Positions 1-64,000 are shown, counted from the stretch's first letter. The stretch: 64,000 nucleotides of DNA from Candidatus Latescibacterota bacterium (GCA_965208105.1 OZ242318.1:3008001-3072000); one strand, 5' to 3'. Notes: generated from the sequence alone by a model not told the origin. Numbers and translations: made by a program.

Positions 1-1
1 T

Positions 2-1720
2 CTCCGGAAGAAGAGTACTCAGAAATTCCCCGTCCCCGAAAAGGGCCAGAGAGGCGGTATGGACCATCTTGTTGGCATCCTCGCTGTGAACCAGGTGTTC
101 GTAGGTCAGGGTATAGTCTTCGACCTGGATGGATTCACCCGATTCCAGCACAAATTCCTTTTCTTTAGTGAAGGCTTTACCGGTGAAGCCGACAAAAAGC
201 ATTACAATGGCGAGGTGGACCAGGTAGCCGCCGTAGCGCCGCCGGCTTTTTACGGTCAGGCGATACAGGGCAAGAACATAGATTTCCCCCGTACTATTTG
301 AGCGGGCCCGAGCGCCGCGGTGGAACTCGAGGCCTAGTGAGATAACCACAAATGTGCAGAGGGCAAGGGAGCCCAACGCGTAGAAATCTCTTACTCCCAA
401 CCACCACAACAGTACGGCGGCGAAGAGAGTTGAAGCGGCCGGAATGGAGAAGTTGGTCCTCAGGTTCCTGGTGGAAGTGTGGCGCCAGGCGAAGAGAGGT
501 CCGGCTCCTGTAAGGAAGAGAAGGATGAGACCGATAGGCACATTTACTTGATTGAAGAAGGGCGGCCCCACGGTGATCTGCTCACTGGTGATTGCCTCGG
601 AGATCAGAGGGAAAAGGGTCCCCCAGAAGACTGCAAAGCACATCCCCAGAAGGACCCAGTTGTTGAGCAAAAACGCCGTTTCGCGCGATGCGAATGACTC
701 GAGGCGGTTCTCGGCGCGGAGATCCTTGAGCCGGGTGTAGAGCAAGCAAAGAGAAAAAACCAGGAGGATGCAGAGAAAGGTGGCAAAAAAGGGCCCAATA
801 TTGGAGCGAGCAAAGGCATGTACCGACGAAACCATGCCACTGCGGGTCAGAAAGGTGCCGAAGATGCAAAGGCTGTAGACCAGGATAACCAGCACCATGT
901 TCCAAACCTTGAGCATGCCCTTGCGTTCCTGGACAAGGATGGAATGGAGAAAGGCCGTGCTCACCAACCAGGGCATCAACGAGGAATTTTCCACCGGGTC
1001 CCATCCCCAGTATCCACCCCAGCCCAATTCCACATATGCCCATTTCCCGCCCAGCAGCAAACCCGCGCCCAGGAAGGTCCACGAAACCAGCATCCATCGC
1101 CGGGCAGCCCGGACCCAGGTGTTGTCCAACTGGCGGGAAATAAGGGCCGCCATGGCAAAGGCAAAGGGCACCGACATTCCCACCATTCCCAGGTAGAGCA
1201 TGGGGGGGTGGATGGCCATGATGGGATGTTGCAGCAGAGGATTCAAGCCGCGCCCGTCTTCAGGAGTCAATGGCAGTCGCTTGAAGGGGTCTGCCGCAAA
1301 GAGATTCAGCAGGATGAAGAAAAAGCTGGTCGCAGCCAGAGTGGCCACGGCATAGGGCATCAGGACGCGATATCGACCGCGGTTGATCAAGACCAGGGCG
1401 GCGATGTAAATGGACAGCAACCATCCCCAAAACAACAAAGACCCATTCTGCCCTCCCCAAAGTGCTGCCACGACGTAGGGCAGTGGCATGGCGCGATTGC
1501 TGTTTTCGGCTACGTATTGGACCTGGAAGTCGTGTCCGAGGAGGGCGTGCCACAAGGCCAGGACGGAGACGGTCAGGAGCCCGCAAACTGCCAGGGATGA
1601 ATTTTCGCCGCTGCGGATGAGTGCCAGGTGCTTACGCCGGGCTCCGACCGCGGACGCCACGATGGAGTAGGCGGCGGCGACAAGGGCGAGGCAAAGAGAG
1701 AAATAGCCGATATCTACCAT
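2..1720 (-). CDS. ccmF: Cytochrome c-type biogenesis heme lyase CcmF (3' end runs off the window)
   Basis: Hand translation from ATG at 1720 gives MVDIGYFSLCLALVAAAYS...LWGGQNGSLLFW. The WWD signature ELGWGGYWGWDPVENSSLMPW lies near 960-1030. Directly downstream of ccmE. Absent from the ORF track, consistent with its stop lying outside the window. Confidence 0.93.
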   Translation of the reverse strand, partial: MVDIGYFSLCLALVAAAYSIVASAVGARRKHLALIRSGENSSLAVCGLLTVSVLALWHALLGHDFQVQYVAENSNRAMPLPYVVAALWGGQNGSLLFWGWLLSIYIAALVLINRGRYRVLMPYAVATLAATSFFFILLNLFAADPFKRLPLTPEDGRGLNPLLQHPIMAIHPPMLYLGMVGMSVPFAFAMAALISRQLDNTWVRAARRWMLVSWTFLGAGLLLGGKWAYVELGWGGYWGWDPVENSSLMPWLVSTAFLHSILVQERKGMLKVWNMVLVILVYSLCIFGTFLTRSGMVSSVHAFARSNIGPFFATFLCILLVFSLCLLYTRLKDLRAENRLESFASRETAFLLNNWVLLGMCFAVFWGTLFPLISEAITSEQITVGPPFFNQVNVPIGLILLFLTGAGPLFAWRHTSTRNLRTNFSIPAASTLFAAVLLWWLGVRDFYALGSLALCTFVVISLGLEFHRGARARSNSTGEIYVLALYRLTVKSRRRYGGYLVHLAIVMLFVGFTGKAFTKEKEFVLESGESIQVEDYTLTYEHLVHSEDANKMVHTASLALFGDGEFLSTLLPE

Positions 1721-1729
1721 GCTGAGGGG

Positions 1730-2185
1730 TCAGATATCCGCATTCATGGCCTGGACGTGGCCTTCGTAGCTCTGCCCTTCATATTTGGAAGGGCATTTGG
1801 CAAAAACAATCTGGGCTTCAAAGCAGTTTCTGCCCGAATCATAATAGCCTTCGAGAACTACCTGAGCTTCGTCTTTGAATGTGTCCGGCAGAACGGCGTT
1901 GCCGACGTAGCGTATTTCAAGGGAGTAAGTGCTGTCTTCAACAGTGAAAGTGGGACGATGGCGGTACTCATCCCAGCGAATCGAGCCAGGCACTACCTTG
2001 CAACCGCCCAGCTGGATCCGCTTGCCCTCCAGGTCGGTTGCAACCACTCGCTTTGCAAGGTCCCTCAAGGTCATGTGGGTCGATGTGGATTGGCTTAGCC
2101 CCGAGGCAAAAAGATAAGCCAAACCAAGTGCGATCACCGTGGACCCTATGATGAACTTAAAGCGTTTCACGGAAGTGTCTTTCAC
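1730..2185 (-). CDS. ccmE: Cytochrome c maturation heme chaperone CcmE (CxxxY variant)
   Basis: N-terminal TM anchor, LPDTFK...VVLEG core and C-terminal AKCPSKY motif; adjacent to ccmF. Confidence 0.92.
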   Translation of the reverse strand: MKDTSVKRFKFIIGSTVIALGLAYLFASGLSQSTSTHMTLRDLAKRVVATDLEGKRIQLGGCKVVPGSIRWDEYRHRPTFTVEDSTYSLEIRYVGNAVLPDTFKDEAQVVLEGYYDSGRNCFEAQIVFAKCPSKYEGQSYEGHVQAMNADI

Positions 2186-2537
2186 CGTGTAAAATTATGG
2201 TTTTCACCATTTGGAGGGGTCGGATCTTCCCAGTTAACTAATCGGCCTGGTTCTGCAACTATGCATGTAAAAAATTCAGCAGGGGCCCGGCTTGCAAATT
2301 GACGATGGTTGGTCCGTGGCCCTGGAGAGCATAATCTGCTCAAATTGCCAGTCTTTGGCAAATCAACGACGGCGGACCTGTGGTGAGGAGAATGGGTGGA
2401 AGAGAGCGAGTCCCAAGCAGGCAGGGACCGAGTCCCGGATCCATGGCAGAGGCGGTAAATATCGGATCAGATTCCGTCAGGGGATGACGGGGGCGGCAAA
2501 ACCGGGGACACCAGATTTTGAATTGGAAGAAACGTTG

Positions 2538-2566
2538 AAAAATGCCCGTCCTCGGCAGGAGGGCAT
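2538..2566 (-). terminator. Probable rho-independent terminator of the M24 peptidase gene
   Basis: Minus strand reads ATGCCCTCCT-GCCG-AGGACGGGCAT followed by TTTT, at the TGA stop. Confidence 0.6.
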
Positions 2567-3711
2567 CAAACCACCAAAAAGTGAGGAAAGGTCGTCAGGT
2601 TTTCACAACCATTGTCGCGCACTACAACGACATCTTCGATTCGGACTCCACCCAGGCCAGGATAGTAGAGCCCAGGCTCGACGGTTACTACTTGCCCGCT
2701 TGCAAGCTTGTCTCCCCTGGAGCTGATGCGGGGTGGCTCGTGGATCTCCAGTCCAAGACCATGCCCTGTGCCGTGGAAGAAGCCCTGCATGCGTCCCTCC
2801 CGGGAGCCGGTTTTGTACCCTGCTTCCTCGAACATTTTGAGAATGCCCTGGTGGATCTGGCGGCCGTCGACGCCTGCACCGATTTGCCCCAGGGCCCACT
2901 GTTGGCCGCGATGGACAGCGTTGTACAGATCTACAACGGAGGTCGGGGCTTCTCCTTTGACCACTGTCCGGGTAAGGTCCCCGAAATAGCCGTTGGTACT
3001 ATTCCGGGGGAAAATGTCGATGACAATCGGTTCGTCGGGACGCAGGGGGCCGCTGCCCTCCTGGTGTGGATCGCAGCCATTTTCCCCGCCGGCGACAATG
3101 GTGTGCAGGCCGAGGCAGTCCTCTTCGAGAAGGACCTGGTGGATCAAACGCCGGACGCGCTCCGAAGTGAGTACTTCACCTCCCAGACGAAGCACGCGAT
3201 CTTCGACGGTAGCCTGGCGGAGCGCCGCGATTGCCGCCTCCATGCTCTTTTCGGCCGCCTGAATGGATTGGCGAATGTATTCGATTTCTGCCGGGGTCTT
3301 CACCAGGCGCTGGGGAAAGACAGGGGCAGGGACTACCTTCAGCTCGATGCTGAGCCGGCGCAGGAAATCTGCAAATTCGATGGGAAAATCAGGAGGAACC
3401 AGAAGGCGTTGCAGGCCGAAATCCCGCAGGAGTTCAAGAAGGATCGGATCCTTTGCGCTCCGATCTTCTTCATTTGCGTTCAGGCGCTTCTCGTATTGCG
3501 ATCTGGAAATGACATGGTCTACCTTTGCCTGGGCCCTCGCACGGTCGAGTTCGAGATCGCTGGTCATCACGATCTTGGCTTGATTCGTCCACAAAAAAAC
3601 GAACGGATCCGGGGCCCGGAAGCTGGTTGCGTAGTAGAGATCCACATTGCGTTCGCTATCGCCGATTATGAGCAGCGCATCGGCATTTCCAAGCTCAAAT
3701 TCAAAATCCAT
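2566..3711 (-). CDS. Xaa-Pro aminopeptidase (M24 family)
   Basis: Creatinase-like N-terminal domain plus metal motifs DIFPR...GDLTRT, HGTGHGLGLEIHE, TVEPGLY and GGVRIEDVV. Confidence 0.92.
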   Translation of the reverse strand: MDFEFELGNADALLIIGDSERNVDLYYATSFRAPDPFVFLWTNQAKIVMTSDLELDRARAQAKVDHVISRSQYEKRLNANEEDRSAKDPILLELLRDFGLQRLLVPPDFPIEFADFLRRLSIELKVVPAPVFPQRLVKTPAEIEYIRQSIQAAEKSMEAAIAALRQATVEDRVLRLGGEVLTSERVRRLIHQVLLEEDCLGLHTIVAGGENGCDPHQEGSGPLRPDEPIVIDIFPRNSTNGYFGDLTRTVVKGEAPTSVVDLYNAVHRGQQWALGQIGAGVDGRQIHQGILKMFEEAGYKTGSREGRMQGFFHGTGHGLGLEIHEPPRISSRGDKLASGQVVTVEPGLYYPGLGGVRIEDVVVVRDNGCENLTTFPHFLVV

Positions 3712-3740
3712 GGGTCTTCCGTTTTTTTGGCTCAGCCTGA

Positions 3741-5228
3741 TTACTCTGTGACTCTAAAAACCCTGACCTCGATACCCTCACGCGGCCGCCACAGCCAGAA
3801 CAGGGCTGCCCGGCCCCTTTCGAGAGTGGATATGGAGTGGACCAGGTGCTCGATGGACTTGATTCGCTGGTGGTCAATTCCCGCAATCACGTCGTTGACC
3901 TGGATTCCCTCCCGGTCAGCGGGGCTGTCGGCCTTGACTTCGACGACGGCAACGGGATTTACATACTCCCCAAGGTTGAGTTCAGCAGCCACTTCTTTGG
4001 TGAATCCCAGCTCCCGAGCTCGCTCCATGCCAAGATCTTCCACCTTGATCCCCAGTTGAGAGATGCGCTCCCGTCCCAGAGCCAGAAGCCGGTCTTCCTC
4101 ACGCTCGCCCAAAGTCAGTTCGAGGTGCTGCTCTGCACCGTCGCGGAGGACTGTCAGTGCAATAATATCGCCGGGGTCTTTGTGGTAAATCAGAGTTTGG
4201 ACGTGATTGGCGTGGTTCACGGTCTGGCCGTCCACACTTAAAAGGACATCGCCGCTGAGCAGGCCTCCCCGCTCGGCGGGAGTATGGGGCTGGACATTCA
4301 GATAGACGCCGAGGGGATGATTCAATTTGAGGTTGTGTCTTCCGATAAGTTCCGGCGTGACTTCTTCCATTCCAACGCCCATATAGCCGTGCACTACCCG
4401 GCCATAGGCCAGGATATCGTTCATGGCTTCACGGGCCAGGTTGATTGGAACGGAATGGCCATAGCCGATAAAGTATCCAGTCCCCGTGGAAATCGCGGTG
4501 TTGATTCCGACCACCTCACCGCGCAGATTGAGCAGGGGGCCGCCCGAATTGCCGGGATTGATTACCGCGTTGGTCTGAATAAAGCTCTCTATGCCGAATT
4601 CACTGTCGATGACCTGAACCTGCCGTCCAAGGGCGCTGACGATTCCATGGGTCAGGGTGGAGCCCAGTCCCAGGGGATGTCCGATGGCCAGAACCCAGTC
4701 GCCGACCTCCAACAGGTCCGAGTTGCCGAGAGTTACCCTGGGTAGATTTTTTGCCTCAATCTTCAGCAGGGCAATGTCGATCAGAGAGTCGTAGCCTGCC
4801 ACCTTGGCAGAGAAGGAGCGGCGGTCAGACATGGTAACAAGGACAGAGTCGGCTCCCGCGATGGCGTGGTAGTTGCAGAGGATATAACCGTCGGAACGGA
4901 CGATTGTTCCTGAACTCAGGCCACGGCCCCTTTCCAACTCCGGCGGTATTGGAGGATGAAAGGAAGGAACCCACCGCCGAATTGAACGTCCATTTTTGGT
5001 TGTGATCATAGCTACCGCCGGGCTGGCCTTCTGGTAGGCGGCGTAAAAGGCACGGTTGAGTGTTTGGAGATGGTCCAGTTCTTCCGATTCGGGCTTCTCG
5101 GCAGCAGCTGCGCTTAACCACGCTGCCAGAGCAAGCCCTGTGAAGAGGGGACCGCCCACCGGAAGAAGACCTGGAACAAAGCAACTCCGGCGGCCATGGC
5201 CCGAAATTTTTCTCAAGGAGCCCATCAC
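3741..5228 (-). CDS. HtrA/DegP-family periplasmic serine protease with two PDZ domains
   Basis: Signal peptide; catalytic triad in CNYHAI, DIALLKI and INPGNSGGPL; two C-terminal PDZ-like segments. Confidence 0.92.
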   Translation of the reverse strand: MMGSLRKISGHGRRSCFVPGLLPVGGPLFTGLALAAWLSAAAAEKPESEELDHLQTLNRAFYAAYQKASPAVAMITTKNGRSIRRWVPSFHPPIPPELERGRGLSSGTIVRSDGYILCNYHAIAGADSVLVTMSDRRSFSAKVAGYDSLIDIALLKIEAKNLPRVTLGNSDLLEVGDWVLAIGHPLGLGSTLTHGIVSALGRQVQVIDSEFGIESFIQTNAVINPGNSGGPLLNLRGEVVGINTAISTGTGYFIGYGHSVPINLAREAMNDILAYGRVVHGYMGVGMEEVTPELIGRHNLKLNHPLGVYLNVQPHTPAERGGLLSGDVLLSVDGQTVNHANHVQTLIYHKDPGDIIALTVLRDGAEQHLELTLGEREEDRLLALGRERISQLGIKVEDLGMERARELGFTKEVAAELNLGEYVNPVAVVEVKADSPADREGIQVNDVIAGIDHQRIKSIEHLVHSISTLERGRAALFWLWRPREGIEVRVFRVTE

Positions 5229-6748
5229 TTCAGCCCATACTCATCCAGCTTGCGGTAAAGGGTGCGAACCCCGATTCCCAGTGCCTGCGCGGCGCGCTTG
5301 CGGTTTCCGCCAACCTGGTCCAGCGCATGTTCAATGGCTTCTTTCTCCAGGTCCTTGAGGGTGCGTCCTGATAGCGCAGAGGAAGGAGTTGGGGGCGCTT
5401 TTTCCGGTTCAGCAGCAGCGAAGGCGGCGTCCTCCAGGGGATAGATCGGTTCCGCCGCGGGAGGCGGGGCTGCTGCCAGGGACCGCTCTTCCACAATGCG
5501 CCTCAATTCCGATACCTCGCGTTTCAGGTCGAGGAGGGCGAAATATATGAGCTCGCGCTCCGATTGGTCGACCGTCTTATTGGTTGGCACGGGTAATTGG
5601 CGGTGGACTGCAGAAGGCTTTTCCAGGTGAGAGAGCAGATCGCCCGGCTCCACCTTGCCTCGAGGTCCAAGGAAAATCAGGTGCTCGACGAGATTGCGAA
5701 GTTCGCGTACGTTGCCTGGCCAGTCGTACTCCAGGAGGAGATCCATGGCACTGCTGGAGAACCCCTCGAAGCGCGGTCCTTTTTCGGGACTGAGTTGGGT
5801 GAGGAAATGCTGAATCAATTGGGGAATATCCTGCGGACGCCGGCGCAACGGGGGAATCTCGAGTTCTACGACTTTGAGCCTGTGGTAGAGGTCGAGGCGG
5901 AACTCTCGCTGACTGACGGCTTGTTGCAGGTCCTTGTTGGTTGCGGCAATGACCCGGATGTCCACGGAAACGGGATTATGGCCCCCGATCCGGGTAACTT
6001 CCCTCTGTTCCAGGACCCGGAGGAGGCGCACCTGTGCCATGAGAGACATTTCACCGATCTCGTCCAGGAAGACCGTGCCACCGTCCGCCTGCTCGAAAAT
6101 TCCCCGGTATTGGGCCTTGGCATCGGTGAAAGCTCCCTTCTCATGACCAAAAAGTTCGTTTTCCAGCAGGTTTTCCGGAATGGCGGCGCAATTGATGGGC
6201 TTGAAAGGCCGGTCTCGCCGTTGACTGTATTGGTGCAGGGCATAGGCGACGGCATCTTTTCCAACGCCACTTTCTCCAATGAGAAGTACGGTGATCGGCG
6301 CGCTTGCGATCTGAAGGATGCTCTCGCGAAGTTCCTGAATAAGGGGTGATCGGCCGACGAAATCCTGGCCGCCGAGAAATCGCCCCCTCTCCAGCAATCT
6401 TTCTACCGCGTCTTGAATAAGCTCGGGAGCAAATGGGGTTTCCAATATTTCCTCGAGTGGATTGCCCGGGGAAACCCGGTGCCAATCTTCCGCCGAGGCA
6501 GCATACAGAACCAGCACGGGCAAATTTCGGTGTGCATTCAATTCAACGGCACACGCTTCCAGACTTTTCAGGGGTAAGCTCAGGTCGATGATTACAAGAT
6601 CCGCGCCACGGTCCAGCATCGGCGTTAACATTCCGGTATCGCGTACCTCGACCAGATGCCGGGATTCGTTTTCCAGAGCTGCCTTGGAGTCCTCCAGCAG
6701 GCGCCGGTCCTGGGTGAGCAAGAGCAGACGGCGTTTATCTTTTCTCAT
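5225..6748 (-). CDS. Sigma-54-dependent Fis-family transcriptional activator with a degenerate receiver domain
   Basis: Walker A GESGVGKD, GAFTDA loop, FLDEIGE, WPGNVRELRN and C-terminal HTH (AAQALGIGVRTLYRKL). Start placed at MRKDKRR (6748), because the longer ORF-track start runs into a repeat element. Confidence 0.92.
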   Translation of the reverse strand: MRKDKRRLLLLTQDRRLLEDSKAALENESRHLVEVRDTGMLTPMLDRGADLVIIDLSLPLKSLEACAVELNAHRNLPVLVLYAASAEDWHRVSPGNPLEEILETPFAPELIQDAVERLLERGRFLGGQDFVGRSPLIQELRESILQIASAPITVLLIGESGVGKDAVAYALHQYSQRRDRPFKPINCAAIPENLLENELFGHEKGAFTDAKAQYRGIFEQADGGTVFLDEIGEMSLMAQVRLLRVLEQREVTRIGGHNPVSVDIRVIAATNKDLQQAVSQREFRLDLYHRLKVVELEIPPLRRRPQDIPQLIQHFLTQLSPEKGPRFEGFSSSAMDLLLEYDWPGNVRELRNLVEHLIFLGPRGKVEPGDLLSHLEKPSAVHRQLPVPTNKTVDQSERELIYFALLDLKREVSELRRIVEERSLAAAPPPAAEPIYPLEDAAFAAAEPEKAPPTPSSALSGRTLKDLEKEAIEHALDQVGGNRKRAAQALGIGVRTLYRKLDEYGLK

Positions 6749-6855
6749 GGTACAGTGAGGAGAATTCGGGGTTTTCCGGACGGCGGGCAAGACGGCCCTG
6801 GCTGACGAACATCTCCACGGCCTCCAGGAAAATAAAAACTGATTGTGAGGACTAA

Positions 6856-7015
6856 CAGCCCCTTGAAAAAGTCCATCCGGGCTGCGGCTGGCCCTGGCGG
6901 TCGAATACGGCGTTGCGCTCCCTCCCCGAATCCCCTCGATTCGCCTCGGCCGCACGCCTTGCCTTCGACCGACATAACCTGGCCTCGCCTGCAGGGCAAC
7001 TTTATCAACGGGCTG
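6856..7015. mobile_element. MITE-like non-autonomous element with imperfect terminal inverted repeats
   Basis: Left end CAGCCCCTTGAAAAAGT versus reverse complement of the right end CAGCCCGTTGATAAAGT (15/17 identical). Nested internal inverted repeats CGGTCGAA/TTCGACCG and CGAATC/GATTCG. Non-coding and intergenic. Confidence 0.6.
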
Positions 7016-7090
7016 CTTAAGGCCCGGATCGGCATGAGCCGGCCTCCAGCTGATGCATCTGATGCCCGGTTGCGGTCGGGTGATTTCAGC

Positions 7091-10000
7091 TTAAAGGCGC
7101 TGGCGCAGAATTTCGATTCTGTCCGCTGCCATCTGGCCTTGTGGGCTGTCGGTCCCCTCTCGGCGGACGATGCGTTCGAAGACGCTGATTGCAGTTGAAA
7201 GCTCATTCAGGGCTTCATGGCACTGAGCCCGCTTGAAATCGGCGGAGGAAATCCACTGGCTGAAGCCCTCAGCTCCGTGAAAGCTGACGCGGTAATAAGC
7301 CTCTATTGCCTTTCTGTACTCGCCCATGTTCTGATAGGACTCTGCAATGTAGAATCGCGCCTCGGAAGCGTCGTTTCCTCTGGCCCAATCGAGAGTTTTT
7401 TCCAATTGGGCGATGGCCTGGGCGTACTGACCTTTGTCCTTTAAGATAATCCCCAATTGCAACTCCGTCTCCCGCGCCTTGGGGTGGTGGGGGAATTCCC
7501 GCAGAAGGCGAAGAGCGGCCTGGTGAGCCTCTTCGAACTCGAAGACCCTCATGTAGCAATCCAGAAGATTCCAAACAGCTTCTTCCTTGAGGTCTGCCGC
7601 GACATGCTCTTTCAGGACGCGCTTATAGGCTCCGGCAGCTACGAGATAGTTGCGAAGACCGTGGTGGTAGTTGGCCAGGCGCAGATGGACGGCGGCAGAA
7701 TAGGGACTGTGGGGAAAGTTCTTGATAAACAGACTTTGGGCCTGGAGAGCCTGAACACCCCTCTCTTCACTTGGAGAAGCCAGATTCTGCTCCCATAAGG
7801 CCAGGGCAGCGTAGTATGCCCCGTCGTCCGCCCAGTCACCTCCCTTCTTCTCGAGTTGTCGGAAGAATTTAAGGGCCTTTTTGTAGTTCTTTTTCCTCAG
7901 ATGATGTTGGCCCTCTTCGAGCTGAAAGCGCAGAAGCCAGTCCGCATCTTTGGGACTTCGTCGGGAGAAGGCTGCGACTGCTTTGCGGGCTTCTTCGAGG
8001 CGGTCCAGCCTGAAAAGGGCAATAGTGCTCTGGCCGTGAACCTGGGCATCCATGATTTCGGACAAAATCGGCAGATAGGTCTGATATGCCTTGTCCAGGC
8101 GCCCTAGTTCAAAATATAGATTCCCGGCCATTTGAGCCGCATCGGAGGCCAAGGGGCTGTTGGAGAATTCGTCCCTGACTCGCAGCAACTGGGGAATGGC
8201 CTCTTCAGGCCGTCCCACTTTGACCAACAGCTTGGCCTGGTCGAAGAGGATGCTGTCCAATGCCGCCTCTTGGGAGTCCTCTGCCAGAATCTGGTTGTAT
8301 AGTTCCCGGGCTGCTGAATATTCACCCCGGCGATGGTGCGCTTGAGCGAGCCTCCGTTTTATGTATCCACGGGTGTCTTCCCCGGGTCCCTGGAGAGCCA
8401 GCTGGCGGTAGAGCTCTATTGCGCTGGCGTAATTGCCCAATTGGAAGTGAATGTCTGCGATTCGCAATTGAACGGAGGGACGCTGGGGAAAGGCAGGATG
8501 GGACCACAACAGCTCCTGGTATCGGGCAAGGGCGGCACCTGGCCGGTCCTGGCGGATCAGGAGTTTCCCCAGTTCATCGAGGACTTGGTCCGCATGGGAA
8601 AAGGCGGGGTAGTCGCGCAGGACGCGTTCGAGGAAGTCGACCGCAGCCTGGAGCTCGCCCCTGCTGCCATGGCAGAGCCCCAGGCCGAAAAGAGCTTCGG
8701 CATAGAGAGGACTCTCCCGGTCCACCTGGCGGTAGGTTGTAATTGCCCTCTCGAGTTGGGTCGAATCGCTCTTTCCAAGGTGGCGTCGCGCTGAGGCCAG
8801 GTGTAACAGGGCCCTGTCCAGGTGAGGGCTTTCAGCTCCCGCGTGCTTTTCGAGGAGGCCGGAAAAACCACTTTCGAGAAGCTGGTGCCGCAACGAGTCG
8901 GGCGCCCTGGCAGCCTGGGCTTCGACGAGACGGATCTGAGCGCGCAGGGCCCACTCCCCCGAATCAGCCTCTGTAATGAGCCGGTATTTCTGCAATGCCA
9001 CTTGGCGCAGCGAGTCCGTCGCTTCCGGCAGACCTTCGAGTTTGCGCTGACGTGCCAGTCTGAGCAGGCTTTCTCCCAGATAGTACCGGGCTTCAGCGAG
9101 ATAAAGACTGTCGCGGCCGGTGGCAGTGCAAGCTTCGAAAGCACGGGCGGCATTTGCGAAGTCATGGTGGTCGTAGAGAATCTTGGCGAGCTTCATCTGA
9201 GTCTTATGGCGCGGGGCGCCACCGAGCTGGTCGATCCATACCTGGTGCAAGGCACGATTGAGGGCCTTGAGATCCAGGACCGTAAACTCGCGCAGAAATT
9301 CAGTGCGCTCGCGTGCAGCTCGGGACTGAGAATGGGAGGGGAACTGCTCCAGGAATTTCACATACTCGCGCAGAGCCAGGCGAGGCTGGTCATTTTTTTC
9401 GTGGGCTTGAGCTAGATTGAACCGGGCAGTCGCCGCCAGAGCAGATGATCGCTCCGCCAAATCGCGGTAGGCGGATATGGCATCCTGGTAGTACCCGGAT
9501 GCGCCGTAAATTCTGGCCAGGGAAAGAATCACAGGATCTCGGTCCGCGTCGCTGTCAACCTTCTGGAGATAGCGTTGGTACCAGGCAATCGCTGGAGGAT
9601 AGTCCTTGCGGCGCTGGTAGAGGGCGCCCAACTCCCGCAGGGCGGTTATTCCCTCGGGATCCGAAGAATGGGCCCGGATGAGCTCGTGAAAGAGACTGAC
9701 CGCGAGAGGGAACTTTCCCGTCTGCCCACAGGCCACGGCCAGCCCCAGCTGTGCCTGTGCCCGGTGAGCATGTCCCACCGGTAGTTTCTTCAGCAGGGCA
9801 TTGAAGTGGAGGACGGCCTGTTGAGGCTGCCCGTTTCGAAGCCGGGAGTCCGCCAGTCCCAGGTGGGCGCGAATTTTGAGGCCCGCATCCTCAATTTGCC
9901 TGTAGGCGGCCTCGAAAGCATCGCTGGCTTGCTGGAAGTTGTGCCGCTCGTAAAAGAAGGTGGCCTGATCAAGGTAGGCGCTGTCCGACTGGGACGCTGC

Positions 10001-10747
10001 ACCGAAGCGCCGGTGTAGATCTGCGAACTTTCTCAGGGCCTGGTCGTGGCTGCCTAGAAACAGGTCGATGCGGCCGGCGAAGAGCAAGGCGCTGGGAGCG
10101 ATGCGGGGTACTGGTTCAGCTGCACTTATCCGGGCAAGAAATTCCTGGGCTTTTTCCGCTTTTCCCATGGCAAAAAAGAGCTTGGCCAGGCCAAAGCGCG
10201 CCGCGTGGACTTGGCCGTGGGCCTTGTACTCGGAGATGACTTTGTGGTAGGCGCGCACAGCTTGTTCCAGCTCTTCTGCATGGCTATAATTGACCGCCGC
10301 CTCGATCAACATCTGGGGGGCAAATTTGCTGGTGCTGAAGCGGAATTGCACTTCTTCGTAGGCGCGGGCAGCTTCCATGTGCCGCCCCAGTGTGCTCAGG
10401 CACGCCGCCCGTTCCATATAAGCGTCGGCAGAGCTCAGGTGCTGGGGATGTTCCTGGAAGAAATCCTGGTAGGCATTGATGGCCAGATCACAGCGGCCGC
10501 CTTTCCCAAGGGAGCGAGCCAGCATGAGCCGGGCATCGGCAATGTGCTGGCTGTCGGGGTATCTGCGTATGAAATCGGTGAACAACTCGGCGGCGGTGGC
10601 GTAATCGCGGGCATCTCGATATAGGTTGCGGGCAAGCTTGAAGTCATCGTCGGCGCTGTTCTGAGACCAGGCGGCCACGGCAAAATAAGCAACAAGGGCA
10701 AAAAGGATCGCGCAGGCTGGAGACCTGATGAGAGCGTTGATGGCCAA
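7091..10747 (-). CDS. Large exported tetratricopeptide-repeat protein (1218 aa)
   Basis: Signal peptide followed by many TPR units of the BamD/CpoB type (e.g. FIRRYPDS, FLEQFPSH, LLREFPHH). Confidence 0.85.
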   Translation of the reverse strand: MAINALIRSPACAILFALVAYFAVAAWSQNSADDDFKLARNLYRDARDYATAAELFTDFIRRYPDSQHIADARLMLARSLGKGGRCDLAINAYQDFFQEHPQHLSSADAYMERAACLSTLGRHMEAARAYEEVQFRFSTSKFAPQMLIEAAVNYSHAEELEQAVRAYHKVISEYKAHGQVHAARFGLAKLFFAMGKAEKAQEFLARISAAEPVPRIAPSALLFAGRIDLFLGSHDQALRKFADLHRRFGAASQSDSAYLDQATFFYERHNFQQASDAFEAAYRQIEDAGLKIRAHLGLADSRLRNGQPQQAVLHFNALLKKLPVGHAHRAQAQLGLAVACGQTGKFPLAVSLFHELIRAHSSDPEGITALRELGALYQRRKDYPPAIAWYQRYLQKVDSDADRDPVILSLARIYGASGYYQDAISAYRDLAERSSALAATARFNLAQAHEKNDQPRLALREYVKFLEQFPSHSQSRAARERTEFLREFTVLDLKALNRALHQVWIDQLGGAPRHKTQMKLAKILYDHHDFANAARAFEACTATGRDSLYLAEARYYLGESLLRLARQRKLEGLPEATDSLRQVALQKYRLITEADSGEWALRAQIRLVEAQAARAPDSLRHQLLESGFSGLLEKHAGAESPHLDRALLHLASARRHLGKSDSTQLERAITTYRQVDRESPLYAEALFGLGLCHGSRGELQAAVDFLERVLRDYPAFSHADQVLDELGKLLIRQDRPGAALARYQELLWSHPAFPQRPSVQLRIADIHFQLGNYASAIELYRQLALQGPGEDTRGYIKRRLAQAHHRRGEYSAARELYNQILAEDSQEAALDSILFDQAKLLVKVGRPEEAIPQLLRVRDEFSNSPLASDAAQMAGNLYFELGRLDKAYQTYLPILSEIMDAQVHGQSTIALFRLDRLEEARKAVAAFSRRSPKDADWLLRFQLEEGQHHLRKKNYKKALKFFRQLEKKGGDWADDGAYYAALALWEQNLASPSEERGVQALQAQSLFIKNFPHSPYSAAVHLRLANYHHGLRNYLVAAGAYKRVLKEHVAADLKEEAVWNLLDCYMRVFEFEEAHQAALRLLREFPHHPKARETELQLGIILKDKGQYAQAIAQLEKTLDWARGNDASEARFYIAESYQNMGEYRKAIEAYYRVSFHGAEGFSQWISSADFKRAQCHEALNELSTAISVFERIVRREGTDSPQGQMAADRIEILRQRL

Positions 10748-10902
10748 AGGATAGAGCCTTGTTCTTCTGTTGTCGGGAGAGACAACCTGAAAATGGTTTG
10801 GCGATTGGGCGGAGTGCCTGTGGCTGCCTTGCAGTGGGTAAGGAATTACAAAAGGCTACTTCGATAAACGGCACCTAAGTTCCTGATATTAACCATTATA
10901 GA

Positions 10903-11799
10903 ATGAATATAGTGAGAGGTCAAGAGCGCGTGGGAGAAGGCCTGATCGTGGAGAAAGCCTACGCTAAAATCAATCTGGGGCTGAAAGTCCTGAAACGGCG
11001 CAAGGATGGATTCCACGAAATTTGCGGTATCGTACAGAGTATTGATCTGGCCGACTCGCTGCACTTCCGCAAGAGTGATGAGAACCGCCTAACTTGCACC
11101 GACCCCAGATTGTCCGTCGCCGCGGACAACCTCGTTGTCCAGGCCATGAAACTGTTCAATGCTCACTTGCAAGTGACACCCAGGCCATTGCACCTCCATC
11201 TGGAAAAGATAATTCCTTCAGGGGCCGGCCTTGGTGGAGGCAGCGCGGATGCCGCGGCGGCCCTGCGAGGATTGAACCGCCTGTACCGGTTGCCTTTCAG
11301 TATGGATGCACTGCGGGAAATGGCAGCCTGCCTGGGGTCGGATGTGCCATTTCTGGTCGATGGTGGTACTGCGTTGATGCGCGGACGAGGCGAAATAGTT
11401 GAGCCTCTCAGGTGGAAGGGCGAGACAACCTACCTGCTCGTCTATCCAGGGGTAGAAGTGAGCACGGCCTGGGCATATCGGCAAGTGAAAGCAGGCTTGA
11501 CACTCGAGTCGCCTTATCTTAAATTTATTGCTTCACTTAGCGGCGGGTGCGTTGACCACGAGTCCCTTGTTCTCCTGCTGGAAAACGATTTCCAACCTGT
11601 GGTCGAACGCGCCTATCCCATCGTCGCGGAACTGAGCTCCCAGCTCAGGGTGGCCGGAGCCTTGGCCTGCTCCATTTCAGGGAGTGGTTCGACAGTATAC
11701 GGCATTTTCGACGATCGGACCGTTGCGTGCCAAGCTCGGCAGGAGATTCAAGGCAAGGGATTTCAAACATTCCTTTGCCGGCCCTTCTGCCCACAATGA
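10903..11799 (+). CDS. ispE: 4-diphosphocytidyl-2-C-methyl-D-erythritol kinase
   Basis: AYAKINLGLKV, GAGLGGGSADAAA, LGSDVPF and SGSGSTVYG motifs. The true start may be a few codons downstream. Confidence 0.95.
   Translation: MNIVRGQERVGEGLIVEKAYAKINLGLKVLKRRKDGFHEICGIVQSIDLADSLHFRKSDENRLTCTDPRLSVAADNLVVQAMKLFNAHLQVTPRPLHLHLEKIIPSGAGLGGGSADAAAALRGLNRLYRLPFSMDALREMAACLGSDVPFLVDGGTALMRGRGEIVEPLRWKGETTYLLVYPGVEVSTAWAYRQVKAGLTLESPYLKFIASLSGGCVDHESLVLLLENDFQPVVERAYPIVAELSSQLRVAGALACSISGSGSTVYGIFDDRTVACQARQEIQGKGFQTFLCRPFCPQ
11497..11525 (+). promoter_or_regulatory. Putative sigma-70 promoter inside ispE, driving tRNA-Gln and rplY
   Basis: TTGACA-N17-TAAATT in a locally AT-rich patch of the ispE coding sequence. 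Confidence 0.6.
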
Positions 11800-11828
11800 A
11801 TGCAATTCAACAGAACCGCTATTGAGGT

Positions 11829-11903
11829 TGCCCGGTCGTTCAACTGGCAGGACAACGGATTTTGGTTCCGTCTATCGAGGTTCGAATCCTCGCCGGGCAG
11901 CCA
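11829..11903 (+). tRNA. tRNA-Gln (anticodon TTG)
   Basis: Acceptor TGCCCGG/CCGGGCA, anticodon arm ACGGA-TTTTGGT-TCCGT, T-loop GTTCGAATC, encoded CCA. Confidence 0.95.
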
Positions 11904-11948
11904 TAAGCTGATATTGTCGGACTCTTTTGATCTATAGGGAAGGATTAC

Positions 11949-12629
11949 ATGGCAGAGATTTCAGTCGAGATCAAGATGCGCGAAGAGGTTACCATGCCGG
12001 TTCAGATGCGTGTCGAGCAGGGCAAGGAACAGGTCGGAAGGTTGAGGCGGAAAGATGGCATGCTACCCGGAGTTCTCTATGGCCACAAGCAGAAGCCTCT
12101 TCTCTTCAAGGCCGATACACTTTCCCTGGAACGCGCTTTGAGCAAGGGTGGTTCGAATGCCATTTTCATGGTTCAATTCGCGGATGGGGTTCCCCAGCGC
12201 GCCATTGTTCGGGAGATTCAGTACCACAAGGTTCGGGGAGAAATTCTCCATGTCGATCTTCTTCGCATCGATCCGGAGGAAAGATTGCGGGTAAGCGTGC
12301 CGATTATTCCCCAGGGTACGCCGGAGGGCGTCCGCGCCGGCGGCGGTTTGCAGCAGTCTATCCAGGCCATCGACATGGAGTGCGTGGTGGCCGAGATGCC
12401 TAGCAGTATCGACGTGGACATCACCAACCTCCAGGTGGGGGATAGTGTGCAGGTGAAAGACCTGCTGGAGCGAGAGGACCGCATTGTATCGGATCCAGAC
12501 CACACCATCTTCAACGTGCTGGCTCCCAGAGTGGTTGAAGAGGTCGTCCCCGAGGAGGAGGAAGATGCTGAGGAAGGAGAAGCCGAAGTTGGTGAAGGCG
12601 AAGAGACCGAAGACGGGGAAGCGGAATAG
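11949..12629 (+). CDS. rplY: 50S ribosomal protein L25/Ctc
   Basis: RLRR..G.LPGVLYG and REIQYH...ILHVDL motifs, CTC C-terminal domain, acidic tail; upstream of pth. Confidence 0.93.
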   Translation: MAEISVEIKMREEVTMPVQMRVEQGKEQVGRLRRKDGMLPGVLYGHKQKPLLFKADTLSLERALSKGGSNAIFMVQFADGVPQRAIVREIQYHKVRGEILHVDLLRIDPEERLRVSVPIIPQGTPEGVRAGGGLQQSIQAIDMECVVAEMPSSIDVDITNLQVGDSVQVKDLLEREDRIVSDPDHTIFNVLAPRVVEEVVPEEEEDAEEGEAEVGEGEETEDGEAE

Positions 12630-12638
12630 CTCATCGAA

Positions 12639-13229
12639 ATGGGAGGCGCTTTGCAGGTTGTCATCGGCCTGGGGAATCCCGGACCGCGATATGAAGCGAC
12701 AAGGCACAACATAGGATTTGTGGTGGTGAACAAGCTGGCCAGGGAAGCTGGCGGCAAGTGGTTCAATGACCCGGGGGCCCGTTGTGAACTGGCCGCGACC
12801 GAGCTTGCGGAGAAGGAAGTGTTGCTCGTTAAGCCCCAGACCTACATGAACAAGAGCGGTGAAGCCGTCGCCGCCTTGTTGGGACGGGCGGATATTGCAC
12901 CGCATGATTTCCTGATAGTGCTGGACGATTTTTACCTGGACTTCGGCCGGTTGCGATTTCGCCGCAATGGCAGCAGCGGGGGCCACAATGGTCTGTATTC
13001 CGTGCTCAGGCATCTGCAAACCGACCAGGTCGAGCGTTTGCGTCTCGGCATTGGTTGTCCCCCGCCTGGTGAAAACATCATTGACTACGTGCTGAGCCCG
13101 TTTGAACCGGGTGAGGAGCGAGAGAAACTGGCAGGGCTTGGTTGCGAGGCCGTTGACGTATATCTGAGGGAAGGCATCGAATCAGCGATGAATCGATTTA
13201 ATGGCCAAAAGGAAGACTCGATAATTTAA
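12639..13229 (+). CDS. pth: Peptidyl-tRNA hydrolase
   Basis: GLGNPG..Y..TRHNIGF, KPQTYMN.SG and GGHNGL motifs. Confidence 0.96.
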   Translation: MGGALQVVIGLGNPGPRYEATRHNIGFVVVNKLAREAGGKWFNDPGARCELAATELAEKEVLLVKPQTYMNKSGEAVAALLGRADIAPHDFLIVLDDFYLDFGRLRFRRNGSSGGHNGLYSVLRHLQTDQVERLRLGIGCPPPGENIIDYVLSPFEPGEEREKLAGLGCEAVDVYLREGIESAMNRFNGQKEDSII

Positions 13230-13256
13230 TGGCCGGGATTTAAAAAGGGAACTCAT

Positions 13257-15296
13257 ATGCAAACTTGGACATCGATGGCGCCGTACATGGGTCTGGCGGG
13301 TTTGTTCTTCGCCTTGTTGATCTATCAATATATCAAGCGCCAGCCTGGCGGGTCAGAAAAAATGATCGAGATCTCCGACGCGGTGCATGAAGGGGCCATG
13401 GCGTTTCTGCGGCGGGAGTACTCGATCCTCCTGGCCTTTGTTGCTGTCGTGTTCGTCTTGTTGTTCTCCATGGTGGACCAGCGTACAGCGTTTGCCTTCC
13501 TGGCTGGTGCCGGCTGTTCGATTCTGGCAGGTTTCGTCGGAATGAAGGCCGCAACGCGGGCAAATGTGCGCACCGCCCATGCAGCTGCTGAGAAGGGCCA
13601 GGGTCCTGCGCTGAGCATGGCTTTTGCAGGCGGTTCGGTCATGGGATTGGCAGTGGCGAGTCTGGGCCTCCTGGGCGTAGCCACCCTCGCCCAGATTTTT
13701 GGAATATGGGACCATGCCGGCAACGCCAAGGCCATAAACGGCTTTGCCATGGGTGCCAGTTCAATCGCACTATTCGCCAGGGTAGGTGGTGGCATCTTCA
13801 CCAAGACTGCGGATGTGGGAGGGGACCTGGTCGGAAAGGTGGAAGCGGGGATTCCAGAGGACGATCCGCGCAATCCGGCCACCATAGCCGACAATGTGGG
13901 CGACAATGTTGGGGATGTCGCCGGCATGGGTGCCGACATATTCGAATCCTACGTGGGCTCGGTAATCGCCAGCATTGCCATAGCGGCAACAGCATCTGCC
14001 GCCCTCCTGAGCAAATTGGCACCCGAGCTCGACACTGGCCAGGCGCGCCTGGCGGCAATGGCATACCCGGTCATGGTGATCATGATCGGCCTGGTCGCTT
14101 CGCTTGTTGGCGTGCTGGCCGTGCGAGTCCTTCAAAATCGCGATCCGGGGGCTGCATTGAGATATGCCACCTTTGTGGCCGCCGCCCTCATGTTGCTAGG
14201 GGCATATCAGGCGGTGAGAATATTGAATCTTTCCAATGGCCCGTTCCTGGCAGTTCTGTGCGGCGCGGTGGCTGGTATAATTATCGGGCTTCTGACCGAA
14301 TATTATACTGGTGGCAGGCCGGTCCGCTCCATTGCCGAAGCCTCCAAAACCGGGTCGGCCACAAATATTATCACCGGTTTCGCCGTGGGAATGGAGAGCA
14401 CGGCGCTCCCGATCCTGGGCATCGTCGGCGCAATCTTTCTGGCGCATCACTTTGCCGGGCTCTACGGGATCGGGGTGGCGGCGGTGGGTATGCTTGCCAC
14501 GGTGGGAATTACGATGTCAGTGGATGCCTATGGACCTATCGCCGACAATGCCGGGGGGATTACCGAGATGTCGGGTCTGGGCGAAGAAGTCCGGAAAATT
14601 ACTGATGGATTGGATTCCCTGGGGAATACAACCGCAGCCATAGGCAAAGGATTCGCCATCGGGTCGGCGGCTCTGACCGCCCTGGCCCTGTTTTCGGCGT
14701 ACACCACCTCTGTAATGGTCGGTCAAGGAGGCGTGCCTATCGTCATCGACATAACTACTCCCAATGTGGTAATCGGGCTATTCATTGGAGCCGGCATTCC
14801 CTACCTGGCGGGGGCCTTGACCATGAAGTCGGTAGGCAGGGCTGCCTTCAAGATGGTCGAGGAAGTTCGGCGTCAGTTCAGGGAAATTTCAGGGATTATG
14901 GATGGGTCAGGCAAGCCCGACACCCGTCGGTGTGTGGAGATATGCACATCGTCTGCATTAAAGGAAATGATTCTGCCTGGTTTGCTGGCTGTAGTTGCTC
15001 CGGTTGCCGTCGGATTTTCATTGGGGCCGGTGGCCTTGGGAGGCATGCTGGCGGGAGCTACGATCAGCGGGGTACTACTCGCGCTGTTGATGGCCAATAG
15101 TGGCGGTGCCTGGGACAATGCCAAGAAGTGGATCGAGCAAGGCAACCTGGGAGGAAAAGGATCCGAACCCCACAAGGCCGCGGTGGTGGGCGATACCGTT
15201 GGAGACCCGTTCAAGGATACCACGGGACCTTCAATGAATATCCTCATCAAATTGATGTCCGTTGTTTCCCTGGTCCTGGTCCCGCTTTTTGTGTGA
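13257..15296 (+). CDS. hppA: Membrane-integral pyrophosphatase, K+-dependent, probably Na+-translocating
   Basis: [39 protein letters not shown] (Ala at the K+-dependence determinant) and [10 protein letters not shown]. Glu in ADIFESY matches Na+-PPases. Confidence 0.93.
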
Positions 15297-15340
15297 AGAT
15301 GGCAATTTCAATTTCAATCGTTTAGGCACTGGAAAATCCC

Positions 15341-15865
15341 ATGAAGAACTACGAGCTTGTCTGCATCCTGGATCCTCAGTTCGGGGACAATCATTTCGCC
15401 ACAATGGTGGAAAAGTACGAGGGCTACCTTGTGGAGAACAAGGCAACGGTGGTCAACATCGATCACTGGGGAATGCGCCGGATGGCTTATTCTTCCGCAA
15501 GTTTAAAGAAACGCCAGCAGGGATATTACGTGCTTTTTCAGTTCACCGCGCAGCCATCCATTCTCAGTGGGCTGGAACACCAACTTGGTCTCGACGAAGG
15601 AGTTCTGCGCCATCTGGTCGTCGGGGTCAAAGGAGAATTCATGCGCGTCCCACAGCTGGTTCCGGAAGGATCGGTCTTTCAAGAGTCGTCCCCCCGGGAT
15701 AGGGATACCGGCAGGTATAGAGGTGCCCCATCTCCAGCCGCCGAGTCCGGTGGCACGGCCCGCGGGGAATCCCGCAAGGATAAACCGGAAGCTGATGATG
15801 GGAAAAAGGCCCGGGAGGCTGAAGGCGAAGATAGCCAGAAGCGGACGGAGGGTACGGCCAGCTAG
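15341..15865 (+). CDS. rpsF: 30S ribosomal protein S6 with a long charged C-terminal tail
   Basis: MKNYELVCILDP...WGMRRMAY...GYYVL...VLRHLVV. Confidence 0.93.
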   Translation: MKNYELVCILDPQFGDNHFATMVEKYEGYLVENKATVVNIDHWGMRRMAYSSASLKKRQQGYYVLFQFTAQPSILSGLEHQLGLDEGVLRHLVVGVKGEFMRVPQLVPEGSVFQESSPRDRDTGRYRGAPSPAAESGGTARGESRKDKPEADDGKKAREAEGEDSQKRTEGTAS

Positions 15866-15941
15866 GCGGAGCCCGGAATCAGAATCCCGGAGCAAAGCGG
15901 CCCCGATTAACCGAACTGAAGCCGCAGATTCCTGTTGCTGA

Positions 15942-16766
15942 ATGCTTTTACTGACAAGTATCGCCCTGGCTTCAGCCGCGCTTTTGGCCTGCCTCAGGTA
16001 CGGCCCCCAACGCCTGTTGCTCCCGACGGCCTTGTTTTCATTGCTACTTGCTTCCCTGGTCAGTGGGGGAGTGGGCTGCGCACCCATAATGGGGATTATC
16101 GCCGGGATTCAGGTAGAGCGTCGGAGAAGCTTCGGCCAAATCATCGGAGCCGCGGCTGTTCCCGGCGCTGCCCTTGGCCTATGGCTTCTGATTACCGGCC
16201 GCGAGATCACGGCGCGCGAGGCCGCCATCGAGCGGTTGGTGCAGCAGTTGCAGGACACCGGGCTTGGGCAGTTGGAGAACGAAGTTTATTCTCTGCAAGA
16301 ACTGGCGAGCCTGGCACTGCGGCTGCAGCCAGGCATTGAGTTCGTATCAGCATTGTTCACGATCGTCCTGGCCTATCGGGTAAGCCAGTTGGTAGCTGGC
16401 CGCATATCACTCGGTATGCCCGCTGCTCTCCCATTGCGTTTGTGGCGGTTGTGGGAAGAGCTGATCTGGGTGCTTGTGGCGGGACTGGCCCTGGGATTGA
16501 TGAGCAGGGGCCTGGTGGAGGATTTTGCGGTAAACCTCGTGACCGTCATGCTGATTCTCTATGCGGTCCAGGGAGTGGGCCTGGTGCGCTATTACTTCTG
16601 GCGCTTGCGCATTTTCTGGATGGTAGAGATGCTCTTTTTCCTGGTTTTGCTGTTTGCATCGGGCATTGCAGCGCTTTTTCTAGCTGGCCTGGGGCTGCTG
16701 GATACCTGGTTCGACTGGAGGGGATTACGTGCCTCATCTGCATCCGCCGAAGAAAACGGCAGGTAG
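15942..16766 (+). CDS. DUF2232/YybS-family membrane protein
   Basis: Multi-TM protein with YAVQG.G and GLGLLDTWFDWR motifs; usual position upstream of rplI. Confidence 0.8.
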   Translation: MLLLTSIALASAALLACLRYGPQRLLLPTALFSLLLASLVSGGVGCAPIMGIIAGIQVERRRSFGQIIGAAAVPGAALGLWLLITGREITAREAAIERLVQQLQDTGLGQLENEVYSLQELASLALRLQPGIEFVSALFTIVLAYRVSQLVAGRISLGMPAALPLRLWRLWEELIWVLVAGLALGLMSRGLVEDFAVNLVTVMLILYAVQGVGLVRYYFWRLRIFWMVEMLFFLVLLFASGIAALFLAGLGLLDTWFDWRGLRASSASAEENGR

Positions 16767-16818
16767 ACAGTCCGGACTGAAGGGAGGCTCCTGAGTCATT
16801 CAGTTGGGAGGTACCACT

Positions 16819-17262
16819 ATGAAAATTATTCTGACCGAGGACGTGGATCGGGTAGGCAATGCCGGGGAAATTGTTCAGGTTGCCGATGGTTTTGCGCGAA
16901 ACTTTCTGATTCCCCAGCGCCAGGCACTGATTGCTACAGATTCCAACGTGGCGCGTTTCGAGTCGAGACGCAAACAGCACCAGGCCGCAGCTGAAAAGGC
17001 TCGGCGAAGGAACACGACCCTGGCTCAGGACCTGGAGAAGGACTCCCTCACAGCGGTTGTACATGTGGGGGAAGAAGATCGACTCTTTGGCTCGGTGACG
17101 GCACAACACATTGCTGATCTGCTGGTTGAAAAGGGCTATGAGATCGATCGTCGACAGGTACTTCTCGAGGAGCCAATCCGGTCCCTGGGAGTTTTCAACG
17201 TCAGTATTCGCCTGCATGCTGAAGTAACAGCTACCGTCAAACTTTGGGTGGTCAAAGAGTAG
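16819..17262 (+). CDS. rplI: 50S ribosomal protein L9
   Basis: MKIILTEDV...V.DGFARNFLIP and LFGSVT motifs; GGAGG RBS upstream. Confidence 0.96.
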   Translation: MKIILTEDVDRVGNAGEIVQVADGFARNFLIPQRQALIATDSNVARFESRRKQHQAAAEKARRRNTTLAQDLEKDSLTAVVHVGEEDRLFGSVTAQHIADLLVEKGYEIDRRQVLLEEPIRSLGVFNVSIRLHAEVTATVKLWVVKE

Positions 17263-17334
17263 AAAACCGCAGGTGCTTCTTCCATTCGATTTTCCCTGAC
17301 CATAATGCGAATAAGTGGCCGCTTGCCAGTTCAA

Positions 17335-17350
17335 AGGCACGGCCGCTGCA
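17335..17350 (+). promoter_or_regulatory. Possible sigma-54 (-24/-12) promoter upstream of tRNA-Sec
   Basis: AGGCACG-GCCG-CTGCA has GG-N10-GC spacing and would place a TSS about 5 nt before the tRNA; two deviations from consensus. Confidence 0.3.
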
Positions 17351-17365
17351 AACCAGAAAAAATTG

Positions 17366-17464
17366 GGGAGCGGATGCGTGCCTGGTGGTTGCCGCGGACT
17401 TCAAATCCGTTGCGGCGGCGCGAGAGTGCCGCCGGGTGGGTTCGATTCCCACACGTTCCCGCCA
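17366..17464 (+). tRNA. selC: tRNA-Sec (anticodon TCA)
   Basis: 99 nt; anticodon arm GCGGA-CTTCAAA-TCCGT; long variable arm GGCGGCGC-GAGA-GTGCCGCC; T arm GTGGG-TTCGATT-CCCAC; G discriminator plus CCA. Confidence 0.93.
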
Positions 17465-17568
17465 ACTACAGGCTGTGAAGAAATAATTTGGCGATAAAAT
17501 GGAAGCAGACCCACCATGGCTTGGCTTCAATTTTTGATGGTCAAGGAAATCATCCCTGAGGGTAAGGC

Positions 17569-20391
17569 ATGAAACGCCGACCGAGTCGTTTGCGGATACT
17601 GACATCTGTAATTATTGCCGTAGCAGGTGTCGGTTTCCTTGCTTCGTACTACACGGACTGGCTCTGGTTCCAGAGTCTGGATCTTCAGCCGGTGTTCTGG
17701 CGCACGGTGCGAGCGCGATTTTTTGCAGCTCTCCTTTTCGGTATCCCGGCAGCATTGCTGGTTGGTATCAATTTGTGGATAGCCGAGCGTTTCTCCATGC
17801 GCCTCTGGCAGACCGGGAATTCTCCCTGGAAAGAAAGTGAGGTCTCGATGGAGACCTTGCGGCACCTGCGCACGGGTTACCGGGTGGTGGGGGCCGTTAT
17901 TGTGCTGATCCTTGGCACAATTGGATCCTGGAAGTGGCCGCTGCTGCTGCGCTATACACACAGTCAGCCCTTTGGGATCGAGGATCCGATTTTTTCCCGG
18001 GATGTTGGGTTCTATGTTTTTTCTCTTCCCCTGTACCGTTTTGGGGCGAGTTTCCTGTTGGGAGGGCTGATCCTGACCGGGCTGCTTTTATTCCTGAGAT
18101 ACCTGGCAAGTGGTGGCATCAGGTTCCAGGAGCGCATGGAAATGTCCCCCTGGCCGCGGGCCCATCTATCCGCGCTGGGGGGTTTGTTCTTGCTGGTAAT
18201 TGCCTGGATTTACCGACTAAAGATTTACGGATTGTTGTATTCGGAGGGGTCCGTCGCCTTTGGTGCCGGCTTTGTGGATGTCAATGTGCAGGTCTGGGTC
18301 TACTGGCTGCTGGTGCTTCTGTTTTTAGGGGCTGCTGGTTTGTTCTTTGTCAACCTACGGGAAAGGGGCACAAGGCTGCCGCTCATGGGCGGAGCACTGC
18401 TGCTGGGCGGCATGGTTGTGCTGGGATGGGTCCCGGCTGCGCTGGTGCAAAAGCTGTTTGTTCAGCCAAGCGAGCTTGCACGGGAGGCGCCCTATATCCG
18501 GTACAATATCGACGCTACCCGGCGGGCATATGGGCTGGACCGGATCGATGAACAACCCTTCGCAGGCGCGGAGGACCTGAGTTGGAAGGACATCGAGGCC
18601 AATCCCCTGACCATCCGCAACGTCCGGATCTGGGATGAACGTCCACTTATCCAGACCTACCAGCAAGTCCAGGAGATCCGACCGTATTACGTTTTTTCCG
18701 GTGTGGATGTCGACCGCTATACCGTAGACGGAGTATACCGTCAGGTAATGCTTTCGGCGCGTGAGATGGTCACGGAGCGGCTGCCCTCACAAGCGCGCAA
18801 CTGGGTCAACGAGAGGCTTCAGTACACCCACGGTTACGGAATTGCCATGAGCCCGGTTGACCAGGTGACACCGGAAGGGCTGCCGGCTTTGATGGTGAAG
18901 GATATCCCGCCGATATGGGAGCCCGGTTTGGAGATCGACCGTCCGGAAATTTATTACGGGGAGCAAACACATGACTACGTGGTGGTCAAAACCACCACCC
19001 AGGAGTTCGATTATCCAAAAGGAGAGGAGAACAAGTTCGTTACCTATCAGGGAGAGGGCGGGGTGATTTTTGGCGGACTTTTCAAGCGGCTGGCCTTTGC
19101 CGTTCGATTTAAAGACCTGAATCTTATCCTGAGCAACTATATCACTGGTGAGAGCCGGATAATGTTCCGGCGCCAGGTGGGCGACCGCATCAGGGCGATC
19201 GCCCCGTTTCTCCAATACGATTCCGATCCCTACCTGGTGGTTTCAGAAGGAAGGTTATACTGGGTTCTCGATGCCTATACAACCACCGATATGTATCCTT
19301 ATTCTGCCCGGGAAGGAAGAGGCCGAATCAACTACATCCGCAACTCGGTAAAGGCGGTGGTCGACTCCTATAATGGCTCCGTGCATTTCTACCGCGTGGA
19401 CACGAGCGATCCGATCATCGCGGTCTATGCTGATATTTTTCCCGGCCTGTTCCGTCCGTTGGAGGAGATGCCTGAAGACCTGAGATCCCACCTGCGCTAT
19501 CCCAAGGACCTTTTCAAGTTTCAGGCCATGCTCTACCGCAGCTACCACATGCAGGATGTCCAGCTCTTTTACAACCAGGAGGACCTCTGGGAGATTCCCA
19601 ACGAGATATACAGCGGCCAGGCGCAGATGATCGAGCCCTACTACATTATCGTCAAACTGCCGCGGGAAGAACGGGAAGAATTTTTGCTCATGGTTCCATT
19701 TACTCCCGCCCGGAAGGACAATATGATAGGCTGGTTGGCTGCCCGATGCGATGGGGATAACTATGGAGATTTACTGGTCTACAGGTTGCCCAAGGACCGG
19801 TTGATTTTCGGTCCGATGCAGCTCGAAGCCCGCATCGACCAGCAACCCGAGATTTCCAGCCAACTCACCCTGTGGGGCCAAAGAGGGTCGGAGGTGATCA
19901 GAGGGAATCTCCTGGTCATTCCCATAGAGCACTCGTTCCTGTGCGTGGAGCCGATTTACTTGCAGGCCAGGCAGCAACCGGAGGAGCCGGAGTATCAGGG
20001 AATGGAAGTTGAGAGTCCGCTCGAACAGCTGCGGCGTCCTCCCGTGCGCTCCGTGCGCAATACCGCCATTCCCGAACTGAAGCAGGTAATTGTAGCACTG
20101 GGGGGACAGGTAATCATGCGGGGCAGCTTTGAGGAGGCGCTTTCCGCTCTGTTCGCAAGAGATGCCCTGGCACCTGACATTCTGGGCGAAATGGTTACAG
20201 GATCGGCGTCTGCCTCCTACTCGGGGAGTTCCTCCCTGACTGTGGCGGAGATGGCCGCAGCGGTGGAGGACCATTTCCGGCGCGCCAGATCTTCCCTGCA
20301 AAGATGGGATTGGGCAGAGGCGGGAGAAGAGATGGAAGCGCTCGAAACTACCATCGCGGCTCTTCGAGAGAAGCTGGCGGGAGAACAATGA
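17569..20391 (+). CDS. UPF0182 family membrane protein
   Basis: YTDWLWF, DPIF..DVGFYVF.LP, YTHGYG, NYIRNSVK and VIRGNLLVIP motifs; 940 aa. Confidence 0.9.
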   Translation: MKRRPSRLRILTSVIIAVAGVGFLASYYTDWLWFQSLDLQPVFWRTVRARFFAALLFGIPAALLVGINLWIAERFSMRLWQTGNSPWKESEVSMETLRHLRTGYRVVGAVIVLILGTIGSWKWPLLLRYTHSQPFGIEDPIFSRDVGFYVFSLPLYRFGASFLLGGLILTGLLLFLRYLASGGIRFQERMEMSPWPRAHLSALGGLFLLVIAWIYRLKIYGLLYSEGSVAFGAGFVDVNVQVWVYWLLVLLFLGAAGLFFVNLRERGTRLPLMGGALLLGGMVVLGWVPAALVQKLFVQPSELAREAPYIRYNIDATRRAYGLDRIDEQPFAGAEDLSWKDIEANPLTIRNVRIWDERPLIQTYQQVQEIRPYYVFSGVDVDRYTVDGVYRQVMLSAREMVTERLPSQARNWVNERLQYTHGYGIAMSPVDQVTPEGLPALMVKDIPPIWEPGLEIDRPEIYYGEQTHDYVVVKTTTQEFDYPKGEENKFVTYQGEGGVIFGGLFKRLAFAVRFKDLNLILSNYITGESRIMFRRQVGDRIRAIAPFLQYDSDPYLVVSEGRLYWVLDAYTTTDMYPYSAREGRGRINYIRNSVKAVVDSYNGSVHFYRVDTSDPIIAVYADIFPGLFRPLEEMPEDLRSHLRYPKDLFKFQAMLYRSYHMQDVQLFYNQEDLWEIPNEIYSGQAQMIEPYYIIVKLPREEREEFLLMVPFTPARKDNMIGWLAARCDGDNYGDLLVYRLPKDRLIFGPMQLEARIDQQPEISSQLTLWGQRGSEVIRGNLLVIPIEHSFLCVEPIYLQARQQPEEPEYQGMEVESPLEQLRRPPVRSVRNTAIPELKQVIVALGGQVIMRGSFEEALSALFARDALAPDILGEMVTGSASASYSGSSSLTVAEMAAAVEDHFRRARSSLQRWDWAEAGEEMEALETTIAALREKLAGEQ

Positions 20392-20530
20392 AAAAGGTTG
20401 TCAGCTGCTTTGTTCCAAACACCGGTGCTTCCAGGGGGTGCAGGCAGGAAGGATGGGCAGGCTTTCTCGGCAACCATCCCCCGTTGAAAATCATCGACCC
20501 CTCGGTAGACGGCTCGTGAACGGACGGCCC

Positions 20531-21607
20531 TCAAATGGATATGGCCATTTCATTCCACCGATCGGTTTCCAGTCTCAGGTTCGTCTCGGCGGTTGCGCAA
20601 ATATTCGACCAGGTAGTATCGTCAATTTCAATGCCGTCGACCTTGCGCTTGCGAGCGTTGCGGAATTCAAACTCTCCGGGCAGAAGGATTTCTCCGATAT
20701 CCGGGTCTATGCGGCTGGTGCGGATGTGGCGGACGAGGGTCTCTACATCTTCGTAATAAGACTCCAGGTCTGTGAAGTGTGCGATGTCGTATACGGTCAG
20801 CAAAACACCGTTGCTCTTCATGACATGTTCTCCCGATGCACAACCCTGGCCGCTCAGGCCCCCTCCTAACAACTCGACTACGAAGCTCAGGCAGTAGCCC
20901 TTGTGCCCGGCTACGCCCCCCAGGGGAAGGATGGCGCCGGCCGGATCACCCGTGAATTTCCGGGGATCGGTAGTCGGACTGCCGTTGGAATCGATTACCC
21001 AACCTTCTTTCAGGGGCAAACTCCGATTGCTGGTAATCCTTATCTTGCCTTCGGCCGTGGCAGAGGTGGCCATGTCCACCATGATTGGGTCCGAGTTGCG
21101 CCTCGGGGCGGCAAAGGCAATTGGATTGGTGCTCAGCTTGCCATCGATTCCTCCGTATGGTGCGACCTGTCGACCCAGGCGGCCGGCGTTGACGAATGCC
21201 AGACCAATCATACCCTCGCGCGCAGCCATCAGGGGATAGGCGCCGCAGCGTCCCAGGTGGCAGGAATTCCGCAGGGTAACGGTCCCCATGCCTTGTTCGC
21301 GAGCCTTTCTCATGGCCAGGCGAGTGGCAAAGGCACCTCCAACCTGGCCCATGGCACCGCCACCGTCCACCACGGCGGTGCAGGGCCTTTCCTGCACGAT
21401 TCGCGGGGTTCCCCGGGGATTCCAGGTGCCCTTTTCGAAGCACTGGATATACTCATAGAAGCGGAGCACTCCGTGCGAGTCGTGCCCGAAAAGGCTCGAT
21501 TCCACCAGGTGTTCCACCAACTCTCGGGTATGTTCGGGAGTGCAGCCAGCTGCCTCGAAAATTTCACATCCGATCTCGGTGAGCGCTACTGGTTTGAAGG
21601 TGGGCAT
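20531..21607 (-). CDS. Ldh_2 family (malate/L-lactate/ureidoglycolate-type) oxidoreductase
   Basis: GHDSHG, HLGRCGAY, STNPIAFA, DMATSA, GHKGY and LPGEFE motifs. Confidence 0.88.
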   Translation of the reverse strand: MPTFKPVALTEIGCEIFEAAGCTPEHTRELVEHLVESSLFGHDSHGVLRFYEYIQCFEKGTWNPRGTPRIVQERPCTAVVDGGGAMGQVGGAFATRLAMRKAREQGMGTVTLRNSCHLGRCGAYPLMAAREGMIGLAFVNAGRLGRQVAPYGGIDGKLSTNPIAFAAPRRNSDPIMVDMATSATAEGKIRITSNRSLPLKEGWVIDSNGSPTTDPRKFTGDPAGAILPLGGVAGHKGYCLSFVVELLGGGLSGQGCASGEHVMKSNGVLLTVYDIAHFTDLESYYEDVETLVRHIRTSRIDPDIGEILLPGEFEFRNARKRKVDGIEIDDTTWSNICATAETNLRLETDRWNEMAISI

Positions 21608-21705
21608 GAATCTCTCCTTACTGGTGTTTTATATCAATTTTCGAAAATTCCGGGAAGGTTGGAGTGGCGCATACGGCCCCGATTCCCCGGATTCCAGCAG
21701 TAGTT

Positions 21706-24183
<2,478 letters not shown>

Positions 24184-24202
24184 TTTGAGATTTTCCATGT
24201 TT

Positions 24203-24272
24203 CGGCTTGGGAATGGGTGGAGGGGCCTCTTCGAATCCAAATGGATTACCCTCCTTTAGGTGGCTCAAGCCG
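24203..24272 (+). other. Nested stem-loop structure in the gap-DtxR intergenic region
   Basis: CGGCTTG/CAAGCCG encloses GGAGGG/CCCTCC, which encloses AATCC/GGATT. Confidence 0.35.
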
Positions 24273-24308
24273 GGATGCCGTCAACTACTCACGCTGGTAA
24301 GGTCTCCG

Positions 24309-24770
24309 ATGTTTGAAGACGTCTGGAAAGCTTACGAAGAGAATGAACTGACCCATAGTGCCGCCCATCATTTGATGGCCGTGCACGAGTTGCGCCAGCA
24401 AAACGGTTATGCCCGAGTATCGGACATCGCGCAGCATCTTCAAATCACCAAGGGCAGCGTTTCCTCTGCGATGAAGCACCTAAAAGAGCGCAATTACGTC
24501 CAGGAAGACCACAACAAGTTCCTCGATTTGACAGAGAAAGGAACCAGGGTCGTACAGGAAACCGAAGCCACTCGTTTGGCCGTACAGAAGTTTCTGAGCG
24601 ACGCTTTGGGGATGGACGAGGACGATGCCGAAATCGACGCTTGCAAGGTGGAGCATCTGATCAGTTCCGAGGCTCGCGTGCGCATGGTGCGTTTTCTGAA
24701 CTTTTTGTTTTCCGATGACAAGGTTGCCCGCAATTTCCTCAGCACCCTTGCCAAGGTAGAAGACTATTGA
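24309..24770 (+). CDS. DtxR/MntR-family metal-dependent transcriptional regulator
   Basis: ARVSDIA..L.ITKGSVS HTH, LTEKG and A..DACKVEHLIS motifs. Confidence 0.88.
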   Translation: MFEDVWKAYEENELTHSAAHHLMAVHELRQQNGYARVSDIAQHLQITKGSVSSAMKHLKERNYVQEDHNKFLDLTEKGTRVVQETEATRLAVQKFLSDALGMDEDDAEIDACKVEHLISSEARVRMVRFLNFLFSDDKVARNFLSTLAKVEDY

Positions 24771-24855
24771 GATTCATTTCATCGCCCTGGACGGATAGGT
24801 TCCAGACCAAGCCCTCGACTCCGCCTGGTCTGGATTTTTTTGGTCTTTCCTCCGC

Positions 24856-25827
24856 ATGAGCCGCCTCCTTGGGTTTCTGGCAAAACAATTCCTGCCCGTA
24901 GGTCTCGTCTCTGTCGTCCTGATCGGCCTGACTTTTCCCGGTCCAGGCCGCTATTTCGCTTCCCTCTCAACCCAGTATGTAGCAGTCAGTATCATTTTCA
25001 TTTGCTCCGGGCTGATGCTGCGGACGGAGGAAATTTTTGCCGCCCTTTCTGCCTGGAGAGCGACCTTGTGGGGGAGTCTTTCAATCCTGTTCATCACCCC
25101 GGTCATTGGTGCGCTGCTGGCTTTCCAAACACCCCTTGAACCCAGTTTTCAAATCGGTTTGGCCCTTTTCTTCTGTATGCCCACGACGCTTTCCTCGGGC
25201 ATTGCATTGACACATCAGGCACGGGGCAATGTAGCCCTGGCGGTCCTGCTGACGGCGCTTACCAACCTGGCGGGCATATTCACGGTGCCATTCGTCCTTG
25301 CCCATCTTCTTGGGGCGGTCGGCCACGTGGAACTTTCGGGAGGGGACTTGCTGGTAAAACTCTTTTTTTCAATCCTCCTGCCCCTTGCCGCGGGCAAGTT
25401 CCTGCGCTCTTTGGTGGAGGATTGGGCGAATCGAAATCGATCCCGGCTGACCATGCTCAGCAGCCTGGCACTGCTCTCCATTCCATGGATGAAGATCAGC
25501 GAATCCTCCGAAAGTCTGGGCCAGATAGCCCTTTCCGGCCTGTTGATTCTGGTGGTCTCAGGACTGGTCATCCACGCAATCTATCTGCTGATCAACGATG
25601 GAGCCTGCAGACTGTTTCGATTCGACGCGGGGGTGCGCAAGGCGGTTGTAATTCTTGCAAGCCAAAAAACCCTGCCCGTCGCCATGGCGATCCTGGCCTT
25701 CCTCCCGGAGTCTGCGATATCGCAAGAAACCAAGGGACTGCTCGCCATTCCCTGTATCACCTCTCACCTGGGGCAGATCTTCATGGATGCGGTTATCGCC
25801 ACCCGCTGGGGACGTGGTGCGGATTGA
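24856..25827 (+). CDS. Bile acid:sodium symporter (SBF-like) family transporter
   Basis: IFICSGL.L, MPTTLSSGIALT and SQKTLPVA motifs; about 9-10 TM helices. Confidence 0.85.
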   Translation: MSRLLGFLAKQFLPVGLVSVVLIGLTFPGPGRYFASLSTQYVAVSIIFICSGLMLRTEEIFAALSAWRATLWGSLSILFITPVIGALLAFQTPLEPSFQIGLALFFCMPTTLSSGIALTHQARGNVALAVLLTALTNLAGIFTVPFVLAHLLGAVGHVELSGGDLLVKLFFSILLPLAAGKFLRSLVEDWANRNRSRLTMLSSLALLSIPWMKISESSESLGQIALSGLLILVVSGLVIHAIYLLINDGACRLFRFDAGVRKAVVILASQKTLPVAMAILAFLPESAISQETKGLLAIPCITSHLGQIFMDAVIATRWGRGAD

Positions 25828-25852
25828 GTGCCGAATGCCGGGCAGGCGGTTT

Positions 25853-26635
25853 TTACCCGAAGAAGGCGGTCAGGAGACTTTCCCCCAGGACCAACTGTAC
25901 TCCGGTCAAAAACAACAGGGCGTATACCGTCCTGTCGAACCACAATTTCGTAAAGCGTCGATTTAAAAAAATTCCAAGCCGAACTCCGACATAGCACAGG
26001 GGGGACAGGACGACCGTGGTCGCCAATATGTCCGTCCTGAGCAGGCCCAACCCACAATAGGGCACCAACTTGATTACGTTGAGGCAGGCAAAAAAAATCA
26101 CGGTGGTACCGACGAATTGGTCCCGGGGCAGCTTCTGTGCAAGCAGGAAGATGTTTACCGGTGGGCCGCCTGCATGAGCCAGGGTGGATGTAAAGCCTGA
26201 GAGGGCGCCCATGAACACTCCTTCGGCTGGAGAAGGAGTGCGTTTTTTCAGGGCCTTGAGAAGAAGGGCGTGCATGGCCTGGACCAGGACGAAGGCCAGT
26301 GCCAGGATTCCCATTCCCACCTGGAGTACTCGCTGGTCGTCGTGGAAATGGTCAAAGAAAAAAGCTCCTGTCCCTACGCCAATAAAGGCGCCAGGAAGAA
26401 GCAGCTTGAAATTGCGGCGGTCGAAGCACTGTCTGTAGAACCGAACGGCGAAGACATCGCAGCCCATCAAAATCGGCAACATCAGCCCGGCGGCGGTCGT
26501 CACAGGAACAGTCAGGGCGAGCAAAGGGGTGGCGACCATTCCTACGCCACCGCCGAAGCCTGCTTTGGCAATGCCCGAAAAGACGACGGCGACAACGGCG
26601 CACACCCAGAAGGCCGGGGTGTACTCAGGTAACAT
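25853..26635 (-). CDS. TauE/SafE (sulfite exporter) family membrane protein
   Basis: [10 protein letters not shown] and [13 protein letters not shown] motifs. Confidence 0.85.
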
Positions 26636-26689
26636 CGCGCCGCTCGCTCAGGGGATTTTGCGCTTGGGGTACGCTCCAGGGGATTGCCC

Positions 26690-27484
26690 TTACTCCCCTT
26701 CTACCTGGGTCACCTCTATATCCAGGTCTTCCCGGTTGGCGATGTGGTCTACCCGCCCGTCTTTCACCCACACTACCCGGTCTGACACACTCAGCATTTT
26801 GTGGTCGTGGGTGGCGGAAATTACGGTAACCCTGGAATTGGTGTTCATCTCCCTGAGCAATTCAATAATCTCGGTGCCGGTGCGCAAATCCAGGTTGCCA
26901 GTTGGCTCGTCGGCTAGAATCACTGCAGGATCATTGGCCAGAGCCCGGGCCACCGCCACGCGCTGCTGCTGTCCGCCGGAAAGCTCGTTCGGCTTGTGGG
27001 AATGGCGGTCGCCCAGGCCCACCTTTTTGAGCAAATCCACTCCTTTGTCGCGCGATTCATCACTGCTCAGGCCGGCGAAGACCATTGGCAAAGTCACGTT
27101 TTCAAGGGCGGTCATCACCGGAATCAGGTTGAAAGACTGGAAAATGTAGCCGATCTTGCGGCAGCGAAGCCAGGCCAGTTCGTAGGCGTCCAGTTGGGCC
27201 ACGTCCACTTCGTCGATGTAGACTTTGCCCTGGGTAGGTTTGTCAAGGCCGCCCACCATGTTGAAGAGGGTGCTTTTGCCCGATCCGGACGGTCCCATGA
27301 TGGACATGTATTCGCCTGAGTAGACCTCCAGGTCCACACCCTGCAATGCGTGGACCTGAATCTGTCCCATCTCGTAGGTTTTTTTAACCTGTTGTGTGCG
27401 CACGACCGTGCGCTTTTCTTCCTTGTCCATCCGGATTTGTTCTTCGCTCATAGTGGCAATATCTCCTGCAACTGGGTTATCCAA
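26690..27484 (-). CDS. ABC transporter ATP-binding protein (MacB/LolD-like)
   Basis: [30 protein letters not shown] and ATHD motifs. Confidence 0.93.
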
Positions 27485-27486
27485 TC

Positions 27487-28182
27487 TCAGGTATCAGAGC
27501 GCATGGCCTCTACCGGCTCCATCTTGGCGGCGCGGTAGGCCGGCAGCATGGCACCGACCAGAGACAGCAGCGTGCCGGCGACCAGCGCCAGAAGAGCCGC
27601 TTTCAGGATCCCGGTACCTGGAAAGTAGGCAAACACGTAAGAACCATAGTCCAGGAGTGCCAGACCGAGTGTCATCGAAAGACCAATGAGGATCCCGATA
27701 GTGGTGCCGGCGACTCCCTGAAAGGTAGATTCGAGCAGAAAGAGTTTGACGATGAAGGAATCCAGGGCCCCCAGGCACTTCATGGTGCCTATTTCCCGGA
27801 AGCGCTCGGTTACGGCCATCAGCATCGCATTGGCAATGCCCACTACGCATACGAGCAAGGAAAGTGCAATCAACCACGCCTGCTTGGACCTTTCTTCCTT
27901 TACCCGGTCCTTGGCCTCGGAGGTTTCTGCCGTGCCGGTCTCGATGCCGTTTTGTTGGAGAAGCAGGTTGATCTCGCTTCTGCCTGCGGTCTTGAGGCCG
28001 TCGACAATCTGGTTGGTACTCTGCACGGACATGAGAAAGGCAATGGCCAGGATCACGCCGCTGGTGGTGATCATCGAGCGGCCAAAACGAATTTTCAAAC
28101 TTCTCAGGCTTATCTCTACAGCCTTGCTCAGCGGGAGGGATATTGTCCTGCCTCCGGCAACTTGTAAGGCTTGCTCGGTCAT
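27487..28182 (-). CDS. Short FtsX-like ABC permease
   Basis: GIANAMLMAVTERFREIGTMKCLGA and PAYRAAKMEPVEAMR motifs; only about 45 aa between TM1 and TM2. Confidence 0.85.
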   Translation of the reverse strand: MTEQALQVAGGRTISLPLSKAVEISLRSLKIRFGRSMITTSGVILAIAFLMSVQSTNQIVDGLKTAGRSEINLLLQQNGIETGTAETSEAKDRVKEERSKQAWLIALSLLVCVVGIANAMLMAVTERFREIGTMKCLGALDSFIVKLFLLESTFQGVAGTTIGILIGLSMTLGLALLDYGSYVFAYFPGTGILKAALLALVAGTLLSLVGAMLPAYRAAKMEPVEAMRSDT

Positions 28183-28422
28183 GGTCTATATCCTCGTGCA
28201 GGTAAGCGGGTAGAAATCAGTCCTAAATTACAACAAAAGGCAGCAGGCGTCTACTTTCGGAATTACCAGCCGCGGCCTCGGGACCTGGCACCAGTTGATT
28301 GGCCTGGCTGGCAGGTCGGCCGACACACCGAATGTGGCCTCCGATTCTGGGTAGAATTGACTCCTCGCTGCTTGTCGATAATATTCCTGACCATGGTTTG
28401 CCTGCCGGGAAAACAGTAACCC

Positions 28423-29331
28423 ATGCCAACTGAATCAGTATCGAATTGCCCTATTTGCAGAGGAGATGAATTCAAGGATGTCGTCTCCTGCAAGGATTAC
28501 ACTTGCAGTCAGCAGTACTTCTTTATACAGAAGTGTGCCAATTGCAATTTACACCTCACCAATCCACGTCCCGACGCAGAATCGATTCAGGAATACTATC
28601 AATCTCCCGACTACATATCCCACACGGGGAACCCGAACAGCATCCTCAATTCGATCTACCTGGGAGTGAGGAGATTTACCCTCCGGTGGAAGCACGGCAT
28701 TATTTCAAGTAGGAAGAAGGAGGGCTCATTGCTTGATTATGGCTGTGGCTCGGGAGAATTCCTGGACTACATGGCCAGGAATGGATGGGAAGTTTTTGGC
28801 GTAGAGCCCTCAAAAGCGGCAAGGGAAAGAGCCGCTCGATTGGCGGGAATGAAAAATTCCGTTGTCCTGGAGGGAATAGAAGACCTTCAGGGTCCAGGAT
28901 TCCCAAAAGTTGATTTAATTACGCTTTGGCACGTCCTGGAACACGTCCCCGACCTGAATAACTTGCTTTCTCAGTTGAAGTTGTGCCTTAATGACAAGGG
29001 GCTGATACTAATTGCCGTTCCCAATTACCAGTCATTCGATTCTAGATATTATAAGGAATACTGGGCTGGTTATGATCTTCCAAGACACTTTTGGCATTTT
29101 TCCCATGCTGCACTAAAGCGCCTATTGTTTAATCACGGGCTTCTGATTCAAGACAAAATACCCATGAAGTTGGACTCGTTTTACGTATCGATACTCAGCG
29201 AGAAATACAGGAGAGAAAAATTCCAGATGCTTGCGCCCATAAAAGCGTTCGCAATAGGCCTGATTTCAAACTACATGGCCAGGAAGAATGCAGCCTATTC
29301 AAGCTGCATATACGTCATATCCACTGCATAG
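28423..29331 (+). CDS. Class I SAM-dependent methyltransferase with an N-terminal CxxC...CxxC motif
   Basis: LLDYGCGSG, ITLWHVLEH and YDLPRHFWHF motifs; AT-rich relative to its flanks. Confidence 0.88.
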   Translation: MPTESVSNCPICRGDEFKDVVSCKDYTCSQQYFFIQKCANCNLHLTNPRPDAESIQEYYQSPDYISHTGNPNSILNSIYLGVRRFTLRWKHGIISSRKKEGSLLDYGCGSGEFLDYMARNGWEVFGVEPSKAARERAARLAGMKNSVVLEGIEDLQGPGFPKVDLITLWHVLEHVPDLNNLLSQLKLCLNDKGLILIAVPNYQSFDSRYYKEYWAGYDLPRHFWHFSHAALKRLLFNHGLLIQDKIPMKLDSFYVSILSEKYRREKFQMLAPIKAFAIGLISNYMARKNAAYSSCIYVISTA

Positions 29332-29379
29332 ATTGGATCGTGCGGGAATAACCCTGTATTTCGCAAGGGACTTGAGGAA

Positions 29380-31068
29380 TTATCGACGCGGCAGAACTTC
29401 GATCAAGGGAAGGTGGGCGGTGCCGCCTGGGACCGGTCCGGCCTTTAGATCCGTGTCGTTCCCGGCGAGCATGTAAATCTGCAACTTCTTGTTTCTCCAA
29501 CCCTTCCCCATCTCCTTGAGGGAATGGACGATCGTTCCCGATGTGAAGATCAGGGCATCTATACGGTACTCCTGAACCAGTTGTTGTAATTCGTCCACCA
29601 GCCCGATTATCTGGCTGCCAGCCACCATGCGGCCCCTGTTCTCCGGTTCCTGTCCGACAACTCCGACCACTTCGAAAGCCACCCCCTCCTGGGTTGCCAT
29701 ATATTCCAGGAGATTAGCGACGGCTTTATCCGTGCCCACCACCAGGGTGCGGCGCTGACCGAGTTGATAACCGCGATATGTCAGAAGGACCCAGGGTGTC
29801 AGCAGGCGCCAGCCGGCTACCAGCAAGGTGTTGAAGCCCCAGGCGGCCCCGGCGGCAAGGCGCGAGAAATTGTAGGCCTTGATGAAGAACACCATGGTTA
29901 CAATGCCTCCGAAGCCCAATGCCACGCCCAATGCCGCCCGGGCGGCGGAATACTTGCGGCGGTCGTAGATGCCCACGAGATATAACGCGAGCAACCAGAT
30001 CAATGCAGACACGGCGTAGAAGAGAAACCACTGGAGGTCCGTATATTCAGGCGGTACCAGCCAGAAGGTCGGATGGGCATCCAGGCCAATTTGGTTGGCC
30101 AGGCCTTCAATCTTGCGAATGAATGGCACGAGGCTGGGGTGGTAGCGCACGACCAGTCCCAGCTTGAGGCCGACGAGAATCAGAAGGCCATCTGCAATGG
30201 GAAGGGAGAGCTTTCGCGCCAGGTTGGCGCCCAGGGAGAGCAGCCCGTAGAGGACGATGGCAACGTGCAACAGCCAGAGGGGAAAAAACCTGTAGCGTTG
30301 CTGCATATGCTTGCGCACAAAAATTGCCATGGCTTCGTAGAACCTGTAGCGAAACCGCATCTGCTCGGCTCGACTGCTCTCGCCTTTGAAATGGATTATC
30401 TCGGTCTGGGGAACATAGAAGATCTTCCAGCCAGCCTCGCGCATGCGAAAGCACCAGTCCAGGTCTTCGCCGTAAAAGAAGTAGGCTTCGTCCAGCAGTC
30501 CAACCTGGTCCATGGCCTCCTTGCGCACCATCATGCAGGAGCCGGAGAGTGCGTCCACTTCGTGAGTTCTTTCCGGATCGAGATAGGTGAGGTTATAGCG
30601 TGCGATCCTCGGGCTGTTGGGGAAGAGGCGGCTTAGTCCCGACATTTTGCAGAACGCCGTCATCGGGGTCGGAAGTCCCCGGCGGCACGACAATTGCAAG
30701 GTGCCGTCGGGGTTCAGGATCTTGCATCCAATGGCCCCGGCCTGAGGATGTGCATCCATGAATTCAACCAGGCACCTGAGGGTGTCGGGCCGCACTATGG
30801 TATCTGAATTCAAAAGCAGCACGTTCCGGCCTTTGATTCGCCTTAATGCCTGATTGTTGGCGGCGGCAAACCCCACGTTTTCTTCATTGCGGATCAGTTG
30901 GACCTGGGGAAAGGTCGAGGCAACCATATCTGCACTGCCATCGCGCGAGGCATTGTCCACCACCAGTACCTCCACCTCCAGGCCCGTGGCTGCATCCATC
31001 ACGGTCCGCAGGGATTGTTCCAGAAGGTCCTTCGTGTTGTAGCTGGGGATTACGATGCTCAAATCCAT
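29380..31068 (-). CDS. GT2 glycosyltransferase fused to a membrane region and a CoA-binding-like domain
   Basis: VIPSYN, VVDNAS.DGS, LLLNSD and FFYGEDLDWC motifs; then several TM helices and a RRTLVVG Rossmann-like tail. Confidence 0.85.
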   Translation of the reverse strand: MDLSIVIPSYNTKDLLEQSLRTVMDAATGLEVEVLVVDNASRDGSADMVASTFPQVQLIRNEENVGFAAANNQALRRIKGRNVLLLNSDTIVRPDTLRCLVEFMDAHPQAGAIGCKILNPDGTLQLSCRRGLPTPMTAFCKMSGLSRLFPNSPRIARYNLTYLDPERTHEVDALSGSCMMVRKEAMDQVGLLDEAYFFYGEDLDWCFRMREAGWKIFYVPQTEIIHFKGESSRAEQMRFRYRFYEAMAIFVRKHMQQRYRFFPLWLLHVAIVLYGLLSLGANLARKLSLPIADGLLILVGLKLGLVVRYHPSLVPFIRKIEGLANQIGLDAHPTFWLVPPEYTDLQWFLFYAVSALIWLLALYLVGIYDRRKYSAARAALGVALGFGGIVTMVFFIKAYNFSRLAAGAAWGFNTLLVAGWRLLTPWVLLTYRGYQLGQRRTLVVGTDKAVANLLEYMATQEGVAFEVVGVVGQEPENRGRMVAGSQIIGLVDELQQLVQEYRIDALIFTSGTIVHSLKEMGKGWRNKKLQIYMLAGNDTDLKAGPVPGGTAHLPLIEVLPRR

Positions 31069-31085
31069 GGCAGATGGCGTCGCCT

Positions 31086-31805
31086 TCAGGGTTTTCCCTT
31101 ACCTGCCTTATCTCCAGGTCGGGACAACTTGATCCAGCTGAAGTAGAGGAGTTGCTTGAGGAAGAGAAGATACTCCTGCCAGTTGAGTTTGCTGCGGCTC
31201 GATTGGCGACTGCGAAAGACAAATGGCACGGAGAGGTGTTTTCTGTAATGCCCCTTGATAAGAATTTCCAGCAGGATCTTGTACCCTGCGGAAGTCAAGC
31301 TCAAACCGTCGATTACCGTGCGATGAAGGAGAAAGTACCCCGACAAAGGGTCTTCCACTCCCGTGAGCAGACGCGCGGCGCCAACCCCGGCCATGGAGAG
31401 CATCTTTCGGTGCAGTGCCCATTCCTCTACGTGGCTTCCGGCTCCGAAGCGGCTGCCGATGGTAATGTCATACTCATTCAGTCCCCTGATGAGCCGCGTC
31501 AAAATGGCAGGGTCATGGCTCAGGTCGGCGTCAATTGCTCCCAGATAGGGACGCTTCGAGAGGGAGAATCCCTCCATTACTGCTGAGCCCAATCCTAGTT
31601 TCCCGGGTCGATGGATGACCTGAACGGGATAATTCTGCACCAGCCCTTCGGCTACATCGCCTGTGCCGTCAGGAGAGTTGTCGTCAACCACGATCAACTC
31701 CAGGTCGATGTCGGATTCTGCGGCCAGGATTTCGAAGATTTCCTCGGCCAGAAACACGATATTTTCGCGTTCGTTGTAGGTTGGCGTGATCAGAGAGACT
31801 TGTAT
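31086..31805 (-). CDS. Polyprenol-phosphate mannosyltransferase-like GT2 (DPM1/Ppm1 family)
   Basis: SLITPTYNE.ENI, VVDDNSPDGTG, IDADLSH and DPLSGYF motifs. The conserved N-terminus extends upstream of the ORF-track start to an ATA codon at 31805. Confidence 0.85.
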   Translation of the reverse strand: MQVSLITPTYNERENIVFLAEEIFEILAAESDIDLELIVVDDNSPDGTGDVAEGLVQNYPVQVIHRPGKLGLGSAVMEGFSLSKRPYLGAIDADLSHDPAILTRLIRGLNEYDITIGSRFGAGSHVEEWALHRKMLSMAGVGAARLLTGVEDPLSGYFLLHRTVIDGLSLTSAGYKILLEILIKGHYRKHLSVPFVFRSRQSSRSKLNWQEYLLFLKQLLYFSWIKLSRPGDKAGKGKP

Positions 31806-31841
31806 GGCCGAACCTCCATGGGTTGGATAATCCTGGTTGAA

Positions 31842-32744
31842 TTAGACAAGATCGGCAAAATCGCGCCTGAAGCTTTCGTCTCGAATCATGCGCTCCAGTC
31901 CCTCGGCAAAACCGAGAGGGACGCGGCCCAGGAGGGCAACGAGGGCGTCGTTCCGGAGTCCCGATCGCAGGGGCCGACGAGCTTTTGAAGGTGCAGTTTC
32001 AGTGGCAATTGGCCTGACCAGCTCTGGAGAAAAACCAAACCGGTGCGCTATGTGGGAAACCATTTCCCAACGCGTCAAATACGCCGAGCCTCCCATGTGG
32101 AAAAGGCCTCCGGCACCGCGCTCACATAGTTCCAACAGTGCCCGTGCCAGGTCTTCTACGAAGGTGGGATTGCCCCACTGGTCGCTTGCGATACTCAGGC
32201 TTTCTCCCCGTCCCAGGGTTTCCAGGGGCCAGGTGACGAGATTGCGCCGCGTCCCGGGGATGTATCCATACAGCCACAAGGTCCGCAGGACCAGCCCCTT
32301 GATCCCCGTTCCCAGTACGAGATTCTCACTCTCGAGCTTGAGAGCACCGTAATGGGAAAGTGGGTTGGTTGCATCTTTTTCACCATAGGGTCCGGCGCGG
32401 CCATCGAACACGTAATCCGTGGACAACTGTACCAGGCCGGCCTCTACCTCGCCACAGGCTTCGACCAGGTGGGACACGGCCTCCAGATTGACCTGGCGGG
32501 CGAGATTCCGCTGAGTCTCGCAAAGGTCGACATCCGTCATGGCGGCAGTGTGAATCACCCAATCGGGACGCACGCTGTCGAGCAGTTGAACGACGGCCGT
32601 TCGATCGACGATCTCGATTTGTCGATAAGGATATTTCCCCGCCGGCTCGGAACGGCGTCCGCAGCCAATTATCTCGGTGCCCCCTCCCTGCCGCAACAAG
32701 CTGCGCCCTAGCAGTCCGTGCGCGCCGGTGACCAGGATCCTCAT
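31842..32744 (-). CDS. rfbD: dTDP-4-dehydrorhamnose reductase family protein
   Basis: ILVTGAHGLLG, HTAAMTDVD.CE, STDYVFDG, Y...K and DQWGNPT motifs; ATGA overlap with the upstream gene. Confidence 0.85.
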   Translation of the reverse strand: MRILVTGAHGLLGRSLLRQGGGTEIIGCGRRSEPAGKYPYRQIEIVDRTAVVQLLDSVRPDWVIHTAAMTDVDLCETQRNLARQVNLEAVSHLVEACGEVEAGLVQLSTDYVFDGRAGPYGEKDATNPLSHYGALKLESENLVLGTGIKGLVLRTLWLYGYIPGTRRNLVTWPLETLGRGESLSIASDQWGNPTFVEDLARALLELCERGAGGLFHMGGSAYLTRWEMVSHIAHRFGFSPELVRPIATETAPSKARRPLRSGLRNDALVALLGRVPLGFAEGLERMIRDESFRRDFADLV

Positions 32745-34324
32745 AGAGATTTTCGGCAAACCCCGCCGCATTGCAGCAGGACCCGGGCATATGAACTGGC
32801 TGATAGTCCGGAGACTTCCAAAGGCCGGTTCCCACGCAGAAGAGCACCGGCCCGGGATTGGTCGTCGAGGCGGATATAGAGTTCGGCGGCCAGAACATTA
32901 CCGGCCGTCAGCATATCGTTGTTATAGGGGGTGAGCTTGTGTCTGGCCAAACCCGACAACTCCGCGCTTTCAGGCCGATCAAAAAAGGCCTCGGTTTCGG
33001 GATCGAAGAGATGTTCCTCCATAAACCCAATGGTCTGCCGCGCCTTTTCCCGGAGCTCCTCCTCGCCGCTCAGCTCGTAGAGGTCAAGCAGGGCAAGGCT
33101 CACCAGAACCTGCCCCTCCAGAAGCCCCGCCGTTTCCCTATTTTCATCGGTGCATTGATAGTTGACAGCGCCTTCCGGGTCAATGCAGTGGTCCATGAGG
33201 TATTTCATTGCCCTGTCAGCCATGAGGGCAGCGCGCTCGTCCCCCAAGTCCCGAACCGCGGCCGCGAAAGCGCTGATCAGCAGGGCATTGCGATCCGCAT
33301 AAATGGCCGGATCTGTCCACCAATCTCCGCTCTCCATTCTCACCTTACGGCCCCTGAATGCGCCGTGCTCTGGGTCGAAGAATTGGCTTACAATCTGGGC
33401 AATGAGGTCGCGGGCCGCGCGTGCATATTCGGGGTTGTCGTACTGGGCTGCTCGAAGTAAAACCTGGACGAGACCGGCCTGATCGATGAGGTCTTTTTCC
33501 TGTACCGGCGTTTGCCAGTCCGGCGTGTGTGAATAGGCAAAGAAGCCTCCCTCAAGGGAATCGCGCATCGGGCTATCCAGAAGTGCGTCAAGGCTTTTCT
33601 GCACTATCCGCAGCGAGGTCGAATCCTGGCTTTCAATATAGTGCTCCAGCAAAAAACGCAAAAGTTCCACTTCGATAAACTTGGCTCCACGGCCAAAGCC
33701 GCCATGGAGAGAATCGAATGCCGCAACTACTGCCTCATGGGTCGCGCCAACCGAAACCTCGATTGCATCTCTTTGCAGGGGCGCCACCGGACCCTTTCCC
33801 TGGTTGCGCTCGATGATTCCCTTCTGCTTTCGGTATCCTTCGAGGATACGCAGCAGAAACAGCTCGACATTGCCTGGTGGTATGTCCACTGCCATGGAAA
33901 ACGCGCGGGCGTCGGGGGTCATGATCACTAGAGCTGGCCAGCCGCCGGAAGGGTAGCGCCGGGCTATATCAGGCCTCCAAAAGGGGTTCACGCGTATGGC
34001 GACGAATCGTTCTTCGACCAACGAGCGCACCGAAGGCAGGTTTCTGGAAAATATCCCATCACAGCCGGGAGCGGATAGATATAGCAGAACAGGAAGGTCG
34101 TCTCGCCGGGCCCGGGCAAAGGAATCCGCCGTCCAATGTCCCCATGCAATGGCCTGATCGGTGGACTCCCAGACTGAGCGCAAGTGTTGGGACCTTGCAT
34201 CCGGCACAGGTTCTGGTGGAGGCTCGGGAGCGCAGTTGAACAGGCCGAACAGGCCGAGCCACAAGACCTGTTTTGCATTGCTGATCAGGTGGGGACGGGG
34301 GTTGACAGTAGGAACATATCTCAT
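32741..34324 (-). CDS. YyaL/DUF255 thioredoxin-like plus (alpha/alpha)6 domain protein, probably a lipoprotein
   Basis: AW..W...F..AR..D.PV, RPDIARRY..GGWP, FD..HGGFG...KF and GGFF.YS..PDW.TP..EK motifs; lipobox-like LFGLFNC. Confidence 0.75.
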   Translation of the reverse strand: MRYVPTVNPRPHLISNAKQVLWLGLFGLFNCAPEPPPEPVPDARSQHLRSVWESTDQAIAWGHWTADSFARARRDDLPVLLYLSAPGCDGIFSRNLPSVRSLVEERFVAIRVNPFWRPDIARRYPSGGWPALVIMTPDARAFSMAVDIPPGNVELFLLRILEGYRKQKGIIERNQGKGPVAPLQRDAIEVSVGATHEAVVAAFDSLHGGFGRGAKFIEVELLRFLLEHYIESQDSTSLRIVQKSLDALLDSPMRDSLEGGFFAYSHTPDWQTPVQEKDLIDQAGLVQVLLRAAQYDNPEYARAARDLIAQIVSQFFDPEHGAFRGRKVRMESGDWWTDPAIYADRNALLISAFAAAVRDLGDERAALMADRAMKYLMDHCIDPEGAVNYQCTDENRETAGLLEGQVLVSLALLDLYELSGEEELREKARQTIGFMEEHLFDPETEAFFDRPESAELSGLARHKLTPYNNDMLTAGNVLAAELYIRLDDQSRAGALLRGNRPLEVSGLSASSYARVLLQCGGVCRKSL

Positions 34325-34478
34325 TTATATTCAAAAGGTTTTACAAAAATTCCGGCGGAACATAAAAAGTATGTGGACCGCCGTCAAGCGTTTCTGCGGA
34401 CGCAGATTCCAACCCGGGAGGTGCCGCTTTCCAGCCTCTCGACTCGACGATTGGAATTTTTCACGGTGCCGAGATTGC

Positions 34479-35471
34479 ATGAATCCCTTGGATAAGAAAA
34501 TACTGGGCAGCTCAGGGCTGGAGGTAACTCGGCTGGGGTTGGGTTGTGCCCCACTTGGCGACCTCTATGGATCAATTTCCGACGAACAGGCCTGCGAGGT
34601 GATGGACCGCGCTTTCTCACTGGGCCTGAACTTGATCGATACGGCTCCACTGTATGGGTCGGGGAAGAGCGAGAGGCGGGTGGGCCTGGGGTTGGAAGGC
34701 AGGCCGAGGGACAGCTATATTCTGGCCACCAAGGTAGGTCGCGTGCTGGAGCCTTCACACGGCGGAGACCGCGGCCAGGAGATTTTCGAAAATCCTCCGC
34801 CATTCCTTCCCGTGTTCGACTTCAGCTACGATGGCGTGATGCGCTCGTTTGATGAAAGCCTGGCACGCCTCGGTGTCGACCGCATCGATATCCTCCACCT
34901 CCACGACCCGGACGACCACTTCGAGGAAGCTATAGGCAGCGCTTATCCCGCCCTGGATAAGCTGCGCAGCGAAGGCGTAATCAGCGGAGTCAGCGCCGGC
35001 ATGAATCAGTGGGAAATGTTGGCCCGCTTTGCCCGCTCAGGCGAATTCGACTGTTTCCTTTTGGCGGGCCGCTATAGTTTGCTGGACCAGAGTTCCCTCG
35101 ACGAACTGCTCCCCCTGTGCCTGGAAAAGAACATCGGCATAATGGCCGGTGGCACCTACAACAGCGGCATTCTTGCCAAGGGTGCCCGGGAGGGCGCGAA
35201 GTACAACTATGCGGATGCTCCGCCTGAAATTCTCGAAAAAGCCCGGGGCCTGGAAGCTGTGGCACAGCGCCGCCAGGTCTCGCTCAAGGCTGCTTCCTCG
35301 CAATTCGTTCTTGCCCACCCTGCCATTACCACCATCATCCCCGGCACTCGCCAGCCCGATCGGGTCATGGAGAACTTCCAACTGCTGCAGGAGGAGATCC
35401 CGACCGATTTTTGGGCTGAGCTCAAGGCCGAAAACCTGATCCGCAGGGAAGCTCCGGTACCAGGAGAGTGA
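34479..35471 (+). CDS. Aldo/keto reductase (D-threo-aldose dehydrogenase-like)
   Basis: LGLGCAPLG, DTAPLYG.G.SE, TKVGR, DFSYDG, LHDPD and LLAGRYSLLDQ motifs. Confidence 0.88.
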   Translation: MNPLDKKILGSSGLEVTRLGLGCAPLGDLYGSISDEQACEVMDRAFSLGLNLIDTAPLYGSGKSERRVGLGLEGRPRDSYILATKVGRVLEPSHGGDRGQEIFENPPPFLPVFDFSYDGVMRSFDESLARLGVDRIDILHLHDPDDHFEEAIGSAYPALDKLRSEGVISGVSAGMNQWEMLARFARSGEFDCFLLAGRYSLLDQSSLDELLPLCLEKNIGIMAGGTYNSGILAKGAREGAKYNYADAPPEILEKARGLEAVAQRRQVSLKAASSQFVLAHPAITTIIPGTRQPDRVMENFQLLQEEIPTDFWAELKAENLIRREAPVPGE

Positions 35472-35548
35472 GCCAACCGCTGGAGATGGTGAACCGTGGT
35501 TGCCTTCAGGCAGCTGCGTGAAGGTTTCCCGATTCGCGCAAATATTCC

Positions 35549-36418
35549 TCAATACCTGTCGGGCACTATCAGGAAATCCCTCTTGGCGGGTCTCCTGTAG
35601 GTTTCCTGGGGCTTCCGCGTAGACAATTTGAGCGGTTTCGGGATGGCGTCCTGGTAGGGTATCGAGTCCAGTATATGGGCGATACAGTTCAGTCGGGCCC
35701 GGCGCTTGTCGTCAGCTTCGACCGTGTGCCAACGCGCTTCTTCGATGTCGGTAAAGAAGAACATTTCGTCCTTGGCTCTGGAGTATTCCACCCACCGGTT
35801 CCTGCCTTCTATATCCATGGGACTGAGTTTCCAGCGCCTCATCGGATCCTGGGCCCGGGACTGAAACCGCTTTTCCTGTTCCTTGTCGCTGACCGAAAAC
35901 CAGTACTTGAGCAGGATGATTCCCGAACGCACCAGCATGCGTTCAAATTCAGGACATGAACGCAGGAACTCCCGGTACTCGTTATCGGAGCAAAATCCCA
36001 TGACCCTCTCCACCCCCGCCCGGTTGTACCAACTCCGATCGAAAATGACGATTTCACCTGCTGAGGGCAGGTGAGCCACATAGCGCTGGAAATACCACTG
36101 GGTCTTCTCGTGGTCAGAGGGCGTTCCAAGGGCTACGACCCTGCATCCCCGTGGATTCAGCGGCTCTGTGATCCGTTTGATCACGCCCCCCTTCCCTGCT
36201 GCGTCCCGCCCTTCAAAGAGCATCACAATGCGCAGCCCTTTGAATCTCACCCAGTACTGCAGCTTGACCAGTTCCAAATCGAACCTGGATAGCTCTTTTT
36301 CGTACTGTTTCAGCTTCATCTTCTTCTTGTGTATGGCCGCGACGTCCCCGGTCGGGGTGAAGTCCGGCTTCTCCATACTCTTGCTCGGCTTCTTGTCTTT
36401 GTTATCGTCCATTTTCAT
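35549..36418 (-). CDS. ppk2: Polyphosphate kinase 2 (single domain)
   Basis: FEGRDAAGKGG, FDRSWYNRAGVERVMGF and WKLSPMD motifs. Confidence 0.95.
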   Translation of the reverse strand: MKMDDNKDKKPSKSMEKPDFTPTGDVAAIHKKKMKLKQYEKELSRFDLELVKLQYWVRFKGLRIVMLFEGRDAAGKGGVIKRITEPLNPRGCRVVALGTPSDHEKTQWYFQRYVAHLPSAGEIVIFDRSWYNRAGVERVMGFCSDNEYREFLRSCPEFERMLVRSGIILLKYWFSVSDKEQEKRFQSRAQDPMRRWKLSPMDIEGRNRWVEYSRAKDEMFFFTDIEEARWHTVEADDKRRARLNCIAHILDSIPYQDAIPKPLKLSTRKPQETYRRPAKRDFLIVPDRY

Positions 36419-36421
36419 TAT

Positions 36422-37183
36422 CTACCCGATGTCGTTGAAAAAAGTTTCGGCATTGTCCCGGGGTTCGAAGCCCAACTTTTCCCGGGTCTGTTCCAGGTCG
36501 AAGACCAGGCGGTCGTTGTTGCTTACCGCATAGGCCAAAAGGTATCGAGTTTCCACTTCGAGGGCTCGGCGAAAGGCCTGAATGCCGTCCCTGTGGCTGA
36601 GATACATTGCCCGCATGTATTGCTCGGACCGCGTGTTCCGTTTCAACTCCGGGTTGTTCTCCCTGGTGATCCAGCCGATGCGCAGGCCGACGAATTCGAG
36701 GCCGTAACGCTCGCTGTAGAGCTTTCCCATGTGTTCGCCGAACAGCTTGGATATTGCGTAGAGCGAATCGGGGTTGGGGGGATCATCCAGTTTCATGCGG
36801 ATATTTTTTTTCGCGTCGAGAGTTTCGGGGGTGGTGAGGATTGTGTTGCCGTGCTGGGTATGGTTTGTGGTGGCAAAGATCAAGCGCTTGACTCCTGATC
36901 TCCGGCATTCCTCGAATACCTGGAAAGTGGCCTCGATATTATTCTCCCTTACGCTCTCCCAAGCTGCCGAAGGACTCGGATCGGCCGCCAGGTGGATTAC
37001 CGCATCCAGTCTTGCAAATGCCCCCTCTACTGCCGTGGGATCGGACAGGTCGACCTGGGTGGACTCGAATTCCGAGGGCCCGAGAGTGAAGGCCTTGATT
37101 CGGTATTCACCTTCCAGTCCCTGTCTCAGGATGCTGCCGATGGTGCCGTCGGCGCCGGTAATCCCCACATGCTTGAGAGCCAT
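36422..37183 (-). CDS. NAD-dependent epimerase/dehydrogenase (uronate dehydrogenase-like SDR)
   Basis: ITGADGTIG, HLAA, PDSLYAISK and LRIG...YLSHRD motifs. Confidence 0.8.
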   Translation of the reverse strand: MALKHVGITGADGTIGSILRQGLEGEYRIKAFTLGPSEFESTQVDLSDPTAVEGAFARLDAVIHLAADPSPSAAWESVRENNIEATFQVFEECRRSGVKRLIFATTNHTQHGNTILTTPETLDAKKNIRMKLDDPPNPDSLYAISKLFGEHMGKLYSERYGLEFVGLRIGWITRENNPELKRNTRSEQYMRAMYLSHRDGIQAFRRALEVETRYLLAYAVSNNDRLVFDLEQTREKLGFEPRDNAETFFNDIG

Positions 37184-37378
37184 CTGAAATCCTTTCTGCA
37201 AGGCCGAATTTAGATATGCAAAATTAAATTTGACCGCGCAAGTTTCGGAGCGCCAGGAACCAGAGTCCAATGCCGGCTCGCTTGAAGACGGGTCGGCCTT
37301 GCAATATATTCAAGGCTTCTTGTGCGGGACTTCACGGCAAACAACAGAAAGCAAAGACAGATTGGAGAATGAAATTTC

Positions 37379-38575
37379 ATGGACTCCGGATCAATTGTAA
37401 TAGGTTTGATCGGTTCCCGCTTTGCAGCTTCATTCCACCTGGAGAACTATCGCCGGGTTCCAGGATTCGATCTTCGCATCAAAGGGGTAGCTTCCAGGAA
37501 TCGAGAGAGCGCGGCCGCCTTTGCAAAGAAGCACGGCCTCGAACACGTATACGGGTCGGCAGAAGAGCTTCTCGCGGATCCTGAAATCGACCTGGTCGAT
37601 TTGTGCGTTCCCAACTACCTGCATCACCCGCTGACTATCGAGGCGGCTGCGGCGGGGAAAGACATCATTTGCGAGAAGCCGCTGACGGGTTACTTCGGGA
37701 AGGGAGGCGAGGCCCTCGTGGGCAGGGAAACGCCGCGCCGAAGGATGTTCGAGGATGCGGTCAGGTCAGCCGACGAGATGGTGGAGGCGGTTGCGCGCCA
37801 TGGCATCACCTTCTGCTATGCGGAAAACTGGATTTATGCGCCGAGCGTGCAGAAGGCAAAGGAAGTCCTGGGTCAAAGCGACAACACCATCCTGCGCATT
37901 GTCGCCGAGGAATCGCACAGCGGCACGCATTCCGAGTATGCAAAGGAGTGGAGGCACTGCGGTGGAGGCAGTCTTTTCAACAAAGGCTGCCATCCTGTCG
38001 CCGGCGCCCTGTACCTGAAGTACGACGAAGGAAGGCGCAAGTACGGAAAACCCATCAAACCCAGGAGTGTGGTGGCGGAGGTGTCCAACCTGACAGAGAT
38101 GGAAAGCTTTGCCGGAGAGAAGGAAAAGTGGATTCAGACCGGGTGGAAGGATTGCGAAGACTGGGGAACGATGATCCTGACCTTCGAGGACGACTCGGTT
38201 GCCCAGCTTACCGCGGCGGACATCACCCTGGGTGGGATTCAGAACCTGATGACCATCTATTCCAGCAAGGCCGTGGTGCAGTGCAATATAAATCCGAACA
38301 CCGGCATGTTGACCTATGCGCCCGACGACCGCGTATTGGGCGATGCCTACATCCGTGAAAAGGTGGAGACCCGTGCCGGATGGCAGCTCACCAATCCGGA
38401 CGAGGATTGGATGAATGGCTTCCCCCACGAGCTTGGCGACTTCTGCAGCGCCATCTCCAACCAGCGCCAACCCGAGAGCACCGTGGAGCTGGCGCGTGAC
38501 ATTGTCGCGGTATGCTACGGAGCCTACGTCGCGGCCGAAACCGGCGAGCGTTTTGATTTGTCCGAGTGGATGTGA
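37379..38575 (+). CDS. Gfo/Idh/MocA family oxidoreductase
   Basis: IGSRFAA, DLCVPNYLH, ICEKPL and GGGSLFNKGCH motifs. Confidence 0.88.
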   Translation: MDSGSIVIGLIGSRFAASFHLENYRRVPGFDLRIKGVASRNRESAAAFAKKHGLEHVYGSAEELLADPEIDLVDLCVPNYLHHPLTIEAAAAGKDIICEKPLTGYFGKGGEALVGRETPRRRMFEDAVRSADEMVEAVARHGITFCYAENWIYAPSVQKAKEVLGQSDNTILRIVAEESHSGTHSEYAKEWRHCGGGSLFNKGCHPVAGALYLKYDEGRRKYGKPIKPRSVVAEVSNLTEMESFAGEKEKWIQTGWKDCEDWGTMILTFEDDSVAQLTAADITLGGIQNLMTIYSSKAVVQCNINPNTGMLTYAPDDRVLGDAYIREKVETRAGWQLTNPDEDWMNGFPHELGDFCSAISNQRQPESTVELARDIVAVCYGAYVAAETGERFDLSEWM

Positions 38576-38587
38576 TGGTCCTCCTTT

Positions 38588-38800
38588 CTACCGGAGGCGC
38601 CTTCGCCGACCCCGCACGTATTTCCAGGCGCAGAAGGTGCTGAAGATCAGCAGTCCAAGGGCCAGCGCTGATTTCACCCACCACAGTTCCTTCGTATAGG
38701 CCAGGGATGCGAGTAACAAGGCCGCGACCACAAAGAGCAGGACCGCCGTATAGATCCACTCGAACTGCCGGGTTTTCCTGCTTTGCTCCAAAGCTTCCAC
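38588..38800 (-). CDS. Small 2-TM membrane protein (70 aa), possible partner of the SSS transporter
   Basis: GTG start 8 nt after the SSS stop; two hydrophobic helices and a basic RRRRLR tail. Confidence 0.45.
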   Translation of the reverse strand: MEALEQSRKTRQFEWIYTAVLLFVVAALLLASLAYTKELWWVKSALALGLLIFSTFCAWKYVRGRRRRLR

Positions 38801-38808
38801 TTTCTGCT

Positions 38809-40515
38809 TTACCAGAGAACGACGAAGAGCATGAAGCTCGCGATAGCGAGGTAGACAAGAGCCCAAAGCCCAGGACGTTTGAACCAAGGCAGCCCCCTTG
38901 CCGGCAGATCAAAGGGATACTGGGGCCGGACCGGCGCTTCGAGCAGGGTTTTCTGCAGCCAGGTTCCCTCCAGCGCTTTCAGGCGGTGTCCCATCAACTC
39001 GCGCAGGTCCGAAATTGCTTCACGCCGGGTGTAGACCAGTCCCCTCAATTCGTCATCCGCAACGCGCCGGTGCCGCAGGTCAATGATTTTCGATGCAACC
39101 AGCATGCTCGTAGCGGGGAGCACGATATTCCAGAGGTATGCCCACCATGTATTGGTGTACCACGTGGGCAGTGGCCACTCGCCGAGGTCGGCCAGGATGG
39201 CCGACACGCCGTAGACCAGCCCCACCAGTAGACCGACGATCCCGGTCGCCCGATGCACCCGGGTGAAGACTCCCATGAGAATTATTGTCATGAGCGGTAC
39301 GGCAATGGCTCCGGCGAGCCGCAGGTAGAGATTTACCATCCCCTGTTCGAGAAAAGGTACGTAGACGAACCCCAATCCGATGATGAAGGGAATCGAGATG
39401 CGGCCCACTCGGGTGTAGTGAGCGTCTGTGGCATTCTTGACGATGAATCGTGCGTAGATGTCGCGAACGAAGAGGGAGGAGATTCCAATGCCTATGGAAT
39501 CGAAGGTGGAATACCCCGCGGCCAACAGGCCGGCCACGACAAGGCCGACCAGGCCGGCGGGCAGGTAGCGTTCGATCAGCAGAGGATAGGCCTGGTCGAC
39601 GATCTCCAGATCGGGGAAGTCGGCATGAGCCATGGGTCCCAGGCTGACATTGAACCACATGCAGAGCGCCGAAACCACGCTTGCTACGAGCGCGGCCATC
39701 TTGAAATCCCACTCCGAGCGCGCGCCCAGAAAGCGGACGGCTTCATACTGGTTTATCACTGCGTAGGTTGTCAGCACCACTACGAAACCGAATATCACCA
39801 TCAGGGGCGAGACCCCTGGCGGCGAGTACCCGCCTACGCGCAGAAGGGTGTCCGGCAGGTCCGCGTCGATGGAACCCAGCCGCTGGTTCAAGCCTTCCCA
39901 GCCACCCATACTCGACCACACCACCCCCCACACCACCAGGGAGGCCACCACCATCACCGTACTTTGTATGGCGTCTGTGAAGACCCCGGCCTGCAGGCCT
40001 CCGCGGACGAGATAGACAACCGCGGTGGTGGCCACTCCCACCACGATGGCCCAGCTCCAACCGCTCCCAATGTCCGCCACCACATTGAGCACGAGGTACA
40101 TCGAAAAGAAAATATTGCCCAGTACATTGGTGCGCTGCTGGATATTGATCGCCACGGCCAGGAAGCGGGCGGAAGGTCCAAAGCGGAACTCCATCCACTC
40201 GGCGTTTGTGAAGACCCCTGACCGGTACATGGGGACTACGGCGAAGAAGCTCAGGACGATCCAGCCTACCGAAATTCCCAGCCACCATGGAGTGAGCTGC
40301 GAAAGCCCGAAGTTGTACGCCCCCCCAACGAGTGCGACGTAGTCACCGCTGTCTACGGCGGTGCCAAAGGCCGAAAGTCCAACGACCCACCACGGCATGG
40401 ACTTGGCCGCCATGTACCAGTCGAAACTCTCTCTCTTGCTTCTGAAGGAAACTATTCCGTAGAAAACGATGCCGCCGTTGATGACCAGGACCAGCAGCCA
40501 GTCCACCAGGGTCAT
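38809..40515 (-). CDS. Sodium:solute symporter (SSS) family transporter
   Basis: SMPWWVVGLS, EWMEFRFG, GGLQA..FTD.IQ and GLLAAGYSTFDS motifs; about 14 TM helices. Confidence 0.9.
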   Translation of the reverse strand: MTLVDWLLVLVINGGIVFYGIVSFRSKRESFDWYMAAKSMPWWVVGLSAFGTAVDSGDYVALVGGAYNFGLSQLTPWWLGISVGWIVLSFFAVVPMYRSGVFTNAEWMEFRFGPSARFLAVAINIQQRTNVLGNIFFSMYLVLNVVADIGSGWSWAIVVGVATTAVVYLVRGGLQAGVFTDAIQSTVMVVASLVVWGVVWSSMGGWEGLNQRLGSIDADLPDTLLRVGGYSPPGVSPLMVIFGFVVVLTTYAVINQYEAVRFLGARSEWDFKMAALVASVVSALCMWFNVSLGPMAHADFPDLEIVDQAYPLLIERYLPAGLVGLVVAGLLAAGYSTFDSIGIGISSLFVRDIYARFIVKNATDAHYTRVGRISIPFIIGLGFVYVPFLEQGMVNLYLRLAGAIAVPLMTIILMGVFTRVHRATGIVGLLVGLVYGVSAILADLGEWPLPTWYTNTWWAYLWNIVLPATSMLVASKIIDLRHRRVADDELRGLVYTRREAISDLRELMGHRLKALEGTWLQKTLLEAPVRPQYPFDLPARGLPWFKRPGLWALVYLAIASFMLFVVLW

Positions 40516-40527
40516 GGAGAAACCCTC

Positions 40528-41613
40528 CTATTCCATAGGAGGCAGGTGATACCCGTCCCTTTCTACCTTGATCCTGTACAGGCTGTGCCCGGCGGTGATG
40601 TAGAGGATCTTGCTGCTCATTCCGCGGCCGAAGGCCACGTTGGTGGGCACTTCGGTGGGGATGCGAGCGAGCTCCTCTCCTTCGGGTGAATACACATTTA
40701 TGCCTGGCCGGGTCAGGTCGCGCACGGCGACGTAGAGGTTGCCGTCTGCATCGCACACCAGTCCGTCGGGGCCGTCTTCCGGGTAGTAGTCCACAAGCAC
40801 CTTGCGGAACTGGGCCGTCCCATCCGGGTGCAGGTCATAGGCCAAAAGCGCCATGCGACCTTTGTGAGCGGGAGCCTCCAGGGGTATGCGTCCGATGCCC
40901 ATGTGGCCGTTGTCATTGCTCACCACGTAGAGACTTTTCTGATCCGGAGAAACGGCCACGCCATTTGGTTTGCCCGCATCGGTGATTATGCGGTGGATTT
41001 TCCCGTCCGGGTCGATCCGATAGACCGCAAACGTGGCCTGGTCCACCGGTTCGTGGCCCAGATATCGAGGGTCGCTGAAGTAGACCCTCCCCATTTCATC
41101 GATCGAAATGTCATTTGGGGCATTGAATGGCCTCCCTTCGAAAAGACCGGCGATTATCTCGGCCTTACCCGTTTTCAGATCGGTGCGCGTGACGCGCCGC
41201 CCGCCGAAATCGGCCCCTTCGGCGGCGATCAGGCGGTTCCAGGCGTCGAACTTCAGCCCATTCGACATTCCGCTGGGAGAGCGGAACAAACTGGTATTGC
41301 CGGTTTCGGGATCGTACCTCCAGATGTGTCCGGCCTGCATGTTCGAATCGAGAGTGAAGGTGATATCACTGAAGTAGACCGAGTTGTCGGATGCCACGGC
41401 CGGGCCTTCGGTGAAGAAACCATCACTGAAAAGCAGCTCCAGCCGGGCTTCCGGGGAGATGATGGACGGGTCGCCGCTGGGGTGCTCCAGATCCTCGATT
41501 TTCTGTCCCAGGATGAGGCCGGGAGTGCAGGCGAGCACAAGGGCAATGGCCGGCATCCAACCTGATGAAAATGTCACGTGGCGCAAAAGGTTGGTGAGAT
41601 ACATGAAAATCAC
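40528..41613 (-). CDS. SMP-30/gluconolactonase family protein, probably exported
   Basis: FTEGP, VYFSD, SNGL, FNAPND, PNGVAVSPD, PDGL..D..GNLY and TNVAFG motifs; start uncertain. Confidence 0.9.
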   Translation of the reverse strand: MIFMYLTNLLRHVTFSSGWMPAIALVLACTPGLILGQKIEDLEHPSGDPSIISPEARLELLFSDGFFTEGPAVASDNSVYFSDITFTLDSNMQAGHIWRYDPETGNTSLFRSPSGMSNGLKFDAWNRLIAAEGADFGGRRVTRTDLKTGKAEIIAGLFEGRPFNAPNDISIDEMGRVYFSDPRYLGHEPVDQATFAVYRIDPDGKIHRIITDAGKPNGVAVSPDQKSLYVVSNDNGHMGIGRIPLEAPAHKGRMALLAYDLHPDGTAQFRKVLVDYYPEDGPDGLVCDADGNLYVAVRDLTRPGINVYSPEGEELARIPTEVPTNVAFGRGMSSKILYITAGHSLYRIKVERDGYHLPPME

Positions 41614-41640
41614 TCCTTTCTTTTCATGCGGTTGTTCATG

Positions 41641-43812
41641 TCAATGCCTTCTTGCAGCACCGCAAAGCCGGGTCCATGCGCTCAACCTTCCGGAAAATTC
41701 CGCGAAGTAGGACTTGCAGGACTCGAGAGTTTCTCCCACAAGCAGAGCGCTGGCAAAGGCACGTGCCTGGAATGGGTCCGTGGTGAACAGGACCCCCTTT
41801 GAGAGTTGATTGCCTTCCATCTCAGGCGGATAGCGGTTTTCCATGTACTCGGCAAAGGCGCCTATATCCCTGAAGCCAGCGGCGCAGATGTCCTTCCCGC
41901 TGAGGATGATCCACACTGCGGTGCGCGCTGAGTTCACTCTATGGGACAAATGCAGTGCTACCCGGCCCATGGTGAAGCGAGGATTGATTTCAACAATGGG
42001 CTTGAGCCGCAGCCGCCTCCCGTCGAAATAGACCAGGGCGTCGACCCCCACGGGACCAACATACCCGGCGCCCCCCATGCAGGCGGCGGTATGGTCGGCC
42101 AGGCGTTCGGTCAACTCCTTCAGGCGATGACTGTCCCGGCCGTTGGCGTAGAGGAATTTCCTGGACTCGACATCAAGTCCCGCCGCCATGCGCGAGACGA
42201 CCGAGCCAAGGTACTGACCCCTCCGGTCGGTGAAATAGTAACTCCAGCCTGCAGCCTGAGCGGAGCCAGGCGCTTTGATGTCCAACTGCAAAGACAGGTC
42301 AAAGACTTTGTTGAGCCAGGGTTCCACCACCACGCCTCCCTGCCTTTCCAGAATATTCCGCAACCAGTTGGCCTGGGAATGCCGCATTCGTCCTTCTGTG
42401 ACGCGAATCTGGTTCTGTCCGGAAGCTCCGAAGTTGGCCTTGATGACCACCTCCCTGCTTCCTTCGGCGTGCAGTTTTTCCACATGGTCGACGGCGCCTT
42501 CCAGGTTTGTGCACGCCTCGCCAACCGTCCATTCGTCACAAAGCCAGTCTTCATCGGCTCGATGGGCGTGCAGGAACCGGCGCAGTACTTCCGCGCTCCA
42601 TGCCTTGGAGTAAAGCTGGCGTATCTCGTGGTTCCAGTGCTCGGCCTCCCTCGCAACCTTGTCCGGCGGCAGATTTCCAGCCAGTGGGGCCAAAAAGCGG
42701 AGGCTGTCCGGACTCCAGCCCCATGGATGCAAGCTGCCGATCTTGCGGCCGGCAACCTCGAGGTCCTCCAGCCTTTTATCCCCGAATTCGGCGAATTCCG
42801 GAATGTAGAATCCGGCGCGCAGCATCTTGCGCAAAAACCCCGACGAAGGACGCCTCTCCACCAGCACCAGGTCGTCCGCTGCACACCAGAGCATGGGCAG
42901 AGCCGTAAGATCTTCGGCCAACTGACGCCGAAGCCTGGTCGGTGTCCATCCAGTCCTGTTGAAGGCAGCCTGGCCTTCGCAGTTGGGATTGAACCAGTAG
43001 ACGCCGGGACAGCGTCCTCTGGAGCGGGTATGGAGTTCCAGCTCGTCGACAAATTCGGCGGACAGGCCTGCCTTGCGCCGGCCTTCGCGGTTGAAACCGA
43101 TGCCCTTGGCGCGGCTGGGGGTCAGGGGCATCCTCAGGGCGCGATTATAGGCATCCCACTCGGATAGTTCCGGGTTGCGCCAGCGGTTGAACCACAACAG
43201 GCCGTGCCTGACATGGCCGATCTCGTCCTGGTAGATGTTCTGCAGGAGGCAGGCCGTCTTGCCGTCGCCCGAGAGCTGGTAGGCGTGGGCGAAATGCAGG
43301 GAGTAGTCCAAATTGGCCTGCTCCAGGGTGAGGCTCAGACGGGCAACGAAGTCGAAGGGGGTCTCCATGGAGGAAATGCTCTTCCAGAAGAAATCGCTGA
43401 CCGGAATCTCGCCGAATTCCACCCCGATCTCCTGCATGCGGGTGCAGTAGAGCCTCAGGTGGTTTTGCTCGTCTATCAAGGTTCCAACCAGGCCGCGGCG
43501 AAACTTTGCCGGGGCTGCGGGGAACTTGAGCAGGGCCAGGGCGATCAGCTCCAGCGCCAGAAGTTCGTGGTTGGCGAAGAAGTGCAGTGCCAGGCCTCGT
43601 TCCCTCTCGGTCCGCAAGGTCCTTACATCCGAGAAGCGCAGCTTTTGGCGGCGATGCCAGCCGTCGAGGGAAAGTCCCTGCGGACGGCCGGGACAGGGAG
43701 GAGTGGCAATGGCCTCACCCGGCTCGTTATCCTCGATGCGGTCCCGTTCGAGCAGCTTTTCTTCCCAGGTAGAGCCGAAGAGGACATGCTCCGCAAGTGT
43801 CCTGATTTCCAT
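41641..43812 (-). CDS. DUF455 ferritin-like domain fused to an ATP-grasp-like domain
   Basis: N-terminal HFFANHELLALE, DEQNH, LEQANLD and DEIGH di-metal motifs; C-terminal VIKANFGASGQ, VVEPWL and GPVGVDA...EINPR.TMG motifs. Confidence 0.8.
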   Translation of the reverse strand: MEIRTLAEHVLFGSTWEEKLLERDRIEDNEPGEAIATPPCPGRPQGLSLDGWHRRQKLRFSDVRTLRTERERGLALHFFANHELLALELIALALLKFPAAPAKFRRGLVGTLIDEQNHLRLYCTRMQEIGVEFGEIPVSDFFWKSISSMETPFDFVARLSLTLEQANLDYSLHFAHAYQLSGDGKTACLLQNIYQDEIGHVRHGLLWFNRWRNPELSEWDAYNRALRMPLTPSRAKGIGFNREGRRKAGLSAEFVDELELHTRSRGRCPGVYWFNPNCEGQAAFNRTGWTPTRLRRQLAEDLTALPMLWCAADDLVLVERRPSSGFLRKMLRAGFYIPEFAEFGDKRLEDLEVAGRKIGSLHPWGWSPDSLRFLAPLAGNLPPDKVAREAEHWNHEIRQLYSKAWSAEVLRRFLHAHRADEDWLCDEWTVGEACTNLEGAVDHVEKLHAEGSREVVIKANFGASGQNQIRVTEGRMRHSQANWLRNILERQGGVVVEPWLNKVFDLSLQLDIKAPGSAQAAGWSYYFTDRRGQYLGSVVSRMAAGLDVESRKFLYANGRDSHRLKELTERLADHTAACMGGAGYVGPVGVDALVYFDGRRLRLKPIVEINPRFTMGRVALHLSHRVNSARTAVWIILSGKDICAAGFRDIGAFAEYMENRYPPEMEGNQLSKGVLFTTDPFQARAFASALLVGETLESCKSYFAEFSGRLSAWTRLCGAARRH

Positions 43813-43886
43813 AGTCGCAACTCAAAGATCCCGAAGGGGTGCCGCCCGTTTCTCACACCGGGGGGCATGGAGATCATGCCCCTGCC

Positions 43887-44780
43887 TCAAGGCTTCTCCC
43901 GGCTGAAGTAAGGCCCGTACAGGACTCCAAGTCTCTCCTTGATTTCATCGGTGATGAATTCCTCCGCGGTAATTATGGCATCGCGGGCGGCCCGCAAACA
44001 TTCGCAGTCGGACTCTCGAGGCAGCATGCGGGAAACCGTGCGGACAACCTGGTTGGCCTTGCGGGCGTTGCTTTTCAGAACTTCGAGCACCGATCCTATG
44101 GAAACGTCTTCCTCGCCATCATGCCAGCAGTCGTAGTCGGTGCTCATCGCCAACATCGCATAACACATTTCCGCCTCTCGGGCCAATTTGGCTTCGGGAA
44201 GGGCGGTCATGCCTATGACCGTGGCGTTGACAGCCTGCCGATAGAACTGCGATTCTGCCCGTGTCGAAAATTGGGGCCCTTCCATGCAAACGTAGGTACC
44301 GCCCTCGTGTGTCCTTCCATCTACCATCTTCGCCGCCTCGGTTACCAGCTGTCGAAGCTCGTGACAAAAGGGGTCGGCAAAGCTCATGTGGCCAACGATG
44401 CCCTCCCCGAAAAAAGTGGAGGCACGAACACCGCGGGTGCGATCAAAGATCTGGTCCGGAACCACCATGTCTCCGGGGAATATGTGCTCTTGCATGCTGC
44501 CGACCACACTTATGGCCAGAACATGCGTCACTCCGAGCTGCTTCAAAGCATGGATATTCGCCCGAGCATTCACCTCGGAGGGCAGAAGGCGGTGTCCGCG
44601 TCCGTGCCGGGGCAAAAACATCACCATGCGGTCACCGATGCTGGTCTCTGCCACCCTGTCCGAAGGCGGACCGAAAGGAGTTTCGAGGTTGTGCTCAGCG
44701 GCCACCTGTACGCCTTCCATTTCATAAATACCGGAACCGCCGATTACTCCCAGAATCACCGATTTCTTTTCTTCCACCAT
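43887..44780 (-). CDS. mtnP: S-methyl-5'-thioadenosine phosphorylase
   Basis: IGGSG, PRHGRGH, EGPQFSTRAES, IGMT.LPEAKLAREAE and TDYDCWH motifs. Confidence 0.93.
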   Translation of the reverse strand: MVEEKKSVILGVIGGSGIYEMEGVQVAAEHNLETPFGPPSDRVAETSIGDRMVMFLPRHGRGHRLLPSEVNARANIHALKQLGVTHVLAISVVGSMQEHIFPGDMVVPDQIFDRTRGVRASTFFGEGIVGHMSFADPFCHELRQLVTEAAKMVDGRTHEGGTYVCMEGPQFSTRAESQFYRQAVNATVIGMTALPEAKLAREAEMCYAMLAMSTDYDCWHDGEEDVSIGSVLEVLKSNARKANQVVRTVSRMLPRESDCECLRAARDAIITAEEFITDEIKERLGVLYGPYFSREKP

Positions 44781-44876
44781 TCATTCCTTTGCCGACGACA
44801 GGGGTGTTTTGGACCCGGAGGAAATGCACAATAAGATAAGGTGTCGTATCTTACCAGTCCATCAATGATTCCCGCT

Positions 44877-47234
44877 ATGCAGACGCCTCATTTCAAAATT
44901 TCCGTCCGATCCCTGGTGGACTTCGCTCTGCGCTCAGGTGATCTTTCCCGCGCCGGACCCTTGGGCAGGGACCGTGCAGCCGAGGGAGTTCGAGCCCATC
45001 AGGAAGTACAGCGAGGGCGTCCTCCCGCCTACCAGACCGAGGTCCCCGTTACATACCTGATCGAAGAGGATGCATTCTCCATTGAAATCGGTGGCCGGGT
45101 CGACGGACTCCTGGTCGAAGAAAAGATGGTCCTGGTTGAAGAGATCAAGACTACGCATACTCCATTCGATCCCCGGCATCCGGACAACCCACTGCACTGG
45201 GCCCAGGCGCAAACCTACGCATACATCCTGGCGGAACAGAACGACTTCCGGGAAGTCCAGGTCCAGCTTACCTACGTGCAGTTGGACGAGTGGAAGCTCC
45301 ACGAGGACCGCCGCACTTTCACCTTCGCGGAGCTCTCGGAATTCTTTGGCAATCTGATCGCGGTTTATCTCCGGTGGACACAAATCTATTGCAGGTGGCG
45401 CGAGGTGCGCGACCAGTCCATTGCATCCCTTGAATTTCCATTTCCTTCGTACCGCAAGGGGCAGCGCCGGTTCATTCTGGCTGCATACCGATCCATCCTG
45501 GGTGGAGGCAGGCTTTTTGCCCAGGCTCCCGCCGGTATCGGCAAGACCATCTCCGCCGTCTTTCCGGCGATCAAGGCAATGGGAAGAGGCCACCTGGAGA
45601 AGATCTTCTACCTCACCGCCAAAACCAGCGGCCGCATGGCCGTAGAGAAATGTCTCGACGACATGCGAGGCCATGGAATGAAACTCAAGAGCCTGACCCT
45701 GACCGCCCGGGACAAAATCTGTTTCAACCCAAGCGGCCTCCAATCCTGCGATCCGGATCACTGCGAGTACGCAATCGGCTACTTCGACCGCATCAACGCG
45801 GCCATTGAAGAGATTTTTCGGCAGGACGCGTTTACTCGCACCGCCGTGGAGGCTGTCGCTTCCAAGCACAAGGTGTGCCCCTTTGAATTTTCTCTCGATC
45901 TATCCTTGTGGGCTGACATAATCATATGTGACTACAACTACGTATTCGATCCCAGGGTCTTCCTGAAGCGGTTCTTCCTCGACAGGTCCGGCAACTACGC
46001 CCTCCTGGTCGACGAAGCTCACAACCTGGTGGACCGGGCACGCGCGATGTTCTCCGCCGACCTCTGCAGGCAGGATGTCCTGGACCTCGAACGCGTCGTT
46101 GAAAGAGACAATCCCGACCTGGCCCATACCCTCCAGGCAATCAACGCATCCATTCTGGAATTTCGCGAACGGTGCAAATCACAAGGGATAGTTGCAGGCG
46201 GGGAATGCCTGGATCGGTTCAGGGACTTGACCCCTTTGCTGCAGGAATTTCTCGACCAGGCCGGGGGAAAAAACCAAGGCAATGTATTGGCGCCTCACAG
46301 GGAAGAGATGACCGACTTCTATTTTAAGGTCATGGCCTTTCAGCGCACCGTGGATTTAATCGACGAGCACTTCACTGCCTACGTCGAAAACGAGGGTAAT
46401 GACGTGCGCCTGCGAATTCTCTGCCTCGATCCTTCTCATGAAATTCGCTCTGCCCTTGCACGCGGGATGACGGCGCTCTTTTTCTCCGCAACCCTGACCC
46501 CGCTACCGTATTTCCGCGACCTCCTTGGAGGGGAAGAAGGGGATCCCCTCCTGAGCCTGGAGTCCCCGTTCCCTCACCGGAATCTGCATGTCCTCGTCGC
46601 CGATCACATCGACACCACCTACAAAAGGAGGGAATTCACCTATGACGACGTATCTGCCTGCATAGCGGCAACGACCGACCGGAGGTGCGGAAATTACCTG
46701 GCGTTCTTCCCTTCCTACCGCTACATGGAAGCGGTGGCCGAGCGCTTCCAGAGGGCTCAGCCCGGGGTCGAGACAATTGTGCAAAGATCGGGAATGTCCG
46801 AACCCGAGCGCGAAGAATTTCTCCAGTTCTTTGAGCCAGGCAACCGAAAAACCATGGTGGGCTTCGCCGTTCTGGGCGGAATATTCGGTGAAGGGGTCGA
46901 CCTGGTTGGCGAGCGTCTGGTTGGTGCCGTTATTGTGGGAGTGGGACTGCCGCAGATTTGCCTGGAGAGAAACCTGATCCGCAGCTACTACGATCAGGCC
47001 GATCTGCCCGGGTTCGAATACGCGTATACATACCCGGGCATGAACCGGGTTCTGCAAGCGGCCGGCCGGGTTATCCGGACGGCCAACGATCGAGGAGTGG
47101 TCCTCCTGATAGACAGCAGGTTCGGCCAGCAACGGTATCGGCGCATGTTCCCCGCCTGGTGGTATCCCTGCAGGATCACCAGTCCAGGGGACATCCAGGT
47201 GGAAACCGGGGAGTTTTGGAAAGAAGAGGGCTGA
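44877..47234 (+). CDS. DinG/XPD-family Fe-S helicase with an N-terminal PD-(D/E)xK nuclease-like domain
   Basis: GRVDGL...EEIKT...Q..Y nuclease motif; QAPAGIGKT; Cys cluster C..C.P..C / CPFE; VDEAHNL, SATL and QAAGRVIR motifs. Confidence 0.9.
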   Translation: MQTPHFKISVRSLVDFALRSGDLSRAGPLGRDRAAEGVRAHQEVQRGRPPAYQTEVPVTYLIEEDAFSIEIGGRVDGLLVEEKMVLVEEIKTTHTPFDPRHPDNPLHWAQAQTYAYILAEQNDFREVQVQLTYVQLDEWKLHEDRRTFTFAELSEFFGNLIAVYLRWTQIYCRWREVRDQSIASLEFPFPSYRKGQRRFILAAYRSILGGGRLFAQAPAGIGKTISAVFPAIKAMGRGHLEKIFYLTAKTSGRMAVEKCLDDMRGHGMKLKSLTLTARDKICFNPSGLQSCDPDHCEYAIGYFDRINAAIEEIFRQDAFTRTAVEAVASKHKVCPFEFSLDLSLWADIIICDYNYVFDPRVFLKRFFLDRSGNYALLVDEAHNLVDRARAMFSADLCRQDVLDLERVVERDNPDLAHTLQAINASILEFRERCKSQGIVAGGECLDRFRDLTPLLQEFLDQAGGKNQGNVLAPHREEMTDFYFKVMAFQRTVDLIDEHFTAYVENEGNDVRLRILCLDPSHEIRSALARGMTALFFSATLTPLPYFRDLLGGEEGDPLLSLESPFPHRNLHVLVADHIDTTYKRREFTYDDVSACIAATTDRRCGNYLAFFPSYRYMEAVAERFQRAQPGVETIVQRSGMSEPEREEFLQFFEPGNRKTMVGFAVLGGIFGEGVDLVGERLVGAVIVGVGLPQICLERNLIRSYYDQADLPGFEYAYTYPGMNRVLQAAGRVIRTANDRGVVLLIDSRFGQQRYRRMFPAWWYPCRITSPGDIQVETGEFWKEEG

Positions 47235-47376
47235 CCTTCGGATTATTCCGGGAAGGCCGTCCGGCGGAAGAGGAATTGTTTCGTTCTTTCCAAGGCCTCA
47301 TTTTTTCATCGTCAAATTTTTCTGTTTCTCGTCCACATGATTTTTCAGCTGAACTGTCGTATTTGGAGGAGCGTAG

Positions 47377-48222
47377 ATGGAATGGGGTGAATTTGAACTG
47401 TTCCTGGTGAGCGATGGGACCTTTCGCCTGGACGGAGGGGCCATTTTTGGCACCATACCCAAGGTGCTGTGGGAGAAGACCAATCCAGCCGACCAGCGGA
47501 ATCGCATCTTGATGGGGCTCAACTGCCTGCTGATTCGCACGAGCCGGGAGACCATCCTGGTGGATACCGGCCTCGGTACAATCTACGATGAAAAGTTTTC
47601 ATTCCTCTACGATGTCGACCAGTCCAAGGCCAACCTGCTGAGCAGCCTGTCGGCGGCGGGGGTGAGTGCGGCGGAGGTCACCAAGGTGGTATTGACTCAT
47701 CTGCATTTCGATCACAGCGGCGGTACCTGCATGGAAGACCGCGACGGCCAGATAGTTCCGACCTTCCCGAACGCTTCCTACTATATCAATCGCGGTGAGC
47801 TGTCCTGTGCCAGGAATCCGGACCCGCGCAGCAGGCCGAGCTACCTGCGTCATAACTGGGAACCGCTCGAGCGCAGAGGCCAGGTAGTACTCACCGCGGG
47901 AGACCAGGAGATCGAACCCGGCGTAACCTTGAAGGTCACCCCGGGACATACCCGGAACCACCAGTGTGTCATGGTAAGGTCGGGAGACTCGACAGCGTGT
48001 TTCCTTGCCGACCTCGTGCCTACCCCGTCGCATCTGAAGACGCACTATGTAATGGGTTTCGACCTGTTTCCCCAGTCCACCATGAAAAGCAAGGAGAGGA
48101 TATTGAAACAAGCCCGGAGAGAAAACTGGCTGCTCATTTTTGAACATGCTCCTGACATCAGCGCAGGCTACCTGACTCCGGAACTGGGGATCGAGCCGGT
48201 TGAACTGGCTCCCCGCCGTTGA
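47377..48222 (+). CDS. MBL-fold metallo-hydrolase (YtnP-like)
   Basis: LDGGAIFG.IPK..W, THLHFDHSGG, GHT..H and FEH motifs. Confidence 0.9.
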   Translation: MEWGEFELFLVSDGTFRLDGGAIFGTIPKVLWEKTNPADQRNRILMGLNCLLIRTSRETILVDTGLGTIYDEKFSFLYDVDQSKANLLSSLSAAGVSAAEVTKVVLTHLHFDHSGGTCMEDRDGQIVPTFPNASYYINRGELSCARNPDPRSRPSYLRHNWEPLERRGQVVLTAGDQEIEPGVTLKVTPGHTRNHQCVMVRSGDSTACFLADLVPTPSHLKTHYVMGFDLFPQSTMKSKERILKQARRENWLLIFEHAPDISAGYLTPELGIEPVELAPRR

Positions 48223-48283
48223 TCTTCCGGGGAAGTGGGCAACCATTGCATAGACATCGTCCAATTGCCGGCAATAATTGAGA

Positions 48284-50014
48284 ATGAGTGAGCACCATCT
48301 CCTCATTTTCCTGCTTCAAGTCCTTCTGCTGCTCGGTCTGGCCCGCGGCTTCGGAGAAATCTTGCGCCGCCACGGCCATCCCCCCCTCGTCGGCGAGATC
48401 CTCATCGGCGTCTTCCTGGGACCTACTCTCCTGGGCAGGTTCCTTCCACAGGTTCAGAATTTCCTCTTTCCTCCTGACCCCATTCAGTGGGCAATGCTCG
48501 AAACGGTGTCCTGGTTCGGCGTGCTCTTCCTGTTGCTGGAGACCGGCCTTGAAGTAGATGTGTCTGCGGCCTGGCGCCAGCGCGGCCCGGCGCTGAGGAT
48601 CGGGATCATCGGGGTGATAATACCCCTGGTCCTGGGTTTCCTTCTCTCCTACCTGCTCCCCGACCGCTATCTCGCCGATCCGGATCAGCGGTTGATCTTC
48701 GCCCTGTTTCTGGGCACCACCATGGCCATAAGTGCCATGGTAATCATCGCCCGCGTGCTCCACGACCTGGATCTGGTAAAAAGCGATCTTGGACTCGTGA
48801 CCCTTTGCGGCTATGCGATAAATGACATCCTCGCCTGGGTGGTCTTCAGCCTGGTGCTCGCCATGGGAACCCAGGCCGTCCTGCACCTCAGTACCGTTGG
48901 CTTCCTCCTGGTATTTACCCTGGCCTTTACCTTCCTGTGTCTCACCTTGGGTCTGCGGGTGGTGGACCGCATCATCGCCTACATCGGCATGCAATTGCCC
49001 GGACACCCCGGCGCAGTCCTCAGCTTTGTCTGCTGCCTGGGGTTGTTGTGCGGAGCAGTGACGCAATGGATCGGGCTGACCGCGCTGTTCGGCTTCTTTA
49101 TCGCCGGCATCATGGCCGGAGAAGCGCGGGCCCTTTCCGAGCGCACGCGGCAGATAATCAGTCAGATGGTCCATGCCATCTTCGTTCCTCTCTACTTTGC
49201 CGGGATTGGCCTGCGACTCGATTTCCTGGCCAACTTCGATTTGCTGCTGGTGGTTTTCGTTACGGTGGTATCGATTGCCGGCAAGTTCCTCGGCGCCTGG
49301 GTCGGAGCCCTGGGACGAAGACTCTCAGGCCACGACCGGCTGTCCATCGCCATAGCTTTTACTCCGAGCGGTGTTACTGGAATCGTCGTTGCCGGAGTGG
49401 CGCTGGAGCACCAGATCCTTTCAACACCGGTGTTCGTGTCCATTGTCTTCTCGGCCATTATCTCGTCGCTGCTCGTCGCTCCGTGTTTGGCCTGGTCTAT
49501 TCGCCGGCGCCGGGAAGTGAATATCGTAGAGTTTTTCGCGCCTGGCGGGGTAATACCCGATCTGCTTGGCAGCACGCGATCAAAAGCAATCCTGGAGCTC
49601 TGTGCGGCGGGATCAGAGAGCGAAGGAATGCCCGACCTCGAGGTCCTGCATGCCGCGGTCAGCAACCGGGAACAACTGATGGGAACGGGAACGGGCAACC
49701 AGGTGGCCATGCCGCATGCTCGCCTGGAGATGCTGGATAGACCGGTCCTCGTTTTTGGCCGGTCTGCCGCCGGCATCGAGTGGAATGCCCCCGATGGCCT
49801 TCCTGTCCACCTGGTATTCCTGCTTCTCACGCCCGAGAGGGAAGAGGGATTGCAACTTCAGATACTCGCGGCACTTGCGCGCGGCATGAGCAATGCCGGA
49901 GCACGGGAGAAATTGCTGCGGGCCGAGAGCGAGGACCAGGTCTGGCATGCCCTGCAGGATGCTCTCAGTGCCCAGAATCTGGTTCGCGTAAAGGCCGGAA
50001 GCCATCCCGGGTGA
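48284..50014 (+). CDS. CPA2 cation:proton antiporter fused to a PTS EIIA(Ntr/Fru)-like domain
   Basis: GEILIGVFLGP, GLE.D, ND..AW and F.P.YF..IGL motifs; C-terminal RE....TG.G..VAMPHAR...GIEW.APDG.PV. Confidence 0.9.
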   Translation: MSEHHLLIFLLQVLLLLGLARGFGEILRRHGHPPLVGEILIGVFLGPTLLGRFLPQVQNFLFPPDPIQWAMLETVSWFGVLFLLLETGLEVDVSAAWRQRGPALRIGIIGVIIPLVLGFLLSYLLPDRYLADPDQRLIFALFLGTTMAISAMVIIARVLHDLDLVKSDLGLVTLCGYAINDILAWVVFSLVLAMGTQAVLHLSTVGFLLVFTLAFTFLCLTLGLRVVDRIIAYIGMQLPGHPGAVLSFVCCLGLLCGAVTQWIGLTALFGFFIAGIMAGEARALSERTRQIISQMVHAIFVPLYFAGIGLRLDFLANFDLLLVVFVTVVSIAGKFLGAWVGALGRRLSGHDRLSIAIAFTPSGVTGIVVAGVALEHQILSTPVFVSIVFSAIISSLLVAPCLAWSIRRRREVNIVEFFAPGGVIPDLLGSTRSKAILELCAAGSESEGMPDLEVLHAAVSNREQLMGTGTGNQVAMPHARLEMLDRPVLVFGRSAAGIEWNAPDGLPVHLVFLLLTPEREEGLQLQILAALARGMSNAGAREKLLRAESEDQVWHALQDALSAQNLVRVKAGSHPG

Positions 50015-50207
50015 ACATCGCCACGGGCGGCTCTTCGAAATTGTAAAGCCGTGGTTTTTGTTGTCGGGAAGCGCGCAATTGCCGGATTGATTTTGCTTGC
50101 AAGGTCGGGAAAAATCTCTTTCCTTCTCGATGGATGGCGAATGGAGAGTCACTGAGGATGCCTCGAAGATTGGGCAGTTGAACCCACGCTTGAACTGGGG
50201 GTATGCC

Positions 50208-50885
50208 ATGGCAATTATCACCGTTTCGCGGCAGATTGGCAGCGGTGGAGATCTGATCGCCCGAAAGGTAGCCGAAAAATTGGGTTATGAGTACGTCGAC
50301 CACCGGCTGGTGAAAGAGATCGCTGAAATTACCGATACCACGCCCGATGAAGTCGAACAGTTCGACGAGAAGGCGGAGGGACGCATCCAGTTCTTTTTGA
50401 AACGCCTGCTGGTACCTGAAATCGGACCGGGAGGCTTCCCCTTGTCCTCGGCGGCTTATTTCCCCGAATTCGGGCTGGAATTTCCCTATGTAACAGAACG
50501 CGATTCCAGTGAGGAAACGTCCTACATAGACCGGGGTACTTACCAGCTGCTGATTACTACCTTGGTGCAGGAATTTGGCGACACCGGCAGCACCGTCATC
50601 GTAGGGCGCGCCAGTCAGATCATCCTGGCCGATCACTCCCAGGCTCTTCACGTCAGGATCATTGCTCCTTTCGAGACCAGGTGCGAGCGAATAATGGAGG
50701 CGCACGAGGTGGACTTTGAGAGCGCAAAAGATCTTGTGCAGCAGCACGACCGCTGGCGCAAGCTCTACTTGCGCAATTACCACAATTCTGACTGGGACGA
50801 TCCCCTACTCTACCACCTGACCATTAACTCGGGCAAACTGAAAATCGAGGACGCCGTCGATCTGATGGCGCATTTAGTCGATTAG
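50208..50885 (+). CDS. Cytidylate kinase-like family protein
   Basis: IITVSRQIGSGG, VIVGR and D..R..Y...Y...W.DP..YHL.IN motifs. Confidence 0.85.
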   Translation: MAIITVSRQIGSGGDLIARKVAEKLGYEYVDHRLVKEIAEITDTTPDEVEQFDEKAEGRIQFFLKRLLVPEIGPGGFPLSSAAYFPEFGLEFPYVTERDSSEETSYIDRGTYQLLITTLVQEFGDTGSTVIVGRASQIILADHSQALHVRIIAPFETRCERIMEAHEVDFESAKDLVQQHDRWRKLYLRNYHNSDWDDPLLYHLTINSGKLKIEDAVDLMAHLVD

Positions 50886-50943
50886 ATCGTCAGCACGTTT
50901 CCGTTCTTTGAGTTGAGCGACGGCCACGAAGAGGAGGAACCGC

Positions 50944-51465
50944 ATGAGAACTGCAGAAGACATCATCCGGGAAAAGAACAGAGAAATTCTCTCGGTCAGC
51001 GCCGACACGCTCATCCACGAGGCGTTGCAGGTAATGGTTGAGCACAAGGTCGGTGCCATAATGATCGAGGAGAATAATAAGATAATCGGCGTCTGGACGG
51101 AGCGCGATCTCATGCGCAACACCCTTGACGAGGGGTTCGATCCGAAATCCGCAGCGGTAGGGAACTACATGGTTACCAAACTTCACTCCGCACCCCATAC
51201 CGATTCTGTTTACAACCTGATGGACAAATTTCTGGGTCTTCGCGTCCGCCACCTTCCCATCGAAAAGCATGGTGAATACATTGGCCTGCTCTCCATTGGC
51301 GATGTCATAAGGGCAAATCTCTACGAAAAGACCCGGGAACTCGAGGCCCTCAACGCCGTGGTCGGCTGGGAGTATTACGAACAGTGGAATTGGACCTCCC
51401 TGGTGCAGGCCCAGGAGCAGGCTGCCAGGGAACTGGCCCGGCCCAAGGACGAAATCACCACGTAG
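50944..51465 (+). CDS. CBS domain pair protein
   Basis: M....VGA...GVWTERD and RHLP...GLLSIGDV motifs. Confidence 0.88.
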   Translation: MRTAEDIIREKNREILSVSADTLIHEALQVMVEHKVGAIMIEENNKIIGVWTERDLMRNTLDEGFDPKSAAVGNYMVTKLHSAPHTDSVYNLMDKFLGLRVRHLPIEKHGEYIGLLSIGDVIRANLYEKTRELEALNAVVGWEYYEQWNWTSLVQAQEQAARELARPKDEITT

Positions 51466-51495
51466 TCACGTAGTATCCAGGTACATTCTTCAATC

Positions 51496-52476
51496 ATGCC
51501 CAGACCCCGAGTCCTCGTTACCGTCCACGTGGAATTCGCAGGAGAAAAGCCGGCTATCGCCCTGCTCGAAGAGGCCGGTCTGAATGCGGTGCACGACTAC
51601 GGGGGACCCCACTGGGATGACGAGAGAACCCTGAGCAAACTTGCCGGTTGCGAGGCCATCCTGGCCGGGAACGAAAACTTCAACGCCTACACCCTGGGAA
51701 AAGCGGACCGGCTGAGGATCATCGCGCGCAACGGCGTCGGCTACGACCGGGTAGACCTCGAGGCCTGTACTGAGCGCGGCATCATGGTCGCCAATACACC
51801 GGGGGTAATGGCGGACGCCGTGGCCGATCAGGCATTTGCTTTGATTCTGGCCCTGGTGCGCCATATCGTTTCGGGCGACCGCAATGTCAAAGCCGAAAGA
51901 TACCAGGTGGCGGTGGGAGAAGACCTGGCTGCCTTGTGCCTCGGTTTGTTGGGATGTGGACGTATCGGCACAGAGGTAGCCCGAAGGGCTGCGGGCTTCA
52001 AGATGCGCACGCTGGTGTGCGATCCCTGGGTGGATGCAGCGGAAATTGCTGCGCTGGGCGCCACTTCCGTATCACTGGACCAGCTTCTGCAACAGTCGGA
52101 CGTCGTCAGTCTTCATGTCCCCCTTACAAAGGATAATCAAGGCATGGTCAACGCCGATTTCCTCTCGCGCATGCGGCCTGGATCTTTCCTGATCAACACT
52201 GCCAGGGGAAAATTGGTGGAGGAAGGGGCCCTGATCGAGGCGCTGCAGAGCGGCCGACTGGCAGGAGCCGGCCTGGATTGTCAGGCGACCGAACCTCCTC
52301 AGGGTGTTTCCCTGGATCTGGTGCGGCTCGATAATGTCGTTGCCATGCCCCACTCTTCTTCCAACACCAACGCCGCTCGCAAGGCAATGGGGATGATGGC
52401 CGCTAGAGAAATCATCGCCTGTCTGGAGGGAAGGGTTCCTCCCCATGTGCTCAACAGGGAGGTCCTCGGTGGTTGA
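51496..52476 (+). CDS. D-isomer-specific 2-hydroxyacid dehydrogenase (SerA-like)
   Basis: ARNGVGYD, G.GRIG, INTARG, GAGLD...EP and PH motifs. Confidence 0.88.
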   Translation: MPRPRVLVTVHVEFAGEKPAIALLEEAGLNAVHDYGGPHWDDERTLSKLAGCEAILAGNENFNAYTLGKADRLRIIARNGVGYDRVDLEACTERGIMVANTPGVMADAVADQAFALILALVRHIVSGDRNVKAERYQVAVGEDLAALCLGLLGCGRIGTEVARRAAGFKMRTLVCDPWVDAAEIAALGATSVSLDQLLQQSDVVSLHVPLTKDNQGMVNADFLSRMRPGSFLINTARGKLVEEGALIEALQSGRLAGAGLDCQATEPPQGVSLDLVRLDNVVAMPHSSSNTNAARKAMGMMAAREIIACLEGRVPPHVLNREVLGG

Positions 52477-52477
52477 G

Positions 52478-53329
52478 GTGAAGAGTCGGCCAGAGGACGG
52501 ACGCCTCGCCCAATACATCGAGCAAGGCTACACGGTATTTGAAAGCGCATACGACGAGGAAACAATGCGGGCATGGCGCCGGGAACTTCTGCGGCTCGAG
52601 GCCTCCTCTCCGGGAATCCATGCGCAGGGACGGAGTTGGTGGTTCGGCAATATGCTGGAACGGGCGCCGGCATTGATGTGGCCGGCGGTGTCCAACCCGG
52701 TTATCCTCGACTTTGCCGAGCAGATAGTCGGCCCCTTTGTCCAACTCGATAATCTCACCCTGGCGGCCTTCCCGTCGGTGCCCGAGGAGGAAGCCCGGGG
52801 CCGGGTCAGCGGATGGCACCGGGACCGGTGGGCACACATGCCTGCCGGGAACTACGAACGCCCCACGGCACTCAACGCGATCTGCTATCTCCAGGATCTG
52901 ACGGAAGAGTACGGGCCGCTGAGGGTGGTCCCGAAGTCACACATGCAGCCAGTTTCCATTGACGAGGATGCCAGGTATATGCCCCATGCCGGGGAAGCGC
53001 TGATATTCGCCCGGGCTGGGGATATAGTTCTAACGCACAATGGGTTGCTTCACTCGGGTACGCCTAACGTGTCCGGGGAGCGCCGGTTTTTTTTCAGTAT
53101 CTTCTACAATCTGTCCTGGCTCAAGCACACCGACGTTTTTGACGGCCCGAACTGCCGTCAGCTGATCAGCTGGGCAAAGCAGCACAAAGACCACCGCTCC
53201 CTGCGGTTGCTGGGAGTGGACGAGCATCTCCAGGCCCGTGCAAACAGTGGTTTCCAGGAATCCGACGAGGTGCGCTGGGGAAAATGGGCTGCTGAGGACC
53301 GGGAAGCCCTGGTTGAACCGGGGGAATGA
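52478..53329 (+). CDS. Fe(II)/2-oxoglutarate dioxygenase (PhyH family)
   Basis: WHRD, L.VVPKSH and AGD...H..L.HSG..N.S...R motifs. Confidence 0.85.
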   Translation: MKSRPEDGRLAQYIEQGYTVFESAYDEETMRAWRRELLRLEASSPGIHAQGRSWWFGNMLERAPALMWPAVSNPVILDFAEQIVGPFVQLDNLTLAAFPSVPEEEARGRVSGWHRDRWAHMPAGNYERPTALNAICYLQDLTEEYGPLRVVPKSHMQPVSIDEDARYMPHAGEALIFARAGDIVLTHNGLLHSGTPNVSGERRFFFSIFYNLSWLKHTDVFDGPNCRQLISWAKQHKDHRSLRLLGVDEHLQARANSGFQESDEVRWGKWAAEDREALVEPGE

Positions 53330-53460
53330 CCCCGCCCGGCAGGATTTCCTTTGCCATCTCCATACTGTCTTGCGGTGGGGTACTCCCTCCCCGGTTGCGA
53401 TCCCTCTTACTGGTCCTGCCTGCGGCAATTCTTTATCTTGCAGGGAAGGAGAGCAGCTTT

Positions 53461-53916
53461 GTGAAGGCAACGTCCCCTCCTGGACAGTTTGAACCGGTCG
53501 AGCCCGCCATGCTCCACTGGACGATTCATCCCCTCGCCGAGGAACCGCGAGTCAAATCGATTCTGCTGGCCGCCCTCATAATTGGTCTCCCCATCGGGGC
53601 GGTCTTCAGTTTCGATGGCCTGATCCATGGCGTGATCTCCCTGGCAGTGCTCGCCGCTTCCCTGTCCCGCTACTTTCTGCCCACTAGCATCACTCTGGAT
53701 CCTGAAGGGGTCCATACTTCACATTTGGGATGGCGGCGGCAGCGTTCCTGGACGGAGTTCCGCCGGGTGGACGTCCACGAGGACGGTGTCTTCCTCAGCC
53801 CATTTGCCCGTTCCAGCCGCATGGATCCATTCAGAGGGTATTTTCTGACCTTCAGGAGCAACCGCAACCAGGTCACTCGCTTTGTGGAGGAATATGTCTC
53901 GCAAGGAGCGCCTTAG
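53461..53916 (+). CDS. Hypothetical protein with two TM helices and a bacterial PH-like beta domain; first gene of the GlmL-like operon
   Basis: W..HP, two TM helices, then YFLPT.I.LD.EGV...W..FRRV...GVFLSPF..SRMD.FRG. GTG start behind an AGGAG-like RBS; the start could instead be 53326. Confidence 0.65.
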   Translation: MKATSPPGQFEPVEPAMLHWTIHPLAEEPRVKSILLAALIIGLPIGAVFSFDGLIHGVISLAVLAASLSRYFLPTSITLDPEGVHTSHLGWRRQRSWTEFRRVDVHEDGVFLSPFARSSRMDPFRGYFLTFRSNRNQVTRFVEEYVSQGAP

Positions 53917-54226
53917 AGCGTGGTGGGCGCACGCCTTTGCCACTGAGAGCCGGGAGGAATTCGCCTCCGCCGACCGCCAACTGGTGGAGCGCCTTGCCCG
54001 GTTCGTGGTGCGGCGGCGCATGACCGTGCCGGTGCTCATGGTCCTGGAAACCGGCAGACCGCTGAATTTCATCGGCAGTCAGTTCCTGGCTTTTTTGGCG
54101 CCCTTCCTCACCTTGATCTTCTCGCAAACCGAATACGATCGCTTCGTCAGGCTCCTGGACAAGCGCAAGAGCGTAGACCTGATCATCGATGCCATCGTCG
54201 AAGGGGAAAACGGCCTCCGTGGATAA
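53894..54226 (+). CDS. Conserved hypothetical small helical protein (110 aa)
   Basis: GGAGGA RBS; A..VV.R.M.VP....LE..RPLNFIGSQ...F..P motif; overlaps both neighbours. Confidence 0.75.
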   Translation: MSRKERLRAWWAHAFATESREEFASADRQLVERLARFVVRRRMTVPVLMVLETGRPLNFIGSQFLAFLAPFLTLIFSQTEYDRFVRLLDKRKSVDLIIDAIVEGENGLRG

Positions 54227-56030
54227 CTTGAACGTGGTCATCGCCACCGACTGTGGCAGCACCACCACCAAAGCGATTCTGATTGAGAAGAAGGGAGATA
54301 CCTATCGCCAGACATTTCGCGGTGAGGCGCCGACGACGGTGGAGGCGCCCTTCGAGGACGTAACCCGGGGGGTGCTCAATGCCATCCAGGAGGTGGAAGA
54401 ATTATCGGGTCGGAAGATCCTCGAAGGAGAGCACATCATCACGCCTGCGGTGGGGGGCGAGGGGGTGGACATCTATATCTCCACCAGCAGTGCCGGAGGT
54501 GGATTGCAGATGATGGTCACCGGCGTGGTGCAGTCGATGACTGCCGAGAGTGCGCAGCGTTGCGCATTGGGTGCCGGAGCCATCGTGATGGACGTCCTGG
54601 CTTCCAACGACGGACGGCTGCCCCACCAGAAGATCGAGCGCATTCGACAACTGCGGCCCGACATGGTCCTGCTTTCGGGAGGCACGGACGGCGGCACCGT
54701 AAGCCACGTTGTGGAACTGGCCGAATTCATAGCCGCGGCGGATCCGAAGCCCCGGTTCGGGTCCAGTTTCAAACTGCCGGTAATCTACGCCGGCAACCGC
54801 GAAGCCCGCGATGAGGTAGCCCTTAGCCTGGGAGAAAAAGTTGACCTGACCCAGACCGACAATATTCGACCCGTGCTCGAGGAGGAAAATCTTGGGCCGG
54901 CGCGGAAGGTGATCCACGACCTCTTCCTCGAGCACGTAATGGCCCAGGCGCCTGGATACCGCAAGTTGATGGAGTGGCCCGGCGCTCCTATCATGCCCAC
55001 TCCCGCTGCCGTGGGCCAGATAATCCAGACCGTTTCCAGGAGGCAGGGGATCGACGTTCTCGGAGTAGACATCGGCGGCGCCACCACCGATGTGTTCAGT
55101 GTGTTCGGCGAGGTTTTCAACCGCACGGTGAGCGCCAACCTGGGCATGTCCTACAGTATCTCGAATGTACTGGCCGAGGCTGGGCTCGACGATGTATTGC
55201 GCTGGGTGCCTTTCCGGATCGAAGAATCCGACCTGCGCGACCGAATCAAGAACAAGATGATTCGGCCCACCACGATCCCCCAGGTCATGGAGGAGCTCCA
55301 GATAGAGCATGCCATCGCCCGAGAGGCACTTCGTCTCGCCTTTGCCCAGCACCTCGATCTCGCCGTGGGTCTGAAAGGGGTGCAGACAGAGCGCACCTTG
55401 TCCGATGTATTCGAGCAGAGCGGCGGCGGAGAAAGCCTGATCCGTATGATGGATCTCGACCTTCTGGTCGGCAGCGGGGGCGTACTGTCCCATGCTCCCA
55501 GGCGCGCTCAGGCCGCCTCCATGCTGATTGATGCGTTCCAACCCCAGGGCGTGACCCGTCTGGCGGTGGACAGCATCTTCATGATGCCCCATCTCGGGGT
55601 TCTATCCACCGTCGACGAAAAGGCTGCCTCGGATGTATTCGAGTGCGACTGCCTGATATACCTGGGTACCTGCGTGGCGCCTGTGAGACGCGGCAAGGCA
55701 GGTGATGTGTGCGCCTCCTACGAGGTTGTCCTGCCGGATGGGAAGGAGCGCGGAGAACTGCGCCTCGGCGACCTTCGCCGTTACCATCTGCCCGCGGATT
55801 CCGAGGCCCAGGTCGTGGTGCGGCCGGAGCGCGGTTGGGATGCGGGTGCGGGTCCGGGGCAGGAGCTGCAGACCACCGCGAAGGGGGGCGTTGCGGGGCT
55901 TATTCTGGACGGTCGCGGACGGCCCATTCGATTCGCCCGGGAAGAGGACGAGCGATCGGCGCAGATTGCGGATTGGAACCGGACCCTGGATCTGTACAAC
56001 GAGCTTCACGCCCCTCTCGCCGAAGGGTAA
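54219..56030 (+). CDS. glmL: GlmL/MutL-like (glutamate mutase accessory family) ASKHA-fold ATPase, 603 aa
   Basis: Phosphate-1 TDCGSTTTK, SSAGGGL, LLSGGTDGG, phosphate-2 VDIGGATTDVFS, RTVSANLGMSYS and adenosine GSGGVLSH motifs; extra C-terminal domain ending GG..GLILDGRGRP. Confidence 0.85.
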   Translation: MDNLNVVIATDCGSTTTKAILIEKKGDTYRQTFRGEAPTTVEAPFEDVTRGVLNAIQEVEELSGRKILEGEHIITPAVGGEGVDIYISTSSAGGGLQMMVTGVVQSMTAESAQRCALGAGAIVMDVLASNDGRLPHQKIERIRQLRPDMVLLSGGTDGGTVSHVVELAEFIAAADPKPRFGSSFKLPVIYAGNREARDEVALSLGEKVDLTQTDNIRPVLEEENLGPARKVIHDLFLEHVMAQAPGYRKLMEWPGAPIMPTPAAVGQIIQTVSRRQGIDVLGVDIGGATTDVFSVFGEVFNRTVSANLGMSYSISNVLAEAGLDDVLRWVPFRIEESDLRDRIKNKMIRPTTIPQVMEELQIEHAIAREALRLAFAQHLDLAVGLKGVQTERTLSDVFEQSGGGESLIRMMDLDLLVGSGGVLSHAPRRAQAASMLIDAFQPQGVTRLAVDSIFMMPHLGVLSTVDEKAASDVFECDCLIYLGTCVAPVRRGKAGDVCASYEVVLPDGKERGELRLGDLRRYHLPADSEAQVVVRPERGWDAGAGPGQELQTTAKGGVAGLILDGRGRPIRFAREEDERSAQIADWNRTLDLYNELHAPLAEG

Positions 56031-56055
56031 CTTTTCCAGCGAAGAAATCGACGAT

Positions 56056-57183
56056 ATGGCCCATGCCTATACACCCGGCTTGCGGGTGACTCCCTGGACC
56101 ACGATCCAAAGACAACGCCGCCTTCCACTGAAGGGAAATGTGCTCGTCGAAACAGGCGCTCAAGTGCGCCGCGACGAGATTGTGGCCAGGACGGAACTTC
56201 CGGGCAACGTCACCGCCCTGAACCTGGTGAATCGCCTCGGTGTAACGCCTGAAGAACTTCCTGGGTACATGATCGCAGGCCAGGGAGACTCCATCGAGGC
56301 AGGTGACCCCATCGCGGCCACCAGGCCCCTTATCAAGTGGTTCAAAACGACGATTGAATCCCCGGTCAGCGGCACTGTGGAGAGCATATCTTCGGTGACA
56401 GGCCAGGTCATTCTGCGCCAGCGCCCCAGGCCCGTCGAAGTTCTCGCCTACGTCGATGGCGTTGTGGTCGAGGTGTTCCCCGAAGAAGGGGTTCTCGTGG
56501 AGACGAGCGGTGCTTTTGTGCAGGGGATCTTCGGGGTTGGGGGCGAATGCTGGGGGCCTCTGCACCTGGTTGCGTCGGCGCCGGATGAGACGCTGGAGGC
56601 CGCAAATATCGGCGCGGAGTGCAGGGGCAAAATTGTCGTGGGTGGAGGTATGGTAACCAGCGGCGCCCTTGCCCGCGCCCGTGAGGTAGGCGCGGCGGGG
56701 GTAATCGGGGGTGGAATCCGCGACCAGGACCTGCGCGACCTCCTGGGCTACGATTTGGGGGTGGCCATCACAGGCGCTGAAGAATTCGGCCTGACGGTTA
56801 TCGTTACCGAGGGGTTCGGGGATATTGCCATGGCCCGTAAAACCTTTGATATCCTGCAAGCCTGTTGCGGACAGGAGGCCTCGATTTCCGGTGCTACCCA
56901 GATTCGCGCCGGGGTCGTGCGCCCGGAAATCATTGTGCCCGAACGCCGGGAAGCGGGGGATGCGGATGAAAGGTCCGGGCAAAAGGAGAAGGGCATTCAG
57001 AAGGGCGATTTCCTGCGGGTGATCCGGGCGCCCGACTTCGGCCGGATTGGACGCGTTTGCTCCCTGCCTGCCGAACTGGTGGAAGTGGGGTCCGGAGCGA
57101 GAGTCCGGGTGCTGGGAATGGAGTTCGAAGACGGTTCCCGTCTCCTGGTCCCGCGGGCCAACGTCGAGGCGATCGAAGGATGA
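56056..57183 (+). CDS. Conserved hypothetical soluble protein (barrel-sandwich-hybrid repeats, swiveling-like domain, KOW-like C-terminus)
   Basis: MAHAYTPGL start; VLVETGAQV...IVA and GQGDSIEAGDPIA...SPVSGTVESI; GKIVVGGG...A..VGAAGVIGGG; KGDFLRVIRAP.FGRIGRV...VPRANVE. Confidence 0.8.
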   Translation: MAHAYTPGLRVTPWTTIQRQRRLPLKGNVLVETGAQVRRDEIVARTELPGNVTALNLVNRLGVTPEELPGYMIAGQGDSIEAGDPIAATRPLIKWFKTTIESPVSGTVESISSVTGQVILRQRPRPVEVLAYVDGVVVEVFPEEGVLVETSGAFVQGIFGVGGECWGPLHLVASAPDETLEAANIGAECRGKIVVGGGMVTSGALARAREVGAAGVIGGGIRDQDLRDLLGYDLGVAITGAEEFGLTVIVTEGFGDIAMARKTFDILQACCGQEASISGATQIRAGVVRPEIIVPERREAGDADERSGQKEKGIQKGDFLRVIRAPDFGRIGRVCSLPAELVEVGSGARVRVLGMEFEDGSRLLVPRANVEAIEG

Positions 57184-57266
57184 GAACCGGCTGGGAAGCG
57201 GCGACGCGCCCATGGCGCGACCGGCGCGGACTATTCCGGCATTCACGGTAGAAAGAAAGCTTGATC

Positions 57267-58451
57267 ATGTCCCGATTGATTTTCCTGCTACTCCTGGGTG
57301 GTGTTTTCTCGAACCCAGCCCAGTCGCTGCAACCGCCAGAGCGATTCGAGGCCTTCGACACGCCCAACGATGCCGGCGGGAGCATTACCCTGACCTGGCC
57401 CCGGTCGTCCTCGGTACCGGCGGGGGAGGTCTATCTGGTCTCGGTGGCCGTCGCGCCGGACGGCCCCTTCTATCCGGCGGCGGAAGTAGATGCAGACGGG
57501 GATCTCGCCTCCGGTGGCGAGGAGGACCGAAACCTTCACCTTGCCCTCGTGAGGGAATTTTTGGTGGGCGAGCGAAAGGTGTCCCTGGAGAACAACAGGC
57601 CCTACTATTTCCGTCTTGGACTGCGGGGTGCGGGCGAGGACTTTCCCGGGGGGTCGACGGTAGAGGCGGAAGCCCGGGGCAATCTGTTCAATTGGCTGAA
57701 GCTGAACAATCTGATCCTGGGGACCTCCTTTTCCCTCATCATCCTGTGTGCCATCGCCTTGGCCCGGCGTCGAGCTCTTTACATTCGGAGAATCGCCGGT
57801 CTCGAAGCCCTGGACGAAGCCCTGGGACGAGCTACCGAGATGGGCAGGGCCGTCCTGTTCATCCACGGCCTGAGAGAAATGGAGCAGATTTCCACCATTG
57901 CCGCCGTAAACATTCTGGGGCGCATCGCCCGGCGCACCGCCGAATTCGATACGGCCTTGCGCGTAGCCAACTCCAACCCGGTGGTCATGGCGGTGAGCCA
58001 GGAAACCGTGAAGGAGGCCTACCTGGAGGTCGGCCGGCCGGATGCCTACAATCCGGACAATATCTTTGTAGCCGGCACAGATCAGTTCAGCTATGCGGCG
58101 GCGGTGGAAGGGATGATGATGCGCGAGCGGCCGGCCGCACACATCATGATGGGTTATTTCTATGCCGAGTCGCTTCTATTGGCCGAAACCGGCTCTACCA
58201 CGGGCGCCATTCAGATCGCCGGGACCGATGCTTTTACCCAGCTTCCATTTTTTGTTACAACCTGCGACTACACCTTGTTGGGCGAAGAACTGTACGCCGC
58301 CAGCGCATACCTCTCGCGCGAGCCCCGGCTTCTGGGCAGCCTCAAAGGGCAGGACATCGGCAAAGGCATGCTGATCGTCGTTATCGTGCTCGGCACCTTG
58401 CTGGCTTGCCTGGATCTTCCGCTTCTGACAAGTTTTTTCAGCGCGCATTGA
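57267..58451 (+). CDS. Exported FN3-like domain plus DUF6754-like membrane-anchored domain protein
   Basis: Signal peptide; P...AFDTPNDAGGSITLTW FN3-like start; TM helix; IRRIAGL.A.DEA.GRATEMG...AE.G...GA.QIAGT...QLPFF...CDY.L.GEELYAA.AY; C-terminal TM helix. Confidence 0.8.
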   Translation: MSRLIFLLLLGGVFSNPAQSLQPPERFEAFDTPNDAGGSITLTWPRSSSVPAGEVYLVSVAVAPDGPFYPAAEVDADGDLASGGEEDRNLHLALVREFLVGERKVSLENNRPYYFRLGLRGAGEDFPGGSTVEAEARGNLFNWLKLNNLILGTSFSLIILCAIALARRRALYIRRIAGLEALDEALGRATEMGRAVLFIHGLREMEQISTIAAVNILGRIARRTAEFDTALRVANSNPVVMAVSQETVKEAYLEVGRPDAYNPDNIFVAGTDQFSYAAAVEGMMMRERPAAHIMMGYFYAESLLLAETGSTTGAIQIAGTDAFTQLPFFVTTCDYTLLGEELYAASAYLSREPRLLGSLKGQDIGKGMLIVVIVLGTLLACLDLPLLTSFFSAH

Positions 58452-58458
58452 GGAGGAA

Positions 58459-59118
58459 GTGATGCTATTCCTGAGTCGAACCCTTCCCGTAATCGTCGCA
58501 TTTGGATTCGGGCTAATCGGCATCGCCATTTACTATATCCCGCATGCCAGTGCGCAGAACCTGGAGAGAGAGCTCGCGTTGTGGCTGCGCATTGTTCTGG
58601 CCTTTGCCTACTTCCTGGGCCTCTACAGCCTGGCGAACTTGCACTGGGAGCGTATCCGTCAGCGCGGTTCCGGCTGGGGCTACAGCCTCGTCGCCTATAT
58701 CAGTTTCGGGGTGATGTTTCTCTTTGTCGTTTTCAACGACGGAAGCGGTCCATTCAAGCCCCAGGCCGAGGCCGGGGGGTATCAATGGCTCTTTCAATAC
58801 GTACACGTTCCCTGCACTTCGACCATGTTTTCCATTCTGGCCTTTTTCATCGCGTCGGCGGCCTATCGCACCTTTCGAGCGCGCACCCCGGAGGCGGCCA
58901 TATTGCTCGTCGCCGCGGTGATCGTCATGCTCGGGCGCGTCCCCATCGGCCGGGCGATTGCCGATATCATACCCCTGGCCTCCGAATGGCTCATGGAGGT
59001 GCCAAACCTGGCTGCCAAGCGCGGCATTCTCCTGGGTGTCAGCCTGGGCGCCATCGCCACCTCGCTCCGCATTATCTTTGGAATCGAGCGCTCCTACCTG
59101 GGAGGAGGTGAGGAGTAA
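58459..59118 (+). CDS. Conserved hypothetical polytopic membrane protein (219 aa)
   Basis: About 5-6 TM helices; P..STMFSILAFFIASAAYRTFRART.EA and AAKRGI.LG..LG.I..SLRI..G.ER motifs; AGGAGG RBS. Confidence 0.8.
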   Translation: MMLFLSRTLPVIVAFGFGLIGIAIYYIPHASAQNLERELALWLRIVLAFAYFLGLYSLANLHWERIRQRGSGWGYSLVAYISFGVMFLFVVFNDGSGPFKPQAEAGGYQWLFQYVHVPCTSTMFSILAFFIASAAYRTFRARTPEAAILLVAAVIVMLGRVPIGRAIADIIPLASEWLMEVPNLAAKRGILLGVSLGAIATSLRIIFGIERSYLGGGEE

Positions 59119-59945
59119 TGCAGCGCCTGATGAACATCGACCGCCGCATCATTTTTGTCCTGGTTTTCCTGGGGGTGGCGATACCCCTTCTGGTGGACTT
59201 CTACCTTCCGATCAAACCGACCTCTACGGTCCAGGCGGTCTACGATGAAATCGAGCGGGTGGCCGCGATTGACGAGGGTACGGTGCTGCTGAGTTTTTCC
59301 TACGGCGCCAGTACCGAGCCGGAGATGCAGCCCATGGCCCGTTCCCTGGTCAGGCATTGCTTCAGCCGCGACATAAAGGTGGTTGCCATCTGCCTGTGGC
59401 CCGAGGCCCCGGGTTTGGCCCAGGAGGTGCTGCAAACCACCGCCGCCGAATTCGGCAAGACATACGGTGTCGACTACGCCTTCATGGGCTACAAGCCGGG
59501 CAACTACAGCGTCATTCTCAATATGGGGCAGGACTTCCACGACGCATTTCCCCGCGACGCCTGGGGGGCGCGATCGAATACCGTTCGGTTGACGAGGGAC
59601 ATCCGGTCGCTGCGCGACTTCGACTTTGTCATTGACCTGGCGGCGGGCGATTCGATCGAGTTCTGGTGGATACCCTTTGGACAGGAGAAGTTCGGATTCC
59701 CCTTTGCAGGGGGTTGTACGGCGGTGATGGCTCCGGACCTCTTCCCCTTCCTGCAGTCCCGGCAGCTCATCGGCCTGATCGGAGGCCTGGCAGGAGCAGC
59801 TGAATATGAAATTCTGATGAATCGCCGCGATTCGGCTACCGAGGCGATGCGTGCCCAGTCGATTACACACCTCATCATCATCGCCTTCATTCTGTTCGGC
59901 AATGCCGTCTTTTTTCTGACGCGCCGGCGCAGCGTCCACCCGTAG
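59118..59945 (+). CDS. Conserved hypothetical protein with N- and C-terminal TM helices flanking an alpha/beta domain (275 aa)
   Basis: DRRIIF TM helix, Y..S..PE.QPM, YGVDY..MGYKPG, GGL.GAAEYE and M.AQS..H motifs; TAATG coupling to the previous gene. Confidence 0.8.
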   Translation: MQRLMNIDRRIIFVLVFLGVAIPLLVDFYLPIKPTSTVQAVYDEIERVAAIDEGTVLLSFSYGASTEPEMQPMARSLVRHCFSRDIKVVAICLWPEAPGLAQEVLQTTAAEFGKTYGVDYAFMGYKPGNYSVILNMGQDFHDAFPRDAWGARSNTVRLTRDIRSLRDFDFVIDLAAGDSIEFWWIPFGQEKFGFPFAGGCTAVMAPDLFPFLQSRQLIGLIGGLAGAAEYEILMNRRDSATEAMRAQSITHLIIIAFILFGNAVFFLTRRRSVHP

Positions 59946-59956
59946 AGGAGGCAGTA

Positions 59957-60685
59957 TTGACTCGCGACACCTGTATATTCCTGGCCTTCACTCTGCTTTT
60001 CATCGGCGTCAACATCTATTTCCTGGCTGATGGGACGCTGAGGTTGGATTGGACCGGCTTTGGCATTATTGTGGCGGCAGGCCTTACCCTTGCTCTCTAC
60101 AGCTTTCTCTACAAGGACAACCCGCTGTTCAAATTTGCCGAGCACATTTTCGTGGGCGTAGCCGCGGCCTATGTTTTCGGCCAGTACTGGTATCCGACGA
60201 TTTACGGTGAAATCGTCGCCAAGTTTGCCGCCCTTGGGTCGGAGGAGGCGGAGGCCCAGGGGAGCACCTGGTGGCTGCTCGTGCCATCGGGCCTGGGCAT
60301 TCTGATGTTGACCCGTTTCTCGCGGCGAATCGGCTGGCTCAGCCGCATTTCATTTGCTTTCTATGTCGGTCTGGGCGCCGGCCTTACCATTCCACGATTC
60401 ACTTCTTCCTTTATTCTATCCCAGCTGGAACCCATGCTGGTGCCCCTGAGTTGGGATTTTGAAGGGTTGAATCTCTTCATCATCCTGGTCGGCGTGGTTA
60501 CGGTGCTAATCTACTTTTTCTTTTCGGTGGAACACAGCGGTGCCGTCGGTCACGCTTCCAAGATCGGCATCTGGTTCCTGATGGTATCTTTCGGTGCTTC
60601 GTTCGGATATACCATCATGGCGCGCCTTTCCCTTCTGATCGGCCGCCTGCGCTTTCTCCTCGACGACTGGCTGCACGTCATGTGA
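59957..60685 (+). CDS. Conserved hypothetical polytopic membrane protein (242 aa)
   Basis: TL..YSFLYKDNP.FK.AEH.FVG...Y, L.YFFFS.EH and FLMVSFGASFGYT.MAR.SLL.GR motifs; TTG start with AGGAGG RBS. Confidence 0.8.
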   Translation: MTRDTCIFLAFTLLFIGVNIYFLADGTLRLDWTGFGIIVAAGLTLALYSFLYKDNPLFKFAEHIFVGVAAAYVFGQYWYPTIYGEIVAKFAALGSEEAEAQGSTWWLLVPSGLGILMLTRFSRRIGWLSRISFAFYVGLGAGLTIPRFTSSFILSQLEPMLVPLSWDFEGLNLFIILVGVVTVLIYFFFSVEHSGAVGHASKIGIWFLMVSFGASFGYTIMARLSLLIGRLRFLLDDWLHVM

Positions 60686-60741
60686 CCGGTCAGCGCAACC
60701 GGCTCGTACCTGGGCTCGTAAGTATGCGCGTGAACGGGGTC

Positions 60742-60786
60742 GCCGAGGCGCCCGGACCGCAAGGGGCATGAGCGGGGGCAACGCCG
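60742..60786 (-). repeat. Possible degenerate relative of the internal part of the 6856-7015 element
   Basis: Minus strand reads CGGCGTTGC...CCCCT...CGCCTCGGC, the same three blocks in the same order as at about 6908-6950. Confidence 0.3.
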
Positions 60787-60838
60787 CAGGCTCCGATGCA
60801 GCGGCTGAACAATTAAGGCGGAATTGCGCAGGCAGGCC

Positions 60839-61612
60839 CTAGGTTGAGGGGTCGGTCTCTCGCGGCAGGAAGATCTCGTAGCGCTCCGGGTCATCATAGC
60901 CTTCGATTTCGCAGGGGGCCACGCCCGGACTGGCGATGGCCGTGCGCACGACGTGTTTGTTGAAGGAACTGACATTTTCATCATTCAGATAATCGGCCAG
61001 CGGCATCCAGCGGCAGGCGGCGATCTCCTCCTCCTGGATGGCGATTTCCGCGCTCAGGGGATGCAGCCTGCAAACGAAGTAGATGTCCGACTTTCCGTAG
61101 CGGTAACCGTGCCAGTGCCGGAAACACACCAGGGCGTCGAACTCGGCTTCAACCCCGGTTTCCTCGCGCACCTCGCGAACGACCGCCTGCGCCAGATGCT
61201 CTCCTTCGTGCAGCGCGCCGCCCGGAAGCTTGTAGCGCGGCGGCTGGTTGTTCATCCGATGGTATTTCTCGGATACCACCAGCAATTCCTCCTTGTCATT
61301 GAGGACTACACCGCCGGCACCAATGTAGTGTGAAGCATATGCAGGAATGAATGCGCCATCCTCCAGGCGCAGAGTGAGCATGAGGTAGTCCTCGCGGCTG
61401 TGGTGAAATGAAAAACCCGCCTCCACCGCCACGGGGATCAGTTGCGATCTTACAATGGGGACCTCCAGCCACACCACCCGGAGCCCTTCTTCCCTCCAGG
61501 CTTCCAGGGAAGAGCGGAGCCTCTCGGTGAATGTAATCGGGTCCGCGTCCAGTGCGGCCGGATTAGTGAGCACGCCGCCGAAGGGATTGAGGGTCGAATC
61601 TATGGGCTGCAT
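60839..61612 (-). CDS. Nudix hydrolase of the NUDT6/plant NUDT2-7-8 type (pre-Nudix domain plus Nudix)
   Basis: N-terminal GGV...L..SL..W...G...VWL..P...GF.FHH...Y.ML; Nudix box GGALHEGEHLAQAVVREVREETGV; FRH.H...GKSD.YF.C. Confidence 0.88.
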   Translation of the reverse strand: MQPIDSTLNPFGGVLTNPAALDADPITFTERLRSSLEAWREEGLRVVWLEVPIVRSQLIPVAVEAGFSFHHSREDYLMLTLRLEDGAFIPAYASHYIGAGGVVLNDKEELLVVSEKYHRMNNQPPRYKLPGGALHEGEHLAQAVVREVREETGVEAEFDALVCFRHWHGYRYGKSDIYFVCRLHPLSAEIAIQEEEIAACRWMPLADYLNDENVSSFNKHVVRTAIASPGVAPCEIEGYDDPERYEIFLPRETDPST

Positions 61613-61698
61613 GCGCCCTCCTTTGGTCCAAAGGTGAAGGTCCGCAAAAATTGGGTCAGAGATAGCAATCTATCGGAAAGGTGTCAAGGAAAGCTGAA

Positions 61699-63549
61699 AT
61701 GGAGCGAGTCCTTTCCAGAAAGCTCATCGGGAAGAAGACCCGGAGGGAGCTCCGGGCATACCTTGGAGACCACCTGCCGCAGCTGCAACAACCGGCGGAC
61801 AGAAGGGCATGGGTCCGGCGCAGCGCGCATATTCGGCACCGGATCCTAGAATCCTTCTTCCGTGGCCATCCGGCCGACCTGCTTGCCGGAAAGCCCGGGG
61901 TGGAGTGGGCGGGAGTCCTGCAGACCTGCCGCGATTACCGCATCCGCAAACTGCGCTACGAGGGCTATCCCGGCATGTGGATCCCCGCCTTGCTCTACGA
62001 GCCTGCTGGCAGAAATGACAGGATGCCCGCCGTCCTCAACCCCAATGGGCACCACGCCGGGGGCAAGGCCATGGATTACAAGCAGGCCCGCTGCATAAAC
62101 CTGGCCAAGCGTGGCATGCTGGCCCTGAGCACCGAGTTTATCGGCATGGGCGAACTTCGCGCCTCCATGGACCATAACCGCATTGCGCATCTCGACTTGT
62201 GTGGCGTGGCAGGCGTCGGTGTCTTCTACGTGGCCATGAAGCGGGGGCTCGACGTATTGCTGGCCCATCCGCAGGCCGACCGCGAGCGCGTCGCCATGAC
62301 CGGACTTTCGGGCGGCGGCTGGCAAACCATTGTTCTGGCCGCCCTGGACGGTCGCGTCAAGGTGGCGGTGCCGGTCGCCGGCCATTCGCCGGTGTGGCAG
62401 CGCGCCGGCTGCGAGGACGACATTGGCGATATGGAGCAGGTTCCATCCGATCTGTGCCCGATTGCGGATTATGACAGCCTTACTGCCATGCTGGCTCCGC
62501 GCCCGACTCTTTTGATCTACAACCGCAAGGATGACTGTTGCTTCAAGACCCGGAGAACCCGCAAGTCAATATACCAGCCGGCCGAACAGGTCTATTCTTT
62601 GTTTGGAGCCGGCCACAAACTGCAGCTGCATGACAACGTGGATCCCGGCACCCACAACTATGATAGCAAAAACCGCAGTCAACTTTACAAGTTCCTCAAC
62701 CAGCATTTTGGTCTCGACACCCCCGAAGAGGACCTGCCCTGGAAGGACGAAATCCATACCGAGTCCGAGCTGAACGTAGGTTTGCCTCCGGGGAACGCCA
62801 CTCTCATCTCCCTTGCCCAGCAAGCCTTGCGGCGGGTCCGGGACACGCGCAAGAAGGGGCGGGGGAGGCCAGGGAGGCGCAGACAGCTCGCAGGATTGAT
62901 CAAGGTCGAGGAGTTCGACCAGGTGAAGGCGAGGCTGGTCAGCGGTCCCTATCGGCGCGGCGGGTGTACGGTGCGCCAATACATCCTTACCCTTGACCAC
63001 ACCTGGAGTGTGCCTCTAACCGAACTGGTCCCCGCCGAGGTTCGGGGAGTGGAATTGATGGTTTCCGACCGGGGCCGGAACGGGAGTGCAAGGCAGGCGG
63101 GGGAAGCCCTGGCCGCCGGACGCCGCCTGCTGGTGGCCGATATCTTTGGCACCGGCGAAGCCGAAATTGCCGCCTCCTATCACATGCTGTTGGCCTCCGC
63201 CGGCCGGCGGGCGCTTGGACTGCAGGTGGGTCAGTTGCTGGCCTTGCTGCGCTGGGCAAGCAGGCGGTACCGAAGAAACACGGTTAGTTTACGCGCGAAC
63301 AGTCAGGCCGTATCGGTAGCGGCCCTGGTCTCCACTGCCCTGGCCCCCAACCTCGTGGCGGAGCTTATCACCTGTGCCATGATGGATTCGTTTGCCCGCC
63401 TCATCGAATGGCCGCTTCCCTACGCCAATGCTCCCCCGCTTTTCTGCTTCGGGTTGCTGAAAGAGTTCGATGTCGATGACCTGATTGCACTTACGGACCC
63501 GGTGCCCTTGCGCGATTCCCAACGCGGTCCCCTGCGTTCCAGGCGATAA
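61699..63549 (+). CDS. Alpha/beta-hydrolase (acetylxylan esterase/dienelactone hydrolase-like), two-domain
   Basis: PAVL.PNGH, nucleophile elbow MTGLSGGGWQT, APRP.L...DDCCF and HNY motifs. Confidence 0.8.
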   Translation: MERVLSRKLIGKKTRRELRAYLGDHLPQLQQPADRRAWVRRSAHIRHRILESFFRGHPADLLAGKPGVEWAGVLQTCRDYRIRKLRYEGYPGMWIPALLYEPAGRNDRMPAVLNPNGHHAGGKAMDYKQARCINLAKRGMLALSTEFIGMGELRASMDHNRIAHLDLCGVAGVGVFYVAMKRGLDVLLAHPQADRERVAMTGLSGGGWQTIVLAALDGRVKVAVPVAGHSPVWQRAGCEDDIGDMEQVPSDLCPIADYDSLTAMLAPRPTLLIYNRKDDCCFKTRRTRKSIYQPAEQVYSLFGAGHKLQLHDNVDPGTHNYDSKNRSQLYKFLNQHFGLDTPEEDLPWKDEIHTESELNVGLPPGNATLISLAQQALRRVRDTRKKGRGRPGRRRQLAGLIKVEEFDQVKARLVSGPYRRGGCTVRQYILTLDHTWSVPLTELVPAEVRGVELMVSDRGRNGSARQAGEALAAGRRLLVADIFGTGEAEIAASYHMLLASAGRRALGLQVGQLLALLRWASRRYRRNTVSLRANSQAVSVAALVSTALAPNLVAELITCAMMDSFARLIEWPLPYANAPPLFCFGLLKEFDVDDLIALTDPVPLRDSQRGPLRSRR

Positions 63550-63630
63550 TCGGAAAACAGGATGGCCATTGCTCACTCCTGCCCGGCCGCCGATGCGAAC
63601 GCCTGGGTCCCTGGGCACAGGCCACAACCC

Positions 63631-63664
63631 GACGCCCCACACCCTCAGGTGGGTGTGGGGCGTC
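63631..63664. repeat. Perfect 14-bp inverted repeat (REP-like or bidirectional terminator) between convergent genes
   Basis: GACGCCCCACACCC-TCAGGT-GGGTGTGGGGCGTC. Confidence 0.6.
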
Positions 63665-63905
63665 CGCAAAGAGCCCTCTCCCCCTGGATACGCCCACTGG
63701 ATTGTGTGATTGGTGGATGCTTTGAAGGGCTGGGTGGCTTGGCGGCCGGAGCATTTACACCTGTGCATGTCGCCGCGTCCTGCGCCCCTGCTTTCTTCAG
63801 CGCTGATTCATTCCGGGTAATTCCCTGGCCAGTGCAACCGGGGCGGGTTGCCGCCATTGCCGCAGCGCGATGGTCAGCCGGACCTCCCGGAGAAGTCTCC
63901 ACGCC

Positions 63906-63998
63906 TCATGCGTACTTGTCGCGCAACCGTCGAGCTGCCTCTACCTCGAATTTGAGCTTGGTGTAGACCTCGTCCATATCTATCCTCGCGGCTGAGCC
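63906..63998 (-). CDS. C-terminal end of a CDS entering from the right edge, possibly a cobalamin-independent methionine synthase-like protein
   Basis: Hand translation ...GSAARIDMDEVYTKLKFEVEAARRLRDKYA* resembles the terminal KL...V.AA..LR helix of MetE catalytic-domain proteins; only 30 codons are visible. Confidence 0.4.
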   Translation of the reverse strand, partial: GSAARIDMDEVYTKLKFEVEAARRLRDKYA

Positions 63999-64000
63999 CG

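Follow-up and report, generated by a model that had tools for sequence, protein, structure and literature searches.

Characterised GlmL genes lie between or beside the subunit genes of B12-dependent mutases (glmS/glmE), and an ATP-driven maintenance-factor role has been proposed for GlmL, EutA and DdrA. What does an ATPase of this family do when it is encoded among membrane proteins? The question is raised by a gene cluster in the window, that is, the whole stretch of 64,000 nucleotides from a Candidatus Latescibacterota bacterium (GCA_965208105.1, OZ242318.1:3008001-3072000) that was analysed here. An earlier note, made from the sequence alone, had proposed that the cluster encodes an uncharacterised membrane system energised by the ATPase. 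A literature search fits the word uncharacterised: at the level of search results, no paper using the term 'DUF6754' or 'PF13941' was found, and nothing on the system.

The ORF list bears out eight co-oriented genes at 53461-60685, as does direct verification of their starts, stops and spacing (Table 1). The intergene gaps (-23, -8, +25, +83, +7, -1 and +11 nt) are identical to those first reported, and GGAGG-like stretches, candidate ribosome-binding sites, lie 5' of g1, g2, g6, g7 and g8. Alternative starts exist for g3 (ATG at 54189, further upstream, giving 613 aa) and for g5 (TTG at 57261, giving 396 aa). Hydropathy gives two hydrophobic segments in g1, one in g2, about six in g6, two in g7 and at least four in g8, together with an N-terminal signal-like segment and two further hydrophobic segments in g5; membrane topology and the docking site discussed below were predicted from hydropathy and charge alone. 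The cluster comprises two modules, module A (g2-g3-g4) on the ATPase side and module B (g5-g6-g7-g8) made of membrane proteins. None of the eight proteins matched a family of the PADLOC anti-phage defence models at E <= 0.01.

Table 1. Genes of the cluster, with positions counted from the first nucleotide of the window
Gene	Position	Strand	Start codon	Length (aa)	Description
g1	53461-53916	+	GTG	151	small membrane protein
g2	53894-54226	+		110	23-nt overlap with g1, 8-nt overlap with g3
g3	54219-56030	+	GTG	603	ASKHA-fold ATPase, Pfam MutL/GlmL family (PF13941)
g4	56056-57183	+		375	soluble partner
g5	57267-58451	+		394	DUF6754 protein
g6	58459-59118	+		219	polytopic membrane protein
g7	59118-59945	+		275	TM segment at either end
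g8	59957-60685	+		242	polytopic membrane protein

Gene neighbourhoods in other genomes indicate which of these proteins belong together. Among 80 loci fetched by similarity to g5, g6 directly adjoins g5 in all 80, and g7 and g8 follow downstream in 79 and 77, respectively. The misses of g8 sit at or near contig ends. Upstream of g5, g4 is present in 63 loci, g2 in 56 (immediately 5' of g3), g1 in 35 and g3 in 58, which is the synteny of membrane genes and ATPase gene on which the earlier note had staked its reading. One strand and one gene order hold throughout, L085 excepted. The cluster is not a chance arrangement, because other genomes repeat the same genes in this order. Where the ATPase gene does not adjoin g5, it was found elsewhere in the genome in all seven genomes tested: five of five split genomes have an orthologue of g3 (65-70% identity) at another site, and one is also found in G176 and G177. 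At the split loci, g4 adjoins g3 in three of four and g2 adjoins g3 in two of four.

Presence and absence across whole genomes point the same way. Cross-tabulation of the hit lists for PF13941 and PF20539, the families of g3 and g5, across 470 genomes of three phyla gave 202 genomes with both, 260 with neither and 8 with one only, counts that overstate independence because genomes in one phylum are kin. Both markers, and with them a candidate machine of seven to eight proteins, are present in 139 of the 168 genomes of the window's phylum (PF13941 only in 2, PF20539 only in 4, neither in 23), in 25 of 151 sampled Nitrospirota genomes (neither in 126, none discordant) and in 38 of 151 sampled Planctomycetota genomes (PF20539 only in 2, neither in 111). 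All six discordant genomes of the window's phylum are 57-90% complete. The two marker genes share contig and strand in all 25 Nitrospirota carriers, with starts 2.8-3.7 kb apart, and in Planctomycetota they are in many cases separated by hundreds of kb or placed on different contigs. Co-loss is seen as well: the closed genomes G098 and G099 have neither family, and G097, of the same genus, has both. The two modules are thus inherited and lost jointly, even when apart, and the eight genes form one conserved system. The system also occurs in records titled Methylomirabilota, Myxococcales, WOR-3, Eremiobacterota and others; it is widespread among Latescibacterota, Methylomirabilota, nitrite oxidisers of the Nitrospira type, and anammox and other Planctomycetota, some of these organisms being central to the nitrogen cycle. 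Synteny and joint presence or absence strongly support the proposal that g3 is here not an accessory of a B12 mutase and works with the adjoining membrane proteins; the earlier note's reading as a whole is supported in part.

The ATPase itself is a full-length member of its Pfam family. It matches PF13941 (MutL) at 1.6e-128 and 429.7 bits over profile positions 1-448 of 450 (gathering cut-off 27 bits), and shares family and ASKHA motifs with GlmL/MutL and Or-4. The phosphate-1, phosphate-2 and adenosine motifs, described as intact from the single sequence, proved so in an alignment of 56: in 613-aa numbering, D21, G23, S24, T25, K28, D294, G296, G297, T300 and D301 are invariant in all 56 sequences, and G430 and G431 are present in 55, with one gap. 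The protein nevertheless differs from GlmL. Its scores lie under the NCBIfam cut-offs for NF040745 (GlmL, methylaspartate mutase accessory protein, an equivalog; 231.5 bits against 475), NF040744 (GlmL-related ornithine degradation protein Or-4; 208.1 against 600) and TIGR01319 (glmL_fam subfamily; 168.4 against 204.05). It is also about 140 residues longer, including an additional domain of about 125 aa with conserved cysteines at the C-terminal end; among the cysteines of g3, C22 is found in all 56 sequences, both C488 and C495 in all of 55, and C508 in 50 of 55. With these sub-cut-off scores and the extra domain, g3 is not GlmL proper but a GlmL paralogue, here unconnected with B12 mutases. 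Identity is 34% to a canonical GlmL (470 aa) from the same phylum and 66-80% to orthologues in other phyla, with 62-75% between phyla in a second comparison, and co-occurrence with DUF6754 membrane genes, again unlike GlmL, is obligate.

Fusions tie g3 to g4. Two protein clusters consist of g3-g4 fusion proteins, P0142 with 8 distinct 995-aa members across 18 contigs (MutL at 12-485, g4 at 621-994) and P0213 with four members of 1003 aa each. The g4 family, with 1093 representatives at 50% identity (E <= 1e-30), has a probable N-terminal barrel-sandwich hybrid of the RnfC_N, NqrA_N or biotin-lipoyl-like kind, a central domain of no known kind and a C-terminal KOW-like barrel. At E <= 1, Biotin_lipoyl is matched by 22 of 29 members, RnfC_N by 20 (best match 1.6e-6), NQRA_N by 9 and KOW by 6; the window's g4 scores below the Pfam cut-offs (RnfC_N, 18.8 bits against 25.6). 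A biotinyl or lipoyl lysine is not invariant, K94 being present in 50 and K97 in 54 of 63 sequences. These sub-threshold to moderate matches recall RnfC, NqrA and PduS, and g4 resembles NqrA in being soluble and encoded next to membrane proteins. However, the hhalign alignment with a same-phylum NqrA covers only the N-terminal ~100 residues (columns 15-119; probability 18%, E 0.0013), g4 has no NADH/FMN, SLBB, Fe-S or NqrA C-terminal domain in Pfam, and g6 and g8 match no Rnf or Nqr membrane family in Pfam. A true NqrA is encoded elsewhere in the window's genome.

The two small proteins at the head of the cluster may serve as anchors. No Pfam or NCBIfam family was found for g2, whose N-terminal part is polar and whose single hydrophobic stretch, by hydropathy, resembles a hairpin; it is presumed to be the membrane anchor of the ATPase module. 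The least conserved member of the cluster is g1, with homologues in 31 of the 32 loci of the L006-L037 group and 4 of the 48 others (35 of 80 in total). It had been called a PH-like protein with two transmembrane segments: the two hydrophobic segments are there, and the PH likeness comes down to weak matches to bPH_6 (3 of 23) and bPH_7 (1 of 23), so that its C-terminal part is possibly bacterial-PH-like.

Within the membrane module, g5 carries the recognisable domain. It matches PF20539 (DUF6754) at 7.1e-113 and 376.4 bits over profile positions 3-254 of 257 (gathering cut-off 27 bits), and its structure neighbours in the Atlas are DUF6754 clusters only. Of the earlier description as FN3 plus DUF6754, the second part stands and the first is less firm, there being no Pfam fn3 match in the window's g5; some longer homologues carry PF00041 (FN3), and the name FN3 is given to one Atlas cluster, 10% of whose members have the domain. 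In order, g5 consists of the signal-like segment, an extracytoplasmic beta-rich head, a TM segment, a highly conserved domain of ~200 aa and a second TM segment. The head differs between lineages, longer forms having FN3 or PQQ-like propeller heads, and nearly all of the 62 columns invariant in 36 sequences from several phyla fall past residue 165. The DUF6754 core contains very many invariant polar and acidic residues and an invariant Cys335. By the positive-inside rule, the ~200-aa domain of g5 would be cytoplasmic and the ~210-aa domain of g7, flanked by its two terminal TM segments, periplasmic. Invariant residues are H62, R137, R140, R188 and E210 in g6 (34 sequences) and D54, E62, R130, Q156, H193, R223 and R230 in g8 (31 sequences). 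No known family (Pfam, NCBIfam) and no PDB relative by profile search was found for g6, and likewise none for g7 or g8; hhalign found g7 unrelated to g5 and g8 unrelated to g6. In all, four proteins of the candidate machine are without any family.

What might such a machine do? The earlier note put forward a non-ABC ATP-driven transporter, a group-translocation system or a signalling machine as examples. In the mechanism proposed here, g3 would bind and hydrolyse ATP at the cytoplasmic face; g4 would be its constant partner, and g2, together with g1 in clusters that have one, would tether g3 to the membrane. The ATPase module would physically bind the membrane module, and energy from g3 would reach the g5-g8 complex via the conserved cytoplasmic domain of g5. 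The complex would transport or process a substrate that enters from beyond the inner membrane, which would make it an ATP-energised transport or vectorial-processing machine, of neither the ABC, the P-type nor the rotary kind. This is the reading that we tentatively prefer, as possible rather than probable. Two polytopic proteins with invariant charged residues (g6 and g8) point to a transport-like role, as do the varying head of g5 and the Opp-type, TonB-dependent receptor and peptidase neighbours. The stricter version, a new class of inner-membrane transporter or translocase whose motor is an ASKHA GlmL-like ATPase with a barrel-sandwich/KOW partner and whose four membrane families have no known relatives, is rather unlikely as it stands; were the motor reading true, it would be a new way to couple ATP to membrane work. 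Against transport, g5-g8 show no homology to transporter families in Pfam, NCBIfam or PDB profile searches, and we know of no ASKHA ATPase that powers a transporter. Relatives of GlmL are regarded as chaperone-like or enzyme-like proteins, which fits the rival readings equally.

At 26 of the 80 loci, genes of the Opp type flank the cluster or are interleaved with it. Within the window's phylum, interleaving with one ABC importer of this type, a single orthologue group, is frequent, and the cluster would act in the same pathway as this peptide importer. L013, L028 and L037 have the complete order g1-g3, OppA OppB OppC, g4-g8, OppD OppF, and L026 has the same order from OppA on, where its contig begins. 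Opp/Dpp importers likewise use ATP for uptake; they combine two polytopic proteins with cytoplasmic ATPases and a binding protein. However, the ATPase of the cluster is ASKHA, not P-loop, none of g1-g8 matches ABC_tran or BPD_transp_1 in Pfam, and g6 and g8 are not substitutes for OppB and OppC, because the interleaved loci have a full Opp set. The window's own genome shows no Opp link, with OppABC, OppDF and the cluster at three separate places, and none is seen at the Nitrospirota, Scalindua and Brocadia loci. OppD/F-type ATPases lie 3' of g8 in two Anammoxibacter loci. The Opp-linked loci are largely kin inside one phylum. Downstream of the cluster, TonB-dependent receptor genes occur in 11 loci and large peptidase genes in 10.

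The best-surviving rival, a chaperone or reactivase reading that is unlikely in our view, has g3/g4 as an ATP-driven maintenance factor resetting or loading a membrane-bound enzyme composed of the cytoplasmic DUF6754 domain of g5 and g6-g8, without driving transport. The named members of PF13941 are mutase accessory proteins in NCBIfam, the DUF6754 core with its invariant polar and acidic residues and Cys335 has an enzyme-like look, g3 has conserved cysteines in its C-terminal domain, and by analogy the RnfC_N-like g4 recalls PduS beside the reactivase PduG. Yet g5-g8 contain no cofactor-binding or catalytic family of Pfam or NCBIfam, the genome yielded no B12 enzyme, and a chaperone would leave the variable outer head of g5 and the uptake-gene neighbourhood unexplained.

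Quite unlikely, too, is a membrane-anchored enzyme in which g3/g4 would phosphorylate an imported molecule or open its amide or lactam with ATP, while g5-g8 and Opp deliver the substrate, as in a metabolon or group translocation. Family kinship in Pfam and NCBIfam places g3 in the same broad ASKHA branch as hydantoinase and oxoprolinase (PF01968), with weak matches just under the Pfam cut-offs (Hydantoinase_A 22.2 bits, Hydant_A_N 17.9 bits); the four interleaved loci named above and the aminotransferase IV and peptidase genes near the cluster fit as well. But the cluster has no HyuB-type catalytic partner, those enzymes are soluble and lack a membrane module, the Opp link is largely limited to a single phylum and does not occur in the window's genome, and four dedicated membrane proteins exceed the needs of a substrate channel. 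Should either the chaperone or the enzyme reading be true, the cluster would offer a second, testable context for the GlmL family, which has so far been interpreted from its gene neighbours.

A trans-envelope sensing or structural role, with g5 and g7 reporting or holding the state of the envelope and g3/g4 as an inner ATP-dependent switch, is improbable. The extracytoplasmic heads of g5 do vary, g5 and g7 have large inter-TM domains predicted by hydropathy on opposite sides of the membrane, and the ASKHA proteins FtsA, PilM and MreB act at membranes with bitopic partners. On the other side, no kinase, HTH or cyclase output domain was found in the cluster (Pfam, NCBIfam), g3 belongs to the enzyme/chaperone branch and not to the actin-like one, and the system is dispensable in the closed relatives G098 and G099.

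Finally, that g3 is an ordinary GlmL serving a B12 glutamate or ornithine mutase encoded elsewhere, beside unrelated membrane genes, is contradicted and retains almost no credence: its Pfam family and the name 'glutamate mutase L' given by one source to a fused homologue favour it, whereas the scores below all three NCBIfam cut-offs, the tight co-occurrence with DUF6754 and a closed 4.85 Mb genome without matches to PF06368, PF01642 or PF09043 (the last searched without a positive control) speak against it. The earlier note had seen no mutase subunit or B12-binding protein in the window; by Pfam, no mutase or B12-binding gene lies within the cluster, and a tie to a mutase elsewhere in the genome, which would have undone its reading, was not seen, no mutase being found. 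The name 'glutamate mutase L' for such proteins is hereby corrected. Also against an ordinary GlmL, the sole above-cut-off B12-binding match in the genome is to a corrinoid protein encoded next to a URO-D-type gene, and in relatives (L091) the canonical 470-aa GlmL is a paralogue separate from g3, encoded after a B12-binding subunit.

The eight co-oriented plus-strand genes that the earlier note had described (g1-g8; table) were reproduced exactly, both in an ORF list and when starts, stops and spacings were checked directly, and the spacings between consecutive genes (-23, -8, +25, +83, +7, -1 and +11 nt) were identical on re-check. GGAGG-like stretches stand ahead of g1, g2, g6, g7 and g8 in the sequence itself, and a promoter and terminator scan returned counts not above those in shuffles. 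Pfam assigned g3 to the MutL/GlmL family PF13941 (1.6e-128) and g5 to PF20539 (DUF6754; 7.1e-113), gave sub-threshold Biotin_lipoyl and RnfC_N matches for the window's own g4, and had no match for g1, g2, g6, g7 or g8. Among the domains proposed before, FN3 is missing from the window's g5 in Pfam but is carried by some homologues, and the PH-like character of g1 is weaker than claimed, with weak bPH matches in 4 of 23 family members. PADLOC models did not match any of g1-g8, searches of PDB sequences and profiles with g3-g8 gave no match below E 0.05, and a literature search on the system, with subscription papers and supplements outside its reach, found nothing relevant.

Features of the cluster, its relatives and their neighbours (segments by hydropathy; C1, contig)
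Feature	Record or loci	Position	Strand	Content or gene order
g1-g8	window	53461-60685	+	cluster, at 3.061-3.069 Mb of the genome
g1				two hydrophobic segments
g2				one hydrophobic segment
g5				N-terminal signal-like segment, two hydrophobic segments
g6				about six hydrophobic segments
g7				one hydrophobic segment at each end
g8				at least four hydrophobic segments
Exchanger-EIIA-2	window	48278-50014	+	PF00999 + PF00359
OppABC	window's genome, C1	2350894-2355130
OppDF	window's genome, C1	2587589-2589541
NqrA	window's genome, C1 (L100)	1300272-1300550		NQRA_N 1.6e-39, 451 aa
Second PF13941 gene and neighbouring genes	L091 (G056:C1)	6435-8293		PF13941 protein of 470 aa, 532 bits
Split Opp importer	L013	2664-8857 and 13599-15595		halves on either side of g4-g8
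DUF772 ORF	L013	6010-7590		transposase domain, between OppB and OppC
Opp order	L013, L028, L037			g1 g2 g3, OppA OppB OppC, g4-g8, OppD OppF
Opp order	L026			as L013 from OppA on; contig begins at OppA and does not cover g1-g3
Opp order	L027, L029, L030, L031, L033, L034, L035			OppD OppF immediately behind g8; OppABC absent within 10 kb
Opp order	L032, L036			OppF and OppD downstream, convergent
Opp order	L007-L011, L015, L016, L018, L023, L024			OppA directly 5' of g1
Opp order	L021			OppA upstream; OppB and OppC downstream
Opp order	L044, L054 (Anammoxibacter, Planctomycetota)			OppD/F-type ATPases behind g8

The system is conserved, distinct from GlmL and built of two modules. At least 7996 relatives of g5 occur in the protein collection and at least 604 genome stretches encode one; synteny was counted by tblastn on the best 80 of these at least 604 loci, which were chosen via g5 similarity and several of whose flanks end at contig ends. 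Downstream of g5, g6 was found in 80/80, g7 in 79/80 and g8 in 77/80, while g4, g3 and g2 lay upstream in 63, 58 and 56 of the 80, respectively, and g1 was present in 35; the membrane genes are syntenic with the GlmL-like gene in other genomes, a check that the earlier note had set for its reading. Record titles of these best 80 name Latescibacterota, Gemmatimonadota, Planctomycetota (Scalindua, Brocadia, Anammoxibacter and Phycisphaerae), Nitrospirota, Methylomirabilota, Thermodesulfobacteriota, Myxococcales and unclassified bacteria. Gemmatimonadota was not counted as an independent phylum because GTDB places the genome of L007, so titled, in the same phylum as the window; Gemmatimonadota-titled rows are also mixed among Latescibacterota rows in the g3 tree, and the submitters' phylum labels on these MAGs look unreliable. 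Outside L006-L037, a group of 32 loci, median identity to the window is 66% for g3, 53% for g6, 52% for g5, 51% for g4, 50% for g8, 45% for g7 and 41% for g2.

Brocadia-type and some other loci carry g5-g8 without g2-g4 inside 10 kb. All five genomes examined with such a locus encode a g3 orthologue (65-70% identity) elsewhere, as do G176 and G177, and at four of these distant sites g3 is adjoined by g4 in three and by g2 in two. On this evidence the units are g2-g3-g4 and g5-g6-g7-g8.

The joint presence of the two marker families was cross-tabulated from genome scans, with a PF13941 match at E <= 4e-83 counted as g3/GlmL type and the Nitrospirota and Planctomycetota samples made up of genomes at least 90% complete. 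Across 470 genomes, 202 have both families, 2 PF13941 only, 6 PF20539 only and 260 neither; genomes inside one phylum are kin, and these counts are not independent trials. In the window's phylum (n=168) the figures are 139 with both, 2 with PF13941 only (G002, G126), 4 with PF20539 only (G025, G028, G063, G127) and 23 with neither, 12 of the last showing weak ASKHA matches only (E 5e-4 to 1e-7); completeness of the six discordant genomes ranges from 57 to 90%. The Nitrospirota sample (n=151) splits into 25 with both and 126 with neither, with none discordant, and in 25/25 the two genes lie on the same contig and strand, their starts separated by 2.8-3.7 kb. Among the 151 Planctomycetota, 38 have both, none PF13941 only, two PF20539 only (G376, G379) and 111 neither, and the marker genes are often far apart (280 kb in G353, about 500 kb in G362 and G426). 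Furthermore, both families are missing from the closed genomes G098 and G099 but occur in G097, of the same genus. That the two families co-occur without linkage in Planctomycetota and are lost together inside one genus argues for a functional tie between the modules rather than mere operon hitch-hiking. In a quick g3 tree, Nitrospirota and Methylomirabilota form single clades and Planctomycetota is grouped with two changes, which would fit mostly vertical descent of g3. In a set of Planctomycetota genomes, namely G340, G368, G379, G403 and G450 (tandem copies) and G350, G374, G408 and G470, there are pairs of DUF6754 genes spaced by about 3.3 kb, short versions of DUF6754 (260-300-aa open frames, about 310 bits) and two or three PF13941 genes, which suggests paralogous copies of the system.

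Compared with its orthologues in other phyla, g3 is 66-80% identical, and its putative ATP site proves to be under strict conservation in the alignment; C22 is kept in 56/56 sequences, C488 and C495 in 55/55 and C508 in 50/55. The '1 TAA inside' g3 matches is the natural stop at the gene end. The window's genome is a single 4.85-Mb contig, estimated to be 93.9% complete, and holds one PF13941 and one PF20539 gene in a genome profile search. The earlier observation that no mutase subunit accompanies g3 extends to the whole genome, where profile searches found no Met_asp_mut_E, MM_CoA_mutase or, in a search run without a positive control, Lys-AminoMut_A; of three B12-binding matches, the one over cut-off is a corrinoid protein whose gene adjoins a URO-D-type gene. 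In genus g24 of the window's phylum, the gene of a 149-aa B12-binding protein is directly followed by a second PF13941 gene (L091), which is the canonical GlmL context; together they probably form a B12 mutase or aminomutase operon distinct from the g1-g8 system. A 619-aa ORF without Pfam match follows. In contrast to this canonical GlmL, to which it is 34% identical, g3 contains insertions and, at its C-terminus, an extra domain of about 125 aa.

The soluble partner g4 has a probable N-terminal barrel-sandwich-hybrid domain (Biotin_lipoyl in 22/29 members, RnfC_N in 20/29, NQRA_N in 9/29) and a C-terminal KOW-like barrel (6/29). The hairpin lysines are not invariant in the family alignment, so g4 is no biotin or lipoyl carrier; its alignment with NqrA of the same phylum covers the N-terminal domain only, at 18% probability by hhalign, and its look-alikes in the Atlas are its own family. 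A g4 profile search of 1.84 billion representatives gave 3462 matches at E <= 0.001, of which 1093 reach 1e-30. Among the best 150 are two relatives of about 1000 aa, each with an N-terminal MutL part and a C-terminal g4 part: P0142, whose cluster holds 8 distinct 995-aa sequences on 18 contigs, and P0213, whose cluster has four 1003-aa sequences, one of them named 'glutamate mutase L [Candidatus Ozemobacteraceae]'. Fusion in some lineages points to g3 and g4 as a physical pair. Apparent g3-g4 fusions in L008, L015, L016, L018 and L023 have a stop codon between the genes, and a g4-g5 fusion suggested by 800-aa open frames is a frame overlap, the genes lying in different frames with stops between.

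In the membrane module, the conserved part of g5 starts at the first TM segment, with 62 columns invariant across 36 sequences, many acidic or polar residues and Cys335. Its outer N-terminal part varies, with copies of FN3, propellers of PQQ-like type and longer versions reaching 1475 aa; structure neighbours of a homologue in the Atlas are DUF6754 clusters only. Invariant His, Arg, Asp, Glu and Gln positions are kept in g6 and g8. By hhalign, neither g5 and g7 nor g6 and g8 are related, and the g1, g7 and g8 families matched no Pfam family consistently in lenient scans. One row of the g7 alignment has a strong HEAT repeat match (HEAT_2 2.1e-26), either from a neighbouring or fused HEAT protein or from a wrong ORF choice.

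The g3/g4 ATPase pair would be held at the membrane through g2, plus g1 where present, and may act on g5-g8 via the predicted cytoplasmic domain of g5, and the complex would move or process something from outside the inner membrane. An uptake or transport machine is our tentative reading. A chaperone for a membrane enzyme is unlikely as an account of the ATPase pair, and an ATP-dependent enzyme anchored in the membrane and supplied by Opp is slightly less likely still. Envelope sensing or structure is a slim prospect. An ordinary GlmL is barely credible, g3 scoring below the NCBIfam cut-offs for GlmL (231.5 against 475 bits), Or-4, a related ornithine degradation protein (208.1 against 600), and glmL_fam (168.4 against 204.05).

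A lead to function is an Opp-type ABC importer (SBP_bac_5, two BPD_transp_1 permeases and two ATPases with oligo_HPY where interleaved), one orthologue group of which accompanies the cluster in the window's phylum, with 24/32 loci in L006-L037 and 26/80 overall; L026, L028 and L037 have the importer split by g4-g8 as L013 does. In L085, a 622-aa ORF directly behind g8 clusters with SBP_bac_5 proteins and, having no tblastn match, is outside the 26. In the Nitrospirota, Scalindua and Brocadia loci among the 80, tblastn found no Opp genes, and in the window's genome the cluster and the orthologous OppABC and OppDF all lie apart, the two halves by 233 kb. The Opp link is thus real in one phylum, hinted at in another and not universal.

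Other downstream neighbours are TonB-dependent receptor genes, in 11 loci, and genes whose peptidase-like products measure about 1200 aa, in 10. True NqrA is encoded elsewhere in the window's genome, and in 21 of 61 genomes searched in its phylum, and the organism thus has a Na+-NQR-type complex besides the g1-g8 system. Within the window, one gene joins a Na+/H+ exchanger to a PTS EIIA-2 domain at the C-terminus, and 3' of this gene lie cytidylate-kinase-like, CBS-pair, 2-hydroxyacid dehydrogenase and PhyH-family dioxygenase genes.
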